From Cystobasidiomycetes sp. EMM_F5 (Eukaryota), in contig JBPGPT010000018.1 of NCBI GenBank assembly GCA_051047955.1, forward strand, positions 124,001 through 188,000: 64,000 bases of DNA, read 5' to 3'. Each line of letters opens with the position of its first letter. Within the stretch, counting starts at the first letter, position 1. Of the stretch, positions 1 through 64,000 are shown one piece after another. The position numbers and the translations under genes were made by a program. The notes below the pieces were generated by a model. It ran no database searches. It saw only the letters and a list, made by a program, of their open reading frames with translations, and was not told the origin of the DNA.

Positions 1-1
1 C

Positions 2-2335
2 TTCAAGCGAAAGGGGTCCACCTCGTCGACTTCCAGTAATTCTAGCGACCATAGGCGAAGCGGACTCGTTGGAAACTCGCGTAATATCCATAATCACGAA
101 CCTCTCTTAACGATTCCCGGGTCTCCTGCCATTACACAACCGCTTTATTCCCCAGCGACAAGCTCTGACGATGGAGACGCGAGGTCTAGTCGAAGTGACC
201 TAGGTCCATTCACTCCTGATGAAGCAATCCCGGGCCACCTCGTACTTCCTCAGACGCGTCCCATTCACTCTCCTTTGGCTTCGCCATCCATCTTGCCAGC
301 TTCTCCGGTTTCTCCAGGCTCGCCCCCAACAATGTCGCTAAAGGCGCCTCAGCCATTAAGTCCTGGGAGAATAGGGACCCTCAGTCCATCCAAGATCTGC
401 GAAGAATCGCGGAGTATCAGTCTCAGCAACGTACCTTCACGAAGCTCGACTCCAGGCCGGGATTTGCAGTCGCAAATTGATAAGGACAGTCCAGGACGAG
501 AGAAGGAGAAGTTGTTGACCAGCGTTTCCAGTCGCAAGGCGCTGCGCACAATGTTGGACGAGTGGGTAAAGTCGATTGTCAGATCTCCCGTCACAGCTAA
601 TTACGGTGCTTCAGCCCTGTTGGTCTGTGGAAGCTAGGCCAATTCTTGGCGTCGGAGATGAACGCGGAAACGCTCGTCTTCTGGTTAAATGTAAGCATGG
701 ATACTGCACCATTTCGGGGCGAACATGACGCTGATACGAGGATTTATACAGGCTGAACAGCACAGGAATGACCTTAAACGGTTATACGCTCTCACACAAA
801 AAATCCATTCCCTTCACATACCTTCACAAGCGCCAATGGCACTGAATATCACGTCGAATGAACGTGCAAGCATCGAGCGCGCAATTCGTTCATTTACCAA
901 AATCGATGACCCTTACAAGGTTGCCAGGGACGCAGCTTTTCAGGCTTTATATCACGACGCGTGGCCACGTTTCTTGCAATGGCGTCTCCAGCTGCTCCAC
1001 AATAAAAGCCAACGTTGTAATAGCGTCAGTATTATTTCACTCAACAATGTGAATCTTCCGGAGCTAACGAGTTCTCGTCTGCCCGTAGCAAAACCAAACC
1101 TCCTTTACCCTGGCAGATCCCAGCCGCGACAGGGATCAGCCTCTGCTACTAGTATCAGATGGTTTCCTTGACCTGACCGGATACAGTCGTCAAGATGTAT
1201 TGATGAGGAATTGCCGGTTTCTGCAAGGACCGGGTACATCCCCCGCTGTGATATCCCGCATACGTCAGGCCAGCAGCGATGGATCCGACATTACGGAGCT
1301 CCTTCTCAATTACCGAAAAGACGGTCTGCCGTTTTGGAGTCTGCTTCGCATCATCGTAAGTCTTGATATTGACTTTCGGTACACAGCAACCTTCAGCTAA
1401 CGTACTTAACGACCCGGCAGCCTTTGCGTAACGCTACAGGCCGCTTAAAGTACCTCCTGGGATGTCAAATCAACGTCACCAGTACACTTGCGGCTACAAA
1501 AGATTTAGCGAATTTACTCAGTGACGACTTGGATCCACTGGATATGCCACCGCGACCACTTTTTGAGGACGACCTTGTTGAGTCCCAGACAGTTCAGACC
1601 AATGAAGCCATGCGAGCGTACCTTACTTCGCTAGATAGCAAAGAAGCCGACCCATTGCATAAGAAGTCTGAAATCGAAAGACGCGATATCGTTGGCCGGA
1701 ACTCTTCAGTTGTGGGCAGTCCCGCTACTGGCTATTTAGATTCACCAGTGATGGGTCGCGGCAACGTGCCCAGTCCAGCCAGTCGCCCTCGATCCGCTAA
1801 TCGGGACATGCATGCAAATGCAGCTGCAGCGTTATTTGATGGATCCGCTGGTATGCAGACAAAAAGCTTTCAGTCGCCAACAGCAAATTTCGGAATGTCT
1901 TCCGCTGCCAGACCGCAAACGTCAGCCAGCTTGTTCGCAAGGCCGGGTACCGCGTATAGTATGGTTGACACGGAGGGCAAGGCGCAAGCACAGCATTCCC
2001 TGGCCGAACAGACACAAGCTTTGAACGATTCCTCGTCTCATTACCTTATTCTGGACAGCAATGTCAACGCAGTCCTATTCCACTCATCCAATCTGCCTGC
2101 AGTGATCCGTATTGGGGCGGATATTGCGAAGATAATCGGTGCTAAAACCGCCAAGCGCGTCAAGGAATCTATACTGGCAGGCGAGCGCACCGTCATCGAT
2201 GCCGTGTCCATGGACGTACCAAGTGATCAGGATCCCACAGGAATCTGGCGGCGAGGTGTTCAACTATCCCTCACACCGTTGAAGGACCAGATCAACGAGG
2301 TTGGAGCTGTCGTCGTTTTGATTTCAACCGACTAG
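2..2335 (+). CDS. RGS-LOV-PAS-like (DUF) blue-light photoreceptor, 5'-partial, spliced
   Basis: Frame open from nt 2. Introns at ~562-615, 691-751, 1025-1088 and 1356-1420 join an RGS domain (LDDPVGLWKLGQFLASEMNAETLVFWLN...DAWPRFL), a LOV domain (FTLADP...SDGFLDLTGYSRQDVLMRNCRFLQG...NYRKDGLPFW...YLLGCQ) and a C-terminal PAS-like region (HYLIL...LTPLKDQINEVGAVVVL). Stop at 2333-2335. Confidence 0.9.
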
Positions 2336-2663
2336 CAGAGTACTGCACGGAATTTTTTTTCGGGATCAGACTCACATCGAAGATTGTAGGAATTTCGAGG
2401 TGGCTTGCTTATTTAGGCATCGTTTTCTAGAGGTTACCGTGCAAAGTAGTTCTCGGGCGGTACTACGCAGTATCTTTGTTTGAAATAGCCGTACATTGTT
2501 GTTGTCATCTGTTCCTACAGGGAAATGGACATTGTGATGCAAATTGTTTTGACAACGACATGGCTCCGCTGCTTCTGCACTTCACTTAGTTCTCTTCATA
2601 TTCTCCCCTATGCTACTTCCGTTATATTCCTGCTGAAGCGTGATAACTTGCAGGCTTTCATAT

Positions 2664-5600
2664 TCAGTCGTCATATTCATTTCCATAGTCCCCTTCACCA
2701 TCGTCGCCAGAATCGTAACTCCGCGCACTCCCGCGACCTTTCCCGCGACCTCTGCCGCGAGTACCACGACCGCGTGATCTACCTGTAGAGCTTTTCCTAG
2801 AGCTGTAGTTACCTCGTGCCCGCTTGCTGCCGCGTCCACGATAGGTTTGGCCGCCATTGTCAGCATTGGAACAACTGGAAGCCATGTGGCTGCATTGGGA
2901 TGAACGAATTTAGATGTCACCTGCAGCATGGGATGGTTGGTAGCATACCCTTCTTGTCCGCAGCGATAGCATGTGTACACGCTAGAGGTTGTGGCAGACC
3001 CTGAGGCTCCGCCACCCTTGCTTGGACACGCCGAAGCCCAATGATCGTTACTGCCACACTACAGGCCGGCCTTGTGTCAGCATGACCTGTAAGACTGTGT
3101 AAAATATCCCAAAGCTCACAGTAAAACAGCCGGAATCGTTGCCATCACCTCGGGCACTTCGTGCATTATTGGAGCCAGCCCCATTTCCACCTCGTCCAGC
3201 TGCACTGGTGCCTGCCTCGTCTGCCCACATGAAGCTGTCGATAGTCACTGAGTATATGGAAAGGTCTTCGTGTTAAAAGAGAACGTACAAGTCGCACCGC
3301 ACGGACTGGCTGACTTTAGAGCACGTAAAGAAAGCGCGGCCGGTATTTGGCTTGCATGATCATGTACTCAGTCTCTCCTGCAGAACCAGCGCTGTACATC
3401 GCACTCACTGCCTTCTGCGTGACTCGCGAAGCTGCCATCAAGTCGCATTTACATCTTGGAGTATCGGCTGGATCAGCGTGCTCCATCTGCATGGTGATTT
3501 AGCCTTAGCGTGCGAGATTTATATACTGCTTACTGCTTCTGCAGCCGTGCGTTTCCGCGGTACAGGTCGACTCGCGGGAGCTGCAGGGCCATTGTCATCG
3601 CACCACTCGAAAAAATTGCAATTTCCGTCATTAAAGGGTTTCGGGCAACTCCAGAAGACCCGGCCGAAGTTTGCGCCCTCTTTCCGCGTCGTTTTCTGCA
3701 CTGCGGCTTCTCCGCAACCGCATTGAGGACCATTACTGTTAGCGTGAGTATCTGGAAGGTACTCCATTGATCAGGGTCGTTCGTAGAGATGGTCTACTCA
3801 CTCACTGCGCACAGCGCCGCCTGCCCTCGGCGGACCGCGATTGTCGTCTCCGTTGTTATCGTCATCGTCGGACGGTGGTCGTGGAGCGCGATTAGGTGGT
3901 CTAGGCGGCACGCCACGACCGCGGTTCGCATGCGTACCTCTGCCTGGCGGAGCACCTCTCCCTGCTTGCGCATTGCCACGGCCTCTACCCCTCCCTCGTC
4001 CTTGACCTCCAGCAGGAGGTCCGTTGTTGTTGTCGTCATCTCCTTGATAGCCATCATCGAAGGCATCGTCGTCGTTGTCACCGTTGTTACCTTGAACATG
4101 CGGAAAGGCACCTTCATCGCCGTTGCCTTCGATAAATTGGCGGACCGTCTATGTGAGCCGTTAGCTTGTTTGCATAGAACAGTGAACTTTCGCTTCATCT
4201 CACCTCAATCAGGGTCTGCAGATTCTGTCTAGTTTTCAAAAACAATTCCCGGTACTCATCGCAACTTTGCTGCAACACATCATTCTTGGTCGTCTGGCCC
4301 GCACATATCGCCGCCATACGCTGCTCCGTCTGAAATTTCGCAATTTTAGTCTCCACTATATGGAATGCATTCAATTGTGATTGCTTACCTCTGCCCGCAA
4401 ATGCGGCTTGGATAGAGACTTATCAAAGCCAATTCGATTGTAACCTTCTACCAGCCCGATCCCGAGGGTTGAGGGGACCAGATAATCGATGCGACCTTCC
4501 CTTTGTCGCATCACATACTCCCGCTCGATGATTTTCGAAATATGTTCGGCTATTGTCGCATCAGTGCCTGCGGAACAAAAGCAAAGCATTTAGAGCATGT
4601 ACATAATCTAGTGCAGGGAGCTCACCAATCCCGTTCTTGTCCATGAGCCCAACGAGATCGGCTTCAGTAAGCAAGTTAGGGCTGGTCGTTGAACCTTCCT
4701 TCAGTTCGCAAACGGTCGGCATGAAACGCTCGCCATTCTGGAAGTTTGGCAGTTGTTGCCCATTCCATTTATCATACGGGTAGACTTCCAGATAATTTCG
4801 CTGAAGCACGATAAGGCCTTCGAGTCTCGCAGTCAGTGTTCCGTCAGAAAGCCGTAGTCTATTCAAATCAGGCTCACCTTTGGCTGTAAATCTCTCCCCA
4901 GCGACATCGGCTTCTACTACTGTCTCAGCTCCCGTCGCATTGCGAGAGCAATTGGCGAGGAAGCGTCGAACGATGAATTCATATACACGCTTATCATCAC
5001 CCTGCAGGTTACCTGCATAGTTGACAGGATGTATTGGAGGATGCGCTTGATCGTTTTTCCTGCCATTCCGCGGAGATTCGAAACCTCCATTACTCAGCAT
5101 TGTTGCGAATTGGCCCCACGAGGGAGACTCTTTTTGTCGGTCAATGAGCTCCTGAAAGTTGAATGCTCGATCATACTGATCCGTCTCGGTACGAGGATAG
5201 CTGACGAAACCTTTCTGGTACAGGCCTTCTGCAATCTCCAGAACTCGCTTCGGCGGGAGACGAAGAAGTCGAGAGCCGCCCTTTTGCAGCTCAACAGTCG
5301 TCAGCGGTAGCGGTTTCCTTCATGGGTGATTAGTCTACAGCGCATATTGCTCCCACATTAGAGAAAGCTTACCATTTTTGGGTGGGTTTATTGGTCACTG
5401 ACGTCACGGTGGCCTCAGGGGCTTCGACGCACTGCTCAAAGAGCACAAAGGCAGCTGCGTAATCGAACAAACGATGCCGCTGCCAGTTGAAAGCCACTTT
5501 GTGGTCGTCTCGCTCGAGCGCGACATGTATATACCAGAATGGCTCCGGCCGAAAATTCTGAACCTCATTATATCGCTCGACGACGAAGCCCAGAGTTGGA

Positions 5601-6547
5601 AATTGGCAGGATCCTGCTCAGGTAACGTAAGATGGAGTCTCGACCGCGGGTATAACGATGCTCACCATAACTGACTACACCTTCTATCGTCCCTGCAAAT
5701 GCACCTTGAAGTGTTACTGTCTGCAGTCTTGTCAGAGCAGCGCCGATGCGTAGGTCCAGCTCGATCCTTGTTTCGACTGCTGCGGCCTGATTCATGTCGA
5801 GCGCGACAGTATTACGCGCAGCATTGTGTATTTGCCTGTTGGAACCGTCAGGAGATGCACTTTGCAAACACATGATGCTGCTGGCGCACGCTGGTATCAG
5901 AGCACTAAAACGTGCACGAGTTATCCGAATGTTTGGCTTGACCTTGCGGCAAACGCTGACGATTTCCGAGCCTATATGCTCGCCTTCTCTGTCACAGTCC
6001 GTCCATATCATGAGTTCTGTTGCTGACCGAGCCTCTTGCTGTAGATTTCGCTCGACTCCCTTCATGTTCTGTTTGACAAAGATGGGCGGTAACGTGTTAG
6101 CATGGCTTTGAGGACGAGTACAATGTTTACTGCACGAACATCAGCTACAAAGTGACTGATAGGAGCATCGAAAAGGGCAAATGGATCGCATGAGTGCCAT
6201 TTCCGGTGTTGTTCTGTAAAGTCGGAGCTCTTCAGATGTCCGGCGACAGATGTGACGGTGAAGTCAGTGTATGCCCCGTTCCCATGCAGACGATAGCTGA
6301 AGTCCCAGTTGGATATGTAGGTGGCCTGGGTGCCGCGCTACAGGCGGCATATGGACCTGTCTGCATCAGCTCAAGAACGTCACGGCAGAACATGGGAGCA
6401 TCTTCACCCTAGTGACGTTTCCCTGACCGAGAATCTGGGCTACAGCTTTTGCTACAGATGGCTTCTCTGCCACGGCGAGCCTGTGGTAGTCTCATCATCA
6501 GCCGGGCTTTGCTTGTTTCGACACGGCTTCCAGCCTTACACCTTCAT
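2664..6547 (-). CDS. TOP3: DNA topoisomerase III (type IA) with RGG-rich linker, 2 GRF zinc fingers and 2 CCHC knuckles; multi-exon
   Basis: Spliced N-terminus MKVLAVAEKPSVAK; Toprim WTDCDREGEHIG; catalytic SYPRTET; DQAHPPIHP; LTEADL..MDKNGIGTDATIAEHI. GRF motif CGCG...GRVFWSC...CNFFEW; knuckles CFTCGSNDHWASAC and CYRCGQEGHMASSC. Confidence 0.95.
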
Positions 6548-6720
6548 GTTGGCGTATCATTTGTCGTCTTAGGCTGCTGTATTGTATCGTGCGGCTACTT
6601 CATGTCAGCCCTAACTTCTTCTTGTCCGCTGGTTGGAGCAGAAGAAAGCCATGACGGCGTTGTTGACGTCGAGTCCTGACGTTCGAAGCGCCACTCTGCG
6701 CGCTGGGACCTGAGACAAAA

Positions 6721-6750
6721 GCGCGTAGATATTGGCAACGCGACGCGATA
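6721..6750. promoter_or_regulatory. Cluster of CGCG (MCB-like) motifs upstream of TOP3
   Basis: gcgcgt...acgcgacgcga about 180 nt upstream of the TOP3 ATG. Function is inferred only. Confidence 0.3.
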
Positions 6751-6802
6751 CAGCCGAGACGTGACAAAGACGAGTATGCGGATACTATGCTACACGCTGA
6801 GA

Positions 6803-8372
6803 CTACGCTTGGCCGCTCAAACAGCCAGCTTGTTCTGACAAGTTTCGAGGCCGCCTACGGAGAGTATAGACAAAGACTAGCATGCCTTCAACGTTCACTG
6901 GCTGTTAGCAAAGTCGTTTCAGTCATTCACTTTTTCCATGTTTCGCTAGGTTCAAGAGCTCACCCGCTTGAATAAGACCTCCCACATATTCCCCTTGCCG
7001 GATATGGCTGCGAGAAAAGTCTTCTCCCGCCATAGCATGAAAACACCAATGCCTCCGTCTACGATTGCATGTCCCAGGGTCTCCAGAAGGAGCGGATACA
7101 ATTTAACGACAGCCCTCGTACTCAGCTCGCGCTGACCCCAAGGCAAATCAGTAATCACACCGTCTAGGCAGCCCTGACGCAGTCCTCCGGACACGCCGCG
7201 ACCATGCCCGTCCCAAAATATCGGCGCGTCTACTCCGCGTAGCCCACGAGACATGTCGACATTGCCTAATTTCGAGTTGACAAGGCCATGAGCCAGTGAC
7301 GGAAGTTCGTTATCTGCGGCGACAGGGACCAGATACCTGTTGAATCGCTCGGCAATCGCAGCCAGCTCTATCGGTATGCTTCCAGTACCACTGCAAGGAT
7401 CCATAATGACAGCAGGAACCTTTGAGGAGATTAGTGGGTGGAGCAGACATAAAGCGTAAGCGCGAGCGGCAAGAAGGGGTGTGCGGCCGCCAGAAGACCT
7501 GTTTGCGCGATGCTGCGGAAGCTGATGCGGCGGGGACAATTGGATACCGGCAATGAAATGCCACTTCTCATCATCGATATGCCAGAACAGTTCGCCTACT
7601 ACCTGATGTGGTATGATCAGTCTTGTAATACTGTATGGTCCATCGGCAATTACCTTACATCCAATTCAGGCTTGCTTAGATCGACGTCAATATCAGGCAT
7701 GCCAGCCAGTTCCAATACAAGGCTGCCAGTACACTCGCCCAATATCCGTGACACGTCTTGATTGCGGTAGGTTGGGAAAATGAATTCGCGTCGTTCGAAA
7801 TGAAACGCGAAGCTCTGCGGGGCGAGGTCCGATAGCGACTCCATCGCTTTTCGATTACGACACGGCAAATGCCACCAGAGATTGAGAACCTCTCGTATGC
7901 GTGGCTTATCCTGTTTAAGCAAGGCCACAAACTTCGCCATCAGAATGCCTTCGGAGGGTGTTGTAGATGGGTCTCCATCGGAGAACGGGGCCGTATGCGG
8001 ACGCAAATCGTTCTTGGGCTGCTTGGATGCATCATCGAGGGACTTTGCCTTATTTCTGCTCTTCTTGCTGGGCAATGACCTCCGTTCTCGTTCGATGTCA
8101 TTGCACAATTCCTTGCCCAGCTTGTAATTATCCTCGACCAGCGCAATCATGCAGCGCGTAACACACCAGAGCTCTCCCGAGTCGTATACTTGCACAAGGC
8201 GGCGCAGGTCTGACGGATTGGCGACCTTTACAAACACAAAGCCAGAGTCGACCGGACATCGCAGCGTCAGTGTGGAGCGGTGAATTGGCAGGAATCGCAG
8301 AATATCGGCCATGCAGACATCCTCAAAGCCTCGTGGAACGCCAAAGATGACTGTCGGGATGCACTCCGACAT
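6803..8372 (-). CDS. THUMP-type / UPF0020 SAM-dependent RNA methyltransferase (THUMPD3/Trm14-like)
   Basis: N-terminal VPRGFE; DVDLSKPE; motif I DPCSGTGSIPIE; motif IV VITDLPWG. Last exon after a gtgagc..ctaacag intron ends PVNVEG...GQA* at 6803. Confidence 0.75.
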
Positions 8373-8510
8373 GTTTCGTTTCAATCGCAGACGCCATTTG
8401 ACGGGACAACAACAAGGAATACTGTAAAAGTAACTCGATAGACAACTATCTACACGCACTTGTTTTACGACCACCACTCATTATCATGCACTGTGTTATT
8501 CAGTCTTAAT

Positions 8511-11500
8511 CTACAAGCGCCACGGAATGGGCGCAGACTTATTGCGGGGTTGTGATGTGCCAGCAGACGGTCGAGGATCGTTACTAGATTTCGTCAGGAG
8601 TGTCGTCAAATCGAAGGCTGAAGATGTTTGCGATACACTTCTGGGAGTTGCGGGAGTAGAGCTAGCCAAAATCCCATTCTGCGAAGCCGCTATCAGAGAT
8701 AAGCCATGCTGCGACTGGCTTTGTCGCAATCTTGAAGCCGACAACCAGGTCGTTGGTGATGTGTGGGTCTTATGCTCCATGGTGGGTGACGACAGACCAT
8801 CAGACGTAGAGCTGAATAAGTGATCAAAGTGGGTTGCCAAGAAGCTTCCTAACTCCTCCCATCCTCCTCCTACCCTCAGCATGACCGTCCGCGATCGCAA
8901 TATGCGAGCAAAGTAGAGCTTGGGTTCAGGCGAACCAATATAGTACTTTCCCGAGGTATCCTGCCAGTCGTCTGCTGCCCTGATACTGACAGGCACCTGC
9001 GGGACACAATATCGGATCAGAAAATGTGTGAGTATGGCAGCATCTAAGCTGAGCGTACCTGTAGCTCATTCACAATACGTTCGACAGCGATGTCGAGCTT
9101 ACGTCTTGGATTTGCTTTGTATTTGTTGGGTCTGCTTGGAGTAAGATTATTCACGATGCCGCTCATTCTCCTTGTGGAAGAGCGCCTTGGACTCGGTGTG
9201 GCACCGGCGGAATAGCTCCCCGGCGGTACTGGCGATCGACGTGAAGACGGAATTGTAGGGGATGAATGGACAATTACTCCTCTTGGCCGTCTGGGCGTAA
9301 GAAAAGGTTTCATACTCTTTGCAGGGGTTGTGTTGAGCTGTATCTGCGGAGAAGAGATAACGATGCCTGAACTCGTAGGTACTCTGGGTATCTTGAAATC
9401 GCCGACACTGATAGCTGCACTTCGGCGCTGTGTCGTCTGCATTGGCGGCTTGTTCTGATTGACATGCATTCGCCTGCCTTCTGACGCCACTCTGCGAATA
9501 GCTGAAGACGATGCTCGTGTAGAAAACGACGTAACAGACGATGTCTCGCCCTCGCCTGAAGCCGCTGCTTTGACGTCTCTGAATGCTCGATTCAAACGAT
9601 CCAAACGCATGACGACGCGAGAGTCGTCTGAGAAAGGCTGTGCAGCCTCTTGTGCATGCCGTATGTCGTGTTCAGCCATAATCAGTTGTTCATCAGCGCG
9701 CATTCGATCGACATCATCCATTGCGTCTAGCAGCAAGCTTGTGGATTTTTCAGCTTTGAGGGCCGCTGCTGTAAAATCCGCAAGCCGCTGCATGCGGCTA
9801 TTATCAGCTACCGTGCTGTCCAGAAGTCGCTGCAGGGTGGATCTAGCCTCTTCTGTTGCGGTCGTCAGGCTGTCGTCCAGCTTAGCTTGCAAAGCTGTGC
9901 ATATATCCTGCCTGTCTTGCCAATCCTCGATGGTGGGAAGCTTGAGTTGTGAAGAGGTTGCTGCCGGTAGGCTCGTTATTGCCTTTGCAATATCGCGTAC
10001 AATATCTTCGGTGTAGCTTCTTGCTGCTGGACATTTATCATCGGTGGCTGTGAAGGGGTCCGTGCGCGTATCGACCATCTGGTGAGCAAGACTGCCGGCC
10101 GTATGCGTCTGATCCAATGCTACTGTCGCATCGGTATGAGCCCCGCTAGACTCGCTCCGAGGATCTATGACGGAAGTTTGGGTCTTTGCGGGCCTCGGCG
10201 TGTCTTCAGAGCGAGATACCTTGTTCTTGGGAGAGAGGGGAGATATTTGAGGCACTGAGACTAATTGTGTCGTTTGCTCATCCGATCTAGTAGTATCCTC
10301 ATCATGGATGATTGGCGACGAAGGAAGCGGTATCGCTTGACACCGAGCGGTTTGCAGACGAAGCTGCAAAACTGCAGAGAGCTTGGATAAAGAGACGGTC
10401 ACACTGGCATGGAGATGTCTCTGACGATTGTCTGGCAACTCAGGAAGCTCCGGAATATTTTTTGATAATCCGGCGATTTCGCTGATATGATTTAAAACAA
10501 GCTCCAGGCTTCCGGAGGAATCACCATGCGGAATTCCGAGGTCAGCTAAGTCGTCCCAAATTCGTGTTATCTGATTCTGTAGAGAAAGAAGGCGTTCTTC
10601 GAGAGTGAGGGCCTTCTCTTTGTTGGAAATTTGCTTATCAGTTCTGTCCAATTGCGTTGCGAGATGGACAGATAAGCTGTTCAGGTGGTTCTTGACACGC
10701 CGATTCAGGTCCACACTCCAGGCCTTTAGTGAATCTTCTGGGGCGAGATCCCAAAGTGTTTGCTCTGAAAGTCTCAGATCAAATTCTGCAACTTCGGCGC
10801 GTAGTTGCTGTAGTTTGTGCGCACAGTCATTGATGTTGTTCCTGCTAAGATCCGATGCTGAAATGTGACGCATTATCAGTCACAAAGAATGTCACCAGTA
10901 TTGGGATTGACGGGTTCTTACAGCTGGACCATTCCAATACCTCCAGTAATTGCCCGCGCAATAATATGGACCTTCTTTCAATTGCTTGCACTGTTGAGGA
11001 CTGCATCTGCACAGCTGAGAGTATGGCGTGAGCCTGTTGCATATGACAATCTTGATCTGATAATTCCGTCAAGAGGCATTGTAGTTGAGACTTGACTGAG
11101 CGAGCTGTCGCCTCGCCATACGCTTGTACGAGGTGTGATGTCAGGGCATCGTACTCTGCGCGGGCAGTAGCATGAAGGTCCCGATAAGCCTCCTCGCTGA
11201 TGACTTCCTCCTCTTCGGATCTGGAAGAAGACCACGCTACGCGTTTTGCCACATCACGGATGTTATGGCACCTGATTTCGGCTGCGTGAACCAGCTTCTG
11301 ACACCCATCTCGCCATTTGAGCAGTTGCCGAAGTATTTGTAGACGGCTCTCTAGCTTTTGGTACGTGCCTGCAGCAGATCGTGACGCTGTTGTTACTGCC
11401 ACAATACATTCATGGAGTCCGAAACGCAAATTCGGATCCACACCGTTGTTCTGCAACTTCGACAAGATTTGGGCAGCTTCCGGCAGTGCTTTTGTCTGCG

Positions 11501-12913
11501 CAGAATCGCATAGCTGTCTGCAATGGAGTACTTGGTGTGATATGGCGTCGCAGTCCTCTGCTATATAGTTGTCGAGAGCGATCACAGGTATAGACTGCTG
11601 GGCTGATCGCAGCTGATCTAACAGCGAGCTGAGCTCCGCTTTACACGCCGACGCTTCGACGATAGCCGTTGCAGCATCTCGATATGCTGCAATTTGTGTT
11701 GTTGCCGTTGACAATGCATTTTGCTGCATGTACGCAATTTTGGCGCCGAACAATTCGTTAAGCTTCTTGTTCTTGTCATCCTGTGCCGCAATAGATGGGT
11801 GGTGTGGTTGTTCGATAGTCTTCATGCTACTCGCTGCCTGCGATATACTTTCGGAACATTCAGACAGTTGATCTTCAAACATGGTAGCGACCTCTGGCGT
11901 TGGTGACTTCAAGACGGCTGTCGCGACTTCTCTGAGCAGTGATGCCAGCTCAGCCTCCTGGGTAATGAGAGTATTCCAGATTTCTTCCGCTTGCCGCCAT
12001 TGTCTAAGCATGCTTTGCGCAAAGTCCGCAAGTCCGACCGTACCGTCTTGAATGCGTTTTTCTAAACTATCCTGCTGGTCGAGGAATCTGTCCGGAAGGG
12101 ATTTGCTGGCAACATCTATCATAGTGTCAAGTATGCGACCAGACGCAGGAAGGAGAGAAGTTTGTAGGCTGCGCAAGCGAGAGAGTAGCGCAGATAGATC
12201 CAAAGACAGAACCTCTGCGCGCATTTTCCTGGCCATGGCCGTCGCTGCCGGACGCTCGTAGTCTGTCTCGACGCCATGCTGGGTCAACAGCGAAGAACCA
12301 CTCTGGATGTCCTCTGAAGGTGCCCACCGCGCTTTCTTCAGATAACGCGGTAACATTACTTCAATGATAGTGCGGTATTCTGTCTCTACTTGCCGACGTT
12401 GCGAGTTCCATCTGTATATTCCTTCACTTCAGCGGATATTTCTCAGTTTTAAGCGCACTGTGAACTGACTTGATCCGAGCAGACAGCAGCTTTAGCTCGT
12501 TGTTTCGCTGTCGCATTAGATGTAGCAGCTTGTCGAGCGCAGACAGCGCACCTAGCGTGACCTCTAGTACATCGGTATCTTCAGAAGACAAGTTCTTTTG
12601 GGTTTGGGTAGCAGCTGTTGGCGCAAGGAGGTGAGAATATACTACGACGAGGTCTAAAGAACCTTGCGTCACCTTTAGCCATATTGCGGAGATGATGCAG
12701 CTCGGTTTGGTCCAATCTTTGGGTTTCATTATCGATTTCATGGAGCTCGCTCCACGCGGACTCGAGCACACATTCATTGCACTCGTCATCCAGCTCTGCG
12801 CCATCGATAGCTGGCAGGATATGCGATTCTAGTCGTAAAATGGACGCCTCCAACCATTCCTGCTTTTCGACAAACAACCCATGTCGACCATTCAGTGAAA
12901 GGCCTAGCGCCAT
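8511..12913 (-). CDS. Large helical (possibly spectrin-like) protein with C-terminal GAS2/GAR microtubule-binding domain
   Basis: C-terminal YKANPRRKLDIAV...GKYYIG...KLYFARILRSRTVMLRVGGGWEEL is a GAR signature. Long helical ORFs are joined by canonical introns. Start codon uncertain. Confidence 0.8.
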
Positions 12914-13381
12914 GATTCAGCGTCGCCAGCACGGCTCCAGCCCAACGACCAAACGTATACCATCTAGAAGAACGACCACGAATGGCGATGTGGTTCTGGC
13001 TGCTTATCGTCAAACGCCGTTGCGTTCAAGCCATGCAGTACTTCTGCGAAAACGTAGCAAGCAAAATCATGGCATGCTAGTAGCCAGCATTACGTATGTA
13101 CTCAGCGTATTCAGCAATGTGCATTAATTGCTGGCATTCACAGCATGAATCGGGCTTGGATCAAAACTAAGCGGTCATACCATAGCTATACATGGCGGTG
13201 GTCTAGTTTGTGGCTACCATCCTGCTCTTCTCATTCGAAGTTGTCGCAGCTTTACTAGCCTCGCACTTCTCTGCTGACTTGCCCTCGAACATTCCTTTCC
13301 CGATAGGTGACTCGCCTTCACATTGAGGGCATGTCATCTTCTAGCATATTGACTCCACGTGAAGGGCATGTCATATTATAG

Positions 13382-14601
13382 CTAGACTGCCAACGGGGCG
13401 TACTTTGCAAGTACTGATGTCAAGGTGTAGAAGGGGCTCGATGAATTGGTGCTTATCTCCAGATCACCAGGACTTCCCCAGCTCGTCCAACCGAACCAGA
13501 CATCGCTATTGTTGCCTAGAAACGGGAGGAAGTTGTCGTAGAGCGCAGTGCACTCCTTGCAGGGAGCTCCGCCAAACTCTGTGATGATACCTTTGGCACC
13601 GGTGCTTCGAAGAAACTTGGTGACATTCGTAAATACTTCCGAGAAGGTTGACCAGGGCTCGCAGACGCCGTATGCTCCCCCATCATCGTCGAAATACTGA
13701 TGAAAGTCGTACAGGAGAAATTGATCACCGGAATTTGACCCTTGGAAGAGCGGCGCCAGCGCCGCTTGCGAGTATGTGTGCCAGTCTGTCAACCGCGCAA
13801 ATTGTGTTCCATCGATCAGGATGTAATTCTGCGGGGCTACCTGGCGGATTGCAGCAATAACTTTGGCATTTGTGGCAGCCCATAACGTAACATTGAGGTC
13901 GTGCGCTGTGAAAGGTTTCAGACAAGATCCTGTATCCCTTTCGGACATAACACGCACGTTCATTCATGAGCTGAAACATTACTCTGGGGTTGTTCCGGTA
14001 GTGCAGCGCCAGCTGGGTCCACAAGTTGATGAAGTCGTCGTCCGTCACGTTTGCAGTCGCTTCTGGAAACGAGTTCTGGGGTTGACCAATGATGGTACAA
14101 TACCACCGGGCGTAGTTGTGCTTCAGGCCACAATGTCAGTCCCACAGCACAAACGAGATGAGACCGGCGCTTACAATGTCTACTATAGCCATGCTATCGT
14201 TGCCAGTGATTGTCTCGATGAGCTGGTCCAGTCCGGTCAGAGTAGTCTGATTGAGCGGACCCGATAGATTGGTCTGTATATGCTGCCACCCAACCGGCAA
14301 ACGAAACAGGTTGAAACCTAGTGCCCGCCACTCGTAGTAGTCGGCATCTGTGTTGAAGAAAGGATACGCAGCGTAGCTTGCGTTGCAGTTGCCAGACTCG
14401 AACAGGCTATACGCGGATCCCAGAATGCTAACATCGTTGGCGAGTCCGTACAAGTTCACGCTGAGGATACGATATCATCAGCTCAGCTCAGCCGAAGCAA
14501 AGAGCTGGTATCGCTTACCCCGCATATCTAACTTGCGCACGTGCAGCAGACATTATCGCAAGAGCGGCCATAAGTAAGTTAATCCGTAAGAGGTTCAGCA
14601 T
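13382..14601 (-). CDS. Secreted glycoside hydrolase family 5 endoglucanase (no CBM seen)
   Basis: Signal peptide MLNLLRINLLMAALAIMSAARA; GFNLFRLPVGWQ; IVDIHNYARW; acid/base motif LMNEP (across an intron); YDFHQYFD; nucleophile ITEFGG. Confidence 0.9.
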
Positions 14602-14727
14602 GGCTTATCCAACACAAATAACGGGATGGTGTGAAAGTAATCAAAGAGTATCCGAAAGCACGGTCTCTTCCTCTTCATGCTTCCGCATCATGATGGATCA
14701 GTCGAATCCCAAATTGGTCGGAACCGG

Positions 14728-14762
14728 CGTCAGCGGCTCCGAACACGTCAGCGGTTCCGAAC
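14728..14762. repeat. 17-bp direct repeat x2 (cgtcagcggYtccgaac) in the GH5 promoter
   Basis: 14728-14744 and 14746-14762 differ at one base. tcggaaccg (14718-14726) is the reverse complement of cggttccga (14752-14760). Confidence 0.7.
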
Positions 14763-15092
14763 TCGAGCACCTTCAAGTTTTACATAATTAGCTCTCCGAA
14801 CGCGCCAACAAAGCAAAGTGGTCGAGTCGAATCCGTACCATATGCATTCCATCTGTTTGTGTTCTGCAACAATAATTGGAGGATTCAAGTCCCGCGGTCC
14901 TCGCCGATGGCATTCATCCGTAACGAGGTTATGCTGGATATCCTGGTCTGGTGAAGCAATGCATCAAAATACAGCAGCAGGGAGTTGAACTAAGCAGCAT
15001 TACTGTATTTAAGCGATCCTGCCGCTGTGGAAGGTGTCGAGATGTCACCATCGATGTAAGACGGGACATGCGGTGTCTCACAATCCGGCAGA

Positions 15093-17254
15093 TTACTCTT
15101 CCCCGTCATGGCTATCGCAACTCTTTCCTTCATCGTTGTTTCCATTTTCCTCTACCTTGTCTGCATCATCTGCATCATCGCCATCTTCCCTTTTCTTCGA
15201 CTTCCTGCCCTTGCCCTTTGCCTTACTTCCGGATGCTACACCATTCGCTGCCTTCTTTTCCGCTCTAGCTTTCGCAGCTTCTTCCTTTCTCTTTTCCGCA
15301 GCCTTTGCCTTCTTTTCCTTGTAATCTGCCACGATAGAATTGATGTTTCCCGATAGGAGGTCAATGCGCTCGTTCGTCTCGCCGAGAGGTACCTCTTCAA
15401 GAGCGTGCAGCAGCTCAATCTCCATCTTCCACGTGCTTGCGCCCAGTGACAGTGACAAATCCGCCTCTGGCTCGGTACTGCCAGATGCATCCTGACGATC
15501 CGCCTCACTCTTCTCAATCTCCTTCTCGTCCACTACCATCTTCTTGCTCGAACCTGGAGCGTCTAGATTCAAGCTTCCTTGCAGCATGGGCGTCTCTAGA
15601 ATGAAAGGTAGGCCATCAAAGCGGGGATCCTGCATCAAGCATTGGAAGCCCAGTAGTCCAATCTGTCCAGCGCCTAACATCTTGTCAATCAGTAGCCGAC
15701 CAAGCAGAGTCAAGTCGTACTTACCTATGTTCGCGTGTAAGTCGCGGTGTTCGCCAAGTCCCTTTTCTGAATCATTGACATGGAAGGCCTTGATGTAGTT
15801 CAAGCCAACAATTCGGTCAAAATCTGCCATCGTCTTATCGTACGCTTCCTTTGTGCGAAGATCATAACCGCTCGCAAAGCTGTGACAAGTATCGATACAT
15901 ACTCCAATGCGCGATTTGTCGGTTACTAGTGCAATGATAGCAGCCAGATCTTCAAAGGTGTTACCAATCGTGTTGTTGCCGTGCGCCATGTTCTCCAGCA
16001 GTACAATTACGAATTCGGTTTCTTTGTGAGCGTTGTTGATGCATTCGGCAAGCTGTGCGTAGGCAAACCTAGCATCGAAAGACTGTCAGGATCAATCGTT
16101 GGATCATCCATACTTGCCACTCACTCTCGAGTGCATTGACCGGTGGTTGTACCGGGACTGGACGCACAGACCCTCAGCTGTGATCTTGAAACGGACGACA
16201 CGCAACATACTGAAAGTTGAACAAGCCGATACCGAGCGCTTCGGTCCTCTTCAGCTCTTCCACAAAATTCGCGTAACTCTTGTCTTTTGCTTCCTTGCTT
16301 GGATTACACATGTTTGTCAGATACGACCCGTGGGGTACGATGTGTCGTTTTGCATCAAAGCCAATGCCATCGCCCAGCTGCACTGTCTCAAAATTACCCT
16401 CCGCGTCTGGGATGGTCTCAGATTGCCCTTTGCACCGTAAAGGAAAGAGATGCAACGAGTCCTCGGCGAGCGGTGCGCTTTTCCACGTCTTCTGATTTTC
16501 TATGGGTTGATAATCAGTGGCCTGTCTTTGAGTACCAAAGAGTGAATGAGATCTGACTGGTGAACATGCCAAAAGCTTTGGCACCGAGGCGTAATGCGCT
16601 GTGAGGAGCGTAGTGGGCGCCGCCTGCAGAGGATATTAGCTGGGTCTCCTGTCATACGGCCGCCAAAGTGTATACCTGAAATTGATACATGCGATCCTAC
16701 AAACTTCCTGTGATGTACGTTGCTCTCGTCAGCACGCAGATTTGCTGTCAGCGGATGAGAACGTACTTTGACTGGTGATTTCGAAGTGGATATATCATTG
16801 ACGGCAGAGCTGGGCCCTTATACTTCTTCACTCGGGGTGTGCTCGACGTCCCCTTCGCTTTCCGTTTACGCTTAGGTTTCCCCGCGTCAGCCTGTACGCC
16901 CTCTTCACCATCGTTATCGACATCGGCTTCGGAGTCAGATTTGACAGCTTTTCGCTTGCTGCTCCGTTTCGTTGTTACTTTGACTTGAACACCATTCTCG
17001 TCATCGCCCGCTTCAGTCTTGACCATCTCAACGTTGTTATCTGCCGTTGTTTCCATTTTCATCTTGGCTTTACCCTTGCCATTTGACGTTTCCGACAATC
17101 CATTTAAAGGCCCAGCAGTCGATACCTTGCTGCGTTCCAATAGTCTCACTTCTTCTTCTTCCTCTACGACTGCTTCATCCTTGACCTTCGTCCTTCTTCG
17201 AGGAATGCTCCTGAATGACGGCCCAGCAGCATCAGAGCGCAGTGAGCGGGCCAT
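15093..17254 (-). CDS. APN1: AP endonuclease (endonuclease IV family) with basic N- and C-terminal tails
   Basis: VGSHVS; PHGSYLTNMCNP; LLENMAHGNNTIG; CIDTCHSFASG; HVNDS; DLHANIG; ILETP. Confidence 0.93.
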
Positions 17255-17503
17255 GCTCCTCGTCAACGCAGCTGCTCCGATGAGCTGCGTACGCCGTATT
17301 AGCGCAGTCAGTCGGGGAAGATTCAGATTGACGGTCCAGTGTTGGGCAATAGTATCGGACACCGTTGACCTCAGCAAAGCAAAGCAATTGAAAAGCCTGG
17401 TCACAACAACGTGCTTCTGGCGACGAGTAACGGCTGCAAAGAGGTACCTCACCTCGAAATCCGTCCTGGACACGCTCGTACTGATTGATGTCCTGAGAAC
17501 CCA

Positions 17504-20500
17504 TCATTGTTTCTCCGCAATAGGCACTTGCGAGTCCACAATCTCCCAACAACCTCCAGCGTCGCTCCTCTCCGCCTTGGCAACCTTGCTGACGCTAGCT
17601 GCAATCTGTCTTTGAATGGCAGCATTTGCAACCCGTTTGCCTTCGAAGGCTGCAGTGAGCTCTTTCGTGAGGTCCGCTTTCGTGCCAGCCTGAGATGCTT
17701 GTACAGTTGCAACGAACAATTGCATCAGGTCTGCAGGTACCATCGGTTTCTTGGCCGATAGTACATTCTTCTCGCCCGGTCTTGCGGTAGAGGTGGCAAC
17801 ACCGGGATTGCCTGAGGAAGCTTGCGAAGAAGTCGTGTTGGATTTGAGGTGAACCTTAACACGCTTCTCGACAAATGCGAAAGGATCTAGAGGTGCAGCT
17901 ACGGAACACGGGATAAGTAGGAGACACGCAACTGTATGAAGCAAAGTCCTCACCCGGGGTAGCAACACAGAGCATCTGCATCTTGAAGGTAGCAAACTTC
18001 TTGGCAGTGTCGTTTCGTTTGACATTGGCTTCTTCGTCTTCCCAACAAGGTCCCATTATGACAGCAGACAATGGAACAGCTTGCTTCTTGCGCTTGACCT
18101 GACTCTTGACGGTCTTTTTGGCTGCGTTGATGGCAGCCGAGAATGGCGAGGTCTCATCCACCTCGTCCGTGTTCAGCAGAGCAGCATCATCGCCGTACCC
18201 TTCCGTCACTTCAATCTGTTCGTCGTCGCCAGCGAGCCATTCATCCATTTGGTACTCGTTCTCGTCGGTAGACTCCCCATCAGCGCCATCGTCCTCACAA
18301 TCTTCATACGTATTCGGATCTTCCTCCATCCATTCCGCCTCCGAGTCATAGTCGTAGTCTAGTACCTCGCTGTCCTGATGGAATGGGCGTCTTCCAGATA
18401 CGTTTGCCGACTTTTTTGTCCATGTGCCATGGTAGCCTGGACGAGCGTCCGTGCTGAATTTCAAAAGCTTCATGACGACTTTCTGCGGATTTCGCAAAGT
18501 GCCGAGCAACCTGTTGTACTCTTGGATATTACCCAAGAGATCGTGTTCGGTCATCTCCTTCACCAGCTCTGCGACTGAGTACTGTTCTCTATCTTTGGCT
18601 GGCTTTTTGGAAGGGATGCGAAATTTTTCAGCTCTTTCCACGAATTCCGTAATTGATCCTACAGGACAATGGTCACTTGTGAGCATACTTCAAACAACGA
18701 GACATCTGCACTTACCCTGTGCGGTCCAACTGGAAGCACCGTCAACATCCATTCCATCTGTTTGAGCTCGGACAGCCAGTATGGGAGCTCCATTTCCACC
18801 TGCCGCAAAGCGATTGGGCGGAGCGAGGGTGACATGGTTGCGCACGTAGAAAGGTTTGAATGTGCGCCAATAATCTTGATTCGAAGCGGTCTCTGCAACA
18901 GGTCGTACAGCAGATGACGATGACGGTAATCCCTCGGCACAAGATGGCGTCCCCGACGTGCTGGGCGATTCGGCCTTGATGCCGAATCCAGAATCTCGTG
19001 CTGGTGTTTCAACTGCATGTGTCGGTCTATCGAGGGCTTCAACGGGAGATGTGCCACTCTTGGCCAGCCAGGCACCAAAGGCATTCTTCTGCTTTTTAGC
19101 AATCTGGCACGAGTCATAATGCGATGAGTACAGTTCGCAAGGGACGTGATTGACAGCTCACCTCGGCCTTCTTGCGTTCCTTCTCCTCCTTTTCCGCCTT
19201 TTCAGCTACCTTTACCGCCTTTTTGGCTTCAATTTCAGCCTTCTTTGCGGCAGTTTCGGCCTTCTTTATTGCAAGTGCAGCCTTCTTCTCTTCCTTGACT
19301 CGCTCCTTCTCTTCTTTGTCAGCTTGCTCTTCGGCCGTCAGCTCTTTCTGCAAAGCGGATGTCAAAGTTCAGCTTGGTACCGCACAGACCCTCCCTGCAT
19401 TTACTGACCTTTGGCTTGCCGGGCTTCTTCTTTGTACTGCTTTCGGCTCCGGTTTCTGAATCTTCAGCTTGCGCTGCATTCTTTGTGAATGCCTTGGCTT
19501 TCGATAAAGGCTTCTTTGAGGGAGTCTCCACATCGTCCTCTTCCTTGACTGTAGCGGCTTTCTTACCCTTCTCGAGCGTCGCAATAGTCGTCTTGATACC
19601 TTTGGTAAGGATTGCTACCTTTTCTTCCTCTGGCAAGCTCGCAAGCAGTTCCCTCGCTGCAGCTCTTGCTCCTTTTCTCTCTGCAAGCCTGGTAGACATC
19701 TTCTGTCGCATATCCTCGGGGAGATGGGGCAGAATCGTGTCTGCAGCTTCAGGCTTCAATTCCCATCGCCATAGGCGTAAAGAGGTAGGGACGACATGAT
19801 AGCCTTCCGGCAAGTCTCGATCGTCAGGATCATCACTCGAAGAATCGCGAAAGCCGTGGTTGACGCGTTCAGCAATTTGCTTGATAGTCGCGGCAATGAC
19901 GGTGTTGGGCAGTTGATCTTTGATGTCACGAGTCAGCTTGTGTCTGCTGACAATGAATGTCATCCCACTTACCAAAGGCTGGAATCTGGCTCATTTCCTC
20001 CTCGTCCTCATCTTCGGCTGGGACCGGTGCCAAGTTCGATTTCAGACTCTTTACGAGCTCTGAGTGGGTCTTGTCGCTGATTAAGCAAATTTATGTCAGT
20101 CGCTTTACAGAATCGTAACAATTATGCTTGTCGCGTTACTTACGACTCGAGGAGCAACAAGGCGACAAGCGGGAAATGTTCTTGGGGAATTGCATCTGGA
20201 GAATCCTCCAAAGCCTCTATAAATTCCCGCCAAGATACTTGTTCTGCGATGTGAGATGTAGCATACTTTCAGCCTAAATTTTACAGTCTTGTTTCACAGT
20301 TCTCTCACGTTTGTATGCGTATGTATGACGACTCCAATCGTGTTTTGACTGCTTTAGTACCAATTTGTGATTCTTGAACTCGATGTTGCCGTTGGTGTGA
20401 ACTGATTCTGCGTGCACATAAACGTCAACGAAGGCGAATTGGAGGAGAATGAGGTCGGACTTGCCATGCTTTGCTTTCTTGGGGGCAGTTGGCCTGCTCG

Positions 20501-20896
20501 TGACATTGACACAATCGTCGTCGTCCTCGTCTTTGACGGCATGTGTCCCTGATGGCGCTGCGTGCGCAATTCAGACGCTTGAAATCTGAGTGGCAGCATA
20601 CATCAATCTTACCCAGTGCTTTGCGTTTCCCTGACATCTTCTTGCTGATTTCAGCGTTGCCCTTTCCGATCTTGGATTTCTTGCCGGGCTTGACAGCTGC
20701 TGCGCTGGAATCGTTCTCGTCGACGGCCATATCGTCTAGTACACGACTTGATGAGCATGGGGTCATCAAGACATTCACACCACCCACCACCGCTGTCCAG
20801 GCTGATGATTTCTCGCTCCTTGTTTACGCGTTCCTCCCCTGCCGAGTCCGGCGAGCTGGCCATCGAGTCCATGGACGTCGAGGCGCACGACGACAT
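17504..20896 (-). CDS. CAC1: Chromatin assembly factor 1 large subunit (Cac1/Rlf2/p150)
   Basis: KER-rich coiled coil; KLLKFSTDARPGYHGTW...LDYDYDSEAEW followed by an acidic ED region; C-terminal winged-helix-like segment. Multi-exon. Confidence 0.88.
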
Positions 20897-20990
20897 GTTG
20901 TTGAATAGCCTACTCTTGAGTCAGGTAATCGCAGCCAGTCGGAGCAGTAATCAGTCAAGTCGCAAGCAGTCGTCGCAAATCAACATTGGA

Positions 20991-21010
20991 ACGCGTAAAG
21001 CCGATCGCGT
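20991..21010. promoter_or_regulatory. MCB element (ACGCGT) plus CGCGT in the divergent CAC1/RAD51D-like promoter
   Basis: acgcgt at 20991-20996 and cgcgt at 21006-21010, in a 220-nt gap between head-to-head replication/repair genes. Confidence 0.45.
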
Positions 21011-21116
21011 CAACTGTTGTGATGTACAGTTATGCACACTGCCCTTGGTCTCCTGCCAACTGACCAGATGACCGCTGACACTGACTCGCTGCTGACATGG
21101 TATCGCATAGCCAGTC

Positions 21117-22713
21117 ATGGTCCAGCTGTCCATCCTCGCTCCCGTGCTCATGCCTGACGAAGCTGCGGATATCCTGTCGGAATTGGAAGAAAAGAGCATC
21201 TCTACAGCCCAAGACTTGCTCTTCACCTCTTCGGTACTGTCAGTGAGGGCACAGCAATTCAAAAATCAAGTCCAAGCGTACCTCGCCGCTGAGGGAAGGT
21301 CGGGCGACAAGGCATACGAGGAGGCAGCCACCGCTTCAGACCGCCAGCAGATTGTCACTGGCATACCTGATCTCGACACAAAGCTACTGGAAGGCGGTTT
21401 CGACGGCGGGGATGTGGTGGAGATATTGGGAGATGCAGCCGCGGGCACGACATACGTATGCACTCTGGTCTTTTCGCATCGGACATGCCTCACCTAACGC
21501 TCGCTTGATAGCTGTGCATGCGTACTGTACTGAAGCACCTTTTGGAGCACAAGGCAAGCTATGCGCTCTGGCTCGATACAAGCGGAAGTTTCTCCGCCGA
21601 AAAGGCTAGTTACATACTGGAGACCCTGTCCGCATCCAGCGCAGACGACCTGCAGAATGTTTCACAAAGCAAAGGATATTCTGCACTCGATCGACTGATT
21701 GTAGCACGAACGCTCGATCTATCTACCGCAGCACAGTCAATACAAAGCATCAGACGTTCGGGGTTCCCTGGCTTTGCCGAGTCTAGCGATCCCGCAATCA
21801 AGGCGGATGATGAGAGCCACGAGTTTGAAGAGCGTATCCAAGAGGGAAGCTCAGACGCAGACGCTGTATATCAGGCAGGATCGGGTGTGCCTGCCGCACA
21901 GACCTCCGCAATGACAGCCTTCATACCTGCTTCACAGGTCGCGGCTGTGCAATCCGGACAATCTGAAGCCCCACTCACAGACCATAGAGGACAGATTGCG
22001 GTTGGGGACGACCTTCCAGCAACCCGCGAGCCCGCGTCAATCGTCACTGCGGAAAAGACAAAGCAGAAGCTTGACCACGGAGCTGCGGCGGAGACCGAGG
22101 GTATAGGAAAAGAGACCAGGCATCTATCTCTGGTAGTCATTGACGGAATTACGCCGTTGATTAAGGGAATCCTGAGCGGCGTCACTGCCGAGGGTGAGCT
22201 TGCCAGTCTCGACAGCTTTTCACAAACGAGTGCTGATTATATTGATGGGAATTGGTCGTTGTTTGGTGCTCAGGCCACGCTCGCATGACAGCCTTCATGC
22301 GACTTTTACGATCTACCGCAAATGAAGGCTGTGTCGTGCTCCTGACCAATACTTTGACGACTGCATATTCTGACATCAACGCAGCCAATCGACCCATTCC
22401 GATCAATCCGTATACCCCCTTCTCAGCATACAACCCAGCCCTCGCGACTCGTAAAGCTTCTCTAGGGCCATCCTTCACTTTTCTGACAGACATCACGCTA
22501 TGCCTCACTCCTGTAGAGGCGTACTTTGACAAGGCTCACATGCGGACTGGAAGAGTACAGCGCGGGGAGAGGGAGATAGTAGTCGAAGTGTGGAGAAGTC
22601 GGCGGACGGTAAGTGAAGGTTTCCTCTGATTGTAGCGTCGTGGAAATCGACGTGCTTTATCACAGCCCGCAGCGAAATGGACTACACTCAAGGCACTGGA
22701 ACAGCATATGTAG
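21117..22713 (+). CDS. RAD51D: RecA/Rad51 paralog, RAD51D-like, with degenerate Walker A
   Basis: TGIPDLDTKLLEGGFDGGDVVEILGDAAAGTT; ALWLDTSGSFS; LVVIDGI; VLLTN; SLGPSFTFLTD; EVWRSR. Three introns; last exon PAAKWTTLKALEQHM*. Confidence 0.75.
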
Positions 22714-22994
22714 GACTGACCAAGTGGGCGCTCTGCGGGAGGAAGCACGTCTCCGCACAGGCATGAACAAAGACTGCGGCTGAAACGCCGAGCAGCGTGA
22801 GGAGACGTTGTCCGCACCAGTGTAGCAGTATACGAGACTGTGTCACTCGCGCGGCGACGCGTACCATTGCCAATCTGCAACCTCGCACGGACCCTGTCCG
22901 CAGATCGGGGCCTGTCGAACCTTCAACCAGGGGGCGCACAGTGTCTTGGTGGAGTACCAATACTGTCTTTGCGGTACATTCACACATCAAAGTA

Positions 22995-25191
22995 ATGGAG
23001 CGACCTCGTACGTGCTGTTGGTTGGACCTTGCCTGATTCAGTGACATACCTGACGTGTCTCGCCGTCCTCAGACAGAGCGGCGGCCGAGAAGGCCAATGC
23101 GGGCATCAAGAAACTGGCAAACGCAGAATTGGAAGAGACCAGACTTGCCATCGAGAAGATCACCAGTACTACTAAAAAACACAAACCAAATGAACCAGCT
23201 CCGACAGGCGTCGATGGTACCGCTGACGGACCCGCCGCCCGAACAGGCCCCCTTTCTGCGTTTGAAACCCTTCCGCTAGAACTCCGTTTAGCAATTTTGC
23301 AACAAGTCGCCGATAGCCCACTTACGGTACTCAGTCTGATGCGTCTGTCAAAGGTCTGGTACGATACTTTCAATCGCGGCGGCGTCGAAGACAGGGTCTG
23401 GGTGAATCTGTGTCGAGAACTGGGAGTCAAGCAACGCTCGGGGCGAGGCAAAAGCTGGCGTACAACATGGTACGCAAACATGCGCCGTAAGTGCCTTGCT
23501 TGTCTTGAAGCAACCAACTTGCGTTTTGGCCCAATATGGACGGATGGAATCGAGTGGGCCGTAGTTTGCTACAACTGTCAAAGCACGGAGGGATACTTCC
23601 AAGTCGTCCCAGATTATCTTGCCGAGGAGAATTGCCGAGCAGAGCTCTCAGATCTGGCAGACCTTCCATTCATAAATCGAGACGGCAGCAAGCGATACTG
23701 GAAAATTGCAGTCCTGGAGGTCGTAAAGAAGCGCAATCTGAGAGAAGCAAGTGAAAACGCTTTGCGCGAAGCAACACTGCGGAGTCTAGGTAAGCGTCGT
23801 CGGGACGCTAGGCGCGCGAACCACTCGGAACGCATGCAAATTGCGAGGGAGCTTAGCATCAACGCTTTCTCTGGCTCTATAGAGGCGCTCAAGGATGCCT
23901 TCCGTGCTGGGGAGGAAAATCGCTATCCTGTATCGCTGGAACTGAACAGCCTGGTGAAAGGAACCTTCGAAGCTGGCATTGACTACGTCAAAGACGACGC
24001 ACATCTCCACTCGATTGTCGAATACCATGCCTGCATCAAGGCTCTCATCGCAAAGGTAAATACTGCCCTGAAGAAGCTTGGCATACCTTGCGATGTGCAC
24101 CTCATAGCTCTTGACAAGACAATCGGACATTGGGCTCACATACAATGGGTCGACTACCTTGCCGATTGCAAAGGTCGAGAGTCCAAAGAGCGCTTTGAGA
24201 GATACATAGATGCTGCAATTCGTGCTTACAAGCCGATTAAAGACCTCGCTGCAAAGAATGCTGAAGAGGCACGTCAAAAGCAGGTTGACGAGCAGATTGC
24301 GTTCTTCTGTGAAATCGTGCCTGGCGTCGGGCCGCATTCAGGTCGGTACTCGAAGAACAGTATCCACTATCTCCAAAACTGCAGGGGCGCGTCACAGCCG
24401 CTCTAGCAAAGTTTGGCAAGAACAGGGATGCGGAGCTTGAGCATATTCTGGAGTACCATCGAAGCGTAAGAGCAGTCGTAAGAGCTGTGGGTGTTGCCTT
24501 GAAAGCTGTAGGTCTGGATCAAGAAAGACACGCTCCCGCGCTGGATCATATCATCGGCAATCATCGGGATGGGTTCGCGGGCGTCTGGATTGATGAACTC
24601 TCCAGCAATACATCTGCGGTATCGATTTCTGACTACATCGGAGCCGCCCTTCAAGTGCGGGAGGATCGCCGATTAGAGGAAGAGAAAAGAGCAGCGGACA
24701 GAATCATTGCTATCGCAGAAGCTGAACGGAACGCCCGGATGAGTGCAATAGTCCACATCATTGCCAAAAGAAACAAACAAGGTTGGAAGAAGAGCCTAAG
24801 AAAGGCGATTCTTCACGAGGAGGAAGGTCGCTATCCGCATTCCCTTGTACTGAAGCAGCTGATGGCACCCGTCATTACTGCAATGAATACGCCGTCAGAT
24901 GAACCGCCAACCCGGGAGTATCTACGTGATGCTGTCTCGTTCTTCAGGGAAATAAAGGAGACGCAAATGGCAAGCCAGCTTGCTCTCAATCGAATTGGGG
25001 CGGCTCCGCGACCATCGTTTCATGACAGTTATCATCTTAACGATGTTTACTTGTCGAAGATGACTGAAGGTGAAGGAAATGGGAGCTCCGCTGGCCCGAA
25101 AACTTGGATAGATGCGCTCGTCAACAAGACTGCCACAATGGACGCGTACGTCGCTGCTTTGCTACGCGCGTCCACCCCTGCCTCTGCGTGA
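22995..25191 (+). CDS. F-box / C4 zinc finger / XPA-like protein, copy 1, with three C-terminal repeats; single-base frame break near 24310
   Basis: Micro first exon MERP plus intron; F-box FETLPLELRLAIL; CLAC..CYNC; three repeats of F.G....L..A....YP.S..L...W.D.L. The second repeat continues in another frame with no intron. Confidence 0.8.
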
Positions 25192-25461
25192 GCAGGAATA
25201 TCATTGGCGTCCAAATTCTGCAGGAGACCGCATTGGAGCGGGATCATCCAAGAAGTAGGTAGGCCATGAAGCAAAGTGAGGGAATCTTCACCAATCAGCA
25301 CACACCATCCAGCATCGTACTTGCTGCGTTTTTGGGTTGTTGTATTGTTGATTGTGACTTGTGCCTGACTCTCGGGCCTCGAGCTCCGTTGTCGTAGCCT
25401 GTCTGCACGCTCTGCTCTGCTTTGTACTAACCAGCGACTTAGACTTGGTGACCATTCCAAT

Positions 25462-26891
25462 ATGCGGCCCCGTATGTGATTGCTCGCCGTCGTCTGAGAT
25501 GGCCAGCTGATATCGGACATGTCTGACAGAACGGGCAGCGGCCAGCAAGGCCATGACGGACATTGCAAAGTTTGCCGGGGATGAAGTCGACGACGCGGCT
25601 AATCCTTCTGCTGGTGCCTCACAGTCTGCTGGCGTAGACGATGCGTTCGTCCCAAGTGTCGCAGTCGTTGACGCGAACGAACGGATTGACCAAACATTCC
25701 ATGCCGTCAAATCTAACAAAAAAACCAGCCAAGAAAAAGACCAAAAAGACTACACAGCAAGGATCCGACGGTCTGGATATCGCCCGCACCACCCCCTTGT
25801 CCCGTCTGGAAGCCTTGCCTACTGAAATCCGTCTCCACATTCTTCGCTATCTAGTCTATTTCCCACGAGCCATCTTGAACATGATGTCGGTGTCCAAGGT
25901 CTGGTACAAGACTTACAACATGAAGAGCAAGTCCATCGACCAACTCATCTGGAAGTACTTTGTCAATGTCGGCTTGGGAGGATTGCGCAAGTCCCCTGGC
26001 TGCAAGACTTACCGAGACACGTGGCTTGCGCGCATGAGAGGTATCTGTCTGAGCTGCCGCACCCACACAAGCGCAAAGTTTGGGACCATCTGCCCCGAAG
26101 TCTCGGCCTGGGTAGTCGTATGCGAGAAATGCCAATCTTCCGGACACGCTTTTTATCGTGTTGTTTCCGAAAGCCGCGCACTCGCATTAGGCGCACGTTC
26201 TCATCATTTGGACAATGTGCCCTTCAAGTGGAGGACGGACGATGATTCGCACAATCCATACTCGCGCAAGAATTGGTACAAGCAGTATTGGAAGAAGAGC
26301 GTTCTTAAAGCAATCGAGGTTGGAGTCGTTCAGGATGAGATAGATCGCGTCAGGCGAATCGAAGAGGAGAGAGTCGCCAAAATCGAGCGCGAAGCGGCGG
26401 AGAAGCGTGCCAAAGAAGAGCGCATAAAGGCCAAGAAGCTTGCGGCAGAAAAGCTTGTCAAGGACACAGAAGCAAGAATCGAGGCCTTCAACGGAGACAA
26501 AGTCGCTCTTCGTCGAGGCTTGAAGGACTTCGAGGCCAAAGCTTATCCCATCTCGCCGAAAATGAACAAACTTGTAGAAGAGGCGCTGGCAGCCATCACT
26601 ACCGTTCCTGAATCTCATCTGAACGAAATCATCGCTTACGAGAAACGTATCCTGGACACCATGGATTCGGTCACTGATGCTCTGGAAGATGTCGGAATTG
26701 ATGCAGACGATGTCCAACTCCTCTCTGATCTGGTCGACAAGGACAATCCTCGCGCTCGCCGAGTATGGATCGACTCACTCATCGGCAAGACCGTCAGCCT
26801 CAAGAAATACGTCAGTGCAGCACAGATTGAAGCCAAGAAGATGAAGAAGACAAAGGCAAAGCGAGACAAGGAGCCCTCTCCGGAGATATAG
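25462..26891 (+). CDS. F-box / C4 zinc finger / XPA-like protein, copy 2
   Basis: Micro exon ATGCGGCCCC plus gtatgt..cag intron gives MRPQRAAASKAMTDI; F-box LEALPTEIRLHIL; CLSC..CEKC; PFKWRTD..NPY..WYKQYW; one C-terminal repeat. Needs either intron 25656-25728 or loss of one A from the A7 run. Confidence 0.8.
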
Positions 26892-27355
26892 GGAGCGGGA
26901 ACGGCTGTGTGTGCAAAATGAACGGACATGGAAGCAGTGCAGAGGCAGAAGTAAACAAGTGGATGAATTGAGGTCGGAGGATTGATCGATACAGAATAGG
27001 AGCAGCAGAACGAGAAGGGCAATACGCAGGGCCGGACAGTGCGCAAGAGAGGCTGGGAGTGCTGTTGCGGCCTTGTCGCGCGATCAGCAGGTACTGGGAG
27101 CGGACAATTTTCGAGGTTGTTGCAAGGCTGCAGAGATATGATACCAGGACAGTGTGCTGAGTGCTTCTTACACTTGTACCATACTCTTCTAATCTTCATT
27201 CAGCGTTGTTTTTTCCTGTTTATTGACCTTTTTCTGGCCATGCAGAGCGACATTGTGCCTGATTCTGCCTTCGAATTCAGGATGTCGAGGAAAATGTGGA
27301 CCATCTCAGCTTGACCATTCAGCCGGGGAGTGGGCTAGACTATACTGAAGGCAAA

Positions 27356-28693
27356 ATGCGACCTCGTGAGTGCTGCAGTGTCGTCGTCGCTGCGTCGTTG
27401 GCTGAGTTATGGTTGTGTTGGATAGAACGGGCAGCGGCCAATACTGCCATGTCTGGCATCGCAAGGATGGCCGAGGATGAGTCTACAGATGCTATCAACG
27501 ACTCTGGCATCGGCGGAACCTCCGCGACAGCAGAAGACGAAGCCTTCGATCCCGCCAGCAACGGCAAACTGTCCAAAAAGAAGAAAAAGGACAAGATCCA
27601 GCAAGCAGCGGAGAATGGTTTTGCGTTGACTTCTCCCCTCTCTCGCTTTGAAGCCCTACCCCACGAGATTACCGTCAAGATCCTTCGCCAGCTCGACCCT
27701 CACACAATCCTTAATCTCCTGACGCTTTCCAAGGCCTGGCATCACATCATGACTGTCGGTGACGCCATGGACCGAGAATGGCGCTTCTTTTGCGAAGAAA
27801 TGGGATCTCAGCGGCGCTCGGCTGGATGTAAGACTTGGCACGAGACCTGGCTCTCAGTCATCAGGCGGAGATGCCTCTGCTGCGGAGATGACTCTACCGC
27901 TCAGTTCGGCTTGATCTGGCCTGAAGGACCAGACTGGACAGTCATCTGCACATACTGCCAGGTGAATGACCCGTATTTTGCCGTCGTTAGCGAAAAGTTT
28001 GCATTGCATACGATGGGCGCAGAACACAGTGACTTGGACAGTCTTCCCTTCAAGTGGCGTACCGACTCTTCCAACAGCAGCTACGGACGAAACAAGCACT
28101 GGTACAAACAGTACTGGCGAAAAGCTGTAGTGGCGTCGATCGAGAAGGGCCGTGCTATCCGAGCGCGCAAGGAAGAGGAAGAAGCGGCAGCTGCCAAAAT
28201 CGAAGAGGAGAAACGTATCGCGGCTGCGGAAGCTGCTCATCAAGAACGTCTTGCCAAGTTTGATGCCAAGGTGGCAGGTTTTTCAGGCTCTGTTCCCCCT
28301 CTCCGCAATGCTGTCCGTGCAGCCAGAGACTCTGCTTACCCAGCTTCGCCGAAACTCATCAAGATGTATGAGAACGCTTTAGAGAACGATGCCGATGACA
28401 TCGAAGAGGAGCTTGAAGGCATTGTCGAGTATCACAAGAGCATCAAGGCCATGCACAAGACGATCAATGCTGCAATGAAGAAAGCAGGTTTGGACGCCCA
28501 AGACCACGTGATCCCTCTTGATGAGCTTGTTGACAAGAAGAACAGTCGCGCTCGAAAAGTGTGGATTGACGGCCTCATCAGCAAAAGCGTTTCGATCAAA
28601 GCGTATATCGAGGCTGCTCAGGAGGAAACTGCTTCCATGCTAACGGGCGAAGCGGTCCAAGGAGGAGACAGTGAAGTTACTCAAGCTGAATGA
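27356..28693 (+). CDS. F-box / C4 zinc finger / XPA-like protein, copy 3
   Basis: Micro exon ATGCGACCTC plus gtgagt..tag intron gives MRPQRAAANTAMSGI; FEALPHEITVKIL; CLCC..CTYC; LPFKWRTD..WYKQYW; one C-terminal repeat. Confidence 0.85.
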   Translation: MRPRECCSVVVAASLAELWLCWIERAAANTAMSGIARMAEDESTDAINDSGIGGTSATAEDEAFDPASNGKLSKKKKKDKIQQAAENGFALTSPLSRFEALPHEITVKILRQLDPHTILNLLTLSKAWHHIMTVGDAMDREWRFFCEEMGSQRRSAGCKTWHETWLSVIRRRCLCCGDDSTAQFGLIWPEGPDWTVICTYCQVNDPYFAVVSEKFALHTMGAEHSDLDSLPFKWRTDSSNSSYGRNKHWYKQYWRKAVVASIEKGRAIRARKEEEEAAAAKIEEEKRIAAAEAAHQERLAKFDAKVAGFSGSVPPLRNAVRAARDSAYPASPKLIKMYENALENDADDIEEELEGIVEYHKSIKAMHKTINAAMKKAGLDAQDHVIPLDELVDKKNSRARKVWIDGLISKSVSIKAYIEAAQEETASMLTGEAVQGGDSEVTQAE

Positions 28694-29032
28694 GAGTATG
28701 CCTGCAACTGGCGGGAGGTGAGGGAAAAAGACGAAGTCGAAGAATGAGGAAAGTGATAGTTGGTGTAGGGACAAGTGCGGGGAGCAAGTGACAACATGGA
28801 TCTGGAAGGATGGGAATGACGAGTGAATACTTCCATTTGAACACAAGGCTACCCTTGTAACATCAGCTTTTAGCCGTCGTCGCATCGTTGTTTCGTCTGA
28901 TTGCTTTTGCATGTATCGTGATATTTGTGCCTGATTCAGCTGTGACATCCTCTGGAAAACACCATTCAACTGAGCTCTTCTTCGCATTGCACAGCCAGCC
29001 TCATAGTCTCTTTAGGTCATTTCACTGGCGAC

Positions 29033-30356
29033 ATGGAGCCTCGTGAGTTCAACGAATAGCCGCCTTTCGAGCTGCTACGACCAGTCCTGACCTGCGTCCG
29101 ATGCGACTACAGAAGGGGCTGCACCGAGCAATACCGTGTCCACCCGGTCGAGGACTTTGGCAAGCAGGACAGCCTCTTTGGCTGCTGGAAATACGCCCGC
29201 TGCGACCGTTGTGCCGCCCGAAGCCGCAGAGTTGACTGCTGCTGACAGCGCCCCAACAAAGCCCAAGAAAAAAACCCGAGGCAAGGCTAAAGAAGTCCCG
29301 AAAGCCGTCTATGTCTCTCTTTTGGAGTCCCTTCCACTTGAAATCGTCTTAAACATTCTCCGGCAACTCAACCCTCACTCTCTTCTTAGTGTTTTGACCC
29401 TTTCGAGGAGATGGCATTACACAGTCACTACAGGCCAGACAATGGAGCTAGAGTGGCATTTCTTCTGTAATCGTGCCGGTGTTCATCAGCAGGTCAGCGG
29501 CAAATCCTGGTATGAGACCTGGCTTTCCGTAATAAAGCGAAACTGCCGCAATTGCCGGAAGAGCGTGACTGCAAGCTATAAAGTACAGAGCGGTGAGATA
29601 GTACCACTCACCAGAGGCATGTGTGCCGCCTGCAACAAGGTGTGCGATACGTATAGCCTTCAGCAAGTGGACTACTTCGACGACTCCGACTACGACGACT
29701 CCGACGACTCCCTCAATTTCGACCGGAACGACTGGATCTCCTTTGAGCGGGCATTGGACATTCTCGGAGAGAAACGCTTACGCGGACTATCGAGAGGCTA
29801 CTACGGTGACTTTAGACGGAGCGAAGTGTACTATACGGCTGAGCGTGTCGAGCTGGGTAGACTGGCCGAAAAGGCGAAAAAGCGGCGGCGCATTGCGCAC
29901 TTTGATGTCAAGGTCGCTAGCTTCACCGGAGATGTGACAGCTCTTAAGGCAGCAGTTATCGCAACCAGAAAAGCCGAGTATCCAGCCTCTCCCAAGCTCG
30001 CAAGCATGTACCAGGCAGCACTGGGGGATTTAAGCGGGGACCTGAAAAAACACTTCAACGCCATACTTGCGTACTACAAAAGTATTAAAGCAATGCTGGA
30101 AACCATAAATGCCGCATTGGAGAAAGCAGGACTGAACCAGGAGGAGCATGTGATCCCGCTGGATGAGCTTGTAGACAAGACCAAACCTCGTGCTCGAAAG
30201 ATCTGGATCGACAGCCTCGTCAGCAAGACTGTCTCTATCAAAGCCTATATCGAGGCAACTCGGAAGAAAGTCACTCCCGCTGTACAGCCGGAGACCGTTC
30301 AAGAAGAAACTGGTGAAGCCCCTCATGCCGAAGCGGCAGACGAACCTGGCATTTAA
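29033..30356 (+). CDS. F-box / C4 zinc finger protein, copy 4 (divergent middle domain)
   Basis: Micro exon ATGGAGCCTC plus gtgagt..cag intron gives MEPQGAAPSNTVSTR; LESLPLEIVLNIL; CRNC..CAAC; C-terminal repeat very similar to copy 3. Confidence 0.85.
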
Positions 30357-30550
30357 GCAGGGAGACACCATTAGCAACAATCTGTCGCATTCCGCATTCG
30401 AGAAGTTGGGCGCTGAGCGAGTGCGAATGATTTAGGCAGGAGATAGGAGACGAGGGGAACAGCGAGCAAGATAGGACAATAATACAGGCAATCAGGCCCT
30501 ACACCTGCGCAAAGAAAGGGGGTTAGAAGGGTGGGAGATTGAAGCTGAGT

Positions 30551-30810
30551 AAAAGAAGGAAAAGAGGAAAGAAAAAAGAGAAAAGAAAAAAAAAGAAAGA
30601 AAAAGAAAGAAAAAGAAAGAAAAAAAAAGGAAAGAAAAGGAACGGAAAGGAAAAGAAGGGAAAAACATAAATTCGAAAAACGGGGAAAGAAAGTAAAAAT
30701 CAGAACAGAATATATAAAAAAAAAGGAAAAAGGAAAAGGAGAAAACGAAAGGATAAACAAACAGAAAAATAGAAAAGCGAGAAAAAGAAAACAAGAATAA
30801 AAAACAAAAC
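30551..30810 (+). repeat. ~260-nt A-rich polypurine low-complexity tract
   Basis: Mostly A/G (aaaagaaggaaaagaggaaagaaaaaag...), lying between two convergent genes. Confidence 0.9.
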
Positions 30811-31025
30811 TAGCAAAGATCGGTGGGACGATTGAATGGAGCTTAGGTTGGAGAAATGCCTGCAGTGGAGATGATACGCATTGTCAGCGCAAGTTCTGAG
30901 TGGCAGTTTGGGTTGTTTCGAGCGGATGATGCTTCAAAGTTGATGCCAAATCTTCTGTTAGTCTGAATCTGAGAACAGGCAACATTATGACCTTGCTCGA
31001 CTCGGAGAGCAGACAATATCCATAA

Positions 31026-33730
<2,705 letters not shown>

Positions 33731-33985
33731 GTTGTCCAGTCTGCAGTGTCAGAGTGTGTTGAAGATGGAGGTGGAGGAAGCAAGAGGTTGATTAATGTAC
33801 AATTACAAGTAGACAGGGAGAGTAGGGTATGAATATAACAGTATTATTACTATAATATTACTGTAGTATTACTAGCATTAACATATCATTACTATCCCTT
33901 CTAATGCCATCCTGCACTGCCATTACTTGAATCACCTACCCAAGTTGTCTGTTTACCAACCATGCAATAGCAACACAACACAACC

Positions 33986-36440
33986 ATGCACTCGACACCC
34001 CCACGGCTCTCTCGGCGGCAGAGTAGCAGCTACAGCAACCATCGCAGTCACTCGCATCCCCAGCCATCCTCCCACTCCGATACTGCCCACCCTCCAAGCC
34101 ACCACCCAACTCCCTCGGATCCACTGAGTGCAGCGTCGTCGAGCGGGAGCACGAGCGTCTTTGCTACCCCATCCAGCGCGAGGGGTGTCGGTGGTATGGG
34201 GGGAGCGGATCCAGCGTCGAGGGGGTCGGGGTTGGGCAGTGAGGACAGCGACGACGACGAGGACGATACAACATACGACGACAGCAACACGACAGACGAG
34301 GAGAGTGCAAGTGTGTCTGCCCAGCGATACAAGGGCGGACAGAGGTACACAAAGATACTCAGCAGCGAGGAGGACGATGTGTCGAATACTACACCCCACA
34401 AGAGCAGTAGGATTAGCGTTGGTCTGGGCGACGAGAATGAGAATGACAACGACATAGACAACCTCGACTTGGGCTTTGGAGAGTACGACAACACTCCCGA
34501 CAACGACCAGGCGACACTCGACGCACGCAGGAGACTGCAGACTCGACGCGTCTATGGCGGTGGTGCACACTTTCACTCGGTAGCACTCGCAGCACCAGGC
34601 CTCCCAGGTGGGAGTAGGGGAGTAGTATCGACCGCCTGGATGCTCTTTGCCTACTCGGTCGGACCCGGGACGCCCCTTCTCATCGCATACGCCTACTCGC
34701 TCACCGGGCTGTACTTTGGAATACCCCTCACAGCAGGGCTCCTCCTCGTAGGAGCAGCATTCGCTCCGACTGTCCTCACCGTCGAAGCACGCTACGTAGG
34801 AGCTCGCACGTACGCCAGTCTAGCGGGTGCAGTGGTACCCCAAGTCTACGGGATACGCTACGCAGGCGAGACACTACTCCACCTCTTTTCCGTCTTTGTA
34901 GCAGGAGGTCGCGGTCTCATCGCACTCTACATTGCCAGAGATCTCCTCGCCCAACTCGCTTCACACCTCTTTCCACGCGCAGACATTCTCCAATCCCGTC
35001 TCTTTTTAGGTCTTGTGCTAGGTCTAACGCATGCCCTTCCTGCCGCTCTCCTTCTGCCGACAGTATCGTGTGTAAGCGTAAAGCGTACGTCCTCTTCCTC
35101 CCGCCGTAGATTCAGCCTCGTAGCGGGCAACAAGTCTTCACGTTCCAATTCATTCCTAGCAGCCATACCCCTATCGGCGCCTCTCCTCTATCCGGTCATT
35201 CTATTGATACTGGGCGTTTCGTTGAAAAACCTCGAAAACTATCCATCCATTCTCAAACCTCACCCCAAGACACGTCCGCCATTCTCAACCGAACCCCTCC
35301 ATACACCCACACTATGGTCTGGCGTATCGGTTCTCCTTCTCCTGACTGCTGGCATACAACAGCACGTTTTTGCACTGTATCGCCAACTCCGACGCGCTCC
35401 TGCTCATCCAGGAGCAACAGCAAGCCAGACCAACCTCTCTTCCTCGAAAACGTCGACAGTCTCCAAATCAGCACCTGCAAATGCCGGATTGACTGCTTCT
35501 GCCCCACCAAATGCCATGCAAAAGTATCTGAATCGACATCGCTGGGAGAGTAGCTTGCTCTTGTCGGCATTCCTTACTGCCCTCGTCTTGATTCCGTTTG
35601 GAAGCGTTGGATATGCATCGCTCTTGAAAATCTCGCCAGATTTGTTTGGGACGCTGCCGTTGGATCATGCGTGGTTCAATTTTGCAAGAGTCCTGGCCGT
35701 CGTCTGTGTACTGCTTGGTGTGCGAAATGCCATGAAACCAGCAGAGACGGCTGCGAGAGCTATCGTATCGATGCCGAGGAAATTGTGGTACCCCCACATT
35801 GTCAGGCAGAGAGATGGATCTGGAAACGCGTCACGACATAAACGGCGCAGAAGTGGAAGTAGCGTCATGGATCTGGATGGGGGTGGGATTGAAGAGGATG
35901 CGCTCGAAGGAGAAAGTGCCATCTACACGCACCACGATGATGAAGAGATGGGGAACGAAGGACAGTTACGCTCAATGTCCCAGTATGTCGGTAGTGCGGC
36001 GAGGACGAGAGCATGGGAAGGGAGAATCGCAAACTCCCTCGTCTATGGTGGTGTCACGGCCCTCCTGTGTACCGTGCGCGATCTCGGTTCCCTCGCAGAG
36101 ATTATTGGAGGCATTGGCGCATCGTGGTATAGTTTCATCCTGCCGGGTGAGATTATTTCGTGTCTTGATGGCTGGAGTGCGGCATGCTGATACATACTCC
36201 TTGTCAACAGCCGCATTCTTTATTATCCTGTTCCACGTCCGGCGACCCCGAACAATCTTCCTGACAGACACGTCGGCGCCGGCTATTCAACAAGATACGC
36301 TGCTCTTACAAAAGGAGAGGCAGTTGCAGAAACGACTGATGGGAAAACGGATAGGGATTGATCTCGCTACGTTTGGACTCCTCCTCCCTGCGGGGATCGT
36401 GGGGTTCAGCCGGAGTATTTGGGCGTTGGCGAGTAGTTGA
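33986..36440 (+). CDS. Amino-acid transporter (Aa_trans/AVT-like) membrane protein with acidic N-terminus
   Basis: Multiple hydrophobic TM segments; SVGPG..L.IAYAYSLTG; YVGARTYASL; GSVGY; DLGSLAEIIGG..S.Y.FILP. One intron near 36146-36210. Confidence 0.65.
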
Positions 36441-36555
36441 AGAGGGACACTGCGGTTGAGAAGGGTGTCATTTACCGACTTTTGCGACTAGCTTGTATCT
36501 TGTAGCAATGTATCGGATAGTAGTCGGTCAAATTATATGTTGACGCTGCACCACA

Positions 36556-39500
36556 ATGTCGAAATGGATCTCGTCCAAGAAGCGGCGCACAAAGGAACGA
36601 GGAGGAGGACTTGCGAGCAACATTTCGACGCTCTTCCACGACCAGCCTGGGGCTGTCTCTGTTGTCGCTGACGGCGATGGCTATGACGATGCTGCCGGAG
36701 CATACGACGATAGCGGCGAGCCCGTTGCTTCGACTTCGAATATCAGCGCACCTCTGTCCTACGATGGAGCTGCCAGACGACTATCGCGGTCCTCCAGCGT
36801 CGCTTCAGACGCTATCGACGAGACGGACCATCTAGCCACCGTCCATCCAGTCTCGAAGCGTCGAAAGACGGCAGGCCATTTGGATCTAGTGGAAACGTCG
36901 GCGAATGGCAAATTATCCACACTGCCTCGCGGTGGGAAGCCTATGTCGTCGCCTCGTAGAGGAAAAGGGAGAGCGAAAGGCGCAACAACATCAAACGCAA
37001 ACAGCCATTTCGTGGCAACCGTGGAATGGCCGGAACACTTCAAGAAACTCCAACGCACGTTTCAAGCTATCAACACAGTCTATACCTTCCTTTCCACGCG
37101 CAAACACCTTGCAAGCACGTATGAGAATCTGAAATCTAGCGTAGAAGCAATCATAAAGAGGTGCGTTACCTTCCCCACTAAGAATTGTTGCAGTATACCG
37201 CTGACGTCTCCTGCTGTCCGACAGACCTCTCGAGGTATACGATATTGCGCAGATCAAATCCCTCGTCCCCACCCTCATCAAATTCGCCTACATCGACAGA
37301 GAACTGCTTCAAGTGCATTCGCTGAGCGAAGCAGCAGCCAAGAAGTTGCATAAACAAAACCAAGCCGATCAGCTGTTTGTAGTGAAGGACCCGACAGCGC
37401 AGATGCAACCATTGTTTGCTCCGGATGATGCTGCTGATCCAAAGAATGGAGATGGTGAACCGACTGTTGACCAGGTTCTCGTCTTTGAATTCAACGACGG
37501 AGAGCTCAAGGGAAAGGGAGGCAAAGTCATTCACAAGAAATTTGCGTAAGTCGGCAGTTGACTCCCTTCGCATGTTCACGCTTAGCTGAATGACCGGATA
37601 CGTCAGTACAAAGAAGGCTCAAAACACAGATCCCGAAAAGATGAAGCCCGTAGCTACATTCTCAACAAAGTCTATGGGTGCGTCCAGGTTTAGACTTGGG
37701 CATGGGGCTGCTACTGATGTATATTCAACAGCAACCCTCATTGAAAAGCGCAATGCCAAATTTGAATCTGCCGTTGATGAATTGCTTGTGTCGTGTGCGG
37801 CGCAAGGGGAAGATCCCATGGAGCTTCTGCTGCATGCAACAGACGATCATGTTCCCGTCAATAATCATGATGGCTCTCCCGCCGTCACCCCGCTCAACGA
37901 ACGTAGATCCGATCTAGACTTTTTCCTTCGCAATCCAGAAAACCGTCCGACTATCGAGAGTGTCGTTGACGAGATTATTGCCGGAGAGGACTACAAGAAC
38001 CAGATTGTGGATGGAGGGCGGAGGACGATAGATGAGCGGACAGCTACTTTTGGTGACCTGGACAATCCTCTATCGCAGCAGTTGATGGACGCCCTGTGGG
38101 AGACGAAGAAGATTACGCGATTGTACAAGCATCAAGCAGAAGCTATCAATCATCTTGACAGAGGCAAGAGCGTCATTATTTCTACGTCTACCTCCTCTGG
38201 CAAATCCCTCATATACCAGCTGCCAGTCATGAAGGCATTCGAAAAGGATCCAGCTTCCACAGCAATTTATATTTACCCGACCAAGGCGCTCGCGCAGGAT
38301 CAGAAACGCGGCTTGACAGACCTGCTGGCATGCTGTGATGCTCTAGAGCACATCAAGATTGCAACATTCGACGGTGATACGCCAAGGGAAGACCGAGAAT
38401 ACATACGAGACAACGCAAACGTCATCTTTGTCAATCCAGATATCCTTCACGTCACTATCATGCCAAACGAAGAGCAATGGAGACGAATGTTCCGCAACCT
38501 GAAGTTGGTAGTGGTGGATGGTAAGTGTCGTGTGCACAGGAATATCAACGTGTGCTGACACCTGCGAAGAGCTGCACATGTATAATGGTCTTTTTGGATC
38601 GCACGTCGCGATGGTAATGCGTAGGTTACGCCGAATATGCGCAGCTGTCGGCAACGAGGATGTTCTCTTCGTGTCATGTTCCGCAACGATCGAAAATCCT
38701 GCAGATGTAAGGCATGATTTTGCAGTGGGTATACAAGCTGATGGTCTTTTAGCATATGCGGGCTGTGTTTGGAGTCGAGGACGTAGAGGTAGTCGACCAA
38801 GACGGCTCACCATGCGGACAGAAAGAATGGATCGTGTGGAATCCGCCGTGGATCGATCCCACAGATGTCACGCAAGGTCGCATCTCCAGTATTCAGGAAG
38901 CATCCCGCATTTTCCGCTTTCTGATGGATCGAGGTATTCGCACCATTCTGTTTTGCAAGGTACGCAGATGCAGCAATACGTAGCCACAGAGCCTGCCTTG
39001 AATCGTTCTTCATAGGTACGAAAGAGCTGCGAGCTACTAATAAGACAAGTCAGAGCAGATTTGATGCTAGAAGGGCGAAGCGACATGGCTTCCCGAGTCA
39101 TGGCGTATAGATCAGGATATAGTCCAGCTGTGAGTGGACTGTTCTCGCATACTGTAGCGTACTGGCGGACTTACCATGCTACGCGCAGGACCGCCGCCGC
39201 ATCGAGCAAGAAATGTTCCGTGGCCAGCTGCTGGGTATTATAGCAACTACTGCGCTCGAATTAGGCATAGATATCGGATCGCTCGATGCTGTGATAACAG
39301 TCGGCTTCCCTTACACTTTGCCTGGTCTGCGGCAACAAGCTGGTCGTGCCGGGAGAAGGAACAAAGATTCATTAGCAATGCTCATTTGCGATCCTTTTCC
39401 TATCGAGTGTGTTGCTCCACTGAGATCTGCAATAACTCGTACTGATTGCCTTCCAGTCAACATTATGCCAAACACCCTCACGAGATATTCACTAATCCGT

Positions 39501-41109
39501 TTGCGGAGCTCGATGTGGATCTGGAGAATACGTTTATACTCGAAGCACATCTGCAATGTGCGGCAAATGAGATTCCGATACATCCGTATGTCTTGAGTTC
39601 CACATTCCCAGTTTGTAGTTGATTCTGACTGCCGCTGGTTACTCAGTATTGAAGACGCGCGATTCTTCGCCGGTAACGAACTCGTGCATTGGTGTAAAGA
39701 CCGTCTTGTAGAGGACGACGAAGGCTTCTTCTTGCCACACTATCGATACCGCCCGAATCCATCTCGACACGTCAACATCCGCACCACAGACGATGAGACG
39801 TATGCAGTAGTGGACACAACCGACGGCAAGTACAAAGTCCTGGAAGAAATTGAATGGGCTCGAGCTATATTCGAGCTGTACGAAGGGGCCATCTTTCTTC
39901 ATCAGGGTGCCAGCTTTCTTGTCAAAGAGATCAGCCACGATACGAGGATTGGCAAACTTGTGCTCGCCAATGTCGAGTGGACAACACGTCAGAGAGACTT
40001 CACGTAAGCGCTGGTCTCGCGCATCCTTTTTCACGAAATTTGACTAACATAACTTGCAAGTGATGTCGATGCTATCGAGACACTGAGAATCCGGGAACTC
40101 CACAACGCACCTCTGCCGGCTTACTACGGTCGGGTCAAAAGTAATAATCGCAGTATCTCCAATGCAGATCATAGCTGACCAGGCTCTTTTGGTAGTCACG
40201 TCCATCGTATTTGGCTATTTCAAGGTCGGAAGGCGCAATAACATCCTAGACGTAGTGGATATCGAGACGGTATGCTATGAAGTTTGCCTGTGCAATCTAT
40301 AGTATATTGACATGCTCGCACCGCCTTGACAAACAGCCACCGTTTATACGCTCGTCGCACGGTCTTTGGTTAGATGTACATCCAATGACAATCGAAATCC
40401 TACGCTCTAAAAACATCCACATAGCTGGCGCTATCCACGCTGCCGAGCATGCGCTACTCAACTTCATCTCTTCTGCCGGGGATGTCAGGACGGAGTGCAA
40501 GCCTGCCGAGAAGGAGTTTGCGTCTCGACGATCCACCCGCAAGAGGCCTGCCAGATTGACATTTTACGATGCAGCCGGGCAGAGTGGTGGTATCTGCGCG
40601 AAAGCGTTTGACAGGATAGGTAGTCTGCTCGTACAGGCTGCAGACCGGGTCATCGAGTGCGGATGCTCTGATGGTTGCCCGAGATGCATAGCGAGCTCCA
40701 TGTGCTCACAGGCCAACATTGTATCGTCGAAGCTGGGCGCCATGATTGTGCTTCAGACGTTGACAGGTAGCGTGCGATGCTCGCATGGACAATACCACAA
40801 CTGACGGAAACACCGGCAGGCCGTCACATCGACTTGGACATGATCCCGGTACAGGAGGAGATCAGTGGAGTCACTCCCAGCGAGACCATCATTTCGGTCG
40901 CTCCTGTCCGAGCCGGGCCAAATGTAATGATCTTGAGTACGGAAGGCACTCCTCTCTCTCCCGAGCAAAAGTCGGCGTCCCGATTTGCGGGCTTCTACCA
41001 CGACATGTCGGACGCTGCCGAAACCAACGGCAACAGGGATCAAGGCCTGTCTTGGGAAGCCTACAATGCCAGACTACCAGCAGAAAAGGGCGGTTTCCTT
41101 CGAATGTAG
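36556..41109 (+). CDS. HRQ1: Hrq1/MrfA-type DEAD/H-box helicase with DUF1998 (RecQ4-like)
   Basis: HQAEAI; STSSGKS; YPTKALAQDQ; VVDELH (spliced); CSAT; ATTALELGIDIG; QQAGRAGRR; HAAEHAL; CGCSDGCPRC. Confidence 0.92.
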
Positions 41110-41134
41110 CCAATATTCGTACTGAAGCCGAGCG

Positions 41135-41830
41135 TCAGGCTGCGGGGCGCGCGCGCTCTATCAACTTGTACATGAAGGTCGCCGCCGTGTAATGCTTGCC
41201 GTCGTTGAGAAGCGCATAGTCTGGAATTGCCCCAATCTTTGTGTATCCGGCTCTGACATAGAGAGATTCGGCGGGTCCGTCTGTTTCGGTGTCGAGGGTC
41301 AGTAGCCACCTGCTGTTGCCAACTGCGACTACTTCAAGCTGTTGGAGTAGTTCTATAGCCAGACCCTGCCTCCGAACGTCTGGATGTACCAGCATCTTGC
41401 ATACCTCGGCGCGATGCTGCTGGTTTCGCTGGTGGGCCAGTTTGAGAACGACGCAGCCAACGAGTTCATCCTCATCCTCCTGTGGTCCGAGCTTGCTGGC
41501 TCCGACCAAGAGCTGCTCTCCGCTTCTGAAGCTGCTGGCTTGCGACCTCCACCAGCCGAGCGCGTCGTCAAAGCTGAATGGCTCGACAAAGTTTACGCTC
41601 GCCCCGTCCTTTACGCAGGCAGTGAGGAGCCTTCCGAGCGCGGGCAGGACATTGTAGAATTCGAGAAATGGCACAACTCGCACGTCGAAACGCGGTGGAC
41701 TGGCTTCGTCGGCTGAAGCGTTTGGGGACGGCGAGACGTCGCTGCGGGTGGGAGTGATGGACCCGTCGCGGCCTCGTTGGCTACCACGTCCAGCCCTGTC
41801 GTACTTCTTCTTGTTGTAGCTTTCTGGCAT
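41135..41830 (-). CDS. GNAT N-acetyltransferase (Ttr-like), intronless
   Basis: GASVNF; HRAEVCKMLVHPDVRRQGLA; LLTLDTETDGPAESLY..GY..IG.IPDYA. Confidence 0.85.
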   Translation of the reverse strand: MPESYNKKKYDRAGRGSQRGRDGSITPTRSDVSPSPNASADEASPPRFDVRVVPFLEFYNVLPALGRLLTACVKDGASVNFVEPFSFDDALGWWRSQASSFRSGEQLLVGASKLGPQEDEDELVGCVVLKLAHQRNQQHRAEVCKMLVHPDVRRQGLAIELLQQLEVVAVGNSRWLLTLDTETDGPAESLYVRAGYTKIGAIPDYALLNDGKHYTAATFMYKLIERARPAA

Positions 41831-41981
41831 TGTCGTTGGTTGCCCGAGTTGGACGAAGAAAGACCTGAAAAGTGTTTGGAAATTGGTTGATGGTTGGCAT
41901 CAGACTGACGAGGCGATTTATTAGACTGACGCTGACGCTCATTGAGACATTCTAACACTCCATGCTGACCCACACACAGAC

Positions 41982-44900
41982 ATGACTGCCGTCCTCCAGC
42001 CCGTTCACGCGCAGTTTCCACATTATCACGGGGCAAGGAGGGCGTCCCACAGCGGATCCCATGCAGCCCTGACGCCGTCGCAACAGGATGTGGAAAGAGC
42101 CAGGCGTAATGCCCTCGACGCTCTGACTCGCGAAGCCGTCGGAGGGGATCTGTCAAATGCAGTGGAATCACAGCGAAACAGCCATGCCAGGTTGAAGGCA
42201 GAGGTGTGATGTGCTTTGCCGGAGTGTTCCATATTGGGCACTGACTCTTTGACCTTCGCAGCTGGAGATGTCTCATAGGCACATTGACAATCTACTCGGA
42301 TCGACACGAGCTCGGCTCTCTTCACTACGATTGCGCACACGTTACGCTCGCAACGAACACGACGCGCTCTGCTCAGAACTCGCGGATCTGCACGAAGCAC
42401 TCGTTTCTCCAGTGTCGACAACTGGGACTCCTCAGGACCAGACGCTACACGAGAGGCTTAAGGCTTACCAGCTGCGTTTGCGAAACTTGGAGAAGCTGGA
42501 ACGGTTGTTTGGCCTCCTGGGCAAAGCCGAAGAATTCAACTTGATCATCAAGGAGCAGGTCAAGCTTCCAAGCCTGGAGATGCCGAGACAGACCTACATC
42601 GAATTTATCGAGTTCGCTAACGAGATGAAAAAGTTGGGCGGGGACGATCACTCTGGGCTCGCCAAATCTGTAGATTTCGTTGGAGAAATGGCTAAAGACG
42701 CGTGGACAGCGTTACGGAAAACCAGTGAAGCGTACGTATCCTTACACACGTTCCACATCTGCGAGTGACATCTCAATTACCCCTAGTCGGCTTATTGCGG
42801 CTCTCGATGCTATGGGCTGGCCGGGAACCAAAGGATCCTTTGCAAAAGCCAACTTACCCCTGGAGTATGCCCGGAGTGCTGCTGCCAGACAATTTCGAAT
42901 GGCCTTTCTCGACTGTGTGGCTACCGAAAAGGCGTACGTTGATTCACGTACCGAGACAGACATTCACAATCTAAAACCTTGACTTTGTCGTTGTATCCAT
43001 TGCTTAGTCATGCAACCTCGTCGCAAGTAACCGACAACTCACCCAAGGTTGGATTACAACAACATATACCTGTACGTCTACCTATACAAGCGTTAGTGCA
43101 ACCGCTGGTTTTGCGATTCCGTTATCACTTCGATGGCAAACGACCGACAAACCGGCTGGACAAGGTGGGCATTCGAGACTACTCGTACGCTGTCTATCTC
43201 GACTGATGATGATCTACAGCCTGAGTGGTATTTTGCCAACATCCTAAACGCATTGTCCGATCACATCCCTTTCGTACGAAACGAAGTTCAGCGCCTTGTA
43301 GATGAGGCCGACAGCCATCCGGGCAGGTTATCGAATGCAAGCCGCGCAGAGGAAATCAAGATGGATACACCTGCAACAACGGACTTCATTACCGCAATGT
43401 TACGGCCCCTCGAGCGCAAGCTACGAGCTTCCATTCCTCAGCTTCTACAGCTATCCGTTCCAAATGTTCTTGCACACACTATCTACCAGGCTTTACAGTT
43501 TGATGCCGCTTTAGAGTCAATGTTTGGGTACCAGCCGATAAATACCCACTCGTATGGATCGCAGGGGGCCTGGCGTGGCACTGCTGATGTTATACTCGGT
43601 GACCGTGCTTGGTTCAACAGTTGGAAAGATGCTGAAAAGAAATGTAAGGAAGGGTCCTTTTCACGTCGTGGCTCATTCTAAGCTTTCGAGTGCCCGCAGT
43701 CATCGATGACCGTTACTATTCCATCATCTCGTCTCCCGATGCCTGGCACATCGTAGAAGACGATCCAAGTAGCGTTTCAACAAGTATCAGTCCATTATCT
43801 GCTTTACGACCGACCAATTCCGCATCGAGAATCCGCGATCTGTTCAATCAGACTACTGACCGTTATCGACCTCTCCCGCAATTCGAGCAACAGCTGCCGT
43901 TTTTGGTGGATATCCAGTTGCCGCTGTTGGACTCGTACATGTCGCGCATATCTAGCGCGATAGATGCATTCGAGAGCCTAGCGTTTGGCTTGATGAGGGC
44001 CGTGCCCGGATCATTGGCCAACGTAGCGGGAGAAGGCGCAACGTCCACGCGTTTGACGCAAGGCCTATCTGGGCTGCAGAGGTTGGTCCGGGCGGGTGTC
44101 TCGGCCGCATGGATGGAGCACCAGTGCGCCCAGTGGGCGGAAGATGTCTCCTTTCTCGCCATGTGGGAGAATATACGCGAAAGCGCGAGGTCTGATGCAG
44201 CCGTGCGGAACGCCTGTCAAAGGGTCTTGGAGTATCGGCCTGCTTCAATGCAAGCAGACCGTCAGCCAAGTAGTGGAAACAGCGATCTGTTTGGTGTCTG
44301 GGTTGAAGGCTTCCACGCTCTTAGTCAGCGGGTCGAGGACATGATTATCAAGCACATCGTTCGAGAAGTCACGTCAGAGCTGAAAGGCTACATTGCTAGG
44401 TGAGCCTGATATATCCGCGTTAGCAGCACTAAGTCTGACTGCAAGTATTGTTCAGGCGTTGGGAGGCGTTCGACGATTCCGATAACGATACGCCCTCCGT
44501 TACGACCGATTTGACTGCTGCGCTTACGGTGTTCACAGCCCTCTTATCGACGTTATCGGACAATGTCACAGCAGTGCAACTCTCTCGGTTGTATCGCCAA
44601 GTCGCCTCTCAACTTCAAGAATACATCATCACCCGAGCTCTGATTCCGAAAGTCTGGTCAGAAGCTGGGGCAAGACAGTTTGCATATGATGCCATGTTTG
44701 GATGGTGCGCCGCGGCGGAGAAGGGTTTGCGCTCACGCGTCAGACGTCCGGAAAATGCATTTCGTCGACTCCTGGACGCAGCAGCCATCATTAGCCTGCC
44801 AGGCGCGCAGTCTATATCAGCTGTCAAAGACGCTATCCCAATCAGCCGCTTGGTCCAGGCAGCTTGGGACGATGCCAACGATGCAGCATTCCTGGAGCTA

Positions 44901-44984
44901 CTATCGAAGATTGGCATCAAGGAGCTCACGACCAGGCGGGATGTCAAGGCTATATTAAGGAAGAGGCCAGAGTGCTGGCGATAA
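41982..44984 (+). CDS. TIP20: RINT1/TIP20 family ER-Golgi tethering subunit
   Basis: Signature RFRYHFDGKRPTNRLDK/PEWYF (spliced); HTIYQALQFD; C-terminal RRLLDAA..RPEC. Multi-exon. Confidence 0.85.
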
Positions 44985-45044
44985 CGACGCTATCATTAAC
45001 AATCGACAACCAATCGTTTCTCCTTCACGAAGAGGCCTCACAGA

Positions 45045-45321
45045 TTACTGCTGCTTCTTGCCAGGGTCGACTCTCATTTCTCCAGCTTCGGCCGTTTTCG
45101 CATCGGCACCACCGGTGCCGAGCCCAAGGGTACCATCTGGTCGTGTTGCTTTACCAGCGGTGTTCGGCTATCAATGTAAGGATCGCTCAGATCTTTGTGT
45201 AGCATCTAAGAGAAATTACACACACATCTGGGTTGGATGCAGACGTTGTGGCGTCGCCTGATGCTGGACCTTCACCCTTCTGGCCGCTAACCTCCAAGTG
45301 CTCTTTGCTGGGGGCATTCAT
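45045..45321 (-). CDS. Small 72-aa Gly-rich hydrophilic protein of unknown function (2 exons)
   Basis: acaATG context; exon 45321-45226, 58-nt intron gtgtgt..ctgag..tag, exon 45167-45045: MNAPSKEHLEVSGQKGEGPASGDATTSASNPDPNTAGKATRPDGTLGLGTGGADAKTAEAGEMRVDPGKKQQ*. Confidence 0.55.
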
Positions 45322-45573
45322 TGTGACGATACAGCCGTTTGGAGTGTTGTCAAGAGAACAAGCAGAGCCTTGGCTCCAGCTTTCCTTCAATTGCTCCCCC
45401 GCGCGTAGTTGTATGGGGAGCTCACGTGCCTGTATGGGGTTGCGACTCCCCTGACGAAACGGCAAAGTCGAGAGATGCCTCACTGTAGCGCACAAATGAA
45501 TAGATGGTGTTCTGGACATGTAGAGCGTTGTTACAACAGGAAGGGGCAAAGGATACTATTTCCTCTGTATGAG

Positions 45574-46421
45574 CTAGCTGTGCCGCAAGCGTTGTTGCTC
45601 TTGCGTCAGATTCCATCTTAGTCGCAAGCGCAGCGCTTCTGCAGTGTTTTGGTGCAGACTCCTTCTGTAGGCCTCCATCTCCGCTGGCTCTATATTCCCG
45701 CTTTGCGTACGGATCACCTGTCGATTCGCCAAACCAAGCTCTCAGCTTGGTCTTACAGGTCTGAGTAGGTTCAATGGGGACTTACCGTGCCAACACTGTA
45801 ACGAAGAGTGATTGAAGCGAACGTAAGCAGTATGATTGACCAGCGGGTCTCGCTTGACACTCACCCCATAAAGAGACCGAATGTGGCACCAGAACCAATC
45901 ATTGTCGTAGTGAGCTGGGACAACGCGCCTTGAGGACCGGCTCCGTTTCTGTGACAAGTGTTTGAAGGTTTCTGCAGTAAGCTACGGTGTCCTTGGGATG
46001 TCTGCGTAGCCGGCTTACCGTAATATGGAGAAGCTGCCAAATATGAAGCCCTATCCCAATCAAGAGTCAGTCGTTTGGTTTTCTGACCGATTAGGCGCCT
46101 GTTGTTGCTGCTCACGACTGTCGGTGCGGTTTGCGGAGAAACGAAGTGAGTCAGTCGTAAATTATGTTTTGAAAACGCGGAACCTACTGCAAAGACCGAC
46201 TGTGCCGCCCATCATGGCTCTGCAGGAGACTCTCAGCGAGTCAGCGTATGAAGTCGCAGTCGTCACCGTCACTGGCTCAGTCGCAGTCCGCACCCCATTT
46301 TAACTGATATATTGTGAGCCGTCAGCTCAGCCCGACATCCGAGCTTCCTGGACTTACGCTTCTGCATCGTCGTCTGCTCCACGGGAACGCCATGGCTGTG
46401 GTTGACGGGGACTGGCGGCAT
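45574..46421 (-). CDS. MGR2: Mgr2/ROMO1 TIM23-complex subunit, 8 exons, 125 aa
   Basis: Exons 46421-46358, 46303-46294, 46219-46188, 46117-46116, 46050-46019, 45948-45865, 45795-45786 and 45717-45574 give MPPVPV...QKLKMGAMMGGTVGLCIGFIFGSFSILRNGAGPQG...SGATFGLFMGVGTVIR, matching the Romo1/Mgr2 pattern. Confidence 0.9.
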
Positions 46422-46537
46422 GGTCAAGCTGAGGTGGTGGTGCGTTCAAGACTGACAGCTGTTGCGGCTCTCGTTTCGTCTAATAACAAGCTTGTTCGCT
46501 GTTACATTAATATTACTCTGGATACGATATTAGGTAT

Positions 46538-49500
46538 TCATGGTTGCGCTATATACTTCCCGCTCTGCGTTGCCCTGGCCACTTCTTGGAACGACGTGCC
46601 ATGGACATCGTCTAGCAATTGTATACCAATCCTGCTGGCCAACCTTCCTGGCAGTCTCCATGAAACTGATACTGGTTGTGCTTCGCCGATGCTTTCCACC
46701 TGCCATCTGGCCAGTATTTTGGCCATTCTCGAGGAAGTAATGTCCAAGTCGTCCATCTTCCACTGTATACGCCGCTTCTCATTGTTCCAAGATCCTTCAG
46801 GCTTTGTTTGCAGAGTCCCTGTGACGAGACCGCCAGGCGTGAGCACGCTAATTGTCACATCGTGTAGGACGGGCGGGGCAGTAGGTCCGACCTCGTCGCC
46901 TCCGCCAAAGGGGTCGTCTGCTGAAGCGGCAGATTCACCAGTAGAGAATCGACAATCGGGGTTGCCGTTGTATGTCATTATAAAGCTTGTTTGGTGCGGT
47001 TCCAGCTTCCACTGAGGCGCAATCTCTATGGGCACCAACAGCCGCATGTCCGTTCCTTCCGTTCGGACTTGATATTTGAATATCGTAGTGATGGAGCCAG
47101 CAGTTGCCGAGGCAGTCTGAAGAGCTGCAGTGTCTATTGTGAATTCATCCGATCGGCCGCCCACCGGTGTGAGGATTGAATGATTTGGCGAACTACGCTC
47201 CAAGCTATCGGAGCCAGCAATACGGATTCGCAGTTGATGATTAGCATCAAGCGATTTCGCAGTCAGCCCAATCTCGCCGGTAACCTTGAGCGCAGTGACT
47301 TTTCCGTTTTTGAACATGACATTGACGGTTTCGAGTACGGCAGCCCTGATGCCGTGTCCCTGAGGCTGGCTGAAGCCAACTGAGCCTACGGCTGCTCCAG
47401 TACCTCTACTCAAAGAACCTTGTTGCGAGGAAGCGGTCGAAAGCACGCTTCCAGCCCGGTCAGGTATAGCTCTATGGGCCATGCCTCCAAGCGGAGAAGT
47501 TGGGCGTGAGGAAGCAGAGAATCCAGAAGCAACAGGTGTGCTAAAATGGTCGATCGGGCTGGTAACAGAAGGTGCAGCATTTTGTCCGCTGATCGATGTG
47601 CCCGTTTGCTGCTTATGCAATTCAAGTATTTGGCTGACAGGTAGCTCTTCCGACGAGTTCGCTGCCGGATAGGCCGCAGATACTGCTGCAGGTCCAGCGC
47701 CACTAGTACTAGAGCTAATGGTACTCTGGCGGCTGGCCCGCTCTCTACCAGGTCCAAGCCGGGTTGCCCTGCGATTGACCGAGCCGGAGCCTGATCCACC
47801 TCCAGGTGCTGAAGACAGTAACGTATTCTTCAACTTGAGCATTGCAGCTTCTCGATCTGCTTCAGACTCCTGATTCGAGGAGGCGGGTTGTATAGCAAGA
47901 CTTCGCAGCGGTTGTCCAGAAGGCTGTGTTCCAGCATCGGAGGCAACATCGTCGTCATTCAGACTCATGAGATCCGCCTCGGGGGCTTGCTGATGTCCGT
48001 CCGAGGTTACACTTGGCGCTGCTGGTCTGTCGGCAGACGCGGATGACATGCTAGCTGCGAATGGGTTGTTGCTATTGCTTCGTTCTCGACCTTCGCTGAA
48101 TGGCCTATGCATCGTGCTCGGCGTGGACGTGGGCGCAATCGTTTCCATGCCTTGTCCAGTGCCGCGTATAGATTGTGTACCCAAAGGCGGAACATCCTCG
48201 TCTAGCGGACTCTGCACATTGGCATTCGCATTGCTACTCAAGCCGGTTTGCTGTCCGCGCTCCATCTCCTGTCTAGATTCGCGAAGAGCCCGCTCAAGGT
48301 CCGCTTCTTCTCGCTCTCTAGCCGACATTGCGCTTGCTTCGGTAGCGCGCCTATAATCGTCATCTCGAGTGCGAGCACCAGTCAAAGGTCCAGTAAGAGG
48401 TACTTCTGTAGCCTTGCTACCCTTTTCGCCCTTTCGCTTGAGTCCAAGCGACGAGAAAGACGGCATGAAGGAATCCCTATTCGATTTACGATTCTTCAAC
48501 CCATCTGGTCTCAAGCTAGACGAACCACCACCCCTGCCATCATTACTACCGCCAAATTCTTCTTCGCTGAGCGTTCGGCCAGCTCCAGTGGGTCGGCCAG
48601 GGCGGGAGAAAGCTTCCTCGTCGTCTGGCGACATCATAGGCGGGACTGGAGGCGGTGATGTAGCGCCACCACCCGCACCCTGACTGCCTTTCAAGCTGGC
48701 TCCCTGAGATGTCGACTTTCTTCGATCAAGCTTGTTACCGCGAAGAGCCGATAGGAAACCACCCTTCTTTTTGCCGCTCTTTTCGTTGATTGTATTACTG
48801 CCATCATCGTGATCTCGCTCGCTTGCGATGGAGGGAGTGTAGCCATTGCCGGTATGCGGAGGAGCGAGGCCAGAGCGGAATGCAGTAGAGTCTGTCCCAG
48901 ATCGCTGCCTACCAGGCGTGGGCACCGGAATTGGTGCAGGAGCAGGCGGTTCCGCTCGAGCCCGGGGCTTTGCCGGTCCATTATCTGCCATGCTGATCTC
49001 TGGAGATGCCAGTGGAACAGGGCTGGATGTAGCGCCATTTGCACCGGCAGGAGCGGTACTACCATCGGAAGTAGTACGGCCTTTGAAGCCTTCTTGTGAA
49101 ACAAAGTCGGTCAACTCTCCTTCCACTTCCCACCCAAGAATATGCGATAGACCGCGCTCGGCAGACTCCATGCGCTCCCGACCGAGGTCGTTGGACAAAG
49201 TCTCAAAGGTCGTGAGAAGCTGAGTGCGCAACGGGCAGATGTCAGGTCAGGGAATGGTAGTCCAAAGATGGCATACACACCTCCTTCATGCTGTTGAGTC
49301 GTCTAAAGTCGGCGACTTGATACTTCTTTAGCCATTCTGGAGCGGCTTCCCTCCAGGCCTGTTCGGCAGTCGCTACATCCTCCTGGAGCTGCGGTATGGG
49401 CTTCCTGGCAGCCGATGGGTTCGCTTGTGCCTAGAGACGAGTAGTCAACACGATCAAGCGCGCGGTTTGATGCATGTATTTTTGGTCCAACAAAGGAAGG

Positions 49501-50198
49501 AAGGGCGGGAGTGATGCAACAGAGTCAGCCGGGTTGTGAGAATGAGGGAGAAGGAAGGAGGTTGGAAAGTATAGTCTTATCAGGCCAGTCTGCCGTCGAT
49601 GTTACCACACTCGTGGCCGGGGTCGCCTTCTTACCCCGGATTGCGGGACGGGGTCTTCAGAGAGTCGCCGCTGCTCACCTTTGCGAGTTTTGCCTGGGCA
49701 CGCTCGTAGTGGTGATATCTCTCCCCGAGAGCCTGTCCGAGCTTGCCCAGCAGAGCATAGTCGTCTCCGGCGTTTGCCTGGGGGTTTCTGAGGGGCTGCT
49801 CGACCTGCTCTCTGATTCTCCTTGCAAAGTCCTCGTGGACGCGGACGAGATGGGCCGACTCGTACTCGAGGACCCTCTCGATGAGCTTGGACGAAGCTGG
49901 GCCGAGTGCGTGCTTCTGGAGGGGCGAGTAGCCTCCTCCGCGACTGAGTGATCCAACTGCGCCCGAGAGAGCTGCGGCGTAGGTCTGTTCGATCTGAGCG
50001 AGGCAGGCGTCAGAGAAGGTGTCCATATCTTCTTGTTTATTCATTCCAGCCCACCTCTGCTCGCTGCGCAAAGTAGGCCGCCAGCCGTTCCCGCACTTCC
50101 CTTCCGCCCTGGAGCCTCCTGGTGAGCAGGCCGTTTACTCGCTCGGCGTCGTCGCTGCCAAACGCGTCTGCGTACGCTGAGGGCGACAGGGACTGCAT
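46538..50198 (-). CDS. SYP1: Syp1/FCHo endocytic adaptor (F-BAR plus muHD)
   Basis: N-terminal YADAFG..YFAQRAEIEQTY F-BAR; long disordered linker; muHD with ETVNVMFKNG..VTGEI, KYQV, QWKLE, KPEGSWN, SGKYIA. Confidence 0.85.
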
Positions 50199-50335
50199 GG
50201 TTGATTGAAGAAAGAAGGAAAGAAAGAAAGAGATTACAAAGTAGATTATATTAATATTGATCGGATAACGACACAAACGACAAACGACAAGAGCTTTGCT
50301 TTTTATTCTTCCTTTCAACCACTTCTGTATCATTA

Positions 50336-52811
50336 ATGCAACAACGAGCGGCGACACGGCTGGTGTCTTTAATCCGCAACCGACGAGCAGGTCGATATGC
50401 CCGAAATTATGCAACAGCCATCAGCAACCCGGATGCCAGGCTGATCAGAGAGTCTCTAGACAGCATACACTCATTCACATCCCGCTCGACATCCGCACCC
50501 ACAGGGAGATTCGGATACCCTTCTCTGCAATCCCCGTCAGATTTCAAAAGATTGGCAGAGCAGACAATACGCAGGGCAAACGCCATAGTCGACAGGTTGA
50601 TAGCATTCGACCCGACCTCTTCCGAAACACAATCCTCTTCGTCCTCTCCAGCCCTCTCCTCCTTTGACGCCCAAGAACGCGCACTCCTCATCCAAGTCAA
50701 ACAGATAGACAGGCTCTCTGACCTGCTATGCGGTCTCATCGATGTAGCCGAGGTAGTCAGGTCGATGGATCCTGATCCGCACTGGGTCGCAGCGGCAGAT
50801 CAAGCCCACTCACACATGTGCTACTACATGAACACGCTCAATACGCACGTACAGCTCTATATCGCCTTGAAGCGCGTACACGATCCAGTCGCCAACGGAT
50901 CAGCGACGTCTGCCTCCACGTCTTCGCACAAGCAATCGACCCTCTTTCCCGCACTTGTTGTTTCAGCGCAATTCCTCGCAGATTTCGAAAAGAGCGGTAT
51001 ACACCTGCCCGACAGTCAGCGTAAACAGTTTGTCGACTTGTCTGATGAGATACTCACCTTAGGCAGAGACTTTACCAATCCACACAACCAACATAACACG
51101 ACGCACGTCATATCGATTGACCGAGAGGAAGTGGAAAAGGTCAGCAGGAGTATAGCTTCAAGATTACGGGGATGGGCAAAGACTCCCTGGAGTAATCAAA
51201 TAATGATTGATCCAACATCCCCGGAGGCCGTCTATCTTCGCTCAAACTCACATTCTTCTACCGTGCGAGAGGCCTTGTATCGAGCAAGTATCGCGTCGGA
51301 TGCACCACCGATACAGCATCGTGTGGAGCTTCTCAATACATTGCTACAGAAACGATACGACTTGGCACAACTGACTGGACGGCATTCTTTCGCTCAGGTC
51401 ACATTGGCCGACAAGATGGCTAGCAACCCTGAGAATGTAAAAGCATTCCTCAGTGGCCTCGTTCAGCAAAACAGGCCACAAGCTCTCGCAGAGTTGGAGT
51501 ACCTAAAACAAGCAAGGTCATCCCGTCACGGAGCGATTGGACATGACCAAGCAGTCCAGCCTTGGGACCGAGACTATCTCATCCAGCGAGCCTCACAGAC
51601 TCGATTTCCCTCTGCTCCTCCACAATCATCCATTTCCCCCTTCTTCTCCGTCGGGACATGTATAGCTGGCCTGTCCGCCCTCTTTCAACGACTGTATGGC
51701 GTCCACTTCGTTCTTGAGTCTCTAGCGCCAGGGGAGATGTGGTGTCCCAACGAAGTCCGTAAGCTGTGTGTCTACGATGAACGAGAAGGAAAGATTGGTA
51801 TAATCTACATTGATCTGTTTGCAAGAGAAGGAAAACCGAACGGCGCAGCGCACTTCACTGTCAGATGTGCAAGGCGCACAGACGATGATAATGCCGAGGT
51901 AGACGCCCAATTTGCAAAAACGGAAGACGGTCACGATCTCACCAACCCTGCTTTCCCGATACTGGAGAATGGCAAAGACGTGCGCACTACGTATAGAGGG
52001 CGTGATGGCGAGCATCAGTTGCCGGCTGTTCTCCTCACTTGTGAATTCGACAAGCCAGATGCTAGCAAACCTGGTCTGCTAGCATGGCAGGAAGTGCAGA
52101 CTCTATTCCACGAGATGGGGCATGCTATGCATTGTCAGTACTGATTATCGTATTATTACGGACGCATCCGCTAATCCGACTCTCTTCGCAGCTATGCTCG
52201 GTCGAACAGCCTATCATAATGTTGCTGGAACACGTTGCGCTACCGACTTGGTGGAACTGCCTTCTATCCTTATGGAGCATTTCTTGTCTTCGCCCGACGT
52301 CTTGAAACTCTTTGCAGTTCATCACTGTACTGGGGTATCGATGCCACTCGATCTTTGGCAGCCCATGGAAGCTGCGACTCGTGGCTTCAGCGCTCTCGAA
52401 ACAAATCTACAGATTGTGCTTGCGACTGCTGACCAGGCTTGTCATTCAGCACCAGAGTCCACGTCGCACGCTGGTTTCGATTCGACTACTCTTTGGCAGA
52501 ATGCGCACGACGGCATAGCTGTTATCCCACCTGCTTCAGGGACTGCTTGGCAAGCTAACTTTCATCACTTGGTGTGCTATGGCGCATCATACTATTCCTA
52601 TCTCTTCGATCGGGCTATAGCGAATCGCGTTTGGCAATCGCTGTTTGCAAACAACCCGCTCAGTCGAGATGCTGGTGAGAGGTACAAGGATCAGCTGTTA
52701 AGGCACGGTGGTGGAAGACAGCCGTGGGAAGCAGTCTCTGCAGTCCTGGACCAGGATCTCCGTGGTGATCATAGAGCTATGAAGGAGGTGGGATCGTGGG
52801 GTGTACAGTAA
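50336..52811 (+). CDS. OCT1: Mitochondrial intermediate peptidase (M3A)
   Basis: Arg-rich presequence; DRLSDLLCGLID; DFEKSGI; DLFAREGK; AAHFT; zinc motif FHEMGHAMH; ELPS; YYSYL. One intron ~52134-52190. Confidence 0.95.
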
Positions 52812-53098
52812 CAGGGATGTACACATGACTATTCGAGGGGTATACCTGTTCTCGCGACCATGTTTGAGCATCACGCGCCCGTCAGATCGCATATCTGTGC
52901 GGGGAAATCCAACTCGCGATCCTTTGCTTTTCGTCGACATTGTGCCCACGACGGTGCTGCATGGACGCCTCGTCCCGTAGCAGTATCCTGCGCATGCCCA
53001 AGACTTGATCCTCACCAAAGTCGTTGAACGCCCGGCGCCATGCCTGGAGCCCACCTGCTGAGCCTTCGGCGTCCTCGCTTCTACGCCAGAAGCTCGAC

Positions 53099-53899
53099 AT
53101 GACTGCTGAGCGGAGATACAACCAAGTGTACTCTGCCTGGCAAGACGGCAAGTGCATCTGCTGGTATCGCACCTACGAGCGTGATGGCCAGCTCTTCTAC
53201 GTCGAGGTCCCCGGCAACGCAAAGCGGCCAGTCAATTGGGCTGACTTTGACGGCAAGCTGCTGCCTAAAGCCCAGCTGTACACGCCTCTTCTTCCGTCGT
53301 ACACGCTCGCTCACACACCCAATCCGGATCTCTGCTACGTGAAGCGCTCCCCAGTCGAGCGATACTCCCCAAACTCGGGCAGAGTCGAGTTTCGACAGCC
53401 GATGGCTCAGGAGATTGCCGCCTGTGAAGTCCTGGCCAAGCACCCGCATCCCAATATTCTACGGTACCACGGTGTCGTTCCTGACCAAGACCAGCAATAC
53501 GTTGCGGCTTTGTGCTTTGACAAGTGCGGTGCAGACCTCAAGAAGGCCATCCGGGACGGTGATGGAGCGCATGAACAACCAAGAGGCTTCACCAAACAGG
53601 AGAAGCGCAAGATTATGGACGACATCAAGAAGGCGCTCACCCATTTGCATGATCTCGGCTATGTGCACAATGATGTAAATCCAAACAATATTCTCCTACC
53701 ACTTGTTGATGGAGACTTCAAGGCCGTTTTGGCAGACTTCGACTCATGCGTACCAGTAAACACCCCTGCAATGCACAAGCGTGGCACAGAAGGCTACTTC
53801 GAGTGGACCGAGACGTCAACGCCCGAAAATGATTGGTACGGATGGACAAAGACGGCAGAATTCCTAGGCTTATCGCAGGACTACGCACCGCTAATCTGA
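53099..53899 (+). CDS. Atypical fungal protein kinase-like, copy 1, intronless
   Basis: CYVKR; EIAACEVL..HPHPNIL.YHG; HNDVNPNNIL; ADFDS; GT.GY. Confidence 0.8.
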   Translation: MTAERRYNQVYSAWQDGKCICWYRTYERDGQLFYVEVPGNAKRPVNWADFDGKLLPKAQLYTPLLPSYTLAHTPNPDLCYVKRSPVERYSPNSGRVEFRQPMAQEIAACEVLAKHPHPNILRYHGVVPDQDQQYVAALCFDKCGADLKKAIRDGDGAHEQPRGFTKQEKRKIMDDIKKALTHLHDLGYVHNDVNPNNILLPLVDGDFKAVLADFDSCVPVNTPAMHKRGTEGYFEWTETSTPENDWYGWTKTAEFLGLSQDYAPLI

Positions 53900-54297
53900 A
53901 CGTCTTCCTTTTCAGCAATCCGAGTGCTCTTACCACCTACTAGCGAGAAGTGAAGGCCGTGATGCATGAAAGGCCTGTCAAAGAACCGCGTGCGAAAATG
54001 CGTCAACGTAATCCAAGTATTTGCGGAGTATTAGCGTACATTGCAATTTGAATCTCCTTATCGCGATGAAGTTTATAACTACGCTGCTTATGCCATAAAA
54101 ATTTCGACGCTGTGCTGTACTTGGTCTGAACGGGACCTTCGAGTCCCCGCAAAGCTTTCATTGGAACCCATCGAATTCATGTACGAATAACCTGTCCAGT
54201 GCTCTGAGAGCTGCATAGATGTTTGCACTATGTTTCGCTGTCAAGTCGTTACAGCTGCGGCCATTTCTGCCCGACGACATCTTCCCGCTCCACAACC

Positions 54298-55089
54298 ATG
54301 ACCTCGCGTCAATACAATCAGAAGTACTGCACATTCGAAGGCGATAAACAGATACGATGGCATCGCACGTACGAGCTGAACGGCGAGCTGTACTACGTCG
54401 AAGTGCCAGCCGCGACGCAGCGGCCCATCAAGTGGAATGACTGGCAAGGACAGCATCTGCCAAAAGAGCTGCTGTACACTCCTCTCCTGGACACCTACAA
54501 GCGAGCACATCAGAGCACAGAATGCGCAGCTGTTTGCTATCTGAAACGGCCGCCCTTGGCTCGCTATACGCCCGAAGAGGGCAGTAATCTGCCTGCTATC
54601 TGCCGTAACGAGATAGCCATATGCGAATTGCTATTACAACACCCGCATCCAAACATCCTCCGGTACCATGGTGTCGTTCCGGACGATAGCGAAACATACG
54701 TCGCTGGACTCTGTTTTGACAGGCATGGACAGGATCTGAACAAAGCGGTCGAAGGAGGCAGGGTATTCTCTAAAAGCGCAAAGAAATCAATAATGGACGA
54801 CATCAAGAGCGCCCTCAGTCACCTTCACAGCCTTGGGTATATTCACAATGATGTCAATCCGAATAACATCCTCCTCCCGCTCGTCGAGGGCGGAGTGTGT
54901 GCTGTACTGGCAGACTTCGATTCCTGCGTACCCGTCAACACGCGAGCCTCTCACAAGCGTGGCACAGACGGCTTCTATCAGTGGACCGAATTGTGTACAG
55001 AGCGCAATGATTGGTTCGGTTGGGAAAAAACAGCCGAATTCTTGGATGCGGCGCCGGATGGTGAGCTGCATGTCAGGCTGATCTGCTGA
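54298..55089 (+). CDS. Atypical fungal protein kinase-like, copy 2, intronless
   Basis: Paralog of copy 1: CYLKR; HPHPNILRYHG; HNDVNPNNIL; ADFDS. Confidence 0.8.
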   Translation: MTSRQYNQKYCTFEGDKQIRWHRTYELNGELYYVEVPAATQRPIKWNDWQGQHLPKELLYTPLLDTYKRAHQSTECAAVCYLKRPPLARYTPEEGSNLPAICRNEIAICELLLQHPHPNILRYHGVVPDDSETYVAGLCFDRHGQDLNKAVEGGRVFSKSAKKSIMDDIKSALSHLHSLGYIHNDVNPNNILLPLVEGGVCAVLADFDSCVPVNTRASHKRGTDGFYQWTELCTERNDWFGWEKTAEFLDAAPDGELHVRLIC

Positions 55090-55189
55090 CATTGCACTCA
55101 ACTTTGTGTGCTCGTCAACCGAAATGCATAGTGCAGCGAGGTCTGCTGCATCAAAGATACTATGTCTGCGGCATCCAGCACGACTTGCA

Positions 55190-56902
55190 TCAACGTAGAG
55201 TGTTGAAAGTGAATCTGCCCGCAAGCATCGTTGCCTGTACTTTCATTGTACGGATTTCTTCGGCGCTACTTGTTAGCGGATCTCTGGGAAGTATGCACAG
55301 GTCTGCAATATCCTTCTTTTGTACCTGTAACCGTTTATACGAGGTAGATCCGCGATATGCTGTGATGATGTCCAACTTTTGCTCCGGATGCCATCCCAAA
55401 TGTGTCTCTCCCGGTCGACATCTTGTAATTCCGGCGTATATTGCAAGCCAGGGATCAAGTGGAGCTACCGGCGCGTCGCTGCCAAGTACCACGGGTATTC
55501 CCGCACGTACGAGGTCGCCGTATGGAAACGCTCTGTCTGTACAAGACGGCCAGAAGCGCTCAGCTAACTCGCGATCATCGTTCTGATGTTGCGGCTGAAT
55601 CGAAGCGATAAGACCTAGTTCTTTGAAGCGCCTAATATCCTCCGGTAACAGGAGTTGCGCGTGTTCAACAGTGCTTTCTGGATGGATTGGACTGGCGAGA
55701 CGTCCGAAGGTGTCAAAGGTTTTCGAGTGGGCTCTGTCGCCAATCGCATGCACGGCTAGCCGGAGACCGTGATTGTTCGCTTTCTTCAACATAGCCAGCA
55801 AGTCTTGCTCCTCATAAACAAATATGCCGTGATCGCCAGGATGCGCTGGAGGGGAAGGGTACGGTGTATGGCAGCAGGCTGTGCGTGTACCAAGTGAGCC
55901 GTCTGTGATAATTTTGAACGGACCAACAGTCGCCAAGCCTTTCGAGCCTGGAACAACATCATTTGTCTTCCATCCAGCATCGATAGCATCATGTACATGC
56001 TGTGCGTACATTCCGCATTCCACGCGAAGCTTGTCGAGCCCGCGTTGTATTCGGTTGCACCAGCTAAATAAGTAGCTTGAGCCAGAAGCTTTTGTCTACT
56101 GAATTGCGCAGAAATACTTACTTGGCGATATTATGTTGCATATCCAAGTCCACGATCTTCGTAACGCCCTTCGCACTGAGTGTCTTAATTCAGTCGCGGT
56201 ACGCCTGCCAGTCGCTGTAAATTTGACATACGCAGCATCATTGCACGCATCTTGCAAGTCCTCAAACATGCTGTGTTCGAGCAGGATATCGAGCGCAGTC
56301 ATTACATCGAAACTTTCTTGTTCGACGAGGAGGCCCGTAGGGTGCAGGCCCAGCTTCAGCAGTCGAAGGAATGCCGAATTTGCCCAGGAGGAGTGCAAGT
56401 CGTCCATTCGGACGATGACCGGAACATCAGAACGATCTAGCATGTCGTCGAGTGTAGCCCTTGTCATGCGGGCAACGTCTTCAGCCGCCCATTCTCCCAC
56501 AAAAAGGCCAGATGCGACCAGGGCTGGCTTTTTTGTTGCGTCGAACTGCGGCAGGGCTGCATTTATGGTCGTAATTGCGGCTTTGAGATCCTTGACGCCA
56601 GACATGGAGACATCCTTTCGAAACTTTGACCATACGCCAAAGTGCGTGTGATGGTCGACCATACTCGGCGCTAGAGACAGAAACGATATGTAAACAAAAA
56701 TTGAGACTCGACGCCAGAAATTTAGACTCGACTCACCAACGTAGGCGCCCTTCAAGTCATAGATTAAAACATTGTCTTCATCCCGTTCCTCGAGAGTAAC
56801 ATGTTGACGAATGTCGGCAATCACCCCATCCCGAATTTGAATATCGTAAAGACCCAGCGAAGGGTCATTAGTCAACCTGGCACGCCTGAAGAGCGTCGAC
56901 AT
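55190..56902 (-). CDS. Amidohydrolase 3 (YtcJ-like) metal-dependent hydrolase
   Basis: DHHTH; DLHSSWANS; KIITDGSLGTRTA; HAIGD; EHAQ; SIQP; GSDAPV. Multi-exon. Confidence 0.88.
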
Positions 56903-57182
56903 TGTCGCTACAGTTTCAGTTTGCAGGGAAACGAGCAGATTCGCGAGATTGAGTGCAATACTTCGGTTAGACCGCCATATCGAGCATGATGTGGACTATG
57001 CCAACGCAGAGGTTATAAGAGAATCGCACGCTTGTCGTCGCTCGTAGCGCAATGCATCCTCCGTTGGGTCGAGCGGAGCACAAAACATCGTCATATCAAG
57101 CGCGCAGCAAGGCAAATCAGCAGAGAGACTGTGCAATTAGGTTTCGCTAAGTAGGACTATTCGTAACCCCTGCTAAGCATAT

Positions 57183-60100
57183 TCATTTGCCCAAAATCCT
57201 CCGTAAAAGCTGGATACTTGCTGGTTTCGACTCCGCCAACATCGCCGCAGACGCTTTCGGCGAGAGGCTTGCATTTGCGCTTCGTACATTCCTCGGCTTC
57301 TTTCCGTCACCACTTGCTTCGTTTCGCCGCTCTGTCATCAATCCAAGTACGTCGATCGCCGACATCGCCCTCCGAAAGAATGGGATGCTCCGTCCAGCTT
57401 TCCCTTGAGGATCCACCATTCCTGCCTCGGTGTTGTCCGACGTTGATACAAGTACGTCGAAAGGATCGTCCGAGAACTCCACTACAGGCGTCGACGCAAA
57501 GCACGTTGCAAAGCATTCGTCACACGAACGACCGTTGGGGGCCCTCCAGGAAGTGCCGGAGGTATGATGAAACTCTGGCAGCACCACTGCGTCAGCTGCA
57601 TGAAGGCAAAATATGTGCCGACAACTTACTTTAGTAGAGCATGCCCAGCAGACTAGATCCCCACATAATCGGCAATGATGCCGCCTTCTCCAGACAGCAA
57701 ACGCTTCTCCGCATCGCTGACAGGCTGCGGATTGTGTATTCGGCTGCCACACCGGTGCGCTGTAGTCCGTGTGTATCTGAAGATTGGCGTACTTGGCAGC
57801 AAAATCGGTGGTCAGCCACGAGTCGTGGGGCACACCCACATCACCCGCTGCTGGGGCGTCGCCCGAAGCTACAGACTCATTCACGCTCGATACCATGGAA
57901 GATTCCGCGTCCACGTGACTCAAGTCGTCATCTGCATCATCCTCTTCGTCTGGCATTTCGAAACTCCCAGATTTAGCTGAGGCCGGCTGGGCAATGCTGA
58001 TCTTGCCGGCTTTCGGCGTGGATGGTGCAGAGTGATTGGATGCCGCCTTACCAACGTGTGCCTCAGCGGGTGAAAGCAGAGTACGCCTTGCAGACAATAG
58101 ATCCTCCCTGGCCTGGCGTATGGCTACCATCCATTCTGCTTTGACTTGGGCAGTAGCTAGTTGAGCATGGTCGACATTCAGCAGCATGTACTGCATTCAT
58201 CCTGGATACGACTTACGAGCTGTTACAGAGAAGCTCTTGATCGGACTTCTGATTTCAAAACTAGTACCGTCTACACCGTTTATGGTTACGGTCTCAAGCG
58301 GAAAAGCGTTCTTGTAGGTATATAATTTCCCACTTGACGAAGTGCCACTCGTACTGAGCATAGGCCAAGGCAGAGACATTCGCTTATTGTCGCCCTGACT
58401 GGATGAGCTAGATATAGCCTGGTGCTTGCTTGAGACTGCTCCAACGCCAGAACTCCCTACGTGAGTGTGTGAGATGGCTCTCGTCCACGGATAGTGTATG
58501 TTTGCATACAGTAGCAGATCATCGAAGAGGAAGAATGCTCGATCCTCGTCTGCGTTGCGACCGCTCTTTACGAGTACACCTGATCGTATTAAGCGTCGAC
58601 CTGGCTTCATGAGCTGGAAATCGAGGCCCTGTATATTCTTCTGCAGATCAAGCATGACTGAAGCCGACTCGTGAAGCTTGATGTGTGCTTCCAAGTGGTT
58701 TGCAACTATAATTTGAATCAGAATCGATTCGATTTGCCGTCAGCTACAGTTCCTACCGCTCTCTATGGCCTGAAGTGCCTGCTTGAGCTTGACATAGTCT
58801 TCATCCGTTCTATCGGTATAGCGTAGCAGCTCCTATACTTGATGATTGAGCTTTACACAACGTCAACTTGCTCATGCAGGCTGACTTACTCCGATCAGCA
58901 AGCGGTATCGGGGAATTCTCTGTACAATATTCAAAAACATTGCACTGAGCGAAAGATGCCTCCCTACTCCAGCTACTTGTTTTGCCTTGACAAACTTGCG
59001 CCATCTTTCATTGCCCTTGTCTTCTCGCTCGAGGACTGTTTGTGCATTCGCGAAATTGCCAACGAATAGAGAATAACACTTGAAGAACGGTAGAATCGGG
59101 AGCAGGATGGTGCCGACATTGCGAGGTATCGCCATAGGTGGAGGAATGTATGCACGTACGGATTTCACAGTCTTGACATTATCTGCTCTGAAAAAGAACC
59201 GACCGATTGTCCCTACGTTCGACGCAACTGTATCAGTGGTAGGTGAGTCTATAGAGGCACCCTCTTCCAATCTTTGCAAAGTTTCCTTTGCTAGTGCCCG
59301 AACATCCGAGAAATTGGAAAAGATCTCCTTGATGTTTCGCATTGGCATAATCTGCGTGTCCAGAGCTGTACTCGCAGCATCCGTCAATGGTACTACGAAA
59401 TGCTGAGCAGTTTTCAGCTGCGAACACCGTATCAAGTAGTACGGCGCGTACCTCGTGCACATCGTCCAGCACTTTCACATATGCCCGCTCCGTCTCGAGT
59501 ATCTCGTTTGCCGTACGGTCCTTGCGAGCTGATCTAGCCGTCTTTTTCGCAGTGTTGAAAGCAGCCGTATTCAGTATCGAGCGCGTGGTAGGCGGAGTTG
59601 CAAAGCGTATGGATCTGTGTGAGGTAAGAAAAGGGTCTCGGAGTCGTAAGATCTTCGCTTCCTTTCCTGATCCCAAAGGCGCGTCCCTTGCGGGGTCCAG
59701 ACCAGGCTGCATGTGCGTGGGACCAAAGAGGATCGATTCTTCAGTCAACGCAACAGATGTGGGTCTGCTTGTACCCGCTGTTTGTTGCTGTAGAATGGAA
59801 GGAGGCAGCGATGCGCGTTTGATCTTGCTTCGCACTCGTATTCGTCGTCCAATGCCGGGTGGAGACGGATTGATCAAAACGGGTATTCGGTCAAGAGGAG
59901 AATTTAGCGCTTCACGACCATCTAGGCTTGCGTTCAAACTGAGGGCTGGTGGAGACGGGGGTCCGCGAGCAGCTGCCAACTTGCCTGAGAATGACGACTC
60001 AACCGGCATGCTGGTACGGCGAGCCCGCGTATTAGCGTTATGCGGTGTCGCTCTGCCTGTCGACGTGTTCACAAAAACATCGCCAGCTGGCTTGACGGAT

Positions 60101-60216
60101 TGCTCAGTGGCGCTGAACACCATTGTTCCACCATCCAAGTGCTGAATATCATCGGGAGCGAGTACGGCAGTTGCATCAGGAGTGCCCATGTCGGTGTCGC
60201 AGACTGCGCTCAGCAT
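57183..60216 (-). CDS. RhoGEF (DH)-PH-FYVE protein (FGD/Don1-like)
   Basis: EILETERAYV; IFSN; PFFKCYSLF; VQRIPRYRLL; PH RRLIRSGVLVK..FLFDDLLLY; FYVE WQP..CQRC..RRRHHCRLCG..CW.CS..SCDEC. Start uncertain; possible frame break at ~57540. Confidence 0.85.
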
Positions 60217-60500
60217 TGGCGCCAGAAGTGTCAGATCATCTGTGCCAAATGGGACTTCAAGCTGCGTATCAAGCTGGCTCGGAACATCATCCCGAACTGC
60301 AAGTGCACAGCTTCCGCGGCGTGCTCAGTATAATCATAATTGCAATCAATTCCAGCGCAAGATGCACTCATGTTTGTACACTCGACATCGGCAACGGTTC
60401 AGCGCCAAAGGGCAATGACAGGGATGGCAATTGCGGGGAAAAGATGGCTGATGCGCAGCAATACTATCGTACAGCAGACTGGCCTACAAGTATTCAACCG

Positions 60501-61778
60501 TTAGCAGCTGTGAAAATCAATCCCACGCTCTCTGCATATTGCCATGAGGGTATCAATGAACGGAACGTCCTGCGGATCGTCGGCATCCCATTCATTGCCA
60601 TATATCGATATGCATTCCAATACTGGCACATCTTGGTAGGAATTGATTAAAGCCACGCCTGTAGCCGCTCTAGACGGCCCTATCAATTCCATCTCCTTTA
60701 AGTTAGGGAAAGACATAGCCCGATTGGCGAAAATCGGCGCCGCCTTTACGAGACAGTCCAGTGACAGCTGTCTGAGCACAGCAAAGACAGTGCCTTGCGT
60801 TACTGCACTGAACATTTTTAGCGGAAGGAATATGACTCGCAGTGTCGATGCCGACGCTACAAGACTTGACGAAACTTGCTGCAGAAGATATTCTGTCAGG
60901 TCAGGCTCGTTGATGTGAAGTCTAATGTCTTGCAGCTGCTGCCACGGATCGACAGGCAGAGGGCACGTACGCGCTCCAGCCGGCATCAGCGGAGGCCTCC
61001 AGTAGCGGAGTTCCAAACGTAGGGCAAACCAGGTCCGGCAGTTGATGACTGACGTCCAAAAGATTGCTTGTGGCTGCATGCCAAAATCCTCGTCTTTCAC
61101 ATACAACGAGCGCGGTTGATGTGTCTGAGACAGCCATTGGCCCAAAAGGTTTGCATGGCTGCTGTGTCTAATCTGGACGCAGATGTACAATATCGAGGGG
61201 AGCGAGAACAGCTCGAAGCATGCTCTTGGAGTGCGGACAATATCTTGATCCGCCGCGGTATGGTCGAAGGATACATCGATCGATTTGACACCTCGCATAC
61301 GGGAAATCGTCTTTGCAAGTCTCACGTCAAGTTCCAGCGGATGACCGCAGTAGATCTCGTCATGTAGGCAGGCATCGCAGCATGTATTGACGTTCATGAC
61401 CACGCTCAAAGTGTGGTGACCCTGCTGAATGCACCGTAGAATGCCGGCCGGCAAGTATTCTTTCTCAACGTTGAAAAAGTCGTCTCCAAGGCCTGACTCC
61501 AGGTCATGCCATCCCTCGGTGCACCGTAAAAGTCCAATCGGCAAGTCATCGTTCTCAATGTTGAGGTAGTCGCCTGCAAAGCCTTCCCCCAGGTCATGCC
61601 ATCTCTGAATGCGGAGATGCCTGCAAAGAGCGTATGTGCGCGAGTTGACGAGCAGCAGGCTGTGTAAACTTTCTACGTCGCCAATGAACCATTCCCTCCA
61701 CAGATAGTCCCATCCGGCGTCGAGTACATCCTCCCCGATACGAACGATGACCTCGTCAGGTAAATGTAATAGCGCCAT
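60501..61778 (-). CDS. F-box-like protein with LRR-like C-terminus, copy A, intronless
   Basis: MALLHLPDEVIVRI; Cys/His cluster CCDACLHDEIYCGHP; LxxLxL-type repeats; paralog of 62199-63377. Confidence 0.7.
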   Translation of the reverse strand: MALLHLPDEVIVRIGEDVLDAGWDYLWREWFIGDVESLHSLLLVNSRTYALCRHLRIQRWHDLGEGFAGDYLNIENDDLPIGLLRCTEGWHDLESGLGDDFFNVEKEYLPAGILRCIQQGHHTLSVVMNVNTCCDACLHDEIYCGHPLELDVRLAKTISRMRGVKSIDVSFDHTAADQDIVRTPRACFELFSLPSILYICVQIRHSSHANLLGQWLSQTHQPRSLYVKDEDFGMQPQAIFWTSVINCRTWFALRLELRYWRPPLMPAGARTCPLPVDPWQQLQDIRLHINEPDLTEYLLQQVSSSLVASASTLRVIFLPLKMFSAVTQGTVFAVLRQLSLDCLVKAAPIFANRAMSFPNLKEMELIGPSRAATGVALINSYQDVPVLECISIYGNEWDADDPQDVPFIDTLMAICRERGIDFHSC

Positions 61779-61839
61779 AACGAAGCCTGGTAAATCAATG
61801 AGATTCCTATCATCTTGACGGTTTGACAGCCAATGTCAA

Positions 61840-61945
61840 TGTTCAACATCTGTGCGCCCGATATGTATGTGGCCATAAGGGTCGTACTCCATAAGGGTCG
61901 TACTCCAGATCTGCACCTACATCAGACTCTGCAGACCCTACACAC
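61840..61945 (-). pseudogene. Degenerate relic of the 3' end of an F-box/LRR-like paralog, with a 16-bp tandem duplication
   Basis: tggccataagggtc and cgtactccagatctgca match the 62234-62277 region; ataagggtcgtactcc is repeated twice (61875-61906). Confidence 0.5.
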
Positions 61946-62198
61946 CGTATTGCTATTGAAGACGAAGGCCCTGGCTCGTGAACAGCAGGTCGTTATGTCC
62001 AAGCCATTGGATCCATATTTCCAAGTCTGCGCCTAGAGGATAGGACTGACGACAGATTGTAGTGTCCATACTATGAATATTGTCCGTGTAACCAGAGCCG
62101 AATCGACGAATATCAAACCGATGGCTTCCTGGGTACGACATCCCTATTCCGATTTAAGCACAGTGTGACTGTAAACTGGCGGCTGCAACTACGAGCCG

Positions 62199-63377
62199 TC
62201 ACATCTGTAGACGAATCTGGTGCTCTCTACATATGGCCATAAGGGTCTCAATGGACGAATCGTACTCCAGATCTGCAGCACATAGAGATATGGTCTGGAG
62301 CACTGGCACATCCGCGCGGGACCGCACCAACGAGGCGCCCGCAGCAGCTCCTGCAGGCCCTACCAATTCCAGCACTTCCAGGGACTGAAAAGACATTGCT
62401 CGATTGGCAATATCGAGTGCCGACTCTTCGAGAGAGTCCAACGTCAAATACCTAAGTGCGGGAAAGATTGTGGCCTGTGTTACTGCACTGAACATCCGTA
62501 GCGGAAGGTGGATGACTTTCAGTGTCGATGCGGAAGCTACAAGACTTGCGCACACTTGCTCCAGGAGATACTCGGTCAGGACATGCCCAACTTCTTGAAG
62601 GCACAAGTATTGCAGCTGGTGCCAGGGAGCGACAGCCAACGGGCTCTCACGCGCACCCGGCGGAACGAGCGGAGCCCTGACCTTGTCAAGTCTCAAATCA
62701 AGGCTGAACAGGCTTTGCCGCCCAACAATAGAAGTCCAGAAGCTTTCATCCGGTTGCGCATCTTGATGACCGTGATGATCGTGATGATCGTGCTGGATGA
62801 GCAGAGCACGCGGATTTTTTGTCATAGATAGCCATTGACCGAGGAGATTTAGGTGGCTACCGTATCGGAAATGGGCGGTAATGTATAGGATGCTTGGTAA
62901 TGAAAACAACGCGGCGTGTGCTTGCGGTGTAGCGACAGTATCGTGAGTGACCACGTTGCTCGAATAGAAGGTTAAATCGATTGCACTTACGCCCCGCAAG
63001 TCGGATATCGTTTTGGCGAGTTTAGAATCGGCGTTCACAGGGTGAATGCAAGGGATTCCGACAAAGTGATTAATATCGCAGCATGAATCAACGTCCATCT
63101 TCATCTTCAGAGTCTGTTGGCCTTGCCGAATGCAGGTTACGCCTCTGAACAGCTCCTCATCGCTGTCGCGATCGTCAGACGATATAGGGAAATCATGCAA
63201 CATCTCGACCCGCAGATGCTTGCAGAGGGCATATATGCGCGGGTGTACGAGCAAAAAGTCACGCAGACTGTATATATCGCCATCGAACCAATGGCTGATG
63301 TCGTATTCCCATCCAATGTCGAGCACATTCTCGGCGATACGAATGATGAGCTCGTCGGGCAGTTGTAGTAGGGCCAT
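62199..63377 (-). CDS. F-box-like protein with LRR-like C-terminus, copy B, intronless
   Basis: MALLQLPDELIIRI; shares LFSLPSILYI, NLLGQWLS, LTEYLL, SLVASASTL, LETLMAICRE-type motifs with copy A. Confidence 0.7.
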   Translation of the reverse strand: MALLQLPDELIIRIAENVLDIGWEYDISHWFDGDIYSLRDFLLVHPRIYALCKHLRVEMLHDFPISSDDRDSDEELFRGVTCIRQGQQTLKMKMDVDSCCDINHFVGIPCIHPVNADSKLAKTISDLRGVSAIDLTFYSSNVVTHDTVATPQAHAALFSLPSILYITAHFRYGSHLNLLGQWLSMTKNPRALLIQHDHHDHHGHQDAQPDESFWTSIVGRQSLFSLDLRLDKVRAPLVPPGARESPLAVAPWHQLQYLCLQEVGHVLTEYLLEQVCASLVASASTLKVIHLPLRMFSAVTQATIFPALRYLTLDSLEESALDIANRAMSFQSLEVLELVGPAGAAAGASLVRSRADVPVLQTISLCAADLEYDSSIETLMAICREHQIRLQM

Positions 63378-63743
63378 GATGAAGTCTGGCGAGCGGATCA
63401 GGTTCGTATAACGTAGCTAGGTTTGCAGTGAGCTGCCGTATGGTCGCGCAGCCGGAATCGCAGCGACTGCGAAGATGACGAGGTCTTCGAAGTAGGCTTG
63501 AGTCGTGGCAGTATCATTCAATAGGCAAAAGCTGTGCAGATACGGTCATATCCATCCTCCAATTGGGGTTATGTTTTGTATTGATTCCAGGTCGCGTCTC
63601 CTCTTTCGTATCTACGTCATTAACCCGATCTGCCGCTGCATTGTCGCGGAGATTGAAAGAAGAAACGCTTTCTCTATTGCAACCAATTGTTGGATTATAC
63701 TGATATTGACATACACTAACAACACATTACTCTCGCAAACACC

Positions 63744-64000
63744 ATGGCAATCCAGCGCATTCTCATCTCCAGCTCGCGGCTAGCAAGGACTAGCGCAGTC
63801 CGGTCAATGTCGACAACCCCAGCCAGAGCAGCGACAAGGGACGCAGTTCGCACACAGAAGGACGACAAGACGAGCGTGGAGTCCAACCCTGGTCCGCTCA
63901 AGAAGAGCCATGACGATGCAAAGGGGTACCACGCCGAGAAAGACAAGGACCTGTCGGAAGGCGTGAGCGACGAGATCGTTGTATCTATTAGTATGCGCTG
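63744..64000 (+). CDS. 3'-partial gene, possible mitochondrial presequence
   Basis: accATG; MAIQRILISSSRLARTSAVRSMSTTPARAA (Arg/Ser-rich, no acidic residues); gtgagc donor at ~63963. Confidence 0.55.
   Translation, partial: MAIQRILISSSRLARTSAVRSMSTTPARAATRDAVRTQKDDKTSVESNPGPLKKSHDDAKGYHAEKDKDLSEGVSDEIVVSISMR

Follow-up and report, generated by a model that had tools for sequence, protein, structure and literature searches.

RGS-LOV-DUF proteins, also termed RLT proteins and including BcLOV4, CeRGS and MoRGS5, consist of a low-complexity N-terminus, an RGS domain, a single LOV domain with the adduct cysteine and signalling glutamine, a linker and a PAS-like C-terminus (PMC6099885, PMC12667789), an architecture shared by the protein described here. 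The polybasic helix AH1 in the linker between LOV and DUF is described as 'largely conserved', the RGS domain of BcLOV4 inhibits membrane binding in the dark, with additional lipid sites allowed for, and the RGS domain of MoRGS5 binds its G-alpha in two-hybrid assays (PMC6099885). Of 11 ascomycete homologues examined, 8 translocate; in BcLOV4 clustering is driven by the post-LOV region, and the DUF of the BcLOV4 family is a temperature sensor linked to thermal inactivation (PMC12667789). The class was called 'dikarya' in 2018, with 7 Basidiomycota among 66 members (PMC6099885), and 'basidiomyc' has 0 occurrences in the main text of PMC12667789. A sequence-only reading that preceded this analysis had presented the family as ascomycete sensors; with seven basidiomycete members already published, such membership is no novelty in itself.

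Gene structure, domain order and phylogenetic position

The window analysed here is a stretch of 64,000 nucleotides from Cystobasidiomycetes sp. EMM_F5 (contig JBPGPT010000018.1, positions 124,001 to 188,000). Positions 2–2335 of its plus strand hold one gene of five exons and four GT-AG introns. The joined exons give a single frame open from position 2 to the stop codon at 2333–2335, and the introns are 53–65 nt long, each with a CTRAY-type branch site. The start codon lies outside the window, the first Met of the frame being an ATG at contig position 123915 (window position -85). It adds 29 codons and gives a whole protein of 725 residues, with the true start 86 nt upstream of the window; residue 140 is the second Met in this frame. 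The features are as follows.

2–19, plus strand: last part of a polybasic amphipathic helix (residues 18–35 of 725), which begins at window position -34 and lies mostly outside the window
2–529, plus strand: disordered S/P-rich N-terminal region, 35% S+P, unconserved among relatives; pLDDT <50 in the matching part of the P0021 model
530–994, plus strand: RGS domain (residues 206–322), split by introns 1 and 2
562–614, plus strand: intron 1, 53 nt, GT-AG; P0021, P0037 and P0295 are continuous over the junction
691–751, plus strand: intron 2, 61 nt, GT-AG; the match of genomic fragment P0014 begins at the same residue
1025–1088, plus strand: intron 3, 64 nt, GT-AG, at the RGS/LOV boundary
1095–1480, plus strand: LOV domain (residues 335–441), split by intron 4
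1356–1420, plus strand: intron 4, 65 nt, GT-AG, splitting the LOV domain
1478–1636, plus strand: acidic post-LOV segment (J-alpha position) and conserved amphipathic helix (residues 481–493), mean pairwise identity 0.77 and 0.75
1784–1840, plus strand: linker block 1 (RPxSANRD...), an R-P-x-S-A site followed by an Ala-rich helix
1910–1960, plus strand: linker block 2, two R-P-x-T motifs flanking a Leu/Ile/Met-Phe-x-Arg core, near the AH1 position
1961–2335, plus strand: C-terminal PAS-fold domain and stop codon, homologous to the family DUF (temperature-sensing domain)

The splice model is based on the sequence and on relatives, which back it independently. At intron 3 the frame runs unbroken from RGS into LOV in the fragments P0014 and P0020 and P0017 has an insertion, and at the intron 4 donor the matches of genomic fragments P0014, P0017, P0020 and P0040 all end at the same residue. 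The full-length records P0021, P0037 and P0295 have a domain order identical to that of the window protein, namely disordered N-terminus, RGS, LOV, linker and PAS fold. The predicted gene is confirmed as real, and the four introns and RGS-LOV-PAS order read earlier from the letters are upheld by the GT..AG boundaries, the open frame and the domain matches. RGS and LOV as two separate genes, which that reading had allowed for, are ruled out by P0014 and P0020, in which a single frame spans both domains.

The LOV exon matches PAS_9 (E 6e-11), and a structure model of P0021 matches aureochrome and phototropin LOV structures. By itself the RGS exon gives a weak match (E 0.034). The joined RGS domains of close relatives with 77–78% identity to the window protein over RGS-LOV exceed the Pfam cut-off (P0021, 37 bits; P0295, 39 bits), and with P0021 as stand-in the RGS box aligns over ∼110 residues with the canonical human GAPs RGS7, RGS1 and RGS2 (E 2e-8 to 2e-7, RGS7 being 2e-8) and with RGS4 (E 1e-3). 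The C-terminal 125 residues are modelled with pLDDT 88; Foldseek gives TM about 0.6 to PAS domains, and the match to a PAS-B domain has a VIA Z of 11.7 (rmsd 2.6, 95 aligned), with many PAS/LOV chains tied near Z 10. The C-terminus also scores 59.8 bits against the family DUF profile, two subfamily members being within that profile. Judged by its sequence, the window protein is a member of the RGS-LOV-DUF (RLT, BcLOV4) family.

Its nearest named relatives come from Cyphobasidiales (P0037) and Cystobasidium minutum (P0279), both Cystobasidiomycetes, in agreement with the initial identification of a basidiomycete RGS-LOV-PAS protein. A profile search found RGS-LOV proteins in many basidiomycetes, Saitoella, a chytrid, a blastoclad and metagenome records. 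In a careful tree with known RGS-LOV proteins (42 rows hand-chosen from 109 usable to span the groups; 403 columns, PAS domain included), the window protein, P0021, P0037 and P0295 form a clade with 100/100 support and a long stem (1.1). Its closest neighbour is P0177 (99/94), and together with P0177 and Saitoella it forms the sister group of the main basidiomycete lineage. That lineage (25 rows, 100/96), which excludes the clade, includes the sequences from rusts, Mixia and Sporobolomyces, and of the seven published basidiomycete accessions two, both from Mixia, belong to it. Grouping of the clade with the rust and Mixia rows was rejected with an AU p value of 3.6e-6, which is indicative only, since the group was defined after the trees had been seen and long branches are involved. 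A quick tree (86 rows, RGS-LOV only, midpoint root) puts the clade on the ascomycete side, likewise outside the main lineage. Thus the exact placement is unsure, given two differing trees and the long stem, while exclusion from the main lineage is common to both. On this phylogenetic evidence the Cystobasidiomycete proteins are a subfamily distinct from the main basidiomycete lineage. We found no description of such a subfamily in the RGS-LOV, basidiomycete-photoreceptor and Cystobasidium literature covered, most subscription journals lying outside that coverage; neither the family nor its occurrence in basidiomycetes is new.

The RGS-LOV gene is single-copy. A search for a second copy in the genome found none, the other LOV gene being White Collar-1-like only. 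The neighbouring genes encode topoisomerase III, a glucanase-like membrane protein and a phosphoserine aminotransferase-like protein and suggest no functional cluster.

The LOV domain and its flavin pocket

The motifs MRNCRFLQG (M at 1203–1205, C at 1212–1214), FWS (S at 1338–1340) and GCQ (Q at 1466–1468) are all present where they had first been read. The window protein contains the adduct Cys, the signalling Gln, the NCRFLQ motif and equivalents of Asn482 and the phosphate-binding Arg, and Cys374, Gln437, Asn373, Arg375, Gln378, Arg391 and Asn406 are retained in all four full-length subfamily members. Altered residues are Thr339, Ala341, Gln349, Leu351, Met371, Ser416 and Leu433, and about six pocket-lining positions depart from AsLOV2 together. 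Ala341 and Leu433 stand at T418 and F509 (numbering counted along the published family alignment), which we take to be flavin-pocket positions. Residues were tallied over 87 rows, comprising 4 from the subfamily, 12 from the ascomycete group, 7 early or deep sequences and 64 from the main basidiomycete lineage; rows outside the subfamily were thinned to <80% identity, and group labels come from the tree and named members only.

The pocket had been called non-canonical on account of the Met that replaces the motif Gly and the Ser that replaces the FWN Asn. Both substitutions are there, but the description was overstated. The motif Gly is replaced in 21 of the 83 other family members, and BcLOV4, which like the window protein has a non-Gly residue (Pro) ahead of RNCRFLQ, photocycles nonetheless, with recovery in 18.5 s (PMC6099885). 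The Met is therefore unremarkable, and Gly-to-Met was rejected as a special feature. The FWN Asn, equivalent to AsLOV2 N492, is Ser416 in the window protein, where BcLOV4 differs, and is Ser in all eight relatives with coverage. It is absent from 33 of the 83 other members and is often lost in the main basidiomycete lineage (Wallemia, Mixia, rusts, smuts, Mycena, Athelia), which has the same architecture and has Cys at this site in 32 of 64 rows and Ser in 1 of 64. In AsLOV2, N492 is a flavin contact, and the N492A variant still has the peak at 448 nm, with recovery in 54 s, versus 80 s; the N482A and N492Q variants failed to express (PMC3903614). Asn492 is dispensable in AsLOV2, as N492A photocycles.

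Thr339 occupies the site of AsLOV2 V416, which is C258 in BcLOV4. Thr is present in five of six cleanly modelled subfamily sequences (Ala in the sixth) and in none of the 83 other family members. Gln349 and Leu351 lie at N425 and I427. An AsLOV2 screen had V416T (2.6 s), N425Q/I427V and N425S/I427L/I466M among its four fastest variants (PMC3867380), and here a natural protein has Thr, Gln and Leu at these sites. It differs from those variants in its scaffold and in the co-occurrence of slowing changes. Recovery takes 685 s in AsLOV2 N414S and 206 s in F494L (PMC3903614); the same Ser and Leu occur at these sites in the window protein, the Leu being the family norm. Since the fast-type changes occur together with two slowing ones, the net recovery rate cannot be summed, and the effect of the substitutions is a prediction only. 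By analogy with AsLOV2 and BcLOV4, the LOV domain probably works and recovers fast, in seconds to tens of seconds; flavin binding and a blue-light adduct at Cys374 would be expected from established LOV chemistry.

The simultaneous departure of six pocket-lining positions from AsLOV2 raises the alternative that the LOV domain has ceased to sense light and instead binds flavin weakly or senses redox state or temperature, the protein being a constitutive or thermally tuned RGS. The failed expression of the AsLOV2 pocket mutants N482A and N492Q and the thermosensing C-terminal domain of BcLOV4 would fit, but the subfamily shows no change at the Cys, the Gln or the phosphate-binding Arg residues, and the AsLOV2 photocycle survives N492A, V416T, N414S and N425Q (the last in a double variant), and we consider loss of light sensing very unlikely.

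The linker and the N-terminus

At ∼158 residues the linker of the window protein is longer than those of the ascomycete group (50–74). A crude test for AH1-like helices, in which an 11-mer must have a hydrophobic moment ≥0.40 and a charge ≥+2, detected such a helix in 50 of 75 family linkers. It failed in the linkers of the window protein, P0021 and P0037 and also in 22 non-subfamily linkers; the best linker window in the window protein has a moment of 0.49 and charge 0. The impression that no obvious polybasic helix follows the LOV domain was thus borne out, and the window protein differs from other RGS-LOV-DUF proteins, and from the main basidiomycete lineage, in which AH1 is mostly retained, in having none at the AH1 position. 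This result lowers the prospect that the protein works like BcLOV4 and leaves its descent from the family untouched. In 10 of the 18 subfamily linkers a helix elsewhere passes this loose test; in 8 of the 10 it corresponds to the helix of residues 481–493, whose net charge is 0 in the window protein and +2 in Cystobasidium-like relatives. Given these loose passes, subfamily linkers may still bind lipid.

A second difference from other RGS-LOV-DUF proteins is the presence of two conserved blocks with R-P-x-S/T motifs. Block 1 occurs in 18 of 18 subfamily sequences and in none of 83 others, and its mean pairwise identity of 0.91 is the highest of eight C-terminal segments measured. The second motif of block 2 occurs in 18 of 18 and the whole block in 17 of 18 subfamily sequences, again in none of 83 others, with an identity of 0.78, a net charge of +1 to +2 and two prolines. 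For comparison, the spacers have identities of 0.29 and 0.38 and the PAS core 0.57 in the 18 subfamily sequences, which are related, many near-identical, and hence not independent. The Phe of block 2 lies 11 residues before the PAS cap, versus a median of 21 for AH1 centres (35 rows), and block 2 may be a proline-broken remnant of AH1. In the single-chain P0021 model the blocks have pLDDT <50, and a search of the ESM Atlas with the linker blocks gave no usable match, which implies neither novelty nor absence.

The blocks contain three R-P-x-S/T motifs, with Ser546, Thr588 and Thr598 as their S/T residues, versus 0–1 in other family linkers (72 rows). The Ime2/Crk1 consensus is R-P-X-S/T-R/P/A (PMC7349709), and DYRK kinases share its Arg and Pro determinants (PMC4228266). 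Two of the three motifs match the consensus in full and one has Ser at +1, the positions being conserved. By this motif match the blocks are putative docking or phosphorylation sites of Ime2/Crk1 or DYRK type. Motifs of this kind are common, occurring in 651 Cryptococcus proteins (PMC7349709) and in up to three copies in the N-termini of other family members.

The long S/P-rich N-terminus noted earlier is present but is a family trait, N-termini having a median length of 230 residues and 25% S+P in 74 rows; the window protein, with 35% measured over 200 residues, is near the top. Residues 18–35 form a predicted amphipathic helix with a hydrophobic moment of 0.60 and a net charge of +5, versus family AH1 medians of 0.51 and +3, and are the sole N-terminal segment in 75 rows to pass the helix test with a charge >+2. 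This helix is absent from all three relatives with full-length models (P0021, P0037 and P0295, whose 5' ends are possibly incomplete), which rules it out as a subfamily trait, and it is a lead for the source species alone. Two scans of JGI metagenome contigs for the DNA loci of relatives gave 40 and 196 pattern matches, none confirmed, and the relatives' N-termini are consequently known from predicted records only. The sequence-only reading could not see the whole helix, as the gene begins outside the window; it had also overlooked the V416T/N425Q/I427L-type changes, the linker blocks and the conservation of the RGS domain.

These helices bear on whether the protein translocates as BcLOV4 does, with a light-exposed basic helix, N-terminal in the source species or at residues 481–493 in Cystobasidium-like proteins, in place of AH1. 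The N-terminal helix scores like a family AH1, the majority of subfamily linkers pass the loose test, the core of block 2 has a hydrophobic-Phe-x-Arg pattern 11 residues ahead of the PAS cap, and both the translocating ascomycete homologues and the additional lipid sites allowed for in BcLOV4 give precedent. However, the N-terminal helix is unconserved and ∼170 disordered residues from the RGS domain, the 481–493 helix has no net charge here, and block 2 has two prolines and a charge of only +2. Translocation of this type is a serious contender that we consider rather unlikely.

The RGS box and a proposed light-gated output

Contact positions in the RGS box were mapped via the alignments to RGS7, RGS1 and RGS2. 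The equivalents of Glu87 and Arg167, both functional RGS positions, are retained, and that of Glu126 is Ala in all four subfamily members. Asn128, Asn88 and Asp163 are the three critical GAP contacts of RGS4 (PMC8252600); equivalents of Asn128 and Asp163 are retained in four of four subfamily members, and that of Asn88 is Thr in all four. The ascomycete group, like the window protein, mostly retains the former two (Asn128 in 9 of 12, Asp163 in 11 of 12). In the main basidiomycete lineage, by contrast, the RGS surface is degenerate (Asn128 in 2 of 64, Asp163 in 13 of 64, in an alignment that is gappy there). The window RGS differs from canonical GAPs in the Thr at Asn88 and in its fusion to LOV and PAS domains, and its GAP activity is putative.

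Conservation of the RGS box above the LOV domain is a further distinction from other RGS-LOV-DUF proteins. In all six pairs of the four members, RGS identity (0.80–0.89) exceeds LOV identity (0.73–0.83), and among 579 other pairs with LOV identity 0.70–0.88, which are not independent, RGS identity has a median of 0.33 and a maximum of 0.77, none reaching 0.80. The RGS box therefore appears to be under unusual constraint, which could reflect G-alpha binding or intramolecular packing. We infer from its conservation that it still engages a G-alpha subunit. Besides three other RGS genes, the host genome has seven or more loci that exceed the cut-off for the G-alpha family.

The Thr and Ala at the Asn88 and Glu126 equivalents also fit a photoactive protein in which the RGS domain is a non-catalytic scaffold or dark-state cage and the output is clustering or partner binding at the linker blocks. 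Dark-state inhibition of membrane binding by the RGS domain and clustering driven by the post-LOV region are both known from BcLOV4, and block 1 is the most conserved C-terminal segment here. Retention of the Asn128, Asp163, Glu87 and Arg167 equivalents and a constraint on the RGS box beyond that of any of the 579 matched pairs argue against such a scaffold, which we regard as unlikely.

We propose instead that the protein is a blue-light-gated G-alpha regulator with an output other than AH1 lipid binding, a reading to which we assign about an even chance. Blue light would form the Cys374-flavin adduct, and Gln437 would pass the change on. Contacts among RGS, LOV and linker would loosen, releasing the post-LOV segment and the RGS domain, and the access or activity of the latter toward G-alpha would be altered by light, with release on illumination the presumed direction. 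The conserved linker blocks may act as a docking or phosphorylation gate for kinases of Ime2/Crk1 or DYRK type, and the N-terminal basic helix may be a membrane tether in the source species, membrane contact, if any, lying outside AH1. Counted against this proposal are the Thr at the Asn88 equivalent in all four members, the possibility that RGS conservation reflects packing against LOV, and the absence of the N-terminal helix from the three relatives. A bolder version, a long shot in our estimation, is that this old side branch, retained by Cystobasidiomycete yeasts, is a fast-cycling light-switched GAP whose fully active RGS is freed allosterically, with no move to lipid, and that a kinase of Ime2/Crk1 or DYRK type gates the switch by phosphorylating the linker blocks, which would link light to mating or nutrient state.

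In the literature covered, no in-host role of RGS-LOV proteins is established and light-dependent GAP activity is only proposed. With the most constrained RGS of the members compared and no usual lipid helix, the subfamily is well suited to testing whether the RGS acts as a light-gated GAP. It also allows pocket substitutions of engineered LOV domains to be studied in a natural protein and possibly offers a cytosolic or fast-cycling BcLOV4-like scaffold. Should it behave like BcLOV4, it would be merely one further family member. With kinase-type motifs in place of the usual membrane helix, light may reach G-protein signalling by another route, and a light-switched GAP, if real, would give the family a second way of signalling and could serve as a single-component tool to turn G-alpha off by light.

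Genomic setting of the RGS-LOV gene

The RGS-LOV gene is convergent with a DNA topoisomerase III-type gene on the minus strand, and two further genes lie in the upstream DNA (locus L003). Both upstream assignments, made by resemblance of the predicted products, are listed as presumed identities.

Neighbouring genes and the second LOV gene of the genome
Window 2582-6140, minus: DNA topoisomerase III-type gene, with Toprim, topoisomerase, GRF zinc ribbon and weak zinc knuckle matches
L003:4368-6070, plus: gene for a presumed membrane-anchored glucanase-like protein; a Pfam search of its first exon gave no match
L003:2864-4171, minus: gene whose translation we take to be phosphoserine aminotransferase-like
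L002 (G000:C232:512673-515960): gene resembling White Collar-1, which encodes a LOV of the canonical GRNCRFLQ type together with additional PAS-like regions

An 18-bp perfect palindrome (L003:6413-6430) is located in the intergenic DNA ∼490 nt upstream of the RGS-LOV gene ATG. Within the gene, if intron 3 were kept, the frame from window 695 would continue to a stop at 1169-1171 (reading frame 695-1171), and such hypothetical retention would yield an RGS-only product.

The White Collar-1-like gene is the only other LOV found in this 18 Mb genome. Fungi usually have three or four G-alpha genes; in this genome at least seven G-alpha loci score above the Pfam cut-off (contigs C1, C177, C185, C186 and C243), which is more than that number.

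The main basidiomycete lineage

In the family alignment, the main basidiomycete RGS-LOV lineage largely lacks the RGS GAP residues and largely retains AH1, the polybasic helix of the LOV-DUF linker, and is thus the mirror image of the subfamily containing the window protein. The flavin-contacting FWN Asn is replaced by Cys in half of its rows (32 of 64), which gives a second Cys in the LOV pocket. By the family tally, two main-lineage rows have Pro and Ser in place of the adduct Cys (rows named: P0189, P0187 and P0211), an absence also visible directly in the P0189 sequence; non-photoactive RGS-LOV paralogues therefore probably exist.

Distribution and age of the family

RGS-LOV-PAS proteins also occur outside the Dikarya, in Paraphysoderma and Quaeritorhiza, as well as in further records whose RGS boxes are canonical (the whole set being P0218, P0253, P0192, P0220 and P0225). 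The C-terminal domain of P0192 has a direct Pfam PAS match. Together, this match and the non-Dikarya members support the assignment of the family DUF as a PAS domain and an origin of the RGS-LOV-PAS architecture older than the class label 'dikarya' (PMC6099885) implies.
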